DNA of 63,384 nucleotides, counting the filler, from Globobulimina sp. (lineage: Eukaryota), in NCBI GenBank assembly GCA_003354225.1. It is 29 parts of 29 records of this genome, joined end to end, with 100 filler letters (N's around TTAATTAATTAA, not from the genome) between each part and the next. Parts side by side here need not be neighbours in the genome. Positions count along the whole stretch, not along the records: positions 21,901 to 23,989 come from PIVH01009086.1; 28 more parts are not named here. One strand, given 5' to 3'. Both the position numbers and the translations under genes were made by a program. Positions 1 through 63,384 of the stretch are shown piece after piece. The first letter of the stretch is position 1, and each line of letters begins with the position of its first letter. Below the pieces are notes generated by a model. That model made no database searches and had not been told where the DNA came from. It saw nothing but the letters and a program-made list of their open reading frames with translations.

Positions 1-1
1 T

Positions 2-604
2 GCACCAATTGATCAATGACGAGGGTTTGAAGGGGGACTGTAACTGCAGTTGGAATGGCGATGTCGGCGCTGAATATCTATGTTGATAATACGGACTTGT
101 TACTGCACTGTTTTTGTGCGTGTTTTTGTGACTTTTATGTTTGTGGGAAAGGCCTAATACATGGTATGGGTGCGGCGAATGCGTGGATAATGTGGTGATG
201 TATATGTCCAATGTATGATAATCGACTTTAATAATAACGCCTTTCACAAAGGATCCAATTTTAAATTGTTTTGTATACAATTTTTTATCCAAATTATTGG
301 ACTCAATCTCGTCAAATAAGCAAATTGAGACAATATCTAACGAAGAATGGATTGATTCAAAGGCGGTTTCTGTGCAACTGGTTAAGGTGTTATCTAAATT
401 ATAAATGGTATCTACGCGAACATGGACGCCGTCGTCGTCTCGGTCTATTAACGTACCATCGATGACTTGCGAGGTTGAGATCTCTGATATTATGCGTTTT
501 TTTAATAGATATTGCTCGATTTTAATAAAACCTTTCTTCGAATCTGATAACGATCGCGAGCTCTTCTTGCTAATGCCTGCGTTTTTTAACATGGAGTCAC
601 TCAT
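2..604 (-). CDS. S1/OB-fold protein, TTC14-like N-terminal part (3' truncated at the window edge; absent from the ORF track)
   Basis: Manual translation from ATG 604 is open to the window edge: MSDSMLKN...SQVIDGTLIDRDDDGVHVRVDTI...DIVSICLFDEI...FKIGSFVKGVIIKVDYHTLDIYIT. This resembles the S1 domain of TTC14. Confidence 0.55.
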   Translation of the reverse strand, partial: MSDSMLKNAGISKKSSRSLSDSKKGFIKIEQYLLKKRIISEISTSQVIDGTLIDRDDDGVHVRVDTIYNLDNTLTSCTETAFESIHSSLDIVSICLFDEIESNNLDKKLYTKQFKIGSFVKGVIIKVDYHTLDIYITTLSTHSPHPYHVLGLSHKHKSHKNTHKNSAVTSPYYQHRYSAPTSPFQLQLQSPFKPSSLINWC

Positions 605-1038
605 TTGACTGTTTGCTAAGCGCGCGATTCGTGAATTTAATGAATGTGAACGAAATGAGGAACCTGGCGTATTCATGCTTTTTCTTTTTTATTTTTATTT
701 TTGTTCTTGTTTTTTTCCTTCTATGTATTTTATGTGTGGCAAAATTACAACAATATTTGGGATGATCATGACGTAATCTATGAGATATTAGCTGTGTGCA
801 AGATATTGACAATTTTTTTATACCTTTTGTTGAGTGCAAGGATACAACCCGTCGGATGTGCTTTTTTTTTACGAATATGACGGTGTTATTAATAACGATA
901 TCGGTGATAAGAAAAAGGTTTTTTGAGGTTTACTTGACATTGTTTAATTTTCAAAAAAAACCAACTTAATTTATCAAGTATTTTTCCATCAAACTTAAAT
1001 TGTCATCCTTTCGTGATCTGTCTCATCTCGACTCAACA

Positions 1039-1839
1039 ATGCAAGTAATATTGTTGTGCATAGGATTGCAGTCTTTAGTATTTTCATTATGTATTCAATT
1101 TACTTACGGTTCATTCATTGAATTACAACAAAGTTTATCTGTTATTGGTTGTTTATGTTTATTTGTATGGCTAGTTTTATATTTTATTATGCAATCAAAA
1201 GCACCAAAACCAGCAAAACAGTTTGCATCATCCTCAAATAAAGTTGCAATTGTTAAAAAAGCATCAACTCGATACATAAAATCACCATTAAAAACATTAA
1301 ATAAATCATTATTAAATACAGCAAGCAATGAGGATGAAATCGTATACAAAAGAAATGATTATTTGGATTGGGATGAATATTTTTTGAGTGTGGCAATTCT
1401 GAGTTCCATGAGGAGTAAGGACCCATCGACACAAGTCGGTGCTTGCATAGTGAACCAACAAAAACGAATTGTTGGAATTGGATATAATGGATTTCCGGTT
1501 GGTTGTTGTGATGATAAATTGCCATGGAATAGGACCTCAAATCAAGGCATAACTGGCACAAAATATCCATATGTTTGTCATGCTGAAATGAATGCGATTT
1601 TAAATAAAAATAGCGCTGATTGTCGTCAATGTACAATATATGTTTCATTGTTTCCATGTAATGAATGTGCAAAATTAATTATTCAATCTGGTATAAAAAG
1701 GATTATTTTTATTTGTGATAAACACGCAAAAACTGATTCGGTAATTGCTTCAAAAAGATTATTAAATATGGCTGGTATTCAGTATAAACAGTATACTCCA
1801 AACAAAAAATCCATTTTAATTACATTTCCTCAATCATAA
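1039..1839 (+). CDS. DCTD: dCMP deaminase with N-terminal hydrophobic extension
   Basis: Motifs [31 protein letters not shown] and PCNEC. ATG at 1039. Confidence 0.95.
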
Positions 1840-2091
1840 TTTATTTAATTCACACAATATTTCCGTTGTCTTTGTCAAATCGGAGTCGGAGACAGCACTT
1901 ATTTAATTCACCCACTTGCTTACACAGTTGTGAAAAACGCCATAATTTGACCATCTACTTTGAAGTACTTTGAACATACTAGCAATGCGTTTTTAGCACT
2001 TTTTACGACAAAAAATGGAAATATCAAATATTATGTGAGGGAACGATTAGCAATGACTATTGACCCCATTGAATCATATTTTCGCGGTTGA

Positions 2092-2191
2092 NNNNNNNNN
2101 NNNNNNNNNNNNNNNNNNNNNNNNNNNNNNNNNNNTTAATTAATTAANNNNNNNNNNNNNNNNNNNNNNNNNNNNNNNNNNNNNNNNNNNN
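2092..2191. other. Artificial contig linker (first of 28)
   Basis: N-run + TTAATTAATTAA (stops in all six frames) + N-run, recurring every ~2.19 kb through the window. Confidence 0.98.
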
Positions 2192-2193
2192 TG

Positions 2194-3048
2194 ATGTTGG
2201 GAGATGGCGTGGAGGATAAGTTGCATTGGGTGTCGTTTTTAGGCTATGATGAGGATGAGACCGGTGTGGAATATGGCGGTATGATACCCATTGAGAAGGC
2301 AATCGATTCGTGGGGCGATTGTTTGTTGGTGTATGAGATGAACGGGGCAGAGTTGCCGCGCGACCATGGATATCCAATTCGGTTAATTGCGCCGGGACAT
2401 GCCGGCTGTAGACAGGTTAAATGGGTGCGCGAAATACAACTATTGGAGGTGCCATCGGAGTTAGATTCTGGCAGCAAATTAGATCGGCATTTTGCTCCTA
2501 ATATTTGCTTTGAGAAATTACGGAATGAGGTAAGTTTGCATACATTTATACTGTACATATATGTTCAATTTGGACATGCATAACAGGGTGATTTGGATGA
2601 GAATGATGAAGACGGCTTAGAGATGGCATCAGCGCCGGTTATCCAGACCTTGCCGGTTCAATCAATAATATGTGATTGGCGCAATAATGAGAACAGTTCG
2701 TTGACAGTACGTGGCGTAGCGTGGGCAGGCGGCGGTAAAGCAATCGCCCGCGTCGATGTGTCAATGGATGGTGGTGACACATTTAAAGGTTCAAAGATTA
2801 TAAGCCCTATAAAAACAACATGGAATCGGAATTGGTCGTGGGTACATTTTGAATCTGTGTTAAAATTAAATGACAAACAAAGAGAAATATTAAATAATGG
2901 AAATGATTTGAATGTTGAATTAGTCTCCAAAGCAGTGGATGATAATTTTAACGCACAGCCTGAAAATATGGAACCTTTTTATAATGTGTTAGGTGTTTGT
3001 ATTAATCATTGGAAGCGAATAAATGTTACTATTAAATCAAATCAATAA
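2194..3048 (+). CDS. Sulfite oxidase/nitrate reductase family molybdopterin enzyme (5' partial; Moco and dimerisation domains; intron 2530-2586)
   Basis: YEMNGAELPRDHGYPIRLIAPGHAGCRQVKW, LPVQSII, VRGVAWAGGG, RVDVSMDGG and KAVDDNFNAQPE. A GT..AG intron joins the two ORFs in frame. Confidence 0.92.
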
Positions 3049-3268
3049 ACAAAACAATCTGTATTTCAAATCTACATATTAATTTTAAATAGCTTTTTTT
3101 CCCCTAATTTCTATATTTTTAAACATAAATAGTGTATGTTTTCTTTGTATTTCATTGTAACATATTTGTATTTTCATACTTTAATTGTATTTTATTCACA
3201 GCGGCATGCTATGCTTATTCGAAGTGAAAAACATTGAAGTATAAATAGTAGTTGTGTTGTCTAACAAA

Positions 3269-4251
3269 ATGGCGTATGACCCAGACAATGATGATGAAAA
3301 AGAGAATATATCAATTGAACAAAAGATATGCAATGCAATATATGATGATGATATTGATGAGTTACAAATGTTATTATTAGAAGATGCAGATTTAAATAAA
3401 TTAGGAGCATATGGCAAAAAAGGAAACGAGAAAATAACACCATTACATATAGCGTGCAGCAAAAAAAATTTAAAAGCTTGCAAGTTATTAATAAAATTTA
3501 AAGCAAAACCAGAGGTAAAATCGTTTCCCAAAGGAAATACACCGTTACATTATGCTGCCATGTGGGCAGAACATAAAATTGTCAGATTATTATTAAAAAA
3601 CGGCGCCAATCCCGTGACAAATAATAATAAACAAAAGAATCCCTTACAAATCATTGGCAGTAAATTCAAAAATGCCCAAATGAATGATTCCAAAGTGATT
3701 GAGGGCAAAATGGAAACACAAATACTTTTGTTAGAAGCCGGCGGTAAAAAAGCTATCAATTTCCAGGACGAAATCGCTCAGGACATCATGGATGCGGAGG
3801 ATTGCTTAGCTGGCTTAAAGGCGGAGAGTAATATGAGAATTAAAAAAATACAGAAATCTGGAAAGGTACTCTAATAACTGTAACACTCCGCATTTTCGCA
3901 CAACTCACATATATGAATATGAATATGATACTCTATGTATAGGTTTTTGATGCGACCCATCCATATTTATTTGTAAAAGCAAATCGAATGCGAGCTTGGA
4001 AGCAGAAAAACAAGTGTACGGTGCAAGAATATTTAAACAAACGATATATTAAAGTTAAAGTGCCACAGTGGGTGGATAAAGAAAACCAAGTCACACATAT
4101 TGATTTGTCAAAAGTTGCATCTTTTCAATTAGCCATCGCCAAAGAATTATTGTCTGGATCTGGATTACATTTAGAACCTGAAGTACAACAACAATTACCA
4201 TCAAAAGATAAATTTAAAAAGGAAAAAGCAAGTAAAAAGTCAAAAAAATGA
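3269..4251 (+). CDS. Ankyrin-repeat protein (intron 3866-3942)
   Basis: TPLHIAC and GNTPLHYAA...LLLKNGANP repeats. The intron restores frame to the 3988-4251 ORF. Confidence 0.85.
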
Positions 4252-4382
4252 TTTATAACTGATTTGTTTTTTGTGTTTGGTCNNNNNNNNNNNNNNNNNN
4301 NNNNNNNNNNNNNNNNNNNNNNNNNNTTAATTAATTAANNNNNNNNNNNNNNNNNNNNNNNNNNNNNNNNNNNNNNNNNNNN

Positions 4383-5677
4383 ATATATCGCATAGGAACC
4401 TCGTCCTCTTTTAAAATATGCATTGTTTCTTTTGTTTTTTGCACAGTTTCGAAAAAAAAGAAATATTTTACAATATCATACAAAGATTGATATATTTTGC
4501 ACCACAATTCCTGCCCTCCATAAATATCAATGAATTCTTGAACTTCTTCCTGTTCGATGAGATCTAATACATCGCAAATAGTTTTATAATGATTTGCATT
4601 CTGCAAACAATGCAATATTTTCCCAGCCACAACTTGGAATAATTTAAACTGTTTTGGTTGTGAATATCTATCGACATTCTTCCATATATCTTCCTCCACA
4701 AACTCTAAAATAATGGCTATTTTCTTCAGGAATTGTTGCTCTTTGAAGCCATTGGTTTTGGGCCAAAATTGAATGATATTCTTAAATAACAGCAGCGACA
4801 AACTTTCATCCTCTTCGATAATGCGTTTGCAATATATCCATAATACAAACTCGTATCTGCGAAAATATTTATATTGCATTTTGTGCAAAGGAATTAATAT
4901 TTTGACATATATTTGCGCATCAATCAAGGACATGGAATTGAATATGTTTAACACAGATTTGATGCCTTCTGCACTGCCAATCTCATAATATATAAAATCC
5001 AGACAATAATTGGCTAAATGTAGTATTAATTCGGTCTCAAATAAGTCGCCATGTTCGTCGTAAAACGTTTCTAATACCGATTGGATGTGATTCCGTTCAT
5101 TTTTATCCACTGTGTTCAAGGAATAGACAAAGTTTTTAATGAAATTGTATTTTTTAATATATTCTGTGACTAATAATTGGTTAATCTCTGTGTTGCTGAA
5201 TGTGAGCTCAATGATCGAATATATAATTTCTAAGTGCTGCCATGAGGGGATGGTGTACGTAATGGGTACGATATGATCGACGCCCATTAAATGTTGCGTT
5301 AAATAGGAATCTGGCTGCGGGCGAAATAAATTACAACTGACTGTTTCAAATATTTGCGTTATGACTTCTAATGTGTTCCAATTTGTTCCTAGCTGTAAAT
5401 ATGTAAAAATCTCATGTAACATGGAGGTTTTATTGAAGATTCTCTTTTTTTCATTAATGTCGCCACCTTCTTGTGCTAAACGAAAGTCACATATATTGCA
5501 ACATAATTTGAGTTTTTTTATTAGTAATTTATTTTGTTGGGTTTTATCTGTTTCGTTTCTGATTGCCGATAATGTTGATGCTTCTACTAATGACAATTGC
5601 TTTTCTTCAAAGAACTCTGGACGCGAATAATGGTCCGTTCCGCCTAGAATGGTTCGTAACGATTTGGCCCAAGCCAT
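4383..5677 (-). CDS. PP2A regulatory subunit B56/B'-like (3' partial)
   Basis: KKLKLCCNICDF, NLFRP, PSWQHLEIIY, D..ER, ILIPLHK, FWPKTN..KEQQFL and HYK motifs of the B56 HEAT domain. Confidence 0.88.
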
Positions 5678-5813
5678 GGTCGAAGTGCGGACAGTTTTAC
5701 ATTCAGTAAAGTGGAAAAAAAAACATTTGCAGCTCACTTGATCTCTGACAATATTTAATATTATTGATTGGCCATCTCAATCGCAGTGGTATAAGAAACG
5801 AAAAAAATATTTA

Positions 5814-6472
5814 TCATCGGTTGAACCTGATTTGGAGTGTAAGAACGTCACACAATGGCGTACCATACCTACCACGATATCGATGACAATTTTCTTCTAT
5901 ACTTTGTATATTGTAATAACTTACTTTTTTTGTATCATTCAAAATAGTATTTCCTTTTATTAACCGTTGCTGTTTTGGAGGTATTCCCTCAATCTCAAAT
6001 AGTTTCAATTTAATGGCATTAATGGTATTTGATGGATATATTCCTTTCAATGCATGAATTTTGCCGCTTTGAACTTTCACCCATAATCTCATTGATGTTT
6101 CTATTTTTTGAGACTGTGATTTTATGTCAAAATTATTCTGTTGTTTCCATGTTTTCCATTGTTCATCATTTAAATAGTATAAATTTTGTGGATTGAAATT
6201 ATTATTTATAGTTTGAATATCATTGTTATTAATATCCAAATGTATTACATAACTTATTATAATTTGTATGGACACTTTTGACTGAATATATGCTTGCAAC
6301 ACTTCAGAATAATCATTTATAAGTTCATTGTGTATATTGTATATAATAAATGAATAACAATTAAATTTATTTGCAATATAATCATTTTTTTCTAAGTGAT
6401 TTGAAGTTGTTTCGACATAATCAATCATTCCATAATCACCTCCGCCATAATCATCCAATTCCTCAAGATCCA
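5814..6472 (-). CDS. Protein with C-terminal ubiquitin-like domain (5' partial)
   Basis: MRLWVKVQSGK...TINAIKLKL..EGIPPKQQRLI...LND...YNIQ. No terminal di-Gly. Confidence 0.8.
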
Positions 6473-6572
6473 NNNNNNNNNNNNNNNNNNNNNNNNNNNN
6501 NNNNNNNNNNNNNNNNTTAATTAATTAANNNNNNNNNNNNNNNNNNNNNNNNNNNNNNNNNNNNNNNNNNNN

Positions 6573-6609
<37 letters not shown>

Positions 6610-6653
6610 CACATTACACATTTTAATCAAACATAACAAAAATAAATACGAAA

Positions 6654-8662
6654 ATGAGTGCAAATCAACGCAAAAATAATAATCAACGACGAAGTAATTA
6701 CAATAATAACAACAATCAACAGCAACAGCAACAAAATAATAAAAATCAACATCAACAACAAAAGCGTCCACGTTATCAACCCAAACAATACAACAACAAC
6801 AACAATAATAATAATAATAGCAACAATACCAACAACAACCAACCTAAACAGCAATATAATTATTCACCAAAACAGCAACCAAAAAGATATAATCAGCGCA
6901 CCGGGCCATCCTCGCCAAACAACCGCAGCCAAAACCAAAACCGGCATCATTACGACCAATCCCATCCATCGCATCAAAACAACTCAAATCAGCAAAGATT
7001 CAAATTAAAACCGACCAATACCAACAATACCAATAATAATAATAATAATAATCAAAATAGAGGCTATAACACTCAAAATAGAAACTACAACAATAATAAC
7101 AACAGCAACAACAACCAAAGTCCATATAATCGTTCCCGGCGAAATAACCAAAACAATAATAATCCAAACCATCCGTACAATAATCAGAGTAATCAAAATA
7201 ATAATAATAACGACATGGACCTCAACAATGCCAACAACGCCAATAACAAGCAAATGCCGCCTGGCTTTCGGCAAAATAATGACAATCCAGGTATAGTACG
7301 CAATTAATCCTTGCACTCATCGTAGTTTCCAGTCATTTTATCCTTGCACTCGCCACCAAATACACACAGATTATCCGCCCAATAGATACCGCCCAAACGA
7401 CACCAACAATTCTGAACGAAATAGGAATTGGCGCAATCGATATACGCCAGTCGACACATCGGCAAATAATGCCTACAACAACCTGAACAATGCACGTTCG
7501 CACAACTCGCATCATTCTCGTTCGCCACAATCTGGTCCCTCACACCAACACCACTCCCACCCATTGAATGCCAATAACAACAACAATGGCGACCTAAATA
7601 TGAATATGTTTGAAAATACCAGCAATCGCAACAATTTATCTGGCAGCGACCACAGCGCCTCACATTCAATGACGCCGCATGGCCCACAGCGAGAAAGCAA
7701 CAAAGCAATGGACGCCGCCACCACCACTCCAGTAGCCGGCGGCGGCGGTGCCGGCGGTGTAGGCCCCGGTGGCGGCAGCAGTGATATTGGCGGCGGCGGC
7801 AGTGACAGTGCCGCGGGTGAATTATTTGGAGCCATCTATGCGCAAAATGGCGTAGAGCCCAGTATTGCTTATCCAGTGATTAAATTATGTCTAAACAACG
7901 ATGTGGATGGCGATGACAACAATGCATTAGCATCGGACAGCAAAATCCAACGCAAATACCCTGTCGATTGGCTATTAGGTGTCGGCAAAGAGATACGTGA
8001 TCCGCCCAACCATCCGAAGGATGACATCCCTGACAGTGTCAAGTTTATAAACACCATCAAAATCGCAGGCAATCGGTGGAAACAGCATCATAACCAAGCA
8101 CAGAATGCAAATATGAATACGAGTCCCGGCATCCACGCCCATGCGCATACAAATTCTCCCATCCCTACCAATAACAGATTTGGTAACATCCATCAATTGA
8201 CCCCTCGGCAACTACCACTCAATAACAACCACTCGCCTTTGAACCCCAATAATAATAACAACCCCAACGACGACCGTTCATGGCGCAAATTAAACCCTTT
8301 GCAGTTAAATCAAACTATCAACAAAAAAGCAACCGGTCCCAATGAGCACGACTCCACCATCAACAACGAAAACGATAATGACCACCTCGGCGCCACGCCC
8401 ATCCCCAACGATGATGCCAATCACGTGCCTATGTCTACCGTCATTGCGCCGGATCCTGACCGGATAAACACGGCCAACCCCACTGACGAGGCACCGCCAC
8501 CCCATCCCACAGAGGCCAATAACGCCACTGACGACCCTGTACTCGAGCCACCAAAGCAAACTATAATCGAAAATGAAGCGGAGTCTGCACCTGTCCCTGC
8601 ACCAATGCCTATAAATAACAATATGATATCGGCAGAGGCCATCGAGGAAGAATTATTACGTC
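6654..8662 (+). CDS. N/Q-rich disordered protein with YxxxxLL eIF4E-binding-like motif (intron 7291-7369; 3' partial)
   Basis: A GT..AG intron joins the 6654 and 7564 ORFs in frame. RKYPVDWLL lies at 7951-7977. Confidence 0.65.
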
Positions 8663-8910
8663 NNNNNNNNNNNNNNNNNNNNNNNNNNNNNNNNNNNNNN
8701 NNNNNNTTAATTAATTAANNNNNNNNNNNNNNNNNNNNNNNNNNNNNNNNNNNNNNNNNNNNTTTGGTGGCCCTTTGGCATTTTCTGCCTCTGTTTCTAC
8801 ATTTGATTGTATCACTTCCTCCATCATTCAAATCAAGTGCACATTTCAACAAACAATTTGATGAAAACAACTGAAAACTGTTTACGCACAAAACCAAACC
8901 AAACCAAAAC

Positions 8911-10632
8911 ATGCAGATAGAGTTTGCGCCAAAACCACACCAAAATGAAAGACAGTCATTATTAATTGAACAAAAAGAATTAAATTCCAACGGATCCCAC
9001 AAGAGATGGAGCACAAAACAGTTGTTATTGGTTGTTTTATTGACGATTATTGTTAGTAATGTATTATCAAATATTGACAGAATGATTGAATATATATCAA
9101 ACGAAATGAAATCCAATGATGATAATAGCAGTGATGACAAAGATAAGTATTATTATGATGCAGTTATAGTTGGTGGCGGAGCCACAGGTTTGCATACAAT
9201 GCATTTTCTGAGTATGGACAATGACATAAATTCAAAATACACCAAATTATTAATTGAGAGATTACCGCGTGTTGGCGGCAATGCATTTAGTCACTCCTTA
9301 AAATACAATGAAACAACAATTATTTTCGAATTAGGTGCGATGAGATTTCGTCCAAACAATTATTACATTTCACGAATGTTAAAAAGAATGGATTTATGCG
9401 ATGAGTATATTTCAATGGACAGCACAGAGAGTAACAAAAATAGATATTATTATTATAGAAACGAATGGAATTTAATTACAAATGCAACCGATCAAAATTA
9501 TTGGTTTAAATTATATAATTTTCATCCGATTGAAATGCAACAAATGACAGATAATTTCGATGCAGATAACAGAGCATACCAACAAATATTGGATGAAAAT
9601 AATAATGGTTCAGCACCAAATAATGCAAATGAATGGAGTCATTTTCGCAATGAATGGACATTAAAAGGCGTAAAATTAGAGGATTGGCCATATGAATCAT
9701 ATTGGAAATGGTATCAAAATTACAGCTTAGAATTGTATGACTATGCAGAGGATCGAGCTCCTGGTTTTCGCAGAGATCAAGACTTAGCATCTTATTTATA
9801 TGATAGATATGGCCCAAATTTGTATCCAGATCCAGCGCCAACCGAAGCAACCAATAATTTAACGACATTAAAAAAGGGATATATGGAATTATCGCGAAGA
9901 TTATTGAATAATATTACTAAGTATGGAAATAATAATATATGGTTAGGACATGAAGTATATGCGATAGATTATAGTGAGAGGGACGAGAAACGGTATAAAT
10001 ATAAAATAAGTGTAAATAATTTGTATGCAAACGAAGAAGAAGCGTTAATACGGTATGTGTATACAAATAGAATCATATTAGGAATGAATGCAAACGCATT
10101 ACAAACCCAACTGCCGTATTTTAAGCCGATCGATAATGAGGAAACACGGTATTTAGTTAATTCAGTGACAGTGGCCAGTAATTATAAAGTAAATTTAATT
10201 TTTGATTCGTGGTTTGTTGCGGATCCGGATAAAGATTTTATAAAATCAGCGAGTGGATCACTCACAAATTTAGCAATACGCACTTTTTTAATAGAAAGTG
10301 TGTGGACCAACGGATCTTTAACAACACTCCAAATATTTGCGCAAGGCGATAGAGCGGATTTATTGCACAGATTGCAATCAATGGGGGATCCCTATCCAAT
10401 GCATGAAGGAGTTGATGTTGATTTAAGTGATGGCTTATTACTGGCAACGGAGCCTTTGGTGGATGAAATATTGAAAGAATTAAGGTTTGTTGTACAAGCT
10501 AAGAAAAACAGGATATATTTATTGTATATAATTGTTAACAGATTGATAGTCGCCAAGAAACAATGGACAATTCCAAAACCAATCGCAGCTTTTGCGCAGC
10601 CAATGGGCAAAAAGTTGATTTATATGAATTAA
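8911..10632 (+). CDS. Flavin-dependent amine/L-amino-acid oxidase family protein with N-terminal membrane anchor (3' end probably spliced and incomplete)
   Basis: Rossmann VIVGGGATG, ER..RVGG and FELGAMRF motifs. Hydrophobic segment LLLVVLLTIIV. Confidence 0.85.
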   Translation: MQIEFAPKPHQNERQSLLIEQKELNSNGSHKRWSTKQLLLVVLLTIIVSNVLSNIDRMIEYISNEMKSNDDNSSDDKDKYYYDAVIVGGGATGLHTMHFLSMDNDINSKYTKLLIERLPRVGGNAFSHSLKYNETTIIFELGAMRFRPNNYYISRMLKRMDLCDEYISMDSTESNKNRYYYYRNEWNLITNATDQNYWFKLYNFHPIEMQQMTDNFDADNRAYQQILDENNNGSAPNNANEWSHFRNEWTLKGVKLEDWPYESYWKWYQNYSLELYDYAEDRAPGFRRDQDLASYLYDRYGPNLYPDPAPTEATNNLTTLKKGYMELSRRLLNNITKYGNNNIWLGHEVYAIDYSERDEKRYKYKISVNNLYANEEEALIRYVYTNRIILGMNANALQTQLPYFKPIDNEETRYLVNSVTVASNYKVNLIFDSWFVADPDKDFIKSASGSLTNLAIRTFLIESVWTNGSLTTLQIFAQGDRADLLHRLQSMGDPYPMHEGVDVDLSDGLLLATEPLVDEILKELRFVVQAKKNRIYLLYIIVNRLIVAKKQWTIPKPIAAFAQPMGKKLIYMN

Positions 10633-10952
10633 ACATGATATATACATTAAATTGAACTGATTTATAACAACACAGTGTAAGTAATGGTGATGGTATATAT
10701 CGCATGAAATACGGACATAATCGAGATTATGTACTTGAAAATATTGTACATCCAACAAAATCAGAAAATATATATATTGGTTGTTCCAGGTGTGAGATGC
10801 ATATTTGTTTTGATTTGTTGATTCATTAAATCTACACGTTATATTTACAGTTNNNNNNNNNNNNNNNNNNNNNNNNNNNNNNNNNNNNNNNNNNNNTTAA
10901 TTAATTAANNNNNNNNNNNNNNNNNNNNNNNNNNNNNNNNNNNNNNNNNNNN

Positions 10953-11528
10953 TTGTACGAAATAGCAAATAATGATTAGTTTTCGCAGTTGGTGTATATT
11001 CATTCGTTGTAATTTTACCAATAAAAACGGGAACACCCAATAAAAAAACCAAATAGTTGACATAAACCATGAAGGCCTACTGAATACATATATTTTACCA
11101 AACCACGTTGACATTCCCAATGCCGTGAATATGTAATATGCTAATGCGTCTTGCGGAGGATTTTTGTCCCAACCGTATATCAAATATTGTATTGGTATTG
11201 CTGACAAATTTGCCAATAAATATATTGGAATAGTTCGTGCTACTCTCTTTAAATAGAAGTTTAATTTATTAAATGGATTATCAACACCGTATTGTTTATT
11301 TCCATTACATATACCAAATACAAATCCTGATATTAGGAAAAATAATGGCATTTCAATTGAACCACTTAGATTAATACCATAACGCCCCATGTAATGATGA
11401 ACCATTATATATATTGATACTAAGCCCTTAATGCCATTTAGGGCGGTTGTATTCACACGTTCAGGTTTAGTTTGGTTTTCTTCAATATTGATTACTATTG
11501 ATTCAACTTGTTCTGGTGGTGTTATCAT
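10953..11528 (-). CDS. Acyltransferase-3 (OafA-like) membrane protein (3' partial)
   Basis: ALNGIKGL...MVHH, FFLISGF, FYLKRVARTIPIY and WFMSTIWFFYWVFP. Confidence 0.88.
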
Positions 11529-11692
11529 TATTGTTTTATTAGTTTTAATTTATTAATATAATAAATTTTGATATGTTTTTTTTAAAAATTATTTCTTCTT
11601 AGGGTTTCTTTCCAATGTGTCAATATAGTTATTTTCCCAATATATATATAATCAAAATTTATTTTTATATATTATAATAACAGATAATCATC

Positions 11693-11842
11693 ATGAGTTT
11701 AAGAAATAAAAAGAAAGATAAGAAAAGAAAAACTTTCGAGAAATACGGCAAATATAACGCAAAGAGTTTGAGAGTGAAAGCATCAGCAACTCACAACGCC
11801 GAGAAGAAAAAGAAACGCCAGGAACAAAATAGAAAATATTAA
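11693..11842 (+). CDS. Small basic 49-aa protein, giant-virus-like
   Basis: Manual translation: MSLRNKKKDKKRKTFEKYGKYNAKSLRVKASATHNAEKKKKRQEQNRKY. Intronless and followed by AT palindromes. Confidence 0.5.
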   Translation: MSLRNKKKDKKRKTFEKYGKYNAKSLRVKASATHNAEKKKKRQEQNRKY

Positions 11843-11958
11843 ATATTTTTAATACATATTTTTAATACATATTTTAATACGTATTAAATAAGTCAATATA
11901 ATATATGTTTTAACTTAAGATATACATTATAAATGTTATATATTATATACAAACAACT

Positions 11959-12285
11959 ATGAACTCATTACAAATATACGAAATCAAAGATTTACAAAAT
12001 ATAATTATTGATTATAAAACCCAATTTGAAATTTTCGAGCATAAACAAAAAATGCAAGCATCATTAAATAAAATCAATGAGATTGAATATGAATATTATA
12101 GAAGCGGTGATTATCACACTTATCGCAGCATGACTGGCGCTCGAACAATGAATGGCATTGAAGTTTCATACGAATTATTTAATTATACGCCTGAATATAA
12201 TCAAGAGAACTTATTTGTATGCAATGATACAACATGTAATTCATTCGCTATTCTCGAGTATAAAAGCAAAGTCACATTCGAATAA
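11959..12285 (+). CDS. Hypothetical protein, NCLDV-like family (paralog of the next ORF)
   Basis: N-terminal KDLQNIIIDYK..FE..EH.QK...SLNKINEIEY is shared with 12332-12775. Confidence 0.6.
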   Translation: MNSLQIYEIKDLQNIIIDYKTQFEIFEHKQKMQASLNKINEIEYEYYRSGDYHTYRSMTGARTMNGIEVSYELFNYTPEYNQENLFVCNDTTCNSFAILEYKSKVTFE

Positions 12286-12331
12286 ATAATAAATTAAAAT
12301 AAATTAAAAGTATCAATATATATTATTATAC

Positions 12332-12775
12332 ATGGATACTTTACCTAAAGATATTGAAAATATTATAATGAATTATAAATATGGAATGGAACATGTTGAA
12401 AAATATTCAAAATGTATGGATGTAATTAAATCAATTGAATACGAGCATGATGTATATTGGGATATGAGGGATGATTCAGATTGGGATAGTGATGATTATG
12501 ACACATATGTTTCAGAACGAGTATTAGATGGATGTTCATCGCGTTACAATTTGAATATATCAGATGGACATGAGCTGTCAGTTGATCGCACTGATATTCG
12601 TAACATCGATGTGGGTAGGTATATGGTGGATACTGAAATTCATGAATGGGGAATTGGTATGGGTGATTTTGTTGAATGTATGGAGGTAACTCATTGTCCT
12701 TATACCAATATTGATATAAGTTGGTATAAGCGTGGTGAATATCGGAGGTGTTATGTAACTGAAATAACTCATTGA
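12332..12775 (+). CDS. Hypothetical protein, NCLDV-like family
   Basis: N-terminus MDTLPKDIENIIMNYKYGMEHVEKYSKCMDVIKSIEY. Intronless with tight spacing. Confidence 0.6.
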   Translation: MDTLPKDIENIIMNYKYGMEHVEKYSKCMDVIKSIEYEHDVYWDMRDDSDWDSDDYDTYVSERVLDGCSSRYNLNISDGHELSVDRTDIRNIDVGRYMVDTEIHEWGIGMGDFVECMEVTHCPYTNIDISWYKRGEYRRCYVTEITH

Positions 12776-12783
12776 GAAGTATT

Positions 12784-12958
12784 ATGAGCGGGATAGGTGG
12801 ATTAATGCACTTAGTCGCCGTGAGTGGTCGCATGAAGGATCAAGGAATAATTGTGGGTATATTGGGTGCGGGTTTGTGAATTAAAGATCTATTCGTTGCG
12901 TGTGGTGCCCGTATTAAGAATCATGTCTGGTATGGGTGATGTATGGCGTTTTGGTTAA
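12784..12958 (+). pseudogene. Relic/miniature of NCLDV major capsid protein termini
   Basis: The frame from ATG 12784 gives MSGIGGLMHLVA (cf. MCP N-terminus GGLMQLVAYG). A different frame, open 12851-12958, gives LKIYS..VLRIMSGMG (cf. MCP C-terminus NVLRIMSGMGGLAY). Confidence 0.6.
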
Positions 12959-14045
12959 GTATCTTCATCCCAAATAAATGTTATAGTATGTTTTAGAACA
13001 TCACAATTGCCAAAATGTTTTTCATACATTCTTAAACCGTTANNNNNNNNNNNNNNNNNNNNNNNNNNNNNNNNNNNNNNNNNNNNTTAATTAATTAANN
13101 NNNNNNNNNNNNNNNNNNNNNNNNNNNNNNNNNNNNNNNNNNCAAAATCAAACAGGTCCTATTCTAAAGTATTTATTCATTAATATTTCTTGATTCCCTT
13201 TCTTATTAATAAAAAACGAAAGATTCCGCAATTAATATAGTTACATTGCAGTGACAGTTTTCACAATTAATTACAGAATCTGGGAAACGCTTGTGACAAA
13301 AAGCAAAAATGCCTATTGTGATACACACCAAAAAAATAAATTTGAAAATCTCGTTCAAGAAACGACGATCAAGAACGAACACAATTTCATATTACAATGT
13401 CAATATATTGTTGATTTATATATCTTGTACATCCTATGTGATTAACATATCATCCAATACCTCATCTTGTATGAGTGCACCATCATGTCTTTGTTGTCCA
13501 TATTCATTAACAGCGATACCATGTACCTTTGTTTGTATTGTAACGCCATCATCGGCATAAACAATATCTGGCTCAGTACCTGGATTTCTTTTATATCCGT
13601 TCTCTTCATTCATTGCCTTTGTTGCTGACGAATAATCTTTCTTTTTGGTTAAATTTTGTATTGCATTCCGACCCTTTTTCTTTTGCTCGTTGCTATTAGA
13701 AACACGTTGCAATGTTTCATTTTGTGTATGCTCTTCATTCTTTGCGTTTGTCTGGTTATCCTTGTATTTTATATTTGTTTCATTCCGTTTCTGTACAGTA
13801 TCAGCAGTAACAGACTAAATAGAAAGCAGTATGTTTGGTAGTTGGTACTAATATATACATGAATGTGAATACGAACAGCCTGGTGAGAATCATCAGGAGC
13901 AGTGAAGCAATCTCCCATGATGTCTACTGTAAAAAGTTTTCCACTGTAAATATATCAACTTTGAATCAATTGCAATGATTGTGATTTAACAATGTAAAAA
14001 AAAGTATTTAATACGACAAACAATTGAATCACTGTGACACTGTCA

Positions 14046-15232
14046 TCAATCATGATCACTATTTGTAACATTGGATTTTAATAATATTTTGCCGACTTCA
14101 TAGGTAGAAACCATAATAGCGCAGGCAATGGGAACCCTCGTCATTCTGGCAGGCAAACCAAGATACAAAGCCGTAACTCCTTCATTCTGAATGATGCTTT
14201 TCGCCAAAGTCACAATTTTTTTCTTATCAATATCCATTTTATTGCTCGGTATCCCCAACAACGTTGCTTGCCGCCTTGTCTTCAGCACATCAAATGGCTG
14301 CGTACACAAAGTAGCAATACTTCCCGATACTGCGCCACTGCAAAATGAGGCGACAAACAGTCTCCATTTGCCAATATTGTCATTATTGTAATTAGAATTA
14401 TTCAGATTTATATTTTGCATACTTATATTTTTTAGTTGCTTTTTAACAAAACAGTCTTTATAATATTCATAAGCCATCCAATATATTCCTGAAAATGGCA
14501 CATCTCTCCATAAGGACGGTATTAATCCCTTCCATAAACTCAACAATCCGCCTTGTGATAAATTCAGCTTTAAAGCTGCAAAAACACTCAAATCCTTATT
14601 TATGGTTCGTGCCTGACACAGAACGGAACAGAAACATAGAAATTGATAGAAATTTAGTACAATTACAGTGAACAGAACAGAACAGAACAAACCATCATTT
14701 GTGTCCGCATTAATTCTAACGGCGAGATAACAGAAACAGCAAAGAGTCGCCCAGTCATACCGGATATTAACGGCATAAATGTAGATATTACTTTTGTGGA
14801 TGATTCGTGTATATGGTTTGTGCCCCATTCATTTGTTTTTTTCAATAGAAAATTGCGTAACAGATCATAGGTACTGTAATATAACACCGTGGCGGGGGCA
14901 GCCATCCATAGTGTTACACCTAAGCCGCTGTATAAGTTCGAGATGCCTTCATATCTGGCTATTTTATAAAACGCATCAAAGGAATGCTTGAATGAGGTGT
15001 GGCGGCAGGAAGACTCAAACACTTCTATGCGTAGACGAGAGGTCGGCAACTGATGATCCATCAAACCATTGCTAAATATATAATAATTTTGATTGATTTT
15101 GGACAGTCGTATGGCTGCAGCTGACATTGTTTGATTGTTTGTATTGTTTACGTTTACATTTAATTTGATTTTGATATTTTTTGCATCTTTGGATTCTTTG
15201 GAATATTTATATTGTTTGGTGCCAGTTTCTGC
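14046..15232 (-). CDS. Mitochondrial carrier, SLC25A39/40-like (5' partial; intron 14613-14692)
   Basis: NGLMDH, KIARYEG, PATVLYY, SPLELMRT, RDVPFSGIYW, PFDVLKTRRQ and ACAIMVSTYE. Confidence 0.92.
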
Positions 15233-15333
15233 NNNNNNNNNNNNNNNNNNNNNNNNNNNNNNNNNNNNNNNNNNNNTTAATTAATTAANNNNNNNNNNNN
15301 NNNNNNNNNNNNNNNNNNNNNNNNNNNNNNNNA

Positions 15334-15341
<8 letters not shown>

Positions 15342-15421
<80 letters not shown>

Positions 15422-15431
15422 AAAAAAAAAT
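15342..15431 (+). repeat. Long poly(A) tract
   Basis: About 78 consecutive A followed by A-rich sequence. A shorter tract lies at ~6577-6607. Confidence 0.9.
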
Positions 15432-15822
15432 AAGAAAAGAGATAAAATGAAAAAATATAAAAAAAAGAAAGCAAACAATGGCAAGAAAGATAGTGAGGTT
15501 TATAGTGCGTCATCGCAAAAAGAACAAGAAAATACATCACAAGCAGATATTAACGATGATTGATAATAATAGTTGAATTAAATTATTTGCGCTGGTCTTG
15601 ATTTATTATTTTATGAATCCAGAATCCGCATCTTATTATTAATAAATCTTAGTTTGTGAGGCAATCTGTTTTGAAGTTACTAAAAAACAATCATCAACAA
15701 AAAACCCCACACTTTTTCACTTTTCATTGTACAACAAAAGCAAACCGATTATTTAATTAAGGTACAGAATGTATATAATTTAAATTAGTTTGATATATCA
15801 CATAATATTAATATTGCATAGA

Positions 15823-16998
15823 ATGATGAACACGTTTTTAAGCTGGAGTTTATCAATATATTTAATCGTAGCTGATCCAGAAATGACTGTATTTTCCAGC
15901 TACTCAATTAGCGCATCGCAACAGTCTTCAATTCAAAGTATGGTGACGGCATTAAATAATTACGGCACTCCTTTAGTGTGGGATGGATTATGGACCTCTG
16001 ATGAAAGCACTTTAATTACCCGCGTAGATAGTGGCGATTATCAGGTTTTATTAGCATTGAATCCAGACAATTCTTATCCTATTTGGTCCACTTTAACCCA
16101 AATGGCACTTGAAATCAAATTTGATTCTGCTTCAAACTCCATCCAACAATTCATAATTTGGGATCGATTTTGCAATATTAACCCAAATGCGCCAGGAATG
16201 AATGGATTAGTAACGCGGCAATTAACGACCACTATTTGTCCAATAATTGATGGCGTCCCACCTTCGACCGGGCCACAGGGCGAAGTTGGATGTTGGGTCG
16301 GCAACTATGCGTCGCATGGCTCGTTTGGTGTTATTAGTTTTACTGACTTTTTGGGCGATTATCCGGAAGGATTGGCATATTATGCAGAGGATCCAAGTGA
16401 GAATCCAACGCATGTTCATTATTGCTTTAGTGGCGTCAACGTAATGTATAGCACAACGCCAATGGACTTTTATTTAGATAGTACAACGCATTCCGCCTGG
16501 GCTTATTTCGTCAATAGCATGGATTTATTGCTGAACAGCGATTTGTGCGCGCCGGATTACTCAGATTGCCCGCAATGTGTCAGTGACTGTCAAGGTATGG
16601 CGAGTGGCAATTATCCGTCGTGCGATGCTGACGGCAATAATGAGTGCGACAGTGCGGTTTATGCGACTTGCTCCAATGGCTATTTATATGATAATCGGCC
16701 CTGCCCCGCCACGACAGTGTGGAACCAATTTATGGGATTATGTGTGTCTCATTCCTCGTGTCCCTGCAGCGGCGGTGACAATACGCCAGAACGGTGTGGT
16801 TTGTGTGTGGATAGCTGTACCAATGTGGATGACGGCGATTATGCTTCGTGCAGTGCAGACTGTGGCGTCTATGCAAGTTGTTCCGGCGGTGTCTTATATG
16901 ATGAGCGGCCATGTCCCGGTGGTCTTGTCTGGAATGATGCATATAAAATTTGCACGCAACGCACATTATGCCCAGACAGTGCCTGTTTTATTGTCTGA
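15823..16998 (+). CDS. Secreted protein with two C-terminal chitin-binding type-2 (CBM14/peritrophin-A-like) domains
   Basis: Signal-peptide-like N-terminus. Two repeats of C..G.Y.SC...C..YA.CS.G.LYD.RPCP...VWN....C. Confidence 0.8.
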   Translation: MMNTFLSWSLSIYLIVADPEMTVFSSYSISASQQSSIQSMVTALNNYGTPLVWDGLWTSDESTLITRVDSGDYQVLLALNPDNSYPIWSTLTQMALEIKFDSASNSIQQFIIWDRFCNINPNAPGMNGLVTRQLTTTICPIIDGVPPSTGPQGEVGCWVGNYASHGSFGVISFTDFLGDYPEGLAYYAEDPSENPTHVHYCFSGVNVMYSTTPMDFYLDSTTHSAWAYFVNSMDLLLNSDLCAPDYSDCPQCVSDCQGMASGNYPSCDADGNNECDSAVYATCSNGYLYDNRPCPATTVWNQFMGLCVSHSSCPCSGGDNTPERCGLCVDSCTNVDDGDYASCSADCGVYASCSGGVLYDERPCPGGLVWNDAYKICTQRTLCPDSACFIV

Positions 16999-17851
16999 AA
17001 TTAAATTAAATTTCTTTTCTTTTCTTTAATATATTTCTAATTTCTATTAATATTAATATTAATTTTATAATTTTAGAAGTGTTTTATAATAATTTTAAAA
17101 ATTTCAATTACAAGCTTTTTGTTTTGTTTCTTGTCACGACTGACTTTATCTGGATATGTATGATCTGGATATGTGTGAACACATTTTTGGTCCTCGGATT
17201 TTTACGGTGCTTAAAGTGGAGAATAACATAAAAACTTGTGAACTGTGAAAGAATGTCGAGTCAAAACTTTGGAAACACTAAAAATAGCACAGAAGACAAA
17301 TTGCGCGAAAGAAAAGAGTCTGCGCATTTGGAAGAGGAGAAATTGGAAACAGTGCGAGAGAAATTTGATTTATGTTTGCGTCAACTGATAGAATATGAAG
17401 AATTGAACATTTTTTCACGCGANNNNNNNNNNNNNNNNNNNNNNNNNNNNNNNNNNNNNNNNNNNNTTAATTAATTAANNNNNNNNNNNNNNNNNNNNNN
17501 NNNNNNNNNNNNNNNNNNNNNNTCCAATAAAAATGGGTGAATCACGCTTTTATTTTTGTCCATCATCACAACCAACATTCAATAAACCAAACAACATTCA
17601 CTTCAGTCAATGATATCGATTCGATTCAATTCACAAATCATTCGTAACCGTAACCTTTATTCTATTTAAAATCTATTATTTTTGGATCCGTTTCTAATTT
17701 TATGATTAAAAAATAAAAACAGTTTATAGCATTTTCTCATTTTCCTTAATTCATTTGCAATATAAATTTATTTATCTCTTTCTCGGTGCGGAGGAGATGT
17801 AATACAGTGCTGTCAGTGCATACTTGTTAAAAAAACGCAACATCTGCGACA

Positions 17852-19423
17852 ATGTTGCAACATACACGAGAGGTTTACAAAAGTTTGAGCAGTTCAGATG
17901 ATGATGATGCGGAATTAGAACAACTGCTACATCCTAATCACCAATGTTCAGATATGTACACATACCAATATTTGATGGAAACACAAGAAAACGCGGTTCT
18001 GTCATTTATTTATTTATTAATGGAATCAACTGGTTTATCACACGATATTTGTGACAGTATAATATCATATTTGCCATTACCATATAAAGGATTTATATTT
18101 TTCAATCCATTTAATTATGATGGTCTTTATTCAATGTTAGATTTTAGTTTATTATTATTTTCAAATACTGTTCATTATATAATCTGCATTGCGTTGCTGC
18201 TTCACACGTATTCATCGACGTGGTTAACATTTACATGTTTCTCTTTTATTGAATCATTAATAATTACTGTATTTTATTGCTATTTTTACGGATATCTTGC
18301 CTCAAATACGAGCAACGTAAATGATCAATTTATTATCTTTTATGCATCATTACATTTATTGTTAATATTTTTGACTGATATTCCAATGATAATGATTTTA
18401 TTATATTTTTATGATCAACTTTTTATGGCAGAGATAATAATTTACAGCATATCGTTTCTGATCTGTATGGCATATAAATATATTATGTACCACCAACGTA
18501 TTAATTACTCGCAATACGAATATATCCATTCGTATTCACAAGAAACCGAAAGGAAATTTAAAAATAATTTAAATATTTTTCCATTTAATTTAATTGTTTT
18601 AATAATTATATTTTTATATGGTGTACTAACTGCAAATGTCATTTGTATGGCAATAAGTGGGTTTCTTTATTATTTTGCGATGTTTGTGATAAATTATGTT
18701 GATTGGAAAAACAAGACATTAAACGCCGAAAACACTTTAATGAAAAACAGATTATGCATTGTTACATATTTTATTTTATGTTTTTATAATGTTTTGTTTA
18801 TGGTTTTTAGTATTAATATTTATAATTGCTGCTACTATTTGGGCATTGTTGCCATTGCATTTGCTATTTTTCAAGCATTTGTAATATTTATTTATTACAT
18901 TTTTTTTAATATAATATATTGCGTCTTCCATGATAACGAAAAAACAATCGGTGAATATGAATATACATTGTATCATGGCGGGAAATATAAAAAATTTGCA
19001 GATTTCTTTAATTATTTGTATTTAACATTGGAAGTATGCGTAAATATTCCAGTTTGTGTAATATTATTATTTTATATGTACAATGAGAATCATAATGATG
19101 TTGTGGCTAATTTATATATTTCATGGTATTTTATTGTCATTTTCTATATGTTACATGATTTATACTCGTTTGCGTTAAATTTTTATTATACACCAAAACG
19201 TGCAGATTTACATTTATTTTATTGTCGAATACTTCTGTTTATTATAAAATTGCCATTTATTTTATTAGTATTTGGTATTAGTTATTTATCAATTTCTTAC
19301 ATTTATAACATTGGACCATCATTTAATCAAATAATATCATGCATATTTTCGATTTATTCATCAGTATATTTCGCCTGCATTGTACCTGTTTGTGTTATTA
19401 AATCAAGATCATTAACGTACTGA
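17852..19423 (+). CDS. Multi-pass membrane protein of unknown function
   Basis: 523-aa ORF with more than 10 hydrophobic segments. Confidence 0.7.
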   Translation: MLQHTREVYKSLSSSDDDDAELEQLLHPNHQCSDMYTYQYLMETQENAVLSFIYLLMESTGLSHDICDSIISYLPLPYKGFIFFNPFNYDGLYSMLDFSLLLFSNTVHYIICIALLLHTYSSTWLTFTCFSFIESLIITVFYCYFYGYLASNTSNVNDQFIIFYASLHLLLIFLTDIPMIMILLYFYDQLFMAEIIIYSISFLICMAYKYIMYHQRINYSQYEYIHSYSQETERKFKNNLNIFPFNLIVLIIIFLYGVLTANVICMAISGFLYYFAMFVINYVDWKNKTLNAENTLMKNRLCIVTYFILCFYNVLFMVFSINIYNCCYYLGIVAIAFAIFQAFVIFIYYIFFNIIYCVFHDNEKTIGEYEYTLYHGGKYKKFADFFNYLYLTLEVCVNIPVCVILLFYMYNENHNDVVANLYISWYFIVIFYMLHDLYSFALNFYYTPKRADLHLFYCRILLFIIKLPFILLVFGISYLSISYIYNIGPSFNQIISCIFSIYSSVYFACIVPVCVIKSRSLTY

Positions 19424-19888
19424 TATTTATTATATCTAATCTCGTATATTTTATATTTTAACGTATTTGTAATTTGTATATTTAATTTAATTCATTAAAT
19501 ACCTCTAATATTTTTATCATGTTTCTGAATTTCAGAATCTGAAATAAAAAAGCATCGCAACAAACATCCAGGAGGGGATCTAAACATTTCTCCATTGAAA
19601 AAATTCACGATNNNNNNNNNNNNNNNNNNNNNNNNNNNNNNNNNNNNNNNNNNNNTTAATTAATTAANNNNNNNNNNNNNNNNNNNNNNNNNNNNNNNNN
19701 NNNNNNNNNNNTAAACATACACCAAAAACTAAAATACAACCATGTAAATCGAACCGATTTCCTTTAGCTTTCCAACGATATGTTAATCATTACCACAATT
19801 GATCTAAATCACAACTTATGACTACGACTGATTTGTCTTTTTATTAACAAATTTGAATACTTCATTAACAATTTAATTAAAAACTTCA

Positions 19889-21508
19889 TTAATGTTTATT
19901 TTTAGATGTTATTGTCACAGTGACTGTTTGTCCATTATATTTATTATCATTACTATTATAGATCTCAACATAATTCCCATTAATTCTGTATGTCACAATA
20001 TCGGAACTCGGCAAAATACTCTAACTGAAACCATTTGGATACCAATATTCTAAATTTGTATAAATAATGGTTGGTTTGCTAATCTCTACATTCACATCAT
20101 AAATCAAAGTATAATCCCCACCATTTCTCCAATCAAATTTCATAACCTTGGCATTGCCTGCAACCTTTTGCGCATATGTCCGACTTAAACCTTTTGCAAC
20201 ACCAACATCCAAACTTCCATTTTTACGAAACAAACCATATCCACATCCAGTACATGTCCCATCTGACAATGAGCCAGCAAATGGTTTATATTCCCATCCA
20301 ATCCATGACACCAAATAATTATCACAATAATCCATTGTAACATACATTCCTTCACCATCACCAACATTAAACTCTGTCAAAAAACTAGTCGCATTCAGTC
20401 TTATCCCATCATGAGTTCTTTGCGAAAAATATTTATTTTCATCCCCATCATTAGGCGCTGCAGTAATTAAAACACAATACTTTCCAACAGAAAAAAACAA
20501 AAACACGTCATACGTTTATAATAATGAAACGCAAAAACACTTTTATTTACAAATTCTTGTCCACCGGGAACGTGCGTGAAGCCAATATCATCCAAACTGA
20601 TATTAAACTCATCGGTCCATGTCACTGACTCAAAAAATACCACCCGTTCACTATCATTTCCATATATTACCCGCTGTATTCTATCATAGAAAGGTTGCAA
20701 ATTGTCAAAGTCAGCTCTGCCTATAACAAAATATGTAACTATAATACAATAAATACACAACAAAAATAAATATAGTTTTACCAGGATACATTAAAAAAGG
20801 ATGCTCATAAATGCCTCCAGCCCAGGGTTCATTCATCAATTCAAAGCCGAGAATGCCACCTATTTTATCAAAGTACTTTGCTAAAACACCCCAATAATCT
20901 GCAAATTGATCAGCTAATCCATTGTGATTGTCATAAAGTCTCTGGAATGCAGAAGATGTGGCTTGCGTTGCATAGTAACTGGCCCATGATTGTTTGGCAC
21001 AGTCTTGTTTGGAGGGAATGTGGTCACTGCCGGTGTTGTATGGCGCTGAGAATGGTTCTGGAAAATCCCATACTAAAGGTTGGGTTGCCCAAACTGCTGC
21101 TCCTTCGCCACATAATGCCTCGGATAATACGTCCTGATGAGAATCAACCAATGTTGAAATGTTGTATTGGTTATATGCGGTGCTGATCAATGTTGCTGCG
21201 TTGTTTATATATGTCATATTGTAATAATTTTTGGAAGGTTGGACACCAGGCCACATTACACCTAATCGGATGGCATTTTGTCCCAAAGAATTCAAGAGTT
21301 GCATATCTTGAATGGAAAACGATAGGTTAGCATCGAAATGATCTTGTATTGGTAAATACGGTGAAGACTTATAAACAACGTTTAAACCATGAAAGAAGCA
21401 TTCACGATCATTTAAATCCAAAATACGGTTATTCCTAACACGGAATTTCTCGACTTTTTGTGCTGTGCAATCAAGTAACAGAATTACAAGGACATGTAAG
21501 AGGAACAT
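19889..21508 (-). CDS. Endoglycoceramidase-like GH5 glycoside hydrolase (introns 20721-20781 and 20458-20513; in-frame TAG at 20021-20023)
   Basis: FHGLNVVYK, NAIRLGVMWPG, DSHQD, GFELMNEP (acid/base), AFHYY, FLTEF (nucleophile) and SWIGWEYK. Confidence 0.92.
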
Positions 21509-21900
21509 GATTGAGTAATATATTGAGAAGTGCACCACGTCCAAAAACGTTTTGAGAAATCAAGATATTTACATCTTTAACAAATTCAACAAAAAAAAAG
21601 GTAGATATCATCGAAAATGGTATACTTGAGTGGTGTATATCACTGCAGTCACAACTATTAAGTTGATTTTCATTGTGGTGAACGGACTTCAACTTTTGGT
21701 GTTTATCGCTCACCACAATAAATTAGCGATCAACTCCAAAAGTTGACCACAATGAAAATTAGCGCAATAGTTCAGTTGTGTCTGCGGTGGTTGGCATATA
21801 NNNNNNNNNNNNNNNNNNNNNNNNNNNNNNNNNNNNNNNNNNNNTTAATTAATTAANNNNNNNNNNNNNNNNNNNNNNNNNNNNNNNNNNNNNNNNNNNN

Positions 21901-23018
21901 GAATTAAAAAAACATTTTCTCACTAAACATTGTTTACATTCTGAACGGAAATGCTTTTATTAACGGCATTCGGTAAAATACATCTTTTAACAATATCCCT
22001 TGCAACGACATATCTATGTTTATCGCTTAATTGCCATTTGAATTTGAACAACAACTCCAAAAACAATGCAATATTATCACAGGATTTTCCCTTCAAATAT
22101 TCGAATAAACATTCTCTGCCAGTCGGCGACTTCAAACATTCCTCTAATGATTCTACAAAAGTGAGCTCCATATCAGATGTTGGCTGCATTGGCGCGCATA
22201 ATTTATCCAAATACGCACCCGTCATAATCTTAGCAATCACAGTAAAGACTTGAGCCACAGCGTACTTGCTCTGTTTTGGATTTGTTTTTGTGTTTTGGTT
22301 GACAAATAATGCATATTCAAACTGTTTTTATTTTCTGAACTTGATTGTCATATTGATCGGCAAAAAAATATGAGAAAGTTTCATGTATTGCCTCTAGCAT
22401 TGTCTGGAAATGCTGCATGTGAAGACCCATAGTTTTGTGTAGTACACCAACTGCAGATAAGGCTGAAAATAAATTGATATCATTTTTTAATAAATTGCGA
22501 GTTAAATAGCCAAAATTATCCAAAAATTTTAATGATAGATATTGAGTTTTAATTTGATCATTTTTTAATTTAAATTTGATGATTTGTTTTATGTCGTTAT
22601 CCATTGATGTCATACCAAACAATATCGAACTTCCAACTTCCTGTATGTGACAAAGTGATATACTCAGATTGGGAAAGTACAGAGTGTATAGAATAGATTT
22701 AAGGAAATTGAGGAATAGACAGAATTTAACTAATTGTTGTTGCATTGATAATGGATCAATATTTTCTCTCCAAAAATCTACGACAATTCTTGCAATATTT
22801 TGTGATAAATATATCCCAGTGATACCATTGGTTTTTAGGACCTTTCTGTTCTTTAATGATGAATAACTTTGGTTTAATGGCGTAATTGATCCTGTTGAAT
22901 ATGACAAGCGTGAAACTTGTCGTATTGACGATGGCAATGATAATGTATTGCGATGATTTGATTTGAAATTGTCATGAGATATTTCGGTTTTTTTTGGTTG
23001 GCTGATTTTGCTTCCCAT
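21901..23018 (-). CDS. N-myristoylated globin-RGS(RH) domain fusion protein (introns 22641-22730 and 22271-22340; 3' partial)
   Basis: MGSKIS start. Globin F/G/H helices LSAVGVLHKTMGLHMQHFQTMLEAIHETF...KYAVAQVFTVIAKIM. RGS-like SLEECLKSPTGRECLFEYLK...ALFLELLFKFK...ARDIVKRCILPNA. Confidence 0.78.
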
Positions 23019-23430
23019 GTTGGTTAAAAAACTTTGATAAAAAAACTCTGACTTTAATTATTGTTTTATTAAAGTTTCTGTGCTAATTATTACAGGTTTT
23101 TATGTGACATATTTAATGATAATAAATCATTTAAAGAGAAATGTAAATTACTGTTTGATGAAGCAATCAAATATTCAAAAGATAAAATCAGTGCATTTGA
23201 TACAAACACAGAAGTTAGTTATTAATATAAAGACCAACCCTTATCTTGCAAATGATTCGTGACAACATTGTAATATGGTCAAAGTGCAGTTAGTTTAACA
23301 CTTTATCAAATGTCTTTATTTTGCTGTAACTTTAAAGTACGCAAATGCGAATAAGTGAGCAACAATTAATTTATTACAGTTCTCATAGCAAAACACAATT
23401 AAATAAAAACACATGTCATGCACATTTAGA

Positions 23431-23733
23431 TTAATTGCGTATAACATCAATACGTTCGTTGAGTTTTTTAATTCGTTGAATAGCCATCTGTAATATTTCA
23501 TGTCTGGGCGGAGCTGATTTATGTCTGCGATCTTCAACACCTAATGTTTCTAATAAGTCTTCAAAATAAGAACCTAAATTCTTTCTGCATCTGTTTGTAC
23601 ATAAAATAATTAACATAATCGGTCTTTTGATAACATTTGTATATAGAATCTGACTCAACTTTGTTGCTCTGACATTTCGTTTGTCTCTTTGTTCTCGCGT
23701 TTCTGGGCGACGTTGCCGGTAACGATTTGACAT
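23431..23733 (-). CDS. Small bHLH transcription factor (in-frame intron 23591-23659)
   Basis: Spliced product QRDKRNVRATKCRKNLGSYFEDLLETLG...PPRHEILQMAIQRIKKLNE follows the basic-helix-loop-helix pattern (Max/Myc-like). Confidence 0.7.
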   Translation of the reverse strand: MSNRYRQRRPETREQRDKRNVRATKLSQILYTNVIKRPIMLIILCTNRCRKNLGSYFEDLLETLGVEDRRHKSAPPRHEILQMAIQRIKKLNERIDVIRN

Positions 23734-24237
23734 AGTATCCAAAAGTATTGACAAATGAAAGTAATTTAAATACAGACAATAAGCCGAATCTGCGAAATTA
23801 TTTTACAACACCGACAATATATTAGTTCAGCTGCAATTAACGTTGCCAGTTGCCTTAATACATCGAGAATTTCTGAAATCGCAATATAAAGTAACGTTAC
23901 TGACCAATCTGAAAGAGACCAATCTGAAAGAGACCAATAAGAGCATCATGTTTTCAGCGTCAGATTTTTATTGTTTCTGAGAAACGAAGNNNNNNNNNNN
24001 NNNNNNNNNNNNNNNNNNNNNNNNNNNNNNNNNTTAATTAATTAANNNNNNNNNNNNNNNNNNNNNNNNNNNNNNNNNNNNNNNNNNNNAATTTGTCAAA
24101 CAGAATATACACATGTCAAGAAAGTAAATTTTTGATTGCTTTATTTATTCTTTAACTGTTTAATTGAATCGGGCCGGCCATTTACCTTTAGGAGTTTAGG
24201 AGAAAAGTTTCAAAAACTGTTTGATGAAAAAAATTGA

Positions 24238-25254
24238 TCATTTAAACAAGTCCTGAATCAATATTTTCCATTTTGGTGCAATACTATATTCTGCATCAAA
24301 CAAATAAATATAATCAGCATTATACCATTTCAATACAAGCTGTCCGATCTCCAGTGGTAACAAAACCGTTTCATATTCACGAAGATAACCAGATACTAAT
24401 AATAAATCATTTGCTGAGCCACTGATCAATACAGCATAGCATTGGTCGTCTGTTACAATCTCAACATTACTTTTCTTTATTTCCATATTATTTAACTCAA
24501 CTAAATAAATGCCAGGGTTCATGCTCTCAGAATCAAATAAAATTACATGTTTCTCGTCCTCTGTCAATACAGCTGGAACATCAGACATTGGGACCGGTAA
24601 AGTTACACTACATTTTGTCCATTTCCTCTCTGGGATACAATACATAAGAATTGAATCAAGCGTTGAGACTGAAGAGCAACCCCCAAATATATAAAGTAGC
24701 TGTTTGGATTTGATATGAACTAATTCGAATCCACACCGTTCATCTTCTTCAAATTGATAAATTTGATCAAATTCATGCTTTTCAGGATTCCATATTAAAT
24801 GCCTGGAATTGCCATATCCTCCAACAACATGAAACTCTCCATTTATAACAATTGATCCCAGATAAATACCATTTTCATATTTAGATTTGTACCATGTTTT
24901 TGATTTTGTTGTGAGATCAGTGATCAACAAAGATCCATCACCGTCAAATACATATAATATATTATTGACGTTGTCCAATGCCATAGTATGATATGCAAAT
25001 CTATGCTGGTTAAACATTGCGCCATTGCTATACATGTCGTATTCAATGAATATCGAAGCTGTTTGTTTTTCTATATTATATTTATATATTCCGGGTACGT
25101 TGCTGGTTTCATCCGCATCTCCAGTGCACATATAATCTTCTGATGCCATTATAATTTCGTTATTATTCAACAAAGCTGGTTTTGCAAATACATGTTCTAA
25201 TGTTGAACCATTTAGTGTAATCCAACTGGAAGTTGATGTTTCATTAACAGCCAT
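24238..25254 (-). CDS. Kelch-repeat beta-propeller protein
   Basis: FHVVGG and LYIFGG..W Kelch repeats. C-terminal LVSGYLR...LPLEI..LV.KWY motif. Confidence 0.8.
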   Translation of the reverse strand: MAVNETSTSSWITLNGSTLEHVFAKPALLNNNEIIMASEDYMCTGDADETSNVPGIYKYNIEKQTASIFIEYDMYSNGAMFNQHRFAYHTMALDNVNNILYVFDGDGSLLITDLTTKSKTWYKSKYENGIYLGSIVINGEFHVVGGYGNSRHLIWNPEKHEFDQIYQFEEDERCGFELVHIKSKQLLYIFGGCSSVSTLDSILMYCIPERKWTKCSVTLPVPMSDVPAVLTEDEKHVILFDSESMNPGIYLVELNNMEIKKSNVEIVTDDQCYAVLISGSANDLLLVSGYLREYETVLLPLEIGQLVLKWYNADYIYLFDAEYSIAPKWKILIQDLFK

Positions 25255-26436
25255 GGTTTCGTATATATTAAAATGTGAGTTAAAGAAAAAAAAAACAGTT
25301 TACATCATGTCTCGACAACAATTCTTGAAGGTAGCGCGAGCGCCAACCTACTTGAAGGCATAAATTGCGTCGACTGTTGCAGCACAAAGACATGCAACAA
25401 GAGAGAATATCAAAGGTAGATGGAGTGCAATATCCAATCAACAAACTCTCACAGAAAAAAGTGTTTGATCCAGTTTCTGTTCAACCAGGTAAAGAAAAAA
25501 TGTAAGCAAAGCTACATTCACAAAATCACAAAATAAATATAAAAATAGCACTTATTAAACACGTACTCTTATTATATACAAATAATTAAACCGATTGCCT
25601 TTATTCACTATTAACGAAGATGAAGATTATGCTGAGCTTTGTGTTTGTTTTAAAGTATACATCTCGGAATTGCTGGCAGATTGAGGCGAATGTACTAATA
25701 TTGAATAGAATTTAGCGTTTTCAAAATTGATATCATTGATATAGATGTCATATAATTGCCATTCAATACCAAAATATTCTAAATTGGGGTGTGTATTTGC
25801 AATGGATTGCAACTGCCAATGTAATATATATTCATTCAATGATTTGCCCAAAATGCCATATTATAATCAAACAATGCATCATAATGCAGAGGGTGGTTAG
25901 TGTCCTACGCATACTTCCATTTATAATAATCCCTCATCATATAGATAGGTTTGGGGTGCATGCAGTTTGAAACATGTGCATGGTAGCTCCAGTTTGCATT
26001 ATAGGCACATTCACCAATCACCATTATGGAATTTTGTTGTGCCTTCGTCATGAATCTGTGATCGATAATATATTATAATAATTTTCACAGTCACGCTGCG
26101 AATCAGATGATGCCACGGTGTGTTTAAATATAGTAAATGTTATATTAATAATTTCAACACTGACGGAGCCATATTAAANNNNNNNNNNNNNNNNNNNNNN
26201 NNNNNNNNNNNNNNNNNNNNNNTTAATTAATTAANNNNNNNNNNNNNNNNNNNNNNNNNNNNNNNNNNNNNNNNNNNNCTATAACTCGTGAGCCTTTGCA
26301 GCTACAGGGCTAATTCTTTCTGCAAAATAGACGACCGAGCCTCTCCTCCATAGCCATAGTAGATAAGCATATCATTCCGAACGAATTCAGAGACGATGAC
26401 GCATAAATACACAGACCATATGAGTTGCACTTTAAG

Positions 26437-28367
26437 TATTATTATTATTATTTATTCGCGATTTGATACGCAATTCACATGAGAGAATGGGTTAGTAACA
26501 GACAAAAACAATATAAATTTCACACATAAAATCAGTTAGACACGTGACTAGATTTATAATGTTGAAATATATTTTAAGATCTCTTTAATTTCATTTTTGG
26601 TGAGACCGCATTCTTTCTGACCATCCAGGCATTGATTCAGCTCTTGTATTTGATAGGCAGTTTGTAGCACATCTTCTGTGAAGGCCTCCGCCATGTCATT
26701 ATTTGCCAAAAATGTATTGTTTGCTGATAATGTTGATTTGGGGTTATTTGTGGATGTTTCCCACGTGAAGTGAACTTTGTTATTGTCAGAAGCCATAAAC
26801 TTCTTATTAAAAGTATTAACTCGTTTGAAAATTTGATTTTTCAAATTTGCATTTCCTGCAATTGCAGGTAGCAACCTGGAGTGCGCCATTGGTGGAAGCC
26901 TCCAGATCTTACGCATCACAACATTCCAAGCTGTTCTTATTCTTTTAAGATGTGCTTCATTCAATTTCCATGACTGTGAGCCATAAGCCGCAGTACAGTA
27001 TGTTTGAATTAGCTTACACCTCAAGTCTGCAGGAGCTAATGAAAATGCACTCATGGTGTAATTTGCTTTTTGAACAAAATGAACCCGTTTATTTTCGATA
27101 TCTTCCAGATCGGACAGATTAGGCATCACAATGGTACCCAAGTATTTAAACTGGGAAACCCACTGGATATGCCTATCAGAAATTCGGATTTCTGGAAGAT
27201 TTTCTATGTTGTATCTTTTCTCAGAAAACAACATGCATTTTGTTTTAACGGGATTGAATTTAACTCTGAATTCATAACCAAAAATTTCTAAAATTACAAT
27301 TAACTTTCTGAGGCCATCAACTGTTGGAGATAACAGAGTCAAGTCATCAGCATATGCAAGACACCCAAAGAAATTGCTATCAATATGGCAGCCTACCTTT
27401 GCTCTACTTAGTCTGGATATGAGTTCATCCATGTAGACCGAAAAGAGCACGGCACTGGCTACTGCACCTTGTCTAACACCATTGCTAACAGAAAACTTTG
27501 CTGAATTTGCACCATTCCAGGTAGCTGATATTTTTTGTCTCATGTAACCATCATAAATTAAACGTATCACTGGTCCTGGTAAAGCACGTTTCAGCAATAG
27601 GTTAAACAATTTTACAAAATCAACTAGATCAAATGCTTTGGTTGCATCTACAAAACAAGCATATACATTGCTATTTTTAGACCAAAAATATTGCACAGTT
27701 TCCTTCATGACAGTTGTGCACATAACCGTTGAATGTTCAGACTTATAAGCAAATTGTAGAGCATTGGTTGCCAAAGAAGTATTTGTGTACCTCAGCAAAA
27801 TTATAACATCGAGAAGTTTGATAATGGAGGAAACCAAAGCAATACCCCTGTAATTTTCTGAGTTACATAGATCGCCCCTCTTGTTTTTGGGAATTTGAAC
27901 CAACAGAGCATCAAGAAATGATTTTGGCGTGTAACCATGTACCATCATTGCAGTAAACAACCGGCTAAGGCATCTTTCCAATGCTCTACCACCATGAATT
28001 ACATGGTTACTGTAAAACGATTCCCCATCATGCTTATCTGATTTAAGTTTTAAAATCGCCTTTTTAACTTCAGCAACCGATACCTGACATATGTTTGCTT
28101 CAGCCATTCGTGCCCTAATCTCAATCCGATGTTCTAACATTTCTTGCTGTGCACTATTCTCTCCATATGAGTTGTACAAAGCAGAATATTTGTCAGCAAA
28201 AAGATTGGCAATGTCTTCATCATTTGTTTTGTTATCCATCTGAGCAGCACTGGATGCATCATGACCAGAGAGCTTTTTAAGCTCCATGAACAAATCACGA
28301 GTATTTTCAGTAGCCAGTTCACCCAGTTTGAGACGTCTCAATTGTTTTTGATTTTTCAAGCATTCTT
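26437..28367 (-). mobile_element. Non-LTR (LINE) retrotransposon, 3' part: RT ORF 26554-28367, 3' UTR and (AAT)n tail
   Basis: NYRGIAL, QFAYK..HST, FVDATKAFD, GVRQG, YADD and KYLG. The minus strand ends in GCGAATAAA(TAA)n at ~26437-26459. Confidence 0.93.
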
Positions 28368-28652
28368 NNNNNNNNNNNNNNNNNNNNNNNNNNNNNNNNN
28401 NNNNNNNNNNNTTAATTAATTAANNNNNNNNNNNNNNNNNNNNNNNNNNNNNNNNNNNNNNNNNNNNAATAGTGTCGCCTGCTTTTACACGAATGCGGTC
28501 GGCTGGGTTGAGTTGCTCGGCGAGAATGGTGTGTAGATTGCCGTTATCGTCTTCTTTGGTTGCCATGATTTAATTGATTTTCGCGCTTCAGTGAAATATA
28601 CTTAATATAGCGGGCGCTAGCTATTTATGCTAATGGTCAGCACTTTAATTGA

Positions 28653-29228
28653 ATGTACCTGTTCATCGCTGTTGTAGTATCTACATTATTGACAAACGGA
28701 AATTATGCATCAAATATATCAATAATGGCAACAAACTCCACATCACAGATATTAACCAACGGAATATCATGCAATAATTGTTCTAATTCCACTGTTGGAC
28801 ATTGTTGTATATGTATGGACGAGAAACCATTTCCAATAATTAACGAAACCGAATTTCGACGCAGATATAAATTTTATTGCCCTCACGCATCAACGGAGAT
28901 ATGTCGTTCCTGTTGGATTAATTTATTTAACCGAACCAAACAACTAAAAAAATGTCCTTTATGTCGACGGTTACCAAATAATGGAAATATGACTGTTTCC
29001 AATAATATACATCGTGATCGAGAACATATTATCAATGTACCATACGGAGAGACTCCAACAACAAATTTGAACCGGCGTATTCATACAGAAAGACAGCGCT
29101 CTATTCATGATTATCAAACTGATGAGGAAACAAGGAAAAAGCGTCATTGTTATGCCATAATATTAATTGTTGCCGGGGCTCTTAGTATTCTTGCCTTTAT
29201 TTTTTACAGTATATCGTCTACTTTATAA
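28653..29228 (+). CDS. RING-finger membrane protein
   Basis: CCIC...CPH...C..C...CPLCR. Hydrophobic N- and C-terminal segments. Confidence 0.75.
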   Translation: MYLFIAVVVSTLLTNGNYASNISIMATNSTSQILTNGISCNNCSNSTVGHCCICMDEKPFPIINETEFRRRYKFYCPHASTEICRSCWINLFNRTKQLKKCPLCRRLPNNGNMTVSNNIHRDREHIINVPYGETPTTNLNRRIHTERQRSIHDYQTDEETRKKRHCYAIILIVAGALSILAFIFYSISSTL

Positions 29229-29498
29229 GAAAATTTTAATTGTGAAACTGAACCAAAAGTGTTTCATATTATTTAATAATAATTTTATTTGTTTAAGTAT
29301 TGCAAACGGAGTTTTTTGAAAAAGTTCTGAGGTTAATTGACGGCACTTTAACCAGAAACATTAAACGGCATATTCAATTATCTGAGAAACGGTTTGCTAT
29401 AGATTTGTCTTGAAATCCAGCACAAAGTCAAAAGGTGTTATCCAATGGAATATATCGTTAAGATTTTTGAAACTCAGCAGCCAAAAAGCTGTTTTTAA

Positions 29499-30380
29499 TC
29501 ACAAGCTGTTTTTTATAGTGCCTTGTTGTTTGTCATTGTGGTCCTGTTTGTCATTATAATCAACATCTTCCTTTCTGACATATTTATAAATACAAATATC
29601 ACCAACCTCGAGTTCCTTAAATTGAACAAATTTGTTTTTCATCAAATTAAAAAAGTTTTCCTCCCATTTAAATCGCCGAATAACAGACATAAAAACCACT
29701 GGATGTTTGTTTGAATTTTTATTTTTATGTTGCGATAATATCTCAAAAGTGGTAACCAATGGTTTTATAAATTCATGTGCATAAATTAAATCTGATCCAA
29801 TTAAAATATCATACCCATCATTTACATATTTTTGTGCATCTTTATCGCCCCACAATAATTCACCAATTTTTATTTTATTATCACACAGCTTATTATACGC
29901 ATTTAATTGTTTTGCATTTTCCGATAATATCTCAATGACACCCGGTTGATCTGTCATCATTACTTTATTTGCTCCCAAATACGCCACCGTACATCCAACA
30001 ATTCCTGTTCCTGCACCAACTTCCAAACAGCTCTTATTTTCAAACATTTGCGCTTTTTTTACAATCTCCAAATATCCAAAATAATTTGCCATGACACGAC
30101 CACATTTTGTGGAGCCACCAATCAATTCCAATTTAAATCTATTGTCAACATCGAGTGTGAACTTACCAAGCAATGATTGGTCATGAGACTCATCGTTGTG
30201 TGTTGTTGCTATTCCTTCTCTGCACATTTCACATTGGCATTTGCCTAATAATTTTTGATTGGCGTAATTCATTGCATTGCCATTAGCATCCTCTGCATTG
30301 TTGTTATTGTGATTGTTGCTTTCTTTATTTTCCTCGATGTCGTTATTTTGAGCTGGTTGTTGTTTTTGTTCACTTTCCAT
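29499..30380 (-). CDS. METTL21/Methyltransf_16-family protein-lysine methyltransferase
   Basis: CLEVGAGTGIVG, MTD, LLWG and DILIGSDLIY. Confidence 0.9.
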   Translation of the reverse strand: MESEQKQQPAQNNDIEENKESNNHNNNNAEDANGNAMNYANQKLLGKCQCEMCREGIATTHNDESHDQSLLGKFTLDVDNRFKLELIGGSTKCGRVMANYFGYLEIVKKAQMFENKSCLEVGAGTGIVGCTVAYLGANKVMMTDQPGVIEILSENAKQLNAYNKLCDNKIKIGELLWGDKDAQKYVNDGYDILIGSDLIYAHEFIKPLVTTFEILSQHKNKNSNKHPVVFMSVIRRFKWEENFFNLMKNKFVQFKELEVGDICIYKYVRKEDVDYNDKQDHNDKQQGTIKNSL

Positions 30381-30884
30381 TGATTAGCTTGTTAAAAAAC
30401 TTCAGTAATGAAAATCTGCCAAAAAACCATTTACAAAATAACTTCGAAAAAGCACTATACTTTCAAGATGACAAACAATTATTCAACGTCACAAACAAAA
30501 AACAATTCAATATAAACCACGAGGATAAGGTAAATCATTTACAAATTTTGCATCAANNNNNNNNNNNNNNNNNNNNNNNNNNNNNNNNNNNNNNNNNNNN
30601 TTAATTAATTAANNNNNNNNNNNNNNNNNNNNNNNNNNNNNNNNNNNNNNNNNNNNTAAAAGATTTACAACGTTCAATAAAGCCCAATAATACTCAACAA
30701 TATAGGTTTAATGAAAATTATATTGGACTAAAACCAAATAATATTAAATTGAAATTTAAATCAAAAAAAAGAAACAAACAAACATGGTCGGCAACATTAC
30801 CAAGTTATTAAATATTGTAAATTTGTAAATTTGTAATATAAATTCTATAATATATGCATAGCATCATTATCTCCACAGAAAATA

Positions 30885-32048
30885 ATGAGTTTTATTGATG
30901 ACTTCTCGGGAAAATGGAGCAATAATAACGAAAAAAAAGAGGAGAGAGAAACAAAGGAAACAAATGTGGCAAAACAGAAAGAAAAAGAAAAAGGGAAAGC
31001 GAGTGAGATTGAGAATGCATTTCGATTGCAATTAAATGGAAGTATCAAATTACGGCATCATTTAGACATTGTCCGATGTCTATGCTTAAACGATGATGAA
31101 TCGGTATTGATATCCGGCTCAGACGATGGCACCATCAAATTATGGGATTTAAGCAAAATAAATATGAATGTCACCAACAATCGGAATGGAATACCAATAC
31201 CTATCACATTTCGCGGTCATTCATCCTCCGTACATTGTTGTTGCATTATGCCAAATACAAATACATTAATAACTGCTGGTTTTGACACAAATATATTTGG
31301 ATGGAAATTGCCGCCAAATGGTACAGTTTTAATGGAAATGGAATCGCTATCAAGTTTAAAATTATTTGAGATGAAACACCATAAAAACTTAGTTTGGGAC
31401 GTAAAGGCAAACTATTCGTCACCAATAATAGGCTCAGTGTCTTCGGACAATACAATGAAAATATATAATATAGAAACGCAACAATTAAATCTATCATATA
31501 ATATATTAAATAAATATATATCACCAACATGTATTAAATGGAACAATTTCAAGCAAGAGAAATTATGCATTGGTACAGTCTCTGGCCATATCTTATTATT
31601 TGACATTGAAAAAGAAAGAATGGTGAATACTATTTTAGATTTTGATGGCAATTCTAATTCAAATAACGCATATTGTATAAATTCGATCTATTCCGATGAT
31701 AATTTAAATTCAAGTTTACTTTATGCCGCTTGTAACGATTCGAGAGTGCGTGTGTTTGATGTGAACAGTAATAAATGTATTGTCAATCAAAAGGTTCATA
31801 CAGATGGAATAACATCGATCGTGGTTCATTCATCCACCTCATCCGTATTTACCTCATCCCATGATTCGAGATTAAGGGTTTGGGATTTTAAAACGCAGAA
31901 ATTTTCATGTATTCAAGATTTAGAACCTCAAGATACGCATACTCAGAAATGGGATGAAGGCATTTTATGTATGGCGTTTAACAACTCATACAATTGGTTG
32001 TTTAGTGGTGGCGCCGATGGTATCAAGCTGTATAAAACGAATTTGTAA
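30885..32048 (+). CDS. Striatin-like WD40 protein, C-terminal part (5' exons missing)
   Basis: HLDIVR, SGSDDGTIKLW, PITFRGH, H...VWD, HDSRLRVW, H..KWDEGI and SGGADG, as in striatins. Confidence 0.8.
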   Translation: MSFIDDFSGKWSNNNEKKEERETKETNVAKQKEKEKGKASEIENAFRLQLNGSIKLRHHLDIVRCLCLNDDESVLISGSDDGTIKLWDLSKINMNVTNNRNGIPIPITFRGHSSSVHCCCIMPNTNTLITAGFDTNIFGWKLPPNGTVLMEMESLSSLKLFEMKHHKNLVWDVKANYSSPIIGSVSSDNTMKIYNIETQQLNLSYNILNKYISPTCIKWNNFKQEKLCIGTVSGHILLFDIEKERMVNTILDFDGNSNSNNAYCINSIYSDDNLNSSLLYAACNDSRVRVFDVNSNKCIVNQKVHTDGITSIVVHSSTSSVFTSSHDSRLRVWDFKTQKFSCIQDLEPQDTHTQKWDEGILCMAFNNSYNWLFSGGADGIKLYKTNL

Positions 32049-32350
32049 AACTACCAATGTTTCTTGAATTGAATTGAATTGAATTCCTAGCTTTTTTTTG
32101 TGCTGCCTATTTCATCTAAGTTTTCTTGACTACTCAACAATGACTTCGGGTATGTCCAACAAATACAAAATCGATCAAAAACAAAATATAAAAATACAAA
32201 GAGGATAAAAAAGAGAATACGCGATCTCGTCGTTCAAGCAGTCATTATGGAGATGAAATAGTAGGCAAAGAATATGACAAAGTTTTGTTATTCATTTTAT
32301 TAAACAAATGAAATTATTAATATATATATATATATATATTGAAATAGACG

Positions 32351-32745
32351 ATGGATAAAGCAATTGTGAAATCCAACAAACGCAAAAGAATGCGGAAACG
32401 CACCGTAGAACCACGTTCAGATGATTATAAAACCGCAGATTTGGATATTGGAATGAAGTTTGAATTATTTTGGGAACCAACAAATAGTTGGTCGTCGGCA
32501 GAAATTAAATGGAATTGGGGTGATGGCTCATATGTTGTTCAATGTGGCGATGATTTAAAGCAAGAAGAGCCGTTAACATATTATATTGATCAACATAAAT
32601 ATCGATATGATTTAAATTCGGATGATGATGATGATGATGGTGATGGTGGCGAGGATTCGTTAATTAAAATGGGTCCAAAATCAAAATCAAAATCAAAAAA
32701 AGAAAAGAAATCACCACCAAAAAAGAAACGAAAATTATCCACCAA
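32351..32745 (+). CDS. Tudor/Agenet-like domain protein fragment
   Basis: IGMKFELFW....W..AEI......YVV followed by acidic and basic (NLS-like) tracts. Confidence 0.45.
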
Positions 32746-33269
32746 NNNNNNNNNNNNNNNNNNNNNNNNNNNNNNNNNNNNNNNNNNNNTTAATTAATTA
32801 ANNNNNNNNNNNNNNNNNNNNNNNNNNNNNNNNNNNNNNNNNNNNGTTGGATTATCACTAATATGTATGGCCTCTGGTCGTAAAAAAACGAGCGCGAAAT
32901 ATGGCCATGGTTTCGGTGATGAAATGCAACCTAATCAGGAAGCTGCGCATTTGCTAAATGATAATGAAAATAGATTGGCATACGAATCAACACAGCCTGT
33001 TGTTAGTCTGTTGGATAATTCTTCCATTCAACAATAACAATCATCAATGATATCAAATAAAATATGCTTTGTTTTGATGTGATTTTGGCATGAAACGCAA
33101 TAAAATTCCAAATGGTCAATGGCTTAATTCAATGACAGTTAACGTCCAGTCTGTCTCTGAGTTATTGCGCCAGACCAACCAGAGCTAAATCATTAACCTA
33201 CGTTTGCAAAAAAAGTGTGACTAAAAGAACCCAGTATTCTTGTTACAAGCTCTAACATCTCTTGCCATC

Positions 33270-34934
33270 ATGTCTGCGAATGGCTGGACAGGTTTTATGA
33301 AAAAAAGTCAAAAACAACAATTAAAATCAAAATCAAAACCCCGTTCATCAAATAAAAAAAGAAAATTAAACCCCAACTCCGATAATAATCATTGTCCAAA
33401 ACCAAAAAAGCGTAAATTGTCCAATGTTGAGCACGTACAATGTCCAATGTGTAATAAAGATATGTTGTCACATTTAATAAATTTCCATATGGACCAGCAC
33501 TTCTTAGAAAAAAATAAAACATCATCTCAATCACAACCGGTACCAGTAACCAACAATAACACTGACACTGACAACAAAAATAATGAAAATAACAATAAAA
33601 TATGTCCATTATTTACCAGCGGGGCATTGCCAGCAGCCATGTTTACAAAATCAACCAAACGGAATACAAATAAGACAACAATCCCATCGCAGACAAGAAT
33701 ATTTTATGCAGAAATAACTACAGATGACAGCGACCAACATATAACGACATGGCATGCCGAGTGGATCGAGAATGAAATAGAAATAGACGCATTTTTACTA
33801 AAATCCAAAGAAATGGATTATTTCATCACAAATGTATTTATCAAAGGAGAGCCAAACACAAACAAGAAAACAACAAAAATATATTTAATTACAAATTACG
33901 CGTCCAACAAACAACAAATTGAGTTAATCTCAAATCACTTCAAATTTGCATATCCATCTCCAAATAACTATCGTTTTTCGCCATCTTTAATCAAATCATT
34001 ATTGCAAAAATGTACAAGAGTAAGTTTCCATATTTCTGCAGTCAAAGCAGCGTATTTATTATTATTAAAAGACAATTTACAAAGTCTACTGCGCCGATTA
34101 TCGATTATCATCATTGAGGATGTTATTTTGATGAAAGATTATATATTATTAATATGGTTATTATTGGCTGAATCCAAAACAGATATAAATGAAAAATATC
34201 ATCCAAAATTGTGTTGGTATAATTGGATATTTTCTTTAGTCAAAAAATGTGCGTTGTGTCAGGTAAAAGATTTTATGGACTTCACACTGCATCCAAATCA
34301 GGAGCAATATATTAATTTATTCACGCCATTACAATCTGATTCTGATCATTCTGAGGACAGCAATGATAGCGATGCCTGCTCAGATAGCAAAATAAAACAG
34401 TTATTGATACGAAGCATGTTAATTCGTGCCAGTTATGGTGGGATGAAATGCGATGTGGCAATGTTAAGGAGTTACGGCTGTGTGTGGCATAATAGATTCT
34501 TTGGGAAAACAAAGTGTTGCAATTATTATCAAGAACAGTTGGCAAAATTAAAGATTCCAAATGATATTAAATTAATTTGTAACGAAGATGATAAGTATTA
34601 TGATCAATGTGTTTTAGACAATGATTGGTTTTTTTTTATAAATAAATTAGAAGAGAAATATCGTCAGAATGGAATGGTCGAAATGAGAGAGATTCTGCCA
34701 ATTTGTGATAATGATTTGATTTTAAGTGCAGTCGATTTTCATTGTAGTAATATGTTATCTTTTTTATGTAATGGCCAATGTTGTCAAATTATTATGGAAT
34801 ATTTGAATGGAAATTATTCGGTGCTATACAATAATAATAATGCAAAATGGAAGAATAATGTGGAGGGTTTATTGAAATTAATAATATGGGAATTTAGATC
34901 AAGTCAAACTAATAAACTGCCGTTATTAATGAAT
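33270..34934 (+). CDS. Nuclear protein with UBZ4-like zinc finger and MgsA/RarA-C-like KSxLQK helix (3' partial)
   Basis: NLS-like KKRK, VQCPMC....LINFHMD and LIKSLLQKCTR...LLRRLSIIIIED. Confidence 0.6.
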
Positions 34935-35034
34935 NNNNNNNNNNNNNNNNNNNNNNNNNNNNNNNNNNNNNNNNNNNNTTAATTAATTAANNNNNNNNNN
35001 NNNNNNNNNNNNNNNNNNNNNNNNNNNNNNNNNN

Positions 35035-35079
35035 TAACAAAAAATCTAAATCTTTATATCTATCAGCAGAAATTGTCAT
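35035..35079 (-). CDS. Start of a possible gp25-like baseplate wedge gene (truncated)
   Basis: MTISADRYKDLDF resembles the YxDLD N-termini of T4-like gp25 proteins, and it sits downstream of the spike gene. Confidence 0.4.
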
Positions 35080-35090
35080 ATCAAAACATC

Positions 35091-36566
35091 CTAAAAATTA
35101 ATTGTTCCACGTACTGTTGATATAAGAACAGCGGCAGCAGAATCTATCACAAATGCAATACTTGTATCACTTCCGCTTATTTGATCATAAGCACCACCTG
35201 TAGAAGTATTTCCTGTGAATAATCCGGTGAATACACAATCATCACAATCATTACAACCACCTGCAGCAGTTGTTGATTCGCTATTATTAAAAACGTTTGA
35301 AATTAAACATTGCTGATTTTGCCAACAACCAGAACGACTATTGTCATGAACAGTATCTATTTTACTCCTATCACATCCAATGACTCCATAAGTATTATTA
35401 AAAACATTTGAAATAGAAGAGTCATCACAATTGTTAACACCTTCACTTGTATTATCATAAACATCATTTATTGTACAATTATCACATCCAAAACAACCCC
35501 TACCATTATCATTTATATTTGATATTGTACAATTATCACAGTCATAACAACCGTGATCTATATTACTATAAACATTATTTATTGTACAATTATCACAACC
35601 ATAACAGCCATCGTCTGTGTTACTATAAATCATAGATATTACACAATTTGTACACTCAGCGACACCACAACCAATTCCGTTTGAAAATATTTTTGTAATT
35701 GTGCATGAGTCACAACCATAAACTCCTGCGCCGGAAGTGGCAGTAGAAGCAAAACAATTGGTAATATTTGATATATCACTATCATCACTCGCATACACTC
35801 CACCGCCAAGTAATGCTATACATGTGCTAATATTTGATATTATAGATTTATCACAATTATAAACTCCGCCACCATTAGTATTAGATTCACAATTTAATAG
35901 ATTGCTTATTGTCTTTTTATCTGTTGTGTCTGTTACTGAAGAGTATGCTCCCCCATCACCGTTTACTAAACAATCAATAACAAAAGTTTCAAATTTACAA
36001 TCTTCTGTATATGATAATTCGGCGAATCCTCCGGAGCCTGTGTATGTGTATGTTGCTCTTAATCCATCAAATGTCCATCGATCGGTGAAATGAACATTTT
36101 TAACATATGTTCCAACAGTACCTGTAGAATGAAATCTGTATTGTCCACCTCTTTCAATAAAAACTCCTTGATCTGAATTGATTGTTAAATTAGATCCAAA
36201 CGGAATTTCATTATTTAAAATGTAAGGTGTTCCAATAAAAACTATGTATATATCAACATTAGATAATGTTGAACCATCAAAAATAGCATCAAATTCTGTT
36301 TGATTTGAAATGAAAGTTGGTGAATATACTAACTTTGTTTTTTCTGCTGATGTTACATGAATACCAGAATCAGCAATATGCGCATCTAAAGCAACTTCAA
36401 TATCGGCAACATCTGAAGTTAATCCTGTAATATTTGTGGTGTTGTCATCAGCATTTGTATCAACTACATCAATAGCATCTCTTAATTCTTCAAAAGAAGT
36501 TTTCATTTCTCCTTTTGTTCTCGTACTATCGGACATGTAACCAGAAGGTGGTAGTGTAACTGCCAT
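35091..36566 (-). CDS. Phage virion protein with Cys-rich parallel beta-helix repeats
   Basis: Intronless, SD-like AAGGA upstream, repeated GCYGCDNCTINNV units, phage-like N-terminus (AH..DSGIHVT..EK). Confidence 0.7.
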   Translation of the reverse strand: MAVTLPPSGYMSDSTRTKGEMKTSFEELRDAIDVVDTNADDNTTNITGLTSDVADIEVALDAHIADSGIHVTSAEKTKLVYSPTFISNQTEFDAIFDGSTLSNVDIYIVFIGTPYILNNEIPFGSNLTINSDQGVFIERGGQYRFHSTGTVGTYVKNVHFTDRWTFDGLRATYTYTGSGGFAELSYTEDCKFETFVIDCLVNGDGGAYSSVTDTTDKKTISNLLNCESNTNGGGVYNCDKSIISNISTCIALLGGGVYASDDSDISNITNCFASTATSGAGVYGCDSCTITKIFSNGIGCGVAECTNCVISMIYSNTDDGCYGCDNCTINNVYSNIDHGCYDCDNCTISNINDNGRGCFGCDNCTINDVYDNTSEGVNNCDDSSISNVFNNTYGVIGCDRSKIDTVHDNSRSGCWQNQQCLISNVFNNSESTTAAGGCNDCDDCVFTGLFTGNTSTGGAYDQISGSDTSIAFVIDSAAAVLISTVRGTINF

Positions 36567-36603
36567 TATTTATAATCCTTATATATTTTTATTTTTATTT
36601 ACA

Positions 36604-37122
36604 TCAATCGTCTGATGGTATTCCTGATTTACCTGCTATTGCAGTAGATTGATATCCAGTATATGTTCCAGGATCATGAATATGTAAATTTAGACTTAGG
36701 ATTTCAGGTGTATTGAAATCCGTAGCTGAAAGAATACCAATATTTGTAAATAATCCAGTTGTGTTTATTATTGGAGCTGTCATACTGATTAATGTTGAAC
36801 TAATTAAATTTAATGCTGTTGTTCCTGTGATTGTAATAGTAGGAGCTGTAATAGCAGCATTAATACTATCAACTGTTACATTTGTTCCTTCAACTGCAAT
36901 ATTACCTGATGCTGTTGCATTTATATTAGCTCCTGTAATATTAACATCTCCTTGTACAATAATTGTTAAATCTGATTCGATAGTTAAAAATTTGTCAGCT
37001 TGTACTTCTTCTGTTATTGATCCATCAGATTCAAATTGTATAAACGAACCAGAATGATGATATATATTTATTCTTTCTTCACCATCTGTATCATCATATT
37101 CAATTAGATGTTTTTTTGTTTT
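36604..37122 (-). CDS. Phage baseplate central spike, gp5/gpV/gp138-like C-terminal part (5' partial; absent from the ORF track)
   Basis: Manual translation: HLIEYDDTDGEERINIYHHSGSFIQFESDG, then beta-helix repeats, ending ...SLNLHIHDPG with an HxH tip motif. Confidence 0.85.
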   Translation of the reverse strand, partial: KTKKHLIEYDDTDGEERINIYHHSGSFIQFESDGSITEEVQADKFLTIESDLTIIVQGDVNITGANINATASGNIAVEGTNVTVDSINAAITAPTITITGTTALNLISSTLISMTAPIINTTGLFTNIGILSATDFNTPEILSLNLHIHDPGTYTGYQSTAIAGKSGIPSDD

Positions 37123-37897
37123 TNNNNNNNNNNNNNNNNNNNNNNNNNNNNNNNNNNNNNNNNNNNNTTAATTAATTAANNNNNNNNNNNNNNNNNNNNN
37201 NNNNNNNNNNNNNNNNNNNNNNNAATACGTTGATATAATTCAGTATTTATTCGTTTAGTCTGTTAAATATTGATTGTAGACGGATAAAATCAACTGAATT
37301 ATCGATTTTACTTTCTTTTCACTTAAATGCACTAACTCTAATATTCAAAAACAAATCTTTCAGTTTGATTGAAAAATTTTTATAATTTTTTATAAATTCT
37401 GACTTCTAACACAAATGTATTGGTCACACTATGTTTTACCCGAAAGAATGCATAAATCTTTTTTTATCATTACAAACAATAAAAAATAATGTTATAACAT
37501 GAAAACAGAAAAAATTACCTCAACGAAATGATATATACAACTTTCTCATTCAGCATATAAATGGGCAGAAAATGAGCATTTTGACGTCATATCATGCTTT
37601 ATATTCCTTCAATATATTAATTGTTGATTGTTAAAATATAGGTTATGTACAAATGCATTGTTTATTGTTAAATCTTCTATGCTTGATTGCGAATATTGGA
37701 AACAAACACGTCTGAGGTTTTTGTTGGACATTCTTGAATGGCATATACTGAGGATCATTTTAGAAATAATACCGTTGTGGAACATACAACAGAATCAGTA
37801 CTTGATTTTGACGACACAACCTCTCAAACATCAACTCTTTATTCAAAGAAACAATATTGTATAGCATTGATGCATTATATAATCCCGCCTTTAATAT

Positions 37898-38350
37898 TTG
37901 ACCGAAGCGAAATATGAATGGTTTGAGAATACAAGCGATGAAAGCAATGATTATGGGAAAAGAACAAAAGAATATAAAGCGTTTAAAGATTCGTTCAAGT
38001 CCATGTTTTTAAAACGTTTATTAAAATATTGCCCGCAGGTTAAAGATAAGATTATTGAGTTCGAGATTGGTACGCCATTGTCCTCTGAGCATTTTTTGAA
38101 TACGTACAAAGGCGGCAGTTACGGCATTGCATGGAATACTGCGCGATTTAAGCATAGTTATACCAAGAAATATTTTAACATCAAAGCACCAGAAAATGCA
38201 AACATTAATAATTTGTACATTACGGGTGAATCATCATTATTTGGTGGCTTTGTGGGTGCGTTGTTGAGCGGATATCTCACTGCCATTAAAGTGTTGGGCT
38301 GGATTCCTTTTCTTTCAATTGTGTTAAACACGACTCGCGTTGAAGAATAA
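37898..38350 (+). CDS. Retinol saturase/phytoene desaturase family, C-terminal fragment
   Basis: GTPLS.EHFL...GGSYG, NLYITG and GFVGALLSG. The 5' part is missing (apparent chimeric join near 37890). Confidence 0.8.
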   Translation: MTEAKYEWFENTSDESNDYGKRTKEYKAFKDSFKSMFLKRLLKYCPQVKDKIIEFEIGTPLSSEHFLNTYKGGSYGIAWNTARFKHSYTKKYFNIKAPENANINNLYITGESSLFGGFVGALLSGYLTAIKVLGWIPFLSIVLNTTRVEE

Positions 38351-38599
38351 CACACTTTTGTGCATTTTATTTGTTTTTTTTGTATTTTAAATATTATTAT
38401 TTTAAATATTAAATTTAAATAATATTTGTCATGGCTTAGTTTGTTTTTTATCAGACGCCGTTGGAAAAAATAGAACTAAATTTACGAATATCATGACTAC
38501 GCAAATATGGCTGACGGGCTTTAGCGGATTACGTCAATTTAAAAAATAAAAGAAAAATGTGGAATTTTCTGGAATGTTTATTTATTTATTTATTTAATA

Positions 38600-39312
38600 T
38601 TATTCTGGATGAAGTCGTTTGATATGTCTTGCTTTGTTTGATTTGATGGTAAATGTTTGATGACATTGCTTGCAATCAAATAAATTGCGTTTATTCCTTT
38701 GCAAATGTGTATTATAATGAGTTTGCAATAATGATTTTTTCACAAATCTTCTTTTACATATTTTACAAAAATATGGATGGAATGCTATTCCATTCAATTC
38801 TTTCCAATGAACACATTTAATATGATTCCTTAACGTGGATGAATCTAAAAATTGCTTTTCGCAAAATTTGCATACTTCACATCTGGTGTTATTATGCGAT
38901 CTTAAATGAATTTTTAAATGTTTTCTTGATGTAAATAATTTATGGCATTTCTTATATGAACATTCATATCTCGGATAGTGACTTTTTTTATGTTTATTTA
39001 ATTTCCAATTTGCCATAAACACTGCATTGCATTCATCATAATCGCAACAATAAAATGCGTTGTTGCTGTTATTACTGCTTTTGTCACGGTGGTGGAATAA
39101 TAATTGATGCGATTGCAATTCTTTTCTATTACAAAATATGCGATAACAACTACGACAGCAAACAAATGAATGTGGGCAAATCTGATGATGTAACTTGATT
39201 TGATTTAGGTTTCTTTCAATTGCTTTGCGACAGACGCAGGTGGTTTTGAGTGCTTTTGATGATGTTGTTTTTGGTGCGGTTGTTTGCTTAGTATCATACA
39301 GCCCGCTTCCCA
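38600..39312 (-). CDS. C2H2 zinc-finger protein (5' partial)
   Basis: Five CxxC...HxxxH fingers. Confidence 0.9.
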
Positions 39313-39580
39313 NNNNNNNNNNNNNNNNNNNNNNNNNNNNNNNNNNNNNNNNNNNNTTAATTAATTAANNNNNNNNNNNNNNNNNNNNNNNNNNNNNNNN
39401 NNNNNNNNNNNNTTCAATTTTGAAGTTTTTGAGTTAGTACTTACTTTCAGTTTTTTATTTTTATCTTTGCACTCACATTTGCAGAACGTTTTTCCCAAGG
39501 GTTACAGGGTCTTGACCCCACTAGGTTGAATTGGTAAAAATATTGATATTATCTGTTGTTTACAAATGGGGGGTTATGTA

Positions 39581-41124
39581 TCAACTACTTTTAGGATCTA
39601 AAAAGACAATTAATTCATTTGTAATATTCAACACTTCCTGAAATTCTTGTTTATGTAAATTATCTCCATTCAGAAATAAATATACTCCGTAAATCTTATC
39701 ATTTTCATCCAATGATACTTCCAATGTGATTAATAAACTCTTTTTCATTGCGAGACCATTATAATTATCCAATCTATTTCTTGTGCCACGACCATGCATA
39801 CCGATACAAGCAAATCGTTGCATAAATTGTTTTATAGTGAAACTTTCTTTTATTCTCACAAAATATCCAATATTCCACAGTTGATTGCATAGAAAATGTC
39901 CATCGATTTGAGCCACATTGCTTAAAGTTTGGTGTATTGTTCCTTTCGGAGAACAAAGTGTCATAAATTTATCTAAAATGGGCGTAGTATCTGTTCGATG
40001 TCGCTTTTTTAATTTGTGCTGAATTGGAATATATCGATTTGAAAACGGTCGATAAGGCACAGGAAATAAATATGAATATGGATAATCATGGAACCATCCC
40101 ACCGGATATCTGATCATTTTCATCTTGTTTTTTGCATTGATATCAACATCGCAAATAATAAATATATCAATAAACGGAAATCCCAAACGGATGGAATCAT
40201 TAAAAAGCCATTTCATTGGCATTTTAGCTTCATGCGATCGCTTAATTATACATATAAATTATGTTTGTGTTGTACATAATATTCAGAAACAATTAAAAAC
40301 AAAAACGAGTAGATACATATTATTATATTTGTAATATAGCGTACCTTAAAAAATAATTTGAAAGTTCCTTGTTCCACTACATTGGTTCTAGCATATTCGC
40401 CATATTTTGAATGGGCGGATAAAGCGTCAACTTCGTGAATAAATGACTGTAAATATGATAAGTCGCCAATGTAATATTTAATGTCAATGTCGTCATCGTA
40501 CGGTATTCTGTTATGATGGCGGTACGATCCAATAATAGTTCCACCACTTACTGTCCATTTAAAGTGTTTGGTTTTGTCGTGTTTGTTATTCATTGTACGC
40601 GTTATTACAAATATTGCATCCAATAAAGCCATTAATTTATTGTGTTGATTGGGTGTCAATCTGTTTTGAAATATTGTTGTTTTTAAGTAGTTTACATTGT
40701 AAATAGTTTGGTTTGGATTAAATTTAAAGTTTGGATGAGAGGTAATGTAATTAAATAGTTTGGAATAATTAAGATTTGTTTCATTCAAAATGAACTTTAA
40801 TAAAGTAGATGGTGCTTCGATTGGTAGTTTTTGTTGAATTTCATAGTTTAGATTTTCTACACATTTACACATCAATTTATCCCATTTATTTAAACGCATT
40901 TTTAGTGTGTATTTTTCTGTGCATTCATCTTTTATCACCGTATATGTAATAGTTGATGAATGTGGATGTGTTGCAATCGCTTTTGGATGCGATATGTCGC
41001 TGAAATATTGCATCCAGAGCAGAATGAAAAGCCCCTGTAACGTTATCAGCAGCACTACAATGACAATACAATTATGTTTGAGCTGATTTCGAATTTGTAG
41101 ACATCGTCTTTGTTCGAGCAACAT
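39581..41124 (-). CDS. LicD/fukutin-related nucleotidyltransferase, type II membrane (intron 40241-40344)
   Basis: SGGTIIGSYRH..IPYDDDIDI, FPFIDIF and LFP..RPF. N-terminal TM. The distal 3' part is uncertain. Confidence 0.8.
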
Positions 41125-41601
41125 TATTAACAGACATAAATTGGCCTAGGAACTAGGTTTTTTTTTATTTCTTCAAAACACTAAGAAATCATTTTTTTTT
41201 GGTTAGATAACTACTTTATTTAGTTCGACAAAATTTATGTATTACCGTTTAATGGCGTTGTACCAACTTGTTTACTTATTCTACAACATTTCATGTACAA
41301 GAAAGAAATGGACAAGACAGACTTGTAGAACTTGACGGTGTGCCATTCTATTTTTTTAAAAGTATATGCAAAACAGCGTGTATAATTAACTATAAACTAT
41401 AATTAACTTTTTACTTTGATTGAGACAAACGTTATTTGTAAACAAATTTACGTCGTATATTCTGACAACCTGACTGAGAGTCTCCACAACCAAAAAAAAA
41501 ANNNNNNNNNNNNNNNNNNNNNNNNNNNNNNNNNNNNNNNNNNNNTTAATTAATTAANNNNNNNNNNNNNNNNNNNNNNNNNNNNNNNNNNNNNNNNNNN
41601 N

Positions 41602-42520
41602 ATTTATTATGCGTGCGATGTTCCTGTTTGATACCAATTTCGTTTCCATTTAAATCATAAATATTTAATATCTTAATATATGCCTCAAAATCCATTGTAT
41701 CTAAATGTTTAATATATTTTGACTCACAAAAATCAACAATGCCACGATGTTGATCTTGCAAACTATACGTTTTTATTCTGGTTTTATCGTATTCAATGTC
41801 CAGGCATTTAAATCTAAATTTTATTTTTATTTTTGATACATTCGCCGGCAAATAATTTAATTGCAATGAGAGAGACATAAATCCATTCCATTTCTCATTA
41901 AAACCATAAGGAAAACACGCAATGGACCACATATTTGCGATTGATATCGGTTCACTAAATCTTTTACCATAATAACAACTCATTTGATTGTTGAACTTAT
42001 CCATCATTTCTTCATTAATATGCCAGGATAATTTATATTCTCTCTGCAAATCATTGATGTTGTCATAATTATAAAAATGATATAAATGTTTACTGTCATT
42101 TTGTTTAATTTCAATTATATTTATAGTTACTTCAAAGGTTATTGTTTTCAGTGAATGCATTTGTTGCAATTCATTTAATAGTAATAAACGATTTGACCAT
42201 CGAATGTTTTTATTTTTATTACCATTGTTTGTCAATGACGAGATACCATTGACTTGACACATTGTTTCAAGACATTTTAATGACCAATTAAATGTGATAT
42301 ATTTCCATTCATTTGGTACTTTCAGCACAGATAAAAACAATATCAATGATCCGCTGTCTGTTAATGTTTTGCCATTTGGAAATATCACCAGTTTACATAT
42401 TAAATTACATATTGTAAAAGCATCAGACATGAATTTTTGTCCCGTCTTGCAATTCATTATTTTATCGAGCATTGAATCATCATAAATATTCCATAAATGT
42501 ACATCATAATGAGCCGCCAT
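41602..42520 (-). CDS. Tandem MATH/TRAF-domain protein
   Basis: Two repeats of W.I....F.S..F...W.L..FP.G.....SL.L. Confidence 0.8.
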
Positions 42521-42590
42521 TATCGTACCACAAAAAACTTTCAATTAAAATCACTAGATTTAGGGACATGAAATTTGAAAAAAAAAAGAA

Positions 42591-43690
42591 TCATTGAATC
42601 AACAATGAAGTTAATGATTTTTTCAGAAACTGTCTCTTTGTACTATTTTTTGTGCATTGATAGCAACACCGATCACATTTATCACATAAGCAATGATACA
42701 TTTTATGATTATACCTATACACAAATAAGTACAATGCCAATAAATTAACCAATATATCCAATGCCCTCCCTATAGAAACAGTTGCTATCCATATATCCGT
42801 ATAATCCTCTTTATCCATGAAAAATAACCATACGAACACCGTTATATAATAGATCTGACTGCTCAAAATTGCTACGCTGCTCAATACAGTTACTCTCGTT
42901 ATGACATGAATTATATTTTCCAATGGAGTATCAGTAAAAGTTATTTTCCGTAAATTTCTTGATACCACACCATCTATATATAAATTATAAAATAAATAAA
43001 AACACATAACATTCCAACAGTGCCGTACCTAAATCAACATCTTCTTCATCTTCATCCAATAGCAAATTACCATCATTATATTGCAAACGTACTTGATTCT
43101 CATCATCGCTGTCATCATTTTCTGCAAAATTAGGCCTCAGAAAATCCTCAAAACTGAAAGATTGTGCCACTATGACATTTTTCAAAGCTTTGTTAAATAA
43201 ATAAAAAGTAGCCACGTTGAGGTATGAATCTATTATGACAGTTATAACCAAAGCAATCTTTTGAATCAGCTCAAAATGTTTGTTTGTGAATACAGCGTCT
43301 AATGACTCCAATTGATATATAATAATGCATGGAATTGTGAGATAAATTGGCATTGAAACAATAAATAACTGTTTATTGGAATAGCCAGCAGTGCCTAACG
43401 ATATTTTTAAGCGGCCATATATTAAATGGATGTATAATGATAACGTAACAAGGAAAAAAAATGTACTTGCTAGTTTTGAATGGGTTGAGTGTATATAACA
43501 TGATTTAAAAGTTTGCGGCGGATCATGATGGTAACAGAACCACAAATGAATGCCATTGAATGTCACAGAACATATACCACAAATAAAGCAGCAAACTGTA
43601 GTACTCACCAATATCGCATGGATTTTGTTTTTCTCATTCTGATACTTTCTGTCTTTTATCAATTGGTAGGTCACATTGACGAACAATAGC
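42591..43690 (-). CDS. 7-transmembrane GPCR-like protein (5' partial; intron 42974-43028)
   Basis: Serial TM helices, a long loop after TM5 and a Cys-rich tail (LC..CD.CC). The intron restores frame. Confidence 0.65.
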
Positions 43691-44435
43691 NNNNNNNNNN
43701 NNNNNNNNNNNNNNNNNNNNNNNNNNNNNNNNNNTTAATTAATTAANNNNNNNNNNNNNNNNNNNNNNNNNNNNNNNNNNNNNNNNNNNNCTAGTTGTTT
43801 TTCTAAATCATCAATATGTTTTTCAAGAGTGTCGATCCTAGCCGAATTCATGTCCATCTATAATTTATTATAATTTATGTGCATATGGAAAATTATTTAA
43901 ATGAAATGTAAAAGCAAATGATAAATATAATGTGTTAAAAAATTGATTGAGAATCGAGATATTGAATTTGATATTTAATATATGATGTAAAAGCAAATGT
44001 ATTGTAAAATATATAATATATAGGTATAATATACCAGTTTGTTATTTAAATAGAATAGTGATGTGTATTGCATAAAGTCCACAGCTGGACTTAAGTTTGT
44101 TTTACAGTATAAATGAACTTTTCGTTTTTTAAAAAACTTTTGAAATATAGTAGTAACTGAAGTAGTTGTAAAATAATACATAGTTACATTTTTAATTTTA
44201 ACAAATATCGGATAGTAGAATCTTTTTAATAACTACTAAAGAAATAATAAACCAAATATATAGTAAAAGCTAGCTGAACACTCTGGAGCGGTTACCTCAC
44301 CTCACAGAGGCCAACTAGTAAATATAATATTTACAAAGTGAAAATGAATAGATACAAATGTATCAGTGCAAAAAAACTAGACTTATAACCAAAACTTTTT
44401 TAGTAGATTATATGATATTACGAAAATAGATAAAA

Positions 44436-44530
44436 GGTTCTACCTATCTGAATCAGGTTTCGGTCCCAAGTCTAGACCAAATTCAGTGTGCTATTGATTG
44501 GACCTCGTCAGTAGACTACCAATAGCATCG
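44436..44530 (-). ncRNA. Hammerhead-ribozyme-like core (Penelope-type candidate)
   Basis: Minus strand: CUGACGA (44511-44505), stem II GGUCC/GGACC, GAAA (44461-44458), stem III ACCU/AGGU and a GUA triplet. Stem I is weak. Confidence 0.5.
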
Positions 44531-45407
44531 AAGCTCATGATTAGAACAGAAAGTTATAAAACACATTTTTGACCAAAACGTCCCTATTCTACTCTTAGAA
44601 AAAATTTTAAAAAATTTTAAAAAACAATATTATAAAAAGAATTGTGTTAACCAAAAAATACAGACTATGAAGGAGAGTTTAGAAGTTTGTTTACAAGTTG
44701 GAAAATTACATTTTTTGTGCAAAACTTTTTTATTTATTTTAAAAAATTGGTACACTGTTTATAATATAATATGAACGCTAAAATGTTTTACTTGAATGGT
44801 TGAGTTGTTTTGTTGTTCATCATCATCATTTCCTTCTTGTCTGTTTCGTTTATTTCCACCTCCTGGAGCCATCATTTTCTACATACACAAAAGCGGACAG
44901 AAATTAAAATAATGATTTTGGTTTCGGTGAAAAACTTTTCAGAATTATTATCTGAGGTATAAAATGTCAATTTTTAGGTCTGACGGCAAATAACTAACAA
45001 AATTTACCTAATCTCTGACTTGCTCCGTTTATTAAATTGCTTATTATTTGCAACCATGCTTTATTTTCTGCTGAGGAAAATTACCAACTAACAAGACTAT
45101 TTGGCGCAATTTAAAGTAAGTGCGCTAAGCAATGCCATAGGCAAAGCCAAGATTAGATGCACAAAAGTAACGCAATATTAGCACCACTCGCCTGTAGGTG
45201 AGTAAATAAAACCGCTAGCTTAAAAGCTAGTAATGAATTAGCACCGCTCACCAAAAGGCGAGTAAATATAATCCGCAAATTATAGATTCAACTAGGCAAA
45301 CTGTCAGATCAAGAGTTTATTACCAAATTTAGCTATTTTTAATTTGTTATCTAGCTTGAATTTAAGTAATAAGGGACTATATGTTGCCGCGAATTTGAAA
45401 AACGTAT

Positions 45408-45879
45408 CGGACATATTGCTTTTTTCTTCTCCCAGTCGATCTGAAAATGAGCAACATCAAATCCTGTTCTTTCGCGAAACTGCCAACTGCGATCATCACG
45501 AACAGGGGCTATGAGATTAATTCCATAGTTATTTTGACTATCTACAAAAAGCCCGGCAGAACTGTAACCCATATCGGCAATGTGTTGCCCTGGCAGGCAG
45601 TCTAGTTGGTCTAAATCTGCATGAATATCGTTCACTACTTCTACATCTTGCACTGTTGAGGCGGTGGTTTCGACATGAGTGATTAAATTCGGGCTATCAT
45701 CATCACATGTTTCTGTTAAGTGGACTTTATATCCAACCCAAGTTACACTTCGTTTTGTACAGTAGCGGGCATCTGTCTCATATGGCGATTGAATACGAAT
45801 ACCACACGGCGGTAGCTCTTTTAGGGAGCGCCAACACAAGGCACTATCATCAAAATAATATTGTTGCACCCACGTCTGA
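45408..45879 (-). mobile_element. IS1182-family-like DDE transposase fragment (bacterial)
   Basis: SPYETDARYCTKR...WVGYKVHLTETCD..P.LITHVETT, DMGY and F.IDW....CP. The sequence breaks off after CP. Confidence 0.85.
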
Positions 45880-46291
45880 NNNNNNNNNNNNNNNNNNNNN
45901 NNNNNNNNNNNNNNNNNNNNNNNTTAATTAATTAANNNNNNNNNNNNNNNNNNNNNNNNNNNNNNNNNNNNNNNNNNNNTTCCTATCAGTTGCTGTTTCA
46001 TCATTATTTGCTTTTGAGTCAACACAATCGATATATTCTTTTCTCTCTGCGGTAACAGTTTTATTTTGTTTGACTACATTTGTATTAATTTCATCTTGCA
46101 ATTGTTTCTCAGCATTTGTTGATTGTTTTTTTGAAAATGTCTCATCATTCATTGCTACACCAATTGCCTTTGAGTCAACAGACTCAACACACCCCATTTG
46201 TGAATCTATAGCTGAGTGGTTCAGGAATGTATTTAAATGCTGTGACACTTTAATAGTGCCAAATAATTCTTGTGTGTTTTTATTTATATAA

Positions 46292-46814
46292 ATGGAGATG
46301 ATAAAAAAGCAGGACGACAACAAAGACGACAACAAAGATGATAAAAAAGGAGATGATAAACCAGAAGAAAAGCCGGATATTGATTTGAATGCAATTGGAA
46401 AAGCTTTTGTTGAACATTATTATACATTATTTGATAGCAATAGATTGCAATTGGCTGATTTATATGTTATGTTCTACTGTTATGTCACACACATTTTGCA
46501 ATACATTTTTTATATATATCCAGCAAGATACATCGATGCTAAGTTTCGAGAATGAACACTATGCCGGAAAAAAGCAAATTATGGCCAAATTATGCAATGG
46601 AGTATTTTTCAAGAAAATTCAACATATTCCAAAGACATTGGATGTTCAGCCCTCGGGTGCCAATGGACTAATGATTATGTGTACCGGTGATGTGAAAGTC
46701 GATGAGGAGACAAATCCATTAAAATTTGGACAAATGTTTCATTTATTACCCACTGACAATGCATTTCAACGGTTTTGGTTACATAATGACATTTTCAGAT
46801 TAAATTATTGTTGA
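46292..46814 (+). CDS. NTF2: Nuclear transport factor 2 (intron 46466-46523)
   Basis: IGKAFVEHYY..FD..R..L..LY/SMLSFE, LDVQP, F.QMFHL and NDIFRLNY. Confidence 0.93.
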
Positions 46815-46960
46815 TCAACCTCCTACCAATCCTCTGTTGTACTATATAAGTTTGAACCAGTTCTTGTGCAATGTGCAAGGATCATATATAAAATGTCAAA
46901 ACAAACCACAATTTTATATCATATCTTTATAAAATCAAAAAAAAAAAGTGCGTATTTGAT

Positions 46961-47768
46961 TCAATCATCGTCCACATCATCTTTATGTTCATCCTGATAT
47001 GTTTTTATTCGTTGATCTAATTCCTTTGAATCGAATTGATGATATTTTGGTTTATTTTTTTCCAATCTTAACACACAAAGTTCCAATTGGTCCGCATCCA
47101 ATGTGGGCGAATCCATAGTTTTGGTCAATATTTTAATACATAAATCTATGGCTTCCTAAGTCAATATTTTAATAAGTCACAAAACAGTGCAAGGATACGG
47201 TTAAATACTTAACATCCAAAGTTAAATTTTCTTTAAAGTCTTCTTTTAAAATCGATTGTGCAGATTTAGCGTTATTGCCAATGCTCGTCGCTTGCCATTC
47301 GGCATAATTGCCAGAAGGATCAGAATGGAATAATTGGAAACCATCTTTTTTATTGTAACCGGCCCATAACATAGAGACACCAAATGGTCGTAAACCACCA
47401 AATTGCGTAAAATATTGGGTATAATTACATGTGTCATGGACGCACATTTCTAATGGGATATCTTGTTGGTATTTATATTGATATCGCGCTGAATTTAATT
47501 GGGCATCGTCCACTAAAATATTGGCATCGGCGGTTATTCCGGCAACGGCCACAACAATGTGATCTGCGATGATTGCAAATTTCTCGGAGCGTTCTGGGAT
47601 CCATAACTTTGATTTTATATTCTTCTCACCAACCAATAATATGCCACCTTTAAATGTTATGCCAATGCAGGCTGACGCTTGTCTTATTGCCTCCATTGCA
47701 TATTCGACTTGGAAGAGTCTTCCGTCGGGGCTGAAGGTGGTTGTTCTGCGATCATATCGACGGGCCAT
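46961..47768 (-). CDS. PSMA4: 20S proteasome subunit alpha-3 (intron 47156-47213)
   Basis: MARRYDRRTTTFSPDGRLFQVEYAMEAI, TQFGGLRPFGVS and SDPSGNY. Confidence 0.95.
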
Positions 47769-48467
47769 ACTGCAAAGTTACCAAACGATTTGGTGCTATT
47801 CACGATAGTGACGAAAACAGTATAGTAAGTCTTAAAATCTATGCTCGCAAGTATAAGTTTCGCAAGTGTACTGCTAAAAAATATAGATACAAGAAATAAA
47901 TGTAATGCTATACAACATATATACATATGTATACAAAAAAAAAGATAATATCCACATTCCGCAATCCTTTCCATTACACATCTTCATCCTTTTGGTCATC
48001 TTTAGAATCCGCTTCATCCTTCGAGTCCACAGCAACGCCATGATACTCCACAGCAGGCTCTTCCTCCANNNNNNNNNNNNNNNNNNNNNNNNNNNNNNNN
48101 NNNNNNNNNNNNTTAATTAATTAANNNNNNNNNNNNNNNNNNNNNNNNNNNNNNNNNNNNNNNNNNNNAAAGTCTCGTGTCCAGTGTGTGCTTATTGTAT
48201 TATTCAAAATTCATGCAACGCAGGTTTACAATTAGGCGCTATTATGTGTGGTATCGATTGTGCATTTGGTGCTGTTGCCCTCGGCAGTTTTTATATGATA
48301 AAAGCGAAATGTCCGCACGGATATATGTGGTTAAAGGCACATTGTCCAAATCCGTTTTATGAAAAGAAAGATTCAAGCAGTGATGACTAAAACTTTGTGC
48401 ATTAATTAATTAACATGTAATAATAAAAAACTTTGACTGAAAAACTACGTAACTTAAACTGAGTGTA

Positions 48468-49193
48468 ATGTCGCATGAGTCTCGATTTGAGTTAGATTTA
48501 GCTCATCACGATTCGAGTAGAAATGCGTTGCTGAGCAACATCTCTCGGCCTCCGGAGATGCCACAAACCAAAAACGTAGTGGCAACAATGAACGTAACCT
48601 GCAAACTAGATTTAAAGCAAATTGTAACCAAATCGCGAAATTCGGAATATAATCCTAAGCGTTTTGCGGCTGTAATTATGAGAATACGTGAACCAAAGTC
48701 GACAGCAATAATATTTTCGTCTGGCAAAGTTGTTCTGACCGGAGCCAGAACAGAAAATGACGCATGGATATCGGCACGAAAATATGTTCGAATCTTACAA
48801 AAACTGGATTTCCCCGCAAAATTCACTGAATATAAAGTGGTGAACATTGTTGGTTGTTGTTCCTGTGGATTCCCACTGCGATTGGAGTCTTTTGCTCATT
48901 TTAAGTCTCAAAATATATCGTATGAACCGGAGTTATTTCCAGGACTTATTTACAGAATGAAACAGCCAAAAGTTGTGCTTTTAATATTTGTCTCTGGTAA
49001 GATTGTGCTGACCGGCGCCAAATCAAAAGGTCAAATCGATCAATCTTTTAAACTCATTTGGCCCATTTTGCAAAAATTTAAAAAACAATACCAAGATAAC
49101 AACAATTCCCAACGAATGGATGTTGACTATGTTGATGATATGGATGATATGAAGGATCACGATGACGAGGAATATGATTTTGAGGATGAATAG
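48468..49193 (+). CDS. TBP: TATA-binding protein
   Basis: [31 protein letters not shown] and [14 protein letters not shown]. Acidic C-terminal tail. Confidence 0.97.
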
Positions 49194-49444
49194 CATGCAA
49201 ATTGCAACACTTTGATTTCATCAACATTCAATTCATTGTGTGCAAGGATGAAAAAAATGTCAATGTTTATTGTTTAATCATTAGTGGTCTGCCCGGATAA
49301 GTGTTTTGGGTTTGAGACTTTGAGTGTGCACAAAAAAGTTTTTCTTTTCCACCACAAGATATAAACTATCATAATCATATTCATCCTAATCCCTATCACA
49401 CTCAACATTGGTATTACATACTGACAAAACGTGCACTATCAGTA

Positions 49445-50256
49445 ATGATAAAAAAAATAACGCGTAATCTATCAATTGCGACATTTACATTGTTTGCATT
49501 GTTAATGTGGACACTCACTCTTTATTTACAGCAACACAAACTGAGTGGACACTCACTCTTTATACAAGCAGCGCGAGCTAACAATCTAACTAAAATCAAT
49601 AGAAATTATGAAATTTACCAATACAGCAAATACTGCGAGAAATCAACAGCCAGTGATTACAAATTTGTTGCATTACAAATCGATGGGTTATACCATACGG
49701 GAACGAATTGGTTATTTAAAACATTGAAAGATAAATTAAGAATCTATCAAAGGCCTCCATGGCATAAACACCATTTGATATCAGCACAATTAGTGAATGA
49801 ATACATGAATACTGACAACAAACAGCGTAATAAATATAATACGTTGTCAGTGATATTAATAAAACATCCATTGACTTGGTTTAGATCATATTGTAAAACA
49901 TATTATGATTTGCTCCCATTGAATGTAAGCTGGTTTAATGAGTATTGTCCATCAAATATACATTTATCACAGACTCATCATATGAAATATTTAATGGATG
50001 ATCCCAAGGAAGCTCCTATCCAAAATACAACATATTCCTCGTTGGTACATGTTTATAATGATTATTATGAGCATTATATAAATGCGCAAATATTAGATTT
50101 ATATCCTTTCATTATAGTAAAGTATGAAGATTTATTGCTTGATCCTCAGGGAGTAATAAAAGATCTATCTCATTGTATTGGCGCTGATATTGAAGATTTA
50201 AAAAACATTGACATTTTTTCAGACGCAGCCTCACCAAAAGGGACAGGATCGACCTT
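49445..50256 (+). CDS. Golgi-type sulfotransferase (3' partial)
   Basis: N-terminal TM, GLYHTGTN (5'-PSB-like), WHKH, IKHPLTWFRS and VKYEDLL. Confidence 0.82.
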
Positions 50257-50356
50257 NNNNNNNNNNNNNNNNNNNNNNNNNNNNNNNNNNNNNNNNNNNN
50301 TTAATTAATTAANNNNNNNNNNNNNNNNNNNNNNNNNNNNNNNNNNNNNNNNNNNN

Positions 50357-52069
50357 AAGATACGTGCCTGCAAGAAAAGAGATTCTTCGGTGTCGGATAT
50401 TTTGAGTAATATTATTGAAAGAGATGGCATATTTCCTTTGAATGGACGCGATAAAATGTTGATATATGCAAATAAGAAAAAATTAATGAAAAATTGTGAG
50501 TGCATAGCTACTTTTCTACGCAGTGTCAATTGGTTGGATATTTCAGCGCGAATGGAAGCTTATGATTATTTGGAAAAATGGTGTGGGCCAACTCGAAATT
50601 ATGAGGATATGATTGAATTATTACGATACGAGTTTGCAGATAATAGGATCAGATTATATGCTATACTTTGTTTGAATAAGTTGGATGATTATACGTTGCA
50701 ACGCAAATGTTTGTTGCAGTTAGTCCAAGCATTGAAAAATGAAACTCATCACGCTTCGTTTTTGAGTCGTTTTTTGATGATGCGAGCATTAAACAATCCC
50801 TTCCAAATCGGACATTATTTGTTTTGGCATTTAAAGAGTGAGTATCACGGCGATAATCTATATAATTTGCAATATAACGAAAGATATGGTCTGTTGCTAG
50901 AAGAATATTTACTGTATATACCGTATTATGCGCCATATCCAAAAGTTAATGTAATCAAACAATTACATAAAGAAACGCAATTGATAAACGAATTGAAATT
51001 CATTTCGTTTGCTATGAAAAATGCCAAAAACGCTAAAAAAAAATGGAATAAGCAAGATTTGAAGAATTTGTTACAGCAGGAATTGATGAGATTAAATCAA
51101 CAATTTTTCAATACAAACGATACAATGATATTACCATTAAATCCATCATACAATGTCGGAAACATAGAGTTTGAAAAATGCAGATTTATGTCCTCTGCGA
51201 AAGTGCCATTGTGGTTAGTTTTTAGCAACGCGGATCCATTTTGCTGCGACTCGATCGAAATAATGTTTAAATGTGGCGATGATTTGCGGCAAGACATACT
51301 TACATCGCAACTCATATCTGTGATGGATTCATTTTGGTTAAATGCGAATATTGATTTAAAAATGAAAACGTACGAAGTGATTGTGACCGGATCAATGAGT
51401 GGTATGTTAGAATTAATTCTAAATAGCAAAACTATCAATGATATTGGTATCAGCACCACATCGCATTTGAAATATATTTGCAATAATAATTCGGATTCAG
51501 ATTCAGATTTAGACTTAAAATTAGAAGAAAAAAAAGAAAATTATTCTCGCTCAGTTGCGGGATATTGTGTGGCAACCTGGACGTTAGGGATTGGAGACAG
51601 ACATCCCGACAATATTATGATTCATCAAAATGGCGCTTTATTTCATATTGATTTTGGACATTTTTTGGGCAATTTCAAAGAAAAGGATATCGGTGGTTTG
51701 CTTACGTGGAAGAGAGAGAGAACACCATTTGTTTTTACAAACTGTATGAAATATTGTATTCAAGGCGGTGATGCACAAAACAAACAGCAAAAAAAGTTAT
51801 ATGCTCAATTTGTTAGATGGCTATTTGTGGCATACTCTGAGATACGGAAACGATATAAGTTTTTATTAAGTTTATTGTTATTAATGTTACCATCGCAACT
51901 TCCTGAACTGATCACAGAGTCAGATGTTGAATTTTTTACTCAAATACTACGTTTGGATTTATATGATAATCAATCCATTGCATCTCATATTGAAAATACA
52001 TTAAAATTTTGTTTATCGGATAAAACAAAAAAGTTTGATGATATGATGCATAAAATACATCATTTATAA
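50357..52069 (+). CDS. Class I-like phosphatidylinositol 3-kinase, helical and kinase domains (5' partial)
   Basis: LLQLVQALK.E, FWHLKSE, MSSAKVPLWL, FKCGDDLRQD, LGIGDRHPDN, HIDFG and RERTPF. Confidence 0.95.
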   Translation, partial: KIRACKKRDSSVSDILSNIIERDGIFPLNGRDKMLIYANKKKLMKNCECIATFLRSVNWLDISARMEAYDYLEKWCGPTRNYEDMIELLRYEFADNRIRLYAILCLNKLDDYTLQRKCLLQLVQALKNETHHASFLSRFLMMRALNNPFQIGHYLFWHLKSEYHGDNLYNLQYNERYGLLLEEYLLYIPYYAPYPKVNVIKQLHKETQLINELKFISFAMKNAKNAKKKWNKQDLKNLLQQELMRLNQQFFNTNDTMILPLNPSYNVGNIEFEKCRFMSSAKVPLWLVFSNADPFCCDSIEIMFKCGDDLRQDILTSQLISVMDSFWLNANIDLKMKTYEVIVTGSMSGMLELILNSKTINDIGISTTSHLKYICNNNSDSDSDLDLKLEEKKENYSRSVAGYCVATWTLGIGDRHPDNIMIHQNGALFHIDFGHFLGNFKEKDIGGLLTWKRERTPFVFTNCMKYCIQGGDAQNKQQKKLYAQFVRWLFVAYSEIRKRYKFLLSLLLLMLPSQLPELITESDVEFFTQILRLDLYDNQSIASHIENTLKFCLSDKTKKFDDMMHKIHHL

Positions 52070-52801
52070 TGTTGGGACAAAAAAACCGAATGTATACAGT
52101 ATACATGCAAGCAAATGAGAAAATATATGTAAAAATATACAAGAAACGTTTCTATTGTTTGTTAATTTATTATCATTTTCGAAAGCATTTACCTTCTTTT
52201 TTTTTTGTTTGTTGGATTTTTGATAGAGGCCCTCGTACTTTGGCAAACATTTTACGTACTAAATACTAACATAAACAAAATCTTTTGCAACACATCGAAA
52301 TATTTATGGAAACATAAAATAACATAATACACCAATCGTGATTTTTTGTTGTATACCGAGTATGAAGAAGGAGCTGCAAAATATGGATTCCTACTAGAAG
52401 CAATCAACATACCTGCAAACAATGTTATTTATACATATTATTCTNNNNNNNNNNNNNNNNNNNNNNNNNNNNNNNNNNNNNNNNNNNNTTAATTAATTAA
52501 NNNNNNNNNNNNNNNNNNNNNNNNNNNNNNNNNNNNNNNNNNNNATGTGCTCCATTCTATAAATATATTAGTACAACTAATATATATATTAGTACTAATA
52601 TGCGTACCTCTTATCGGGAACACTACTGTATGCAAAAACGAACAATAAATCTAATGCGCCCGCCAGGGCGCCATGCTACTTATTTATAATATTTTTTTTT
52701 CGTATTTTTTTTTGCTGCTCTCTATAAGTTATAGTGGGGTTAATTTCAAATGTTTTTGCGTATTTCGCGTAAATCCGATCATTAAATTAAGCTAATCTGA
52801 C

Positions 52802-54471
52802 ATGGGCAACAGGTTTAGCGCCGATGATTTGGAGTCTTGGCAGCCTAAAACAAACGAACGGAGGCAATCTCAGATTCGCAACTCAGAACAAGCAGAAATG
52901 GAAGAATTAATACAAGAAAATGTACAGCAAAATTGATAAAAATGCATTATATTTAAGCCGCGAACCATCGAAACTCTCGCGATTAAATTATATGCACGCT
53001 TTGTGTCACATTTTAAAATACAAAAATATCGACAGTTTGAGTTTATGGAACTGGAGATTTCTAGGATCAAATGAGAAATATATATGTCGATTGGCTCTCG
53101 CATTACAAAACAACCGCCATATTCAAACATTGCATTTAGTAAATTGCCATCTTGATTGTCAATCAAAGCTGAACATTTTGGTCCAATCCTTAAAATATAG
53201 ATATTGATTTCAGCGGCAATAACTTTGGAAAGGATGCAAATGCTATAAAATTATTAGGTACTTTTTTGTCAACATATAAATGTACGCAGAACATAGAAAA
53301 AATAACATTGCGCGCTACAATGCTGCAGGACAAACAATTTATAACTTTGATAAATATCTTATCCCAATCAAATACATTAGTAAACTCATTAAAAGTATTA
53401 AGTGTCACTCACAACAAATTAAAAGCGCACTCCATGCACTGTTTGACGCAATGGCTACTCACATCGGATAGAGACAGGGATAGGAATAAGATGTTAAGTT
53501 TAGCTCTGACCTGTAATCCTATCAAGGACTCTGGCATCAAAAACTTAATACCTTTGATCCAAAGTGACATTTGCATTTCTGAATTGTATTTAAGAAGTTG
53601 CAATGTTACAACCGCAGGCATTCTATATTTATTTGAGGCATATTTGATGCGACAGCACCGAGTTATTTATCAACAGACAAAGTTGATTTATAGTTTGCTG
53701 GATCGGGGTCAGCACTCGATTCCCTTTCCAGTATGTTCAATCATTGTAGAATTTATTGCTGACTGGACAATGGATAGCCGGTTGTCGCTCCATTTTGGTT
53801 TTGCGAGATGTTCCTTGCTGAATATGGATGGTTTTAATACAATAATTGAGAGGTATATAATTGGAGGAAGATTGATTGCAAAGTGTATTGATATTCGAAT
53901 GACACAGAATCAAAAGACAGAGATAAATGTTGTCAATATTTATAAACTGTTTCACTATTTAAAGTATGGCAGGAATGGCTGTATTGGCCGCTTGATTTTT
54001 TGTGTGGGTTTGCATAAATTTAATGTGACCAATAAAATAATGCAATTGTTGACAGTAAATATCACTGAAATGGATATTGATGTTGCTATAAATGATATGA
54101 ATGTTGCATGTATTTCTAATAATATTACTGTCAAAAAGCAATCACAAAGTCATGAAAGTGTTCAAGATGTGAACAATTTGAATATTATAAATGATATAAT
54201 TAATCAAAATCAGACACAATATAAAAAACAAAGGATGGAAGATATTTTAAAAGATGATCAAAATGAAAATGAACAACAAGAAGAGGTTGCTGATAATACA
54301 CAAGAGATTGATATGATTTTATTGCAAGAATTAAGCGAATTGCATGTCAAGTTAAAAAAAGAAAGATTAAATATTTATAGTGATCATGATATTACATTTC
54401 AATTAAACACGAATGGTGATTTTGGTGATTTTGATTTGCTCCATAAGGCATATATCGATTTATATGGTTGA
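52802..54471 (+). pseudogene. RNI-like leucine-rich-repeat gene with two frame breaks (~52920 and ~53195)
   Basis: MGNRFS start and LxLxxN/C repeats spread over three frames, with no obvious GT-AG introns at the breaks. Confidence 0.55.
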
Positions 54472-54732
54472 TGGGTATTTTTCATTTGACTGACTTAGAA
54501 TCAATGTTTTAAGAATTGACTTTGGCCAACTAAGTGATTTTCGAGACCGTTACATTTCATGTCTCCAATGTCTACACTTGTCTTTTAGATTGGCGATCCT
54601 AAATATGATTTTTACGAGGGAATTTCGTATAANNNNNNNNNNNNNNNNNNNNNNNNNNNNNNNNNNNNNNNNNNNNTTAATTAATTAANNNNNNNNNNNN
54701 NNNNNNNNNNNNNNNNNNNNNNNNNNNNNNNN

Positions 54733-56820
54733 CTTCAATCTCTGCATAAGTATCAACCCAGGCATCGGTGGTTGATGCGTCATATCTGACAAATAGCTGA
54801 ATACGCTCATGCCTTCATCAATGCTTCGAGTACATTCCGTGTCTAAATAATATTCAATAACCACTGTGTCTGACACGGACTTATCGATCAAATAAGACAC
54901 AACCGTTGTTACTACGGACAATAACGAAGCGACGAAGGCGGAGACCACAGCATCTGTGACATCATCGATTGAATAACAATAAATTGCCTGCACCAATAAT
55001 TGGGGAATATTCTGTGTATAATAATTTATAAAATATATTAAACTATCTAAATAATTAAGATAAAAAGACGCAACTTCCAATATTATATTTCCCCAAACTT
55101 TATATTTCACCATATTTTTCAACTCATACTGGGTCAATCCAGAACTGGTCATCGTATGTCCGAAACAATTTGATGATACTACAGCCAAAGCCGGGTAAAA
55201 GCCGCCGGAGATCAACACTAAAACGGTAAGAACAGCGGAATTATCATTTAACCAAACCATACAGTCTCTGCTTTCTTTGACAATTCTTTTGACTCTGACC
55301 ACAAATATTACATTTATAATATATGGCAAAATCACAAACAAAATAGAACCAATCTCTGCAATAAATAATAAAATATCATCTATTTGCGCACCATTTGCTG
55401 TCCATATCTCAATCGCCAAATTAATATCAGTCGCTATATCATAAAATTGTATCGCGAACATTATCAAAGATACATATTTTCCGTCATCAACGGCGTTGCT
55501 ACATGACATGACAGGAAACAGTCCTTTATTGAATAAAAAAGCACACAACGCAGTCAACGCTATCAAGGCTGTCATGGATAGGACGCCATAAAAGATGTAA
55601 TCTATGCCATTGGTGCTCGGATTTAATTGTTTGATTACTGACATTGACTGAATATAAAATATTAACTCATTATTCCCAAATAATTGTCTTAATTCTTTAG
55701 TAATAAATGGAATAAATGCTCCAGATTCCGATTGATCAAATTTCTGTAAATTATTACATTCTGCGTTGTCACACAATGTTTTTGAATATAAAGTCATGGC
55801 TGTTTGCATCGCTAATTCTGCATTGTACTCGCTGTCAATCTCTGCAATGCCAATTTCATTGATACTTAACATTTGAACCCAAAATTGAGAATATGTCACA
55901 ATAACGCTTTCATCCAAAATAAAGCCTTCCTCGATTTTGCGACAAATATTCTCCGTGACAGACACGGCATTTTCTGTCAATTTAGTAATATCATTTTTGA
56001 CCCAGTTTTCGAGTTTATACTCGACAGTGAAATACGACGCATATTCATCATTTCCGGTGGGGACTCGAGTTGGTGCATTAGAAGGAGCGGTTGTTGGCAA
56101 CGGAGAAGGTCCAAAGGTTGGCGGGTCAGTCGGCGATAAACTTGGATTAAATGTTGGTGTTTCTGATGGATTTTGTGTGGCAAAAGTTGGCGCTGACGAT
56201 GGGAATTGGGAATGATAAGTGTCTGCGTCAAATACTATTCGAAGTGAATGGAATGTTGCGGAGGATTCCGATGTAGCAAACCCAACAGAACCATAATTAT
56301 ATAATGAATCACCATAAGAAAATTGAAATGTATTATCCAGATATACAGATATGTCAGTCAAATATGCCTCAATTCGTAGGGCGTATATTTTATTTTGAAC
56401 TAATGTGACAGATTGCGATTGTAATTGTTGCCATCCATTATCATATTTACCCAAAACGAGGGATTGTCCGTAATATTGGAGATATACAAAATATTGCTGT
56501 CCTATGGATTTTATGCGAAATATAATACCAACTTTATCGCCATTAACAGAGCCAGGAAGTAACTCAATTTGTGCTTCAATTTTATAATTGCTCCAAAGTA
56601 ATGAATTTTTATCTAAGTCGCCTAACCATAGCACATTTTCGTCGGTTACATTTGTTTGTTGTATGGTGCAAAGTGCATCATTTATGAGCCAATCTCCTTT
56701 AACTACACTAAATCTGTTGGATGCGTCACACAAATAATTGAATATTTGCATATTGTTTGCCTCATATTCGTACATATTACTTGTGTAAATGGCCAAATTT
56801 GTAATGTTTGCGTTTAAGGA
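54733..56820 (-). CDS. Cell-surface multi-pass membrane protein: lectin/DUF1080-like domain, S/T/P stalk, multi-TM (partial at both ends)
   Basis: WSNY..EA, GIIFR and GSVGF beta-sandwich motifs, PTxxPT repeats and several TM helices. Probable in-frame intron at ~55014-55073. Confidence 0.7.
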
Positions 56821-56920
56821 NNNNNNNNNNNNNNNNNNNNNNNNNNNNNNNNNNNNNNNNNNNNTTAATTAATTAANNNNNNNNNNNNNNNNNNNNNNNN
56901 NNNNNNNNNNNNNNNNNNNN

Positions 56921-57179
56921 CAACCGCGGCCCAGAAGGCCGTTATAGCGCTCTGAAGAATCGCAGGGCCGGCACCCGGAGCCGAGACACCAACCATAGCA
57001 CCCTTGAGCGCTGTGATAGCGCTGGTGAGCGATCCGGTGGTGGTTGGAACAGCCGCAACAGTGGAAGCGGAAAAATAGTTTTCCCACGCGGTACCAAAGC
57101 TGTTGATCGCGTCAGGTTCGTTGTCGACGGGTACCAGGTTGGCAAGCTCAGTTGCGAGCGTTGTGGGTGATAGCGCCAT
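56921..57179 (-). CDS. GC-rich phage structural-region hypothetical protein (3' partial)
   Basis: MALSPTTLATELANL.... Starts 3 nt after the spike gene stop, with high GC. Confidence 0.55.
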
Positions 57180-57182
57180 GCG

Positions 57183-57556
57183 TCAACCGTCCGGAAACTT
57201 GAGCTTGTTGGAATTGATCGATGCATCCCACGGCGGCGCCACTATCAACGGCGTAGGCGGCCCCGAAGGTCCCATTCCTGTCGGGTGAACATGGGCGTCA
57301 AAGGCGTCGAGTTTCCCCTTCAGACTGGTGTAGAGCGTTTGCAGGTGATCGGCGATGGCCGCCTTGACCCCGCCGTCGCCAAGAAGGGTTGCAGCGTCGC
57401 CATCCTTGCCCGTGATCTTGAGCGCCGCGCCTTCGTCGAGGATCGCTTCGATCTCGTTCTCCTTGAGATGGATCGAGTGTTTCCCCAAGACGCTGATCTT
57501 GATCGTCCCGTCGACGTCGATCAAGATCTGGCTCACGTCGGTGGTGTTGCCGACTG
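57183..57556 (-). CDS. Phage spike (gp138/gpV-like) C-terminal fragment
   Basis: LLGDGG...FDAHVHPTGMGPSGPP, an HxH tip motif. GC-rich. The 5' end is lost at a junction near 57557. Confidence 0.75.
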
Positions 57557-57954
57557 TGCTTTGTTTTGGTATTACATTTGTAATTTGTTGGCAATATATG
57601 CATTTGTTTGAAGTCGGGATCAGTACCATATTTATTTGCTTTTTGATCGATGAAGAGAGGAATAAAAAATTAGGCACTATGAAAGCTTCGAAACGGTTAA
57701 GAAAAATCATCGGAGCTAACCAACCAACCAAACATCAGATGATGAATAAAGCCAAATCGGTCAGGAATGTTGGTTTAACAAAACCACTTTTAGAGGGTGA
57801 TGGTGATGGTGATGAAGAGGAGCAGAAAGAAGAAGAATCAAAATCTGGGTCGCATTCTTTATCAATTACGCAAGAGGATGATGGTGCAAATGATGAGGAT
57901 GCAGGGGATGTAATCGATGATATTCAAATTGAATTGCAACAAACAACCAGTTAG
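57557..57954 (+). CDS. C-terminal fragment of a eukaryotic membrane protein
   Basis: AT-rich; TM segment ...LFEVGISTIFICFLIDEE followed by an acidic tail. Reminiscent of choline-transporter-like C-termini. Confidence 0.45.
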
Positions 57955-58339
57955 AATTGAATTGTTTGTAAATATAAATTAATATTATTTTGGATCGTTT
58001 TTGTTGTCTGTATGCATATGATTTGGGGTTTAAACGTTGATATATATATTTTGTATTAATGAAAAACGTTTGAACGTATTGCATTTCATTTTTTCATAAT
58101 ATTACGCAATATTATATGTTTTGTTATTTTTTTTTGTGTTTAATATCGGTTTTTCGATATCTTATCATGCGTTTCCCCCTTATCTTTTGCTTGACTTTTC
58201 TTTGTTTTTGTTGTATTGCTATATTAATATTAACCATTTGCTGCTGAACAATTTTGTCTTCAAGAATATATACACTTTCATAACAAGGATACTTACTTCA
58301 CTCAAAAACTTATGATCAAATCTGAAAAAAACACAGAAA

Positions 58340-59008
58340 TTACGAGTGTGAGTGTGAATATTTATATGATACCATTTTGACTAATGTTTTATGACAAGGC
58401 AAAGTCACAGCGATTCTGTATTGCTCTTTAGTTATATTTTCATACGCAATATCAATAAATCTTTCATTCTTTGAAAAACCAATTGTATTTTCATTCAAAT
58501 CCAAGTGCACACCAATAATATCACCATCTGTAAATTCAATTTTATGCGTTTCAGATGGATATGGAGTCCATCCACGTGATAAATGATAAGTTTTCTCTCC
58601 ATCATACGAATACGCATAATTCGTATAAAATGTTGTATAAAAACAAGCTGAATGATGCCATTTCTTCTCCGGATCCTTAAAAGTACAATTAAATACATTG
58701 TTAGCTGCAATTCCAATCACAACACGGTGTGATGCTTTTGTCATTTGAACTTTCCATACATGCAATCCTTTTGAGGCTAACTGATTCCCATATATAGTGA
58801 CTGGAAGATGTACCCTCATCGCTAATGAATCTGTTTTTGATGATGTCGCATACCGCCCATCAGGTACAACTTTACTATCTTCCTCATCTAACCAATAATC
58901 AATGTCCAAAAAAGCATAAATAATAAAGTAATTAATAATAGATTGAGGGATATGTAGATTGTAGTAATTGACTGCTGTTTGTCTGATAAATCCCAATGTT
59001 AATAAAAC
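58340..59008 (-). CDS. SPRY/B30.2-domain protein (5' partial)
   Basis: G.HVWKV, VIGI, F..GDIIGVHLDL...TIGFSKN and YRIAVTL. Confidence 0.85.
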   Translation of the reverse strand, partial: VLLTLGFIRQTAVNYYNLHIPQSIINYFIIYAFLDIDYWLDEEDSKVVPDGRYATSSKTDSLAMRVHLPVTIYGNQLASKGLHVWKVQMTKASHRVVIGIAANNVFNCTFKDPEKKWHHSACFYTTFYTNYAYSYDGEKTYHLSRGWTPYPSETHKIEFTDGDIIGVHLDLNENTIGFSKNERFIDIAYENITKEQYRIAVTLPCHKTLVKMVSYKYSHSHS

Positions 59009-59296
59009 NNNNNNNNNNNNNNNNNNNNNNNNNNNNNNNNNNNNNNNNNNNNTTAATTAATTAANNNNNNNNNNNNNNNNNNNNNNNNNNNNNNNNNNNN
59101 NNNNNNNNAACTGATATAAAAAGAGATTTTTACGATAAAGCAAAAATGCCTATCGATTTAAAGATTTTAACTAGTTAAGCTAGTCATCAGAATAAATATA
59201 TATAAATAAACAGTTTTCGAGAAAAAAAAAACCTAAAAGGAGAATCCGTTCGTCTTGAACAAGTATTGAGAGATTAACATTTATAATACATAAATA

Positions 59297-61196
59297 ATGT
59301 TACTGTTAGATGAGAAGGCAAAGAATGAGATATTTACCCAAATACACATAGACCCTGAAGTAAATTTTAAGATATTAAAACCTTTAGGAGAAGGTGCCTA
59401 TGGCGCAGTATTTAAGGCATTGGATCGTCGCGACAATCAATTAGTTGCATTAAAAGTGATGCGATTTGACCCAGAAGAATGCCAAGACTTACTCTCAGAA
59501 ATACGTATATTACGGCAATGTAACAACGATTACATTGTAAACTTCAAAGACACATTTCACAAAGACGGCAATATATGGTTAGCCATGGAATTTTGTGAAG
59601 GCGGTTCCGCTCTCGATATCGTTAAAGTGACTAAACACACCTTATCCGAACGACAATGCCAATGCGTCTTATTCCACTCTTTAAAAGGATTACAATATTT
59701 ACACTCCAAAAACTTAATCCACCGCGATATTAAAGCTGCCAATATCCTCATCAATAAAGACGGACGCTGCAAATTAGCAGACTTTGGCGTGGCGAAATCA
59801 GTGCGTGCCTCCGGTGCCGGCACTACCATCGGTTCGCCCTATTGGATGGCCCCGGAAGTATTAGGCACCGAAAAGTATGACAATTCTGCCGATATTTGGT
59901 CGTTGGGCATTGTCGCCATTGAAATGGCGATTGGCAAACCACCGTTAAGTAACTATAAACCGTTACAAGCCATGTTTATGATACCCAAAAATGAGCCGCC
60001 TACCATCCCCGAAGACTATATTGATGATTTTAGTGCCGGTTTTATTGCTTTCATCGCCAAATGTTTGAGTAAAAACCCAGCCGCGCGACCCACTGCAAAA
60101 CAGTTATTACAAAGCGATGAGTGGATCAACAAAGTGGCGCATCCTATCAATGCGGTGGAGAAAGAATTAATGCCATGGATCCGGAATGTTATGCCACTGA
60201 TTGAGAAAGACCGCGACTTACAAGCACGCATTGCCAATCAAGACGAGTCCTATGACGAATCCAAATGGAGCGATTATACTTCGTCGGTGCGACACTTATC
60301 CATTGGCAATACGGGCACCATGAACAATAATGGCACTATCAATACCAATACCAATAACAATGGCACCTTAAAAGTAGTACACGATGATGAGGAAGATCTG
60401 CATGATCCATATGCGGATAATGGTGGTACTATTTTAATACGCAAATCAAGCTCAGATTCTACCAAACAAACATCTATTAATGATGAGGCGGATGAGGATG
60501 AGGATGATGATGAAGAGGATAATTTTGATGGTGGGACTATGATCACTGTACAGACCAAACATGATGAAGAGGAGGAGGATGAGGAGGATGAGGAAGATGA
60601 AGAAGAGGAGGATGAATATCATGAGAATGGCTTCAGTCCCTCCTCGCAAGAAACACCCATCAATTCCCCTCATCACCACTCCACACATTCTGCGTTGACC
60701 CAATCCACTGTCACTACTGCAGCACCGGTGGATAATAATAATCATAACCAATCAAAGAGGGAGTATGCACGTGGTGGTGGTGGCGGTTATAGTTTAGGGA
60801 ATAGTTCGTTTGATGGCAATACCATGGTACGGCAGAATAGTACCGATGATGAGGAGGAGGACCCATTCCAAGGACAGACTATGTATAGGGCACCGACTGT
60901 GGAATCGCCGCGATTATTATTAGATGACGAGAATGTGGATGAGGATGAGGATGATCCATACAATTTAAATATAAACATGAATGATACGGATACAGTGACA
61001 TCAATGAACACTACCAAACCAGCCATGAGTATCTCGCCTAAAACCAATATCACACAGTTTCAACCGCGGAGTGTGGCCATGTCTGATGATGAGGATGTAC
61101 GGTACGAACCGACGCGTGGATATATAAATAAACCATCCACTCCTATCCCTGTACAACAAAGTTTAGTTTTCATGGTTTGCTGTTTTTTGTGTTTTT
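59297..61196 (+). CDS. STE20-family MST/Hippo-like kinase (3' partial)
   Basis: LGEGAYG, ALK, WLAMEFC.GGS, HRDIKAANIL, DFG and TIGSPYWMAPE. Acidic tail with repeated GT[MIL] motifs. Confidence 0.93.
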
Positions 61197-61628
61197 NNNN
61201 NNNNNNNNNNNNNNNNNNNNNNNNNNNNNNNNNNNNNNNNTTAATTAATTAANNNNNNNNNNNNNNNNNNNNNNNNNNNNNNNNNNNNNNNNNNNNGGAA
61301 TGGTAGGACCAATGAGGCTGCTATAAAATATAGAATCTGTATATTGTGATCTTTGTTATGTTTTGATACGATTGGAACATATCTCACATACTGTTTAACA
61401 TATATTGAAATGCTGAAAAGTCTAAGACTGAATTCATTGCAATTGAATAATTGCATTGTATTAACAATAGAAGGATGATTGGTGACATGATCATCATCGA
61501 AGCACTCAGTGAAGAGATTTTGCGAATTAACCAAAGTAAACTACAGTGAATCGTCCACAATAAAACCGAATGCTAAAATAGAAACGAAAAACTGCTTTTC
61601 ATATATACGGTTACAGTATCTATTAAAG

Positions 61629-63278
61629 TCAATGTAGTTGTTGTTGATTAATTTGTTGCCTCAATTGATTTGCTCTATTTACATCCTGATATGCTTCAAA
61701 TGTATCCGCATAACACGCAATCACTTTAATTTTATTAATAGTACAATTTCGATTATGCAATTTATATTGTTTAGACATTGGATTCCTATTTAGATTCTCA
61801 ATATGTTTAATATGCAAAGGATACAACATTTCCAACCTCCGCAAATGATGATGTTTCTTGTTCTTCTTCGTCTTATTTTTATTATTATCACCGGACGACG
61901 CATTTATACCATATTTCATGATCGCTTGTTGAGAAATAATAAACAAATATTCTTCAAACAATTGACATACGAAATATTCCTCATAATATTTTAAGTCTCG
62001 CTTAATCGTAAACAGATTTGATAAATAATTGATCATTGCATCCGCTTCAACAAACAGCGCACTCTGAGCCACATCAATAGCTTTTGCACTGTGTTGGATA
62101 CAATGTTTAATAAAATAAATATATAAATTGAAGACATTGCCAGATGTTTCTCCAAATATACTCACACACTCTTTGATGCATTCTCCTTTTAACTTACATC
62201 CGTTATCCACATCTTGCCTGTTATTGGATAGCCGCAACAAACAGGAATACAAAGCTTTGGTATTGATAAATTTGTACTCATTCTTGATCAGAATATTACC
62301 GCTGTTCTGCTCCAATATTTTCATCATTTCCCCACAATACATTATAGCAGAAACCATGTCGTGTCTGATTATATTGACAGTGATTAAATATTCCAATGCA
62401 TCAATGCAACTAAAATGAAATCTACCTTCCATGCAATGGCATAATTGCAACGCGGTTTTGTACATCAAAATAGTGACATCGTATTCGAAGTTTTTCAGAA
62501 ATACGTTGCCCGCAGCAATATAACATTGCACTAATTGCGGCCAAAAATATCCTAAATCATCAACGTCTACATGTATTTTATCCATTTTGTTCATTTTAGC
62601 AGTTGAGATAAAGGATTTGTTCTCAATCCCCATACGTTTGGCACATTTATTGGCACAGCGCCAGTACATTAAGGCACGAATGATATATTTATGTGCCATT
62701 TCAATGTTGCATTCTTGCTGCAATTTATGAATGGATAATAAGTATAAGGTTTGACCTAAAACAGTTATCTCAGCCAAGCATTTATTTGCTACGATTAAGA
62801 TATCACTGTCTTCATTGACAGCAGATGTTGTTTTTTCTTCTATATTGGATAAATATTCTTGCGTATAAATGGAATCTAATTCGGTGCATAATTGAAAATA
62901 TCTGCGTCGTTTACTCTCTTTAAAATTAAATCCATCTTCGACAATCTCTCGCAATTTGTGCTTTAATCGCTTTACGTCCTCACGAAGCGGCTCATTGTCC
63001 GTCTTGTCAATGTTATTTATATTTAGGTTTAAATTAGCGTTGTTGTTGTCGTTTCGATTTATATTATTGTTGTTAACCTCCACTCTCTTTGTGTTTGTGT
63101 TGGCATTTATATTTGGTAGTAATTGCGTGTGTAATGTTCCTGTATTGGTACCAAATTGTGAGATTGTAGATGTTACTAACTGTAAGTTTGGATTTCTTTG
63201 AATAAGTGATGGTTGTGGTGGTGTATGACCATGCCATATTGAGTTGTTATCTGCATTATTGTGGTTATTAAACGCCAT
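61629..63278 (-). CDS. TPR-like alpha-helical protein with Asn-rich N-terminus
   Basis: 549-aa ORF with helical A/Y/L patterns (e.g. AAGNVFL...Y..AL). Confidence 0.5.
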   Translation of the reverse strand: MAFNNHNNADNNSIWHGHTPPQPSLIQRNPNLQLVTSTISQFGTNTGTLHTQLLPNINANTNTKRVEVNNNNINRNDNNNANLNLNINNIDKTDNEPLREDVKRLKHKLREIVEDGFNFKESKRRRYFQLCTELDSIYTQEYLSNIEEKTTSAVNEDSDILIVANKCLAEITVLGQTLYLLSIHKLQQECNIEMAHKYIIRALMYWRCANKCAKRMGIENKSFISTAKMNKMDKIHVDVDDLGYFWPQLVQCYIAAGNVFLKNFEYDVTILMYKTALQLCHCMEGRFHFSCIDALEYLITVNIIRHDMVSAIMYCGEMMKILEQNSGNILIKNEYKFINTKALYSCLLRLSNNRQDVDNGCKLKGECIKECVSIFGETSGNVFNLYIYFIKHCIQHSAKAIDVAQSALFVEADAMINYLSNLFTIKRDLKYYEEYFVCQLFEEYLFIISQQAIMKYGINASSGDNNKNKTKKNKKHHHLRRLEMLYPLHIKHIENLNRNPMSKQYKLHNRNCTINKIKVIACYADTFEAYQDVNRANQLRQQINQQQLH

Positions 63279-63384
63279 TAATTAAAATGTAGCTGCTTAA
63301 GTATAAATGTGTTAAAAACTGTTTTTGATTTGAGAATGGAGATTCGTGTATTTAAGACAAAAGATGTTATGGATGCAGCTGCGG

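Follow-up and report, generated by a model that had tools for sequence, protein, structure and literature searches.

What kind of object is a locus, 12784-12958, that carries motifs from both ends of a giant-virus major capsid protein (MCP) and nothing of the protein in between? The locus lies in a window of 63,384 bases, by which we mean the whole stretch of DNA that was analyzed; it is made of 29 contigs of 2,088-2,091 bp each, ordered by size, and has a GC content of 33%. The contigs are joined by linkers of the form N44-TTAATTAATTAA-N44 (e.g., 13043-13142), so that adjacency between contigs is artificial and features spanning a linker are meaningless. The sole real context of the locus is the 2,090 bases of its own contig, 10953-13042 (GC 29.4%). 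The features discussed below are collected in Table 1.

The NCLDV double jelly-roll MCP, which we take to be Pfam Capsid_NCLDV (PF04451) together with its N-terminal domain family, provides the reference. Giant-virus capsid genes in IMG/VR start with M(G)GGLMQLVAYG and end with NYNVLRIMSGMGGLAYSN and the stop codon. At least 157 IMG/VR stretches, many of them named GVMAG, matched a degenerate DNA pattern for VLRIMSGMG. Among the 69 full-length ORFs drawn from these stretches, GGLMQLVAYG was present within the first 20 residues in 62, and 65 ended in GMGGLAYSN directly before the stop, in agreement with the end motifs that the first-pass annotation had given for NCLDV MCPs. Its description of the reading frames was also confirmed when the sequence was read again: coordinates, stops, and an overlap of the two frames at 12851-12879, where a single +1 shift would give a peptide of about 57 aa. 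Frame A begins MSGIGGLMHLVA and reads in full MSGIGGLMHLVAVSGRMKDQGIIVGILGAGL. Frame B, in the +1 register, is open from 12851 and has the C-terminal end ELKIYSLRVVPVLRIMSGMGDVWRFG (short form VLRIMSGMGDVWRFG) before the TAA at 12956-12958. The two motifs are therefore out of frame with each other and separated by stops; since frame A stops at 12877-12879, no continuous ORF holds both without the +1 shift or the removal of 12820-12886.

Of VLRIMSGMG the window keeps 9/9 positions and of GGLM-LVA 7/8, and GMG is still followed by a stop at a distance of six codons. It contains exactly one match to each motif, 121 nt apart and on the same strand. When the whole window was shuffled 300 times (mononucleotide shuffles, six frames), none of the shuffled sequences contained GGLMQLVA at 7/8 or better, and none contained VLRIMSGMG at 7/9 or better. 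A chance origin of the two motifs is excluded; the first-pass annotation had called their occurrence in the right order unlikely by chance. With an HMM of the MCP C-terminal tail, the frame-B segment ranked first of the 2,889 segments of the window (19.0 bits, E 1e-4), and tblastn of MCPs gave alignments running from 12866 or 12881 to 12937. The head is the weaker match; with a 32-column head HMM the locus was second-best in the window, with 8.9 bits vs 10.0 for an unrelated 14-aa segment. Compared with the MCP head motif M(x)GGLMQLVAYGAQD, GGLMHLVA is retained at 7/8, but it is not followed by YGAQD, and tail-like residues come before it. Compared with the tail motif NYNVLRIMSGMGGLAYSN plus stop, VLRIMSGMG and the position of the stop are retained, NYN and GLAYSN are replaced, and none of the six residues after GMG is identical to the LAYSN-type MCP end. 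Pfam hmmscan and PDB phmmer with the 26-31-aa peptides of the locus gave no match at E values up to 10. Queries of that length are too short for the filters of these programs, so this negative result is not evidence against homology.

The body of the protein is gone. A full-length MCP HMM built from the 69 sequences and run on the 2889 stop-to-stop segments matched only a 35-aa tail segment (E 0.0092), and no jelly-roll core was found with it in the window. The locus resembles an NCLDV MCP in GGLM-LVA, in VLRIMSGMG and in the stop six codons after GMG, but it differs in having neither of the two jelly-roll domains (the 69 full-length examples have at least 360 aa), in its broken frames and in the absence of any Pfam match. 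It is not a functional MCP, since both jelly rolls, which such proteins carry in one ORF of about 360-680 aa, are missing and no intact frame is left. The locus rather classifies as a giant-virus gene relic, as it combines significant similarity to parts of the parent gene, lost coding integrity and a virus-derived neighborhood. Taking all routes to a dead relic together, we estimate a probability of about 0.8 that the stretch is non-functional wreckage of the ends of Nucleocytoviricota MCP genes. The first-pass annotation had spoken of a decayed, internally deleted MCP. Of this reading the MCP-derived motifs, the missing core and the broken frames stood; the picture of one gene with a hole did not fare as well, as the composite nature of the first motif points to two paralogues.

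Table 1. Features of the locus, its contig and the host introns used for comparison (window coordinates).
Feature	Position	Strand	Remarks
Partial acyltransferase-3 gene, cut at contig start	10953-11528	-	Pfam PF01757, E 2.5e-13
108-aa ORF, tandem paralogue of the 147-aa ORF	11959-12285	+	BLASTP E 6e-06, N-terminal domain (first ~40 residues)
147-aa ORF, upstream neighbor of the relic	12332-12775	+	Giant-virus small-protein family, N-terminal LPKD[LI]ENIIxxYKYxxEHxEK
Tail-like part of motif 1, frame A NSLRSIMSGIGGL	12766-12804	+	Resembles MCP C-terminal NVLR-IMSGMGGL; starts upstream of the ATG
Frame-A ORF, 31 aa	12784-12879	+	ATG 12784-12786, TGA 12877-12879; no MCP likeness detected past residue 12
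Head-like part of motif 1, GGLMHLVA	12796-12819	+	7/8 to MCP N-terminal GGLMQLVA; GGL is shared with the tail-like part
67-nt interval without MCP likeness, candidate intron	12820-12886	+	GTGAGT...AAG; removal joins frames A and B in frame
Tail 2, frame B LKIYSLRVVPVLRIMSGMGDVWRFG + TAA	12881-12958	+	VLRIMSGMG 9/9; stop six codons past GMG, as in MCPs
Host intron 1	2530-2586	+	57 nt, donor GTAAGT, acceptor CAG; split Pfam domain and in-frame join
Host intron 2	14613-14692	-	80 nt, donor GTTTGT, acceptor CAG; split Pfam domain and in-frame join
Host intron 3	20458-20513	-	56 nt, donor GTATGA, acceptor CAG; split Pfam domain and in-frame join

That composite nature became apparent when motif 1 was scored with both profiles. 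The head HMM gave 8.4 bits on GGLMHLVA, and the tail HMM (columns 17-28) gave 11.9 bits for the domain and 12.4 bits for the segment on NSLRsIMSGIGGL, with an E value of 0.012 over the 2889 segments of the window. MCP head and tail motifs resemble each other (MSG-GGL), which calls for caution, and as a control 93 distinct natural MCP heads, each with its 10 upstream codons, were scored with the tail HMM; none exceeded 2.7 bits. The spacing agrees with the scores, as MSGIGGL has seven residues like the tail MSGMGGL, where MSGGGL heads have six. In addition, the ATG is preceded by the tail-like N..LR.I, in a place where promoter DNA would be expected before a plain head. On these three observations the locus looks like a tail-head followed by a tail, not like a plain head followed by a tail; along the DNA, a stretch of 67-97 nt without MCP likeness separates the tail-head from the second tail. 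The extra tail-likeness of motif 1 should be read with the caveat that it comes down to about five residues and the spacing. Of the two MCP termini claimed by the first-pass annotation, the N-terminus is therefore not a pure one.

A tail-head composite points to two adjacent paralogues rather than to one gene with a hole, and such neighbors are common. MCP paralogues in giant-virus genomes often stand head to tail, 36-130 nt apart, and the IMG/VR loci contained 48 distinct tail-to-head MCP junctions with spacers of 36-600 nt. G-G-L is encoded as GGN-GGN-YTN in the tail (ending in IMSGMGGLAYSN and a stop) as well as in the head that comes next (MGGGLMQLVA...). The spacer between them has a conserved promoter-like T-run and TATAAAA motif; in L004, L025, L032 and L066, for example, a T-run is followed by CTAT..TAAGGTATAAAA just before the ATG, and this is probably the late promoter of those viruses. 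The locus shares with tandem arrays (L045-L050, L073-L076, L032-L034) a tail and a head within tens of bases and G-G-L codons in both. It differs from them in that the arrays have a stop, an AT-rich spacer of 36-600 nt and full-length copies, whereas in the locus the tail runs straight into the head and neither body is left. ATG 12784 stands only 8 nt past the stop of the 147-aa ORF and thus lacks an AT-rich promoter-like spacer like those before natural MCP heads.

The route that we favor for the origin of the locus, tentatively and at somewhat less than even odds, is the collapse of two neighboring MCP paralogues. The starting state would be two MCP paralogues head to tail, with G-G-L codons in the tail of one and in the head of the next. 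If the DNA between these direct repeats were deleted, AYSN and the stop would be lost together with the promoter spacer and the start of the next gene, leaving ...LR-IMSG-GGL|M-LVA..., the composite found at 12766-12819. Later deletions would have cost the upstream copy its body and the downstream copy all of its jelly-roll body. Of the two genes there would remain some 13 codons of tail, some 8 of head and roughly the final 25 codons, which still carry the original stop, in two frames and 190 bases. The order and mechanism of these deletions are what we infer from the sequence, as is the view that nothing is expressed from the locus. Among the points against the two-paralogue route are these: it takes three deletions, where a simple internal deletion takes one, and the fused intermediate that it proposes lacks an observed precedent, as a search of IMG/VR for fused tail-head junctions gave 0 matches.

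That simple internal deletion is the closest competitor. A single MCP paralogue would have lost its whole jelly-roll body in one event, MSGIGGLMHLVA would be its N-terminus, and the tail-likeness upstream would be a coincidence. The explanation is the most parsimonious one, it accounts for an ATG, a 7/8 head and a 9/9 tail in the right order on one strand, and heads that start with MSGGG or MSGG do occur (3/69). It nevertheless leaves motif 1 about 10 bits above any of the 93 natural heads on the tail HMM, the fit to a head needs an insertion of one residue, and the ATG stands 8 nt past the upstream stop instead of behind an AT-rich promoter-like spacer. We regard it as possible but rather doubtful. 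An artifact of assembly or amplification, in which reads from both ends of a real MCP gene were joined into a chimera, is unlikely. The assembly is of low coverage and highly fragmented, with contigs of about 2.09 kb. Logan contigs from three DNA runs (X1-X3; one sample, one study), with a depth of 3-5 on the contig of the relic, span 10953-11517 (there as a 94%-identical paralogue) and 11808-12615 and leave 12616-13042 uncovered, so that they neither confirm nor contradict the joint. A simple chimera would however join intact ends, and here both ends have diverged from all MCPs examined: the six final tail residues have 0/6 identities, and the ends are kept apart by 97 nt of unrelated sequence. 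Against the favored explanation it can also be said that both neighbor genes look intact, which is unusual beside heavy decay, and that a 9/9 VLRIMSGMG next to six fully diverged last residues is uneven for neutral decay; the uneven decay of tail 2 could reflect a divergent source paralogue.

The remaining explanation is that the locus works as a mini-gene, with the MCP end motifs on a peptide of 35 aa (if spliced) or 57 aa (if shifted by +1) that would act as a tag, a scaffold mimic or a dominant-negative decoy in capsid assembly. Exactly three GT-AG intervals join the frames without a stop, and 12820-12886 is among them. In this interval GTGAGT comes directly after LVA and AG directly before IY, and splicing it out would give 35 aa from two exons, MSGIGGLMHLVA with 12 codons (12784-12819) and IYSLRVVPVLRIMSGMGDVWRFG with 23 (12887-12955). 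The length of 67 nt falls within the range of 56-80 nt of the three host introns, the borders are GT-AG, the donor is a good one, and the residues retained are the most conserved ones of the MCP. The composition of the candidate is another matter: it has 37% G, 30% T, an AAG acceptor and no pyrimidine tract, whereas the host introns, three in all in this comparison, are T-rich with 37-52% T and 16-23% G, and end in CAG (3/3). This leans weakly against splicing of 12820-12886. The mini-gene would also have to do without a promoter spacer before its ATG, and its last six residues have diverged. No relatives of such a form came to light. Head-then-tail pattern scans, which need well-kept motifs, gave 0 true matches in IMG/VR with gaps of 1-61, 61-121 and 121-181 nt and 0 in the JGI metagenomes with a gap of 61-121 nt. 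The smallest distance from head to tail among 100 pairs in IMG/VR loci was 1059 nt. Short giant-virus ORFs carrying both termini, for which the first-pass annotation had suggested a search, were thus seen neither in the IMG/VR pattern scans nor among the 100 pairs. A full-text search of the literature found no MCP head-plus-tail mini-form either, which, for a literature covered in part, is not proof of absence in print. On these grounds we consider a working mini-gene very unlikely. The capsid-targeting or decoy mini-protein that had been proposed finds no continuous ORF, no promoter spacer and no mini-form in the IMG/VR or JGI scans to stand on. It is most improbable that the host or a virus keeps a spliced or frameshifted peptide of 35-57 aa made of the two most conserved end segments of the MCP, those at the capsomer base, as a capsid-assembly decoy or cargo tag.

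Eight apparent "mini-MCP" matches in IMG/VR were rejected as false positives; they are full-length MCPs in which the codons for GTCNLSRID, read out of frame, give HMQLVAY. These codons belong to one clade of full-length MCPs (L158-L165), where SGTCNLSRID in the other frame reads HMQLVAY 101 nt upstream of the tail motif. In three loci, L159, L164 and L165, the MCP tail RIMSGMGG runs on as TMSFILQFVLQSMI... in place of LAYSN and the stop, which could reflect an intron or else an alternative extension at the C-terminus. A tandem duplication of 81 or 139 nt inside the relic was likewise considered and rejected, as a local alignment of 12760-12866 with 12867-12960 scored 17, which 217 of 1000 shuffles reached, and TRF gave none. 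An exact 13-nt repeat, TGGTATGGGTGAT, occurs at 12655-12667 and 12928-12940, encoding G-M-G-D in the 147-aa ORF (GIGMGD) and in the relic tail (SGMGD). Its score was reached by 4 of 500 shuffles, and it could be due to chance or be the trace of a third tail fragment.

The neighborhood of the relic was analyzed next to the relic itself. With the full set of 1.84 billion representatives, an exhaustive phmmer search with the 147-aa ORF gave 12 matches at E<=1e-3, and 11 of these are small proteins of 87-127 aa that share an N-terminal LPKDLENIIxDYKYQxEHxEKF domain. A word-based search of 5.8 billion proteins gave no match, and a Pfam scan assigned no family to the 108-aa or the 147-aa ORF. The family was found at 4 loci in IMG/VR, in two giant-virus MAGs and including a tandem pair (L166), and at 29 loci in metagenome contigs. 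All 33 loci have a GC content of 15-27%, and in one of them an MCP tail lies about 3 kb from a member of the family. The nearest ESM-Atlas clusters were 100% Nucleocytoviricota, which is a lead rather than proof. The flanking ORFs thus do have NCLDV homologues, in a giant-virus small-protein family; the first-pass annotation had counted their absence among what would speak against its reading. With its two ORFs in this family, the 2.09-kb contig 10953-13042 is giant-virus-derived, be it as an insertion in the host or as DNA of a co-sampled virus. The GC content of the relic (44.6%) stands above that of the contig (29.4%) and of its intergenic DNA (20%), consistent with a foreign, formerly strongly constrained coding piece. 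The possibility that the 108-aa ORF is a diverged MCP fragment was raised by one tblastn match (E 0.005; 69 queries, relaxed settings) and rejected, as the full MCP HMM gave E 15.

The small-protein family can be described in its own right. It lacks a Pfam entry, and its members (loci L166-L198, proteins P0002-P0012) are about 85-150 aa long, with a conserved N-terminus and a variable C-terminus, and are often found in tandem. The LPKDLENIIxDYKYQxEHxEKF family was found only in AT-rich giant-virus or metagenome contigs (15-27% GC). At the other end of the contig, the acyltransferase-3 fragment 10953-11517 shares 94% identity, with 32 differences over 565 bases, with a contig of run X1 at a depth of 23, which diverges at 11517 and indicates a higher-copy paralogue of the gene in the sample.

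Viral capsid fragments that have been kept by a host are known from the restriction factors Fv1 and enJS56A1, which are long, expressed and conserved ORFs of retroviral origin. Under the mini-protein reading only, the locus would be like them a capsid fragment kept by the host that interferes with assembly or uncoating; it differs in that Fv1 and enJS56A1 are expressed and conserved, while the relic is known here as sequence. If it were true that the peptide is expressed and conserved, it would bear on capsid-derived antiviral defense, and the decoy reading, if true, would mean that a protist or fungus has an antiviral micro-protein derived from a capsid. A shortened MCP derivative does exist among the giant viruses: of 93 MCP tails with enough upstream DNA, one, in L015 (GVMAG-M-3300018417-32, tail at 2501-2526), belongs to a shortened ORF. 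It resembles the relic in being shortened with a conserved tail, and differs from it in having one open frame of 215 aa with a K-rich, non-MCP N-terminus and roughly the final third of the fold (E 5.5e-48 over HMM columns 292-414).

Taken as a relic of MCP gene ends, the locus falls in with what is seen elsewhere and leaves current understanding as it is. Eukaryote genomes with eroded giant-virus genes (GEVEs, NCLDV-derived regions) are well documented, as in PMC12210455, PMC4083422, PMC10640383, PMC12455990 and PMC8204020. Like such GEVEs, the relic belongs to virus-derived, partly eroded genes among cellular eukaryote sequence; what sets it apart from them is that only gene ends are kept, and that integration is not shown by its 2.09-kb contig, which has no clearly cellular gene. 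It is one more eroded giant-virus remnant, unusual only in its gene-ends-only content and its fused tail-head junction. The contig is evidence of a past or present association between the organism and an AT-rich Nucleocytoviricota lineage, and the relic illustrates a way in which tandem capsid arrays may collapse, by means of the G-G-L codons that tail and head have in common.

Cellular eukaryote genes were found by Pfam on the other 28 contigs of the window. A scan of the 45 ORFs of at least 110 aa in the window identified a proteasome alpha subunit, TBP, PI3K, PP2A-B56, a mitochondrial carrier, NTF2, protein kinases and one reverse transcriptase. These ordinary cellular genes indicate that the assembly is that of an AT-rich eukaryote with short introns. 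The reverse transcriptase is a 601-aa ORF on the minus strand (26554-28359) with an RVT_1 domain (E 1.5e-26), which indicates that a retroelement is present in the assembly.

Follow-up and report, generated by a model that had tools for sequence, protein, structure and literature searches.

A conserved globin–RGS fusion protein in benthic Foraminifera, a candidate link between haem and heterotrimeric G-protein signalling

Introduction

Haem-based gas sensors drive chemotaxis receptors, kinases and cyclases, and almost all of them are prokaryotic. In eukaryotes, heterotrimeric G-protein signalling is chiefly braked by RGS proteins. Those of the R4 type are small and reach the membrane through their N-termini, while in the plant protein AtRGS1, a 7TM-RGS protein, the RGS domain is governed by an attached sensing module, a membrane receptor. 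Eukaryotic globins fused to signalling or enzymatic domains include the Leishmania globin-adenylate cyclase and androglobin. To our knowledge, none of these three proteins pairs a globin with an RGS domain, and functional coupling between a globin and Gα has so far been proposed only for neuroglobin. In the available part of a review of globin-coupled sensors, the outputs listed are MCP, kinase, diguanylate cyclase and adenylate cyclase, and RGS does not appear among them (PMC7475203). The same part describes Globin X of metazoans as membrane-bound, with a myristoyl group on Gly2 and a palmitoyl group on Cys3 (PMC7475203). No paper describing a globin-RGS fusion was found in our literature search; supplements, which it did not cover, may list such transcripts.

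The gene described here, from Globobulimina sp., encodes a globin joined to an RGS domain. With the globin-coupled sensors HemAT, DosC/YddV and AfGcHK the protein shares an N-terminal globin with a proximal His, a short linker and a C-terminal signalling domain, and, on the proposed reading, the logic of a gas or redox input feeding a signalling output. Unlike those bacterial and archaeal proteins, it has an RGS output and a classical globin, and it comes from a eukaryote, is spliced and apparently carries a lipid anchor; it would be a globin-coupled sensor at most by its working, not by descent. Like Globin X it has a predicted N-terminal acyl anchor, whereas Globin X is a single-domain, hexacoordinate protein without a signalling domain and the foraminiferal family carries an RGS domain and neither His nor Gln at E7. 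Human neuroglobin, for which the available text of PMC4842972 describes redox-controlled binding to Gi/oα, likewise links a globin with the Gα theme and resembles the globin of the closest homologue in fold (Z 15.8), but it acts in trans, as a single-domain GDI, whereas here an RGS fold is covalently attached. The attachment of a bona fide RGS fold points to GAP-type control. R4 proteins (RGS2, RGS1, RGS18, RGS16, RGS4) are the best C-terminal sequence matches, with the RGS4 fold superposing at rmsd 1.9 Å; in contrast to them, the protein has a whole globin domain at its N-terminal side, a hydrophobic residue at the Asn88-equivalent and, in the copy described here, Asn in place of Glu87 and Ser in place of Asn128. 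Where AtRGS1 has a membrane receptor, the candidate sensing module is a globin.

Results

The window, the whole 63,384-nucleotide stretch of DNA that was analysed (assembly GCA_003354225.1), had been treated as one locus. It proved to consist of 29 pieces of ~2.09 kb each, linked by 28 spacers of the form N44-TTAATTAATTAA-N44. The artificial spacer at 21801-21900 separates two unrelated contigs and lies outside the gene, which is encoded by the minus strand of contig PIVH01009086.1 (2,089 bases, 21901-23989); position 21901 is the first base of that contig. All sequence strings quoted in the sequence-only reading were found on this strand. When 65 family proteins were compared with the window by tblastn, 99 matches were obtained, every one within 21901-23989.

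The start codon is the ATG at 23018. An in-frame stop lies upstream at 23060-23058, with no in-frame ATG between the two, and the 5' UTR occupies at least 23019-23046 (minus strand), as contigs reach 23046 in run X2 and 23031 in run X6. After splicing the frame runs for 311 codons without a stop. Exon 1 (22731-23018, minus strand, codons 1-96) encodes MGSKIS, a Ser/Thr-rich linker, the motif NGITG, globin helix A and the start of helix B. Intron 1 (22641-22730, minus strand) is 90 nt long and in frame, with donor GTTAAA and an acceptor ending in ACAG. Exon 2 (22341-22640, minus strand, codons 97-196) encodes globin helices B to G and is followed by intron 2 (22271-22340, minus strand; 70 nt, phase 0, donor GTTCAG, acceptor ending in ACAG). 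Exon 3 (21926-22270, minus strand, codons 197-311) encodes globin helix H, a 21-residue linker and the first half of the RGS domain.

These two GT-AG introns had been placed at the same coordinates from the DNA, and both homologue alignment and transcript contigs agree with them. The 30-residue insert that intron 1 would encode is absent from both B. argentea homologues, P0001 and P0002, which also align seamlessly over the exon 2/3 junction. Assembled contigs of runs X2 and X6 skip 22641-22730, and contigs of X2, X6 and X8 skip 22271-22340, the ends of which read CT..AC on the plus strand. Intron 1 is retained in a DNA contig of run X1. Coding status for the in-frame 90-nt stretch was rejected, as neither the transcripts nor the two close homologues contain it. 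The splice-supporting contigs come from three public runs (X2, X6, X8) of three studies. Cover in these runs is restricted to the exons and the 5' UTR, while X1 represents unspliced DNA; from the spliced contigs and exon-only cover we infer that X2, X6 and X8 are RNA-derived.

Single contigs, X2 record 10 and X8 record 22, span the junction between globin and RGS, and transcripts joining the two domains, which the sequence-only reading had called for, therefore exist. Run X2 is 99.8% identical to the genomic sequence of the gene (1 differing letter in 671). Against the X6/X8 transcripts there are 37 differences, 21 synonymous and 16 not, and this synonymous excess is a rough sign of constraint. 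The locus is a real, transcribed and spliced gene with at least three exons, coding for a two-domain protein. A 123-aa open reading frame upstream of it on the same contig (23802-23434, minus strand) was rejected as a gene, since it has no Pfam match and runs X2, X6 and X8 do not cover it.

The gene overruns the end of its contig, and ~55 C-terminal residues are absent from the window. The genomic sequence has TAG-TGA at 21925-21920, and the TAG (21925-21923) had been taken as the end of the frame. Contigs of X2, X6 and X8 contradict this: they depart from the genomic sequence at 21925 and continue in frame as ...NNV-LEKMRNLERS (hand translation), in agreement with the RGS helix of the family. 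Record 9 of run X2, a 620-letter contig, extends 433 letters past 21925. Since the family frame continues past the TAG in the transcripts, the RGS domain in the window is the first half only, and tblastn with the 65 family proteins did not find the missing half on the other 28 pieces. The disputed contig end, 21901-21925 (minus strand), at which the transcripts of all three runs have loose ends, is either a third intron (donor AAT/GTTTAG) or a poor-quality contig end.

The product starts with MGSKIS, followed by the Ser-rich linker, the globin and the RGS domain, which is the order that had been proposed. The codons of Gly2 and Ser6 are at 23015-23013 and 23003-23001, respectively. Ahead of the globin lies a disordered, Ser-rich leader with a Met-Gly start (19 Ser or Thr among the first 66 residues), and the conserved motif NGITG precedes helix A. 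Among 44 N-complete homologues, 35 start with Met-Gly, some with Cys at positions 3-6. PROSITE pattern PS00008 for myristoylation, which we take to be G-{EDRKHPFYW}-x(2)-[STAGCN]-{P}, is fitted by 28 of the 44 and by the window's MGSKISQ. N-myristoylation of Gly2 is probable on this pattern.

HMMER searches gave 64 relatives at E ≤ 1e-3, 40 of them at E ≤ 1e-10. Thirty were looked up, and the 23 that carried a name were all benthic Foraminifera, which fits the sediment protist guessed at in the sequence-only reading. Both domains are present in 39 of the 65 members, with the globin first in 39/39 and linkers of 9-43 residues. Among the 26 'globin-only' rows, 24 end no more than 25 residues past the globin match and are thus regarded as fragments. 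The only domains that Pfam recognised in the 65 members are Globin and RGS; neither a reductase domain nor a reductase partner is among them. Data sets from four named foraminiferal species contain this globin-RGS arrangement. In a midpoint-rooted FastTree of 39 globin domains, which gives a rough picture, the window protein groups with P0001 and P0002, and species labels are interleaved. By these comparisons the family is paralogue-rich and so far known from benthic Foraminifera and unnamed environmental sequences alone. That the protein has the two-domain architecture and belongs to this family is, on sequence grounds, practically certain.

The globin domain (aa 67-214; 22217-22820, minus strand, spanning both introns) is complete. 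Family HMMs, built from the same hits that they classify, match the spliced window protein at positions 1-147 of 147 for the globin (E 5.4e-58) and 2-77 of 132 for RGS (E 6.5e-27). Pfam Globin gave no match at E ≤ 10 with the window's own pieces or with P0001 and P0002. Because the window pieces fall below the Pfam thresholds, domain membership rests on the family, where matches to both the Globin and the RGS profile exist, as a HMMER check called for earlier has now established. Globin (PF00042) matches 27/65 members at E ≤ 0.01 (best 2e-8), and it exceeded the 22-bit cut-off in 3/10 members checked singly, as well as in P0062 and P0070. Protoglobin (PF11563) matches 2/65 (best E 0.0018), and P0062 taken singly scored 18.8 bits against a cut-off of 25. 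In PDB the family profile found Hell's Gate globin I (HGbI, 3s1i) at 1.5e-9, and neuroglobin was among its matches at E 0.014. The domain is of the classical, 3-on-3 Pfam Globin type, outside the sensor-globin (protoglobin-related) lineage.

The proximal His at F8 is His164 (22439-22437), which aligns with that of HGbI. This column is His in 60/60 homologues, which are otherwise 30-45% identical. The other key positions are Leu103 at B10, Ile117 at CD1, Leu131 at E7, Lys134 at E10 and Phe135 at E11, and exon 2 encodes a second conserved His, His182. A by-eye alignment had already given Leu at E7 and a residue other than Phe at CD1, and the profile alignment supports both. Phe CD1 is near-universal in haem globins; in the family this column holds Met in 20, Leu in 15 and Phe in 15 of 57, with a loop alignment that may slip by at least one residue. 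At E7 there is no conserved polar distal residue (Leu 15, Thr 12, Met 5 of 60). Lys or Arg, a usual haem propionate partner, occupies E10 in 54/59 relatives. Tyr is found at B10 in 17/51, and a Tyr at this position is typical of NO-dioxygenase-type globins. Judged by these residues, the domain is likely to bind haem.

The RGS part in the window comprises aa 236-311 (22153-21926, minus strand). Pfam RGS (PF00615) matched exon 3 with E 0.0014 and 19.4 bits (cut-off 23.9) over profile positions 1-63 of 117, a partial match because the gene is cut by the contig end. P0001 and P0002 are also below threshold, with 15.5 and 16.1 bits, respectively. PF00615 matches 31/65 family members at E ≤ 0.01 (best 2.7e-14) and was above cut-off in 10/10 members checked singly. 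Searched against PDB, the family profile gave RGS2 at 1.2e-10, then RGS1, RGS18 and RGS16 (to 1e-6), with Axin at 1.6e-4. The 'EEN..FW' motif had been suspected of being altered, and it reads D261-N262-I263..F266-L267 in the profile alignment. We take the Gα contact residues in RGS4 numbering to be Glu87, Asn88, Asn128, Asp163 and Arg167; the positions were carried over through the RGS2 alignment of the family. The window copy has Asn262 for Glu87, Ile263 for Asn88 and Ser302 for Asn128. In work of Posner et al. from 1999, Ser is reportedly a natural alternative at the Asn128 position. Across the family, the Glu87-equivalent is kept in 33/39 members, the Asn88-equivalent is hydrophobic throughout, and the Asn128-equivalent is Asn in 32/37. 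The Asp163 position holds Asn in 23/32 members, as in RGS2, and the Arg167 position is variable (Lys, Arg, Gln); these α7-α8 contact residues fall outside the window copy.

Fold comparisons were made on a confident model of P0001, the closest homologue (B. argentea), and not on the window protein itself. The pLDDT of this model was 83.7, with values of at least 90 at 255/367 residues and above 90 over the globin domain. Both the globin fold, a 3-on-3 sandwich of helices A-H, and the nine-helix RGS fold, anticipated by the sequence-only reading, were recovered in it. Residues 71-217 matched the globin 1x9f_B with Z 16.9 and rmsd 2.6 (141/145 aligned), and neuroglobin (2vry_A) matched the same domain with Z 15.8. 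Classical globins scored Z 15-17, compared with 11.6, 11.0 and 10.9 for the globin domains of HemAT, AfGcHK and DosC. A Foldseek search of PDB matched P0001 to 3s1i_A (TM 0.88, rmsd 2.2), and its top 50 matches were all globins (best E 7.2e-3, none ≤ 1e-3). The RGS domain was seen in the VIA-align search only and did not show in the Foldseek list. In the VIA-align search, residues 226-360 matched RGS3 (2oj4_A) with Z 14.4 and rmsd 2.2 (122/127 aligned), residues 232-357 matched RGS4 from its Giα complex (1agr_H) with Z 13.8 and rmsd 1.9 (113/116 aligned), and the RGS-homology domains of Axin (Z 14.1) and SNX25 (Z 12.7) also matched; helical models can score Z ~14 without true kinship in such searches.

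With P0001 alone, phmmer found nothing significant in PDB; the first matches were isopropylmalate synthase (E 0.87) and trout haemoglobin I (E 1.6). The latter, non-significant match does align the proximal His. An ESM Atlas search returned no usable match. A complex predicted between the P0001 globin with haem and the RGS domain scored 0.01; no alignment was used, and the score is for the protein partner only. With both domains matched in profile and in structure and joined in transcripts, the structural part of the sequence-only reading stands on every point where it could have been overturned.

Discussion

The best explanation overall, to which we give a probability of about 0.55, is that a lipid-anchored globin couples gas or redox state to Gα through the RGS domain. 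Once myristoylated, Gly2 would tether the protein to the inner membrane surface, beside Gα subunits, and the invariant proximal His164 would hold haem in the globin domain. The mostly apolar distal pocket (Leu B10, Leu E7, Phe E11) suggests that the globin may bind a diatomic gas (NO, CO or O2) or undergo a redox switch. A change of globin state would then be relayed by the short linker, so that the RGS domain binds a putative foraminiferal Gα-GTP differently and speeds up GTP hydrolysis to a different extent. Heterotrimeric G-protein signalling might thereby be tuned by ambient O2/NO or redox state, for example in pseudopodial movement along sediment gradients. As a separate claim, ligand- or redox-controlled action on Gα is possible, at somewhat less than even odds. 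In the accessible part of PMC5784254, more than 30 Gα genes are reported for the rhizarian B. natans.

The protein may instead be an enzyme and not a switch, a reading that we hold to be unlikely. A membrane-anchored haem globin would convert or detoxify NO, nitrite or peroxide, and the RGS-homology domain would only dock, as do those of Axin, sorting nexins and GRKs, which have no GAP action. The closest matches of the globin, which are single-domain flavohaemoglobin-type or classical globins (3s1i, 1.5e-9, TM 0.88), and the Tyr at B10 in 17/51 relatives point in this direction. So does the RGS part, which fits Axin (Z 14.1) and SNX25 (Z 12.7) almost as well as true GAPs and has lost the Asn88-equivalent throughout the family. 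In its best sequence matches, however, it agrees with R4-type GAPs (1e-10 to 1e-6) ahead of Axin (1.6e-4), and the Glu87- and Asn128-equivalents are retained in most members. A reductase domain or partner is also missing from the 65 members, in which Pfam shows Globin and RGS only. In favour of the enzyme, the hosts produce NO in denitrification; the part of PMC8153729 available to us describes expression of NirK and NO-converting enzymes by N. stella and B. argentea in hypoxic or anoxic sediment.

A quite improbable reading has both domains binding Gα in the manner suggested by neuroglobin. The globin would contact Gα-GDP according to its redox state, with a GDI-like effect, and the RGS domain would take Gα-GTP, so that redox state decides whether Gα is held or handed over. 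In the available text of PMC4842972, the ferric form of human neuroglobin reportedly binds Gi/oα in its GDP-bound state and acts as a GDI, and neuroglobins are among the matches of the family (2vry_A, Z 15.8; profile E 0.014). Cooperation of the two domains would select a fixed fusion, and the single domain order in 39/39 members is therefore counted in its favour. Against it, the same text limits the neuroglobin effect to some vertebrates, with zebrafish Ngb lacking it (PMC4842972). Glu53, Glu60 and Glu118 are named there as the crucial neuroglobin residues.

We see a similarly slim chance that the globin is a haem-free pseudo-globin, its fold kept as a structural, dimerising or lipid- or protein-binding module by which an ordinary RGS protein is regulated or brought to its place in the cell. 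The residue at CD1 is other than Phe in 42/57 relatives, the distal pocket is variable, and the window and its closest homologues lie under the Pfam Globin threshold, all of which would suit a domain that has given up haem. An invariant proximal His (60/60, at 30-45% identity elsewhere) is hard to explain without haem and counts against such a loss, as do Lys or Arg at E10 in 54/59 and the globin-like helix geometry (rmsd 2.2-2.6 Å).

It is very improbable that the gene is an assembly chimera, a contaminant or a dead paralogue ending at the genomic TAG: the 2.1 kb contig does come from a low-cover assembly (X1 depth 0-6), and its last 25 bases, with TAG-TGA at 21925-21920, differ from the transcripts, but single X2 and X8 contigs cross the globin-RGS junction, X2 is 99.8% identical, the architecture recurs in four named foraminiferal species' data sets, and the 311 codons stay open after splicing, with transcripts reading through the TAG in the family frame.

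Coupling of gas or redox state to Gα by an anchored globin can be carried one step further, to a tentative proposal about which we keep considerable doubt. Benthic Foraminifera would possess a private, paralogue-rich family of lipid-anchored, haem-gated GAPs, in which the ligand or redox state of a classical globin, with NO, O2 or CO at its apolar distal pocket, directly sets the lifetime of Gα-GTP. If this is true, the cell would sense O2/NO gradients in the sediment by way of heterotrimeric G proteins, with no receptor involved, and the fusion would be a 'Rosetta stone' for the disputed neuroglobin link between globin and Gα. The fusion is also an independent natural argument for functional coupling between globins and Gα. 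As a compact two-domain protein of ~300 structured residues it is well suited to biochemistry. A fixed, conserved globin-RGS fusion would wire gas or redox state straight into G-protein signalling, and many paralogues of it are found in protists that live in or cross steep O2, nitrate and sulfide gradients and make their own NO. With the globin-RGS family, the sensing of deoxygenation by foraminifera becomes accessible to molecular tests.

Gene structure and transcripts

Exon-joining contigs, family sequence profiles and the predicted fold of P0001, the closest homologue (from Bolivina argentea), confirmed the architecture that the sequence-only reading had proposed. One spliced, expressed transcript carries a lipid-anchor-type N-terminus, a globin of the classical type whose proximal His is invariant, and an RGS domain. 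On the minus strand of the piece at 21901-23989, one open reading frame runs from an ATG at 23018 to 22317; a second starts at 22327 and reaches a TAG at 21925-21923. They are interrupted by intron 1 (22730..22641, 90 nt, in frame, donor GTTAAA, acceptor ACAG) and intron 2 (22340..22271, 70 nt, phase 0, donor GTTCAG, acceptor ACAG). Both had been placed at exactly these coordinates from the sequence, and homologue alignment and intron-skipping run contigs now support them. Their removal leaves 311 stop-free codons. In a word-indexed protein search, the B. argentea proteins P0001 and P0002 (367/368 residues) matched at E = 1.3e-43 and 1.5e-43; the 30 residues encoded by intron 1 are missing from both, and their alignment is unbroken over the exon 2/3 junction.

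Four public sequencing runs were compared with the contig. Both X2 and X6 have contigs that skip 22641-22730, and X2, X6 and X8 all have contigs that skip 22271-22340, with CT..AC ends on the plus strand. Intron 1 is unspliced in X1, a low-depth DNA-like run (record 1, 22371-22880). We took X2, X6 and X8, none of them catalogued as RNA, to be RNA-derived because their cover is limited to the exons plus up to 23046 and is zero over 23091 to 23860. X2 record 10 (671 letters, 1 other letter) links exons 1, 2 and 3, and X8 record 22 (741 letters) links exons 2 and 3 and 110 more letters; thus the globin and RGS domains share one transcript. The X6 and X8 transcripts showed 37 listed differences from the window coding sequence (taken singly, 21 synonymous and 16 not). 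Replacements are fewer than under random change, which, with two runs pooled, hints only roughly at purifying selection.

The donors of both confirmed introns start with GTT, as does a candidate third donor, GTTTAG (22730, 22340 and 21928, minus strand), and both acceptors finish with ACAG; splice sites in this organism may habitually look like this.

The 3' end and the contig

The contigs of X2, X6 and X8 all depart from the genomic sequence at 21925. On the minus strand the transcripts continue ...AAT GTT TTG GAG AAA ATG CGT AAT TTG GAA CGG TCC (...NV-LEKMRNLERS, translated by hand), in agreement with the consensus of the family over this stretch (Leu 20/36, Met 20/36, Leu 25/34, Glu 19/34). 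The transcript read-on and its fit to the family indicate that the genomic TAG (21925-21923) is not the end of the protein. A third intron may begin at the contig end, where AAT is followed by GTTTAG, a third GTT-type donor, with an intron start resembling the next exon. Alternatively, the last 25 bases (21901-21925) may be the poor end of a low-cover contig; they differ from the transcripts of three runs but share GAGAAAATG with these at an offset of one base. No X1 DNA contig was found over 21901-22320. The second half of the RGS domain, approximately 55 residues, falls beyond the window, and a search of the family proteins against the whole window did not find this half on any other piece.

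By string count, TTAATTAATTAA occurred 29 times in the window versus 0.11 expected, and there were 56 runs of exactly 44 N. Twenty-eight identical spacers, N44-TTAATTAATTAA-N44, separate 29 pieces of ~2.09 kb (e.g. spacers at 2092-2191, 21801-21900 and 23990-24089). Rather than one locus, the 63,384-base window comprises 29 unrelated pieces, apparently sorted by size, and synteny across a spacer carries no meaning. Since 21901 is a contig end, the left edge of the finding is no biological boundary. An extra copy of the spacer string at 48402-48413, without flanking N, is native sequence.

The right end of the gene's contig (23931-23989) is a high-copy repeat, with a summed contig depth in X1 of 11,937 versus 0-8 elsewhere on the contig, and is probably the cause of the assembly break there; many differing loose ends of run contigs fall at 23935-23988. 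Upstream on the same contig, a 123-residue open frame (23434-23802, minus) had no Pfam match and no cover in X2, X6 or X8, and is probably not a gene. The neighbouring contig holds a 282-residue open frame (20711-21559, minus) matching Pfam Cellulase (glycosyl hydrolase family 5; E = 7.7e-10, 39.1 bits), unrelated to the globin-RGS gene.

A foraminiferal family

A HMMER scan of 1.84 billion representatives (clusters at 50% identity), with the 226-residue exon 1-intron-exon 2 translation as query, returned 64 proteins at E <= 1e-3, 40 of them at E <= 1e-10. Sources were obtained for 30 of 65 family proteins: Nonionella stella (11), Bolivina argentea (9), Elphidium margaritaceum (2), Ammonia sp. 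(1), and metagenome, Logan or MMETSP records for the other 7. The named sources are, without exception, benthic foraminifera. At 50%-identity clustering, 11 and 9 rows from single species imply many paralogues, and the window protein is a member of this many-paralogue foraminiferal family. In a rough tree built from 39 globin domains and read irrespective of support values, it grouped with P0001 and P0002, and species were interleaved. One N. stella and one B. argentea protein (P0019 and P0067) share a single cluster at 90% identity, which means that conservation is very strong or else that one transcriptome has carry-over from the other.

Globin and RGS domains occur together in 39 of the 65 members, with the globin first in all 39 and linkers of 9-43 residues. 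Among the 26 globin-only rows, 24 terminate 25 or fewer residues from the globin match, and are therefore regarded as fragments, the exceptions being P0039 and P0062. Some members are longer (P0032, 974 aa; P0045, 661 aa; P0052, 908 aa; P0068, 993 aa), with long additional stretches ahead of or behind the globin-RGS core in which Pfam matched nothing. In P0052, a second RGS domain (residues 314-492) precedes the globin.

Domain identity

Against the window pieces alone, Pfam Globin gave no match at E <= 10, and the Pfam RGS match covered just positions 1-63 of the 117 in the profile (E = 0.0014; 19.4 bits, below the 23.9 cut-off). P0001 and P0002 were likewise sub-threshold. Across the 65 members, Pfam detected RGS in 31 (best 2.7e-14), Globin in 27 (best 2e-8) and, weakly, Protoglobin in 2; ten members checked singly were all above the RGS cut-off, and three were above that for Globin. 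A family-alignment profile searched against the PDB matched RGS2 (1.2e-10), Hell's Gate globin I (HGbI, 1.5e-9), RGS4 (1.2e-4) and neuroglobin (0.014). With HMMs derived from the hits themselves, the spliced window protein matched the family globin region over its whole length (aa 67-214, E = 5.4e-58) and the RGS region at positions 2-77 of 132 (aa 236-310, E = 6.5e-27). Judged by these profiles, the family settles the globin and RGS identity of the weakly matching window pieces.

The AlphaFold2 model of P0001 (65-sequence alignment) had a mean pLDDT of 83.7 and a pTM of 0.65, with 255 of 367 residues at >= 90 and the first 45 disordered. The 50 Foldseek matches listed were all globins, none reaching 1e-3 (best 3s1i_A, TM 0.88, rmsd 2.2 Å, E = 7.2e-3). 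VIA-align against 48,161 chains matched residues 71-217 to globins (1x9f_B, Z 16.9, rmsd 2.6, 141 aligned; mouse neuroglobin, Z 15.8), with lower Z for the sensor-type globins HemAT (11.6), AfGcHK (11.0) and DosC (10.9). Residues 226-362 matched RGS domains (RGS3, Z 14.4, rmsd 2.2, 122 aligned; Axin, Z 14.1; RGS4 from the Gi-alpha complex, Z 13.8, rmsd 1.9, 113 aligned). Although helical models can attain Z ~14 through arrangement alone, the matches of P0001 span whole domains and agree with the sequence profiles.

Key residues and N-terminus

Globin positions were transferred through the HGbI alignment from the family profile search, in which HGbI Tyr29 and Gln50 fall at what we take to be B10 and E7. 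The proximal F8 residue is His164 (His in 60/60). The window protein has Leu103 at B10 (Phe 26, Tyr 17, Leu 6 of 51), Ile117 at CD1 (Met 20, Leu 15, Phe 15 of 57), Leu131 at E7 (Leu 15, Thr 12, Met 5 of 60), Lys134 at E10 (Lys 40, Arg 14 of 59) and Phe135 at E11 (Phe 32, Tyr 16 of 60). Of 58 relatives, 52 retain a second His in helix G (window His182, 22385-22383). Conservation is strong in the E-helix motif K-F-L-D-M-x-G-W-L-x-R (22529-22497; Met 54/62, Trp 47/63, Arg 49/63), although in the window copy Asn replaces the Met and Tyr the Trp. This pattern predicts a pocket with a haem-competent proximal side and a mostly apolar distal side. With an apolar distal pocket, stable binding of O2 is less favoured than that of NO and CO.

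RGS residues were transferred through the RGS2 alignment and are given in RGS4 numbering, with the G-alpha contact positions as we presume them to be. Asn262 stands at the Glu87 position (Glu 33/39), Ile263 at Asn88 (hydrophobic throughout the family) and Ser302 at Asn128 (Asn 32/37), where Ser is a natural alternative. With the alpha7-alpha8 contacts beyond the window, predicted GAP competence (GTPase-activating action on G-alpha) is in greater doubt for the window copy than for the family.

The N-terminus reads MGSKISQ. An MG start was found in 35 of 44 homologues with an N-complete globin domain and at least 29 residues ahead of it, and 28 of these fit what we take to be the PROSITE myristoylation pattern, mostly as MGNxxS. 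Gi-type G-alpha subunits bear an N-terminal anchor of the kind predicted here.

Possible function

The globin-RGS protein may be an enzyme joined to a docking module, or it may be haem-free; the most economical reading of the fixed fusion is a putative gas- or redox-gated regulator of G-alpha. Globin X has an N-terminal anchor of the kind predicted for the family (excerpt of PMC7475203), and human neuroglobin is reported to be a redox-dependent GDI for Gi/o-alpha (excerpt of PMC4842972). The rhizarian Bigelowiella natans is cited with over 30 G-alpha genes (PMC5784254, in part), and N. stella and B. argentea express nitrite reductase and NO-converting enzymes in hypoxic/anoxic sediment (PMC8153729, in part). 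No globin-RGS fusion was found described in the literature searched, outside supplements, which may list such transcripts; a search for globins in Reticulomyxa found nothing, and the excerpted text of a 2020 globin review (PMC7475203) does not mention 'RGS'. The window protein is not a bacterial-type globin-coupled sensor by descent, but may work like one. As a putative gas- or redox-gated regulator of G-alpha, it would carry in its RGS domain an output not described among chimeric and sensor globins.
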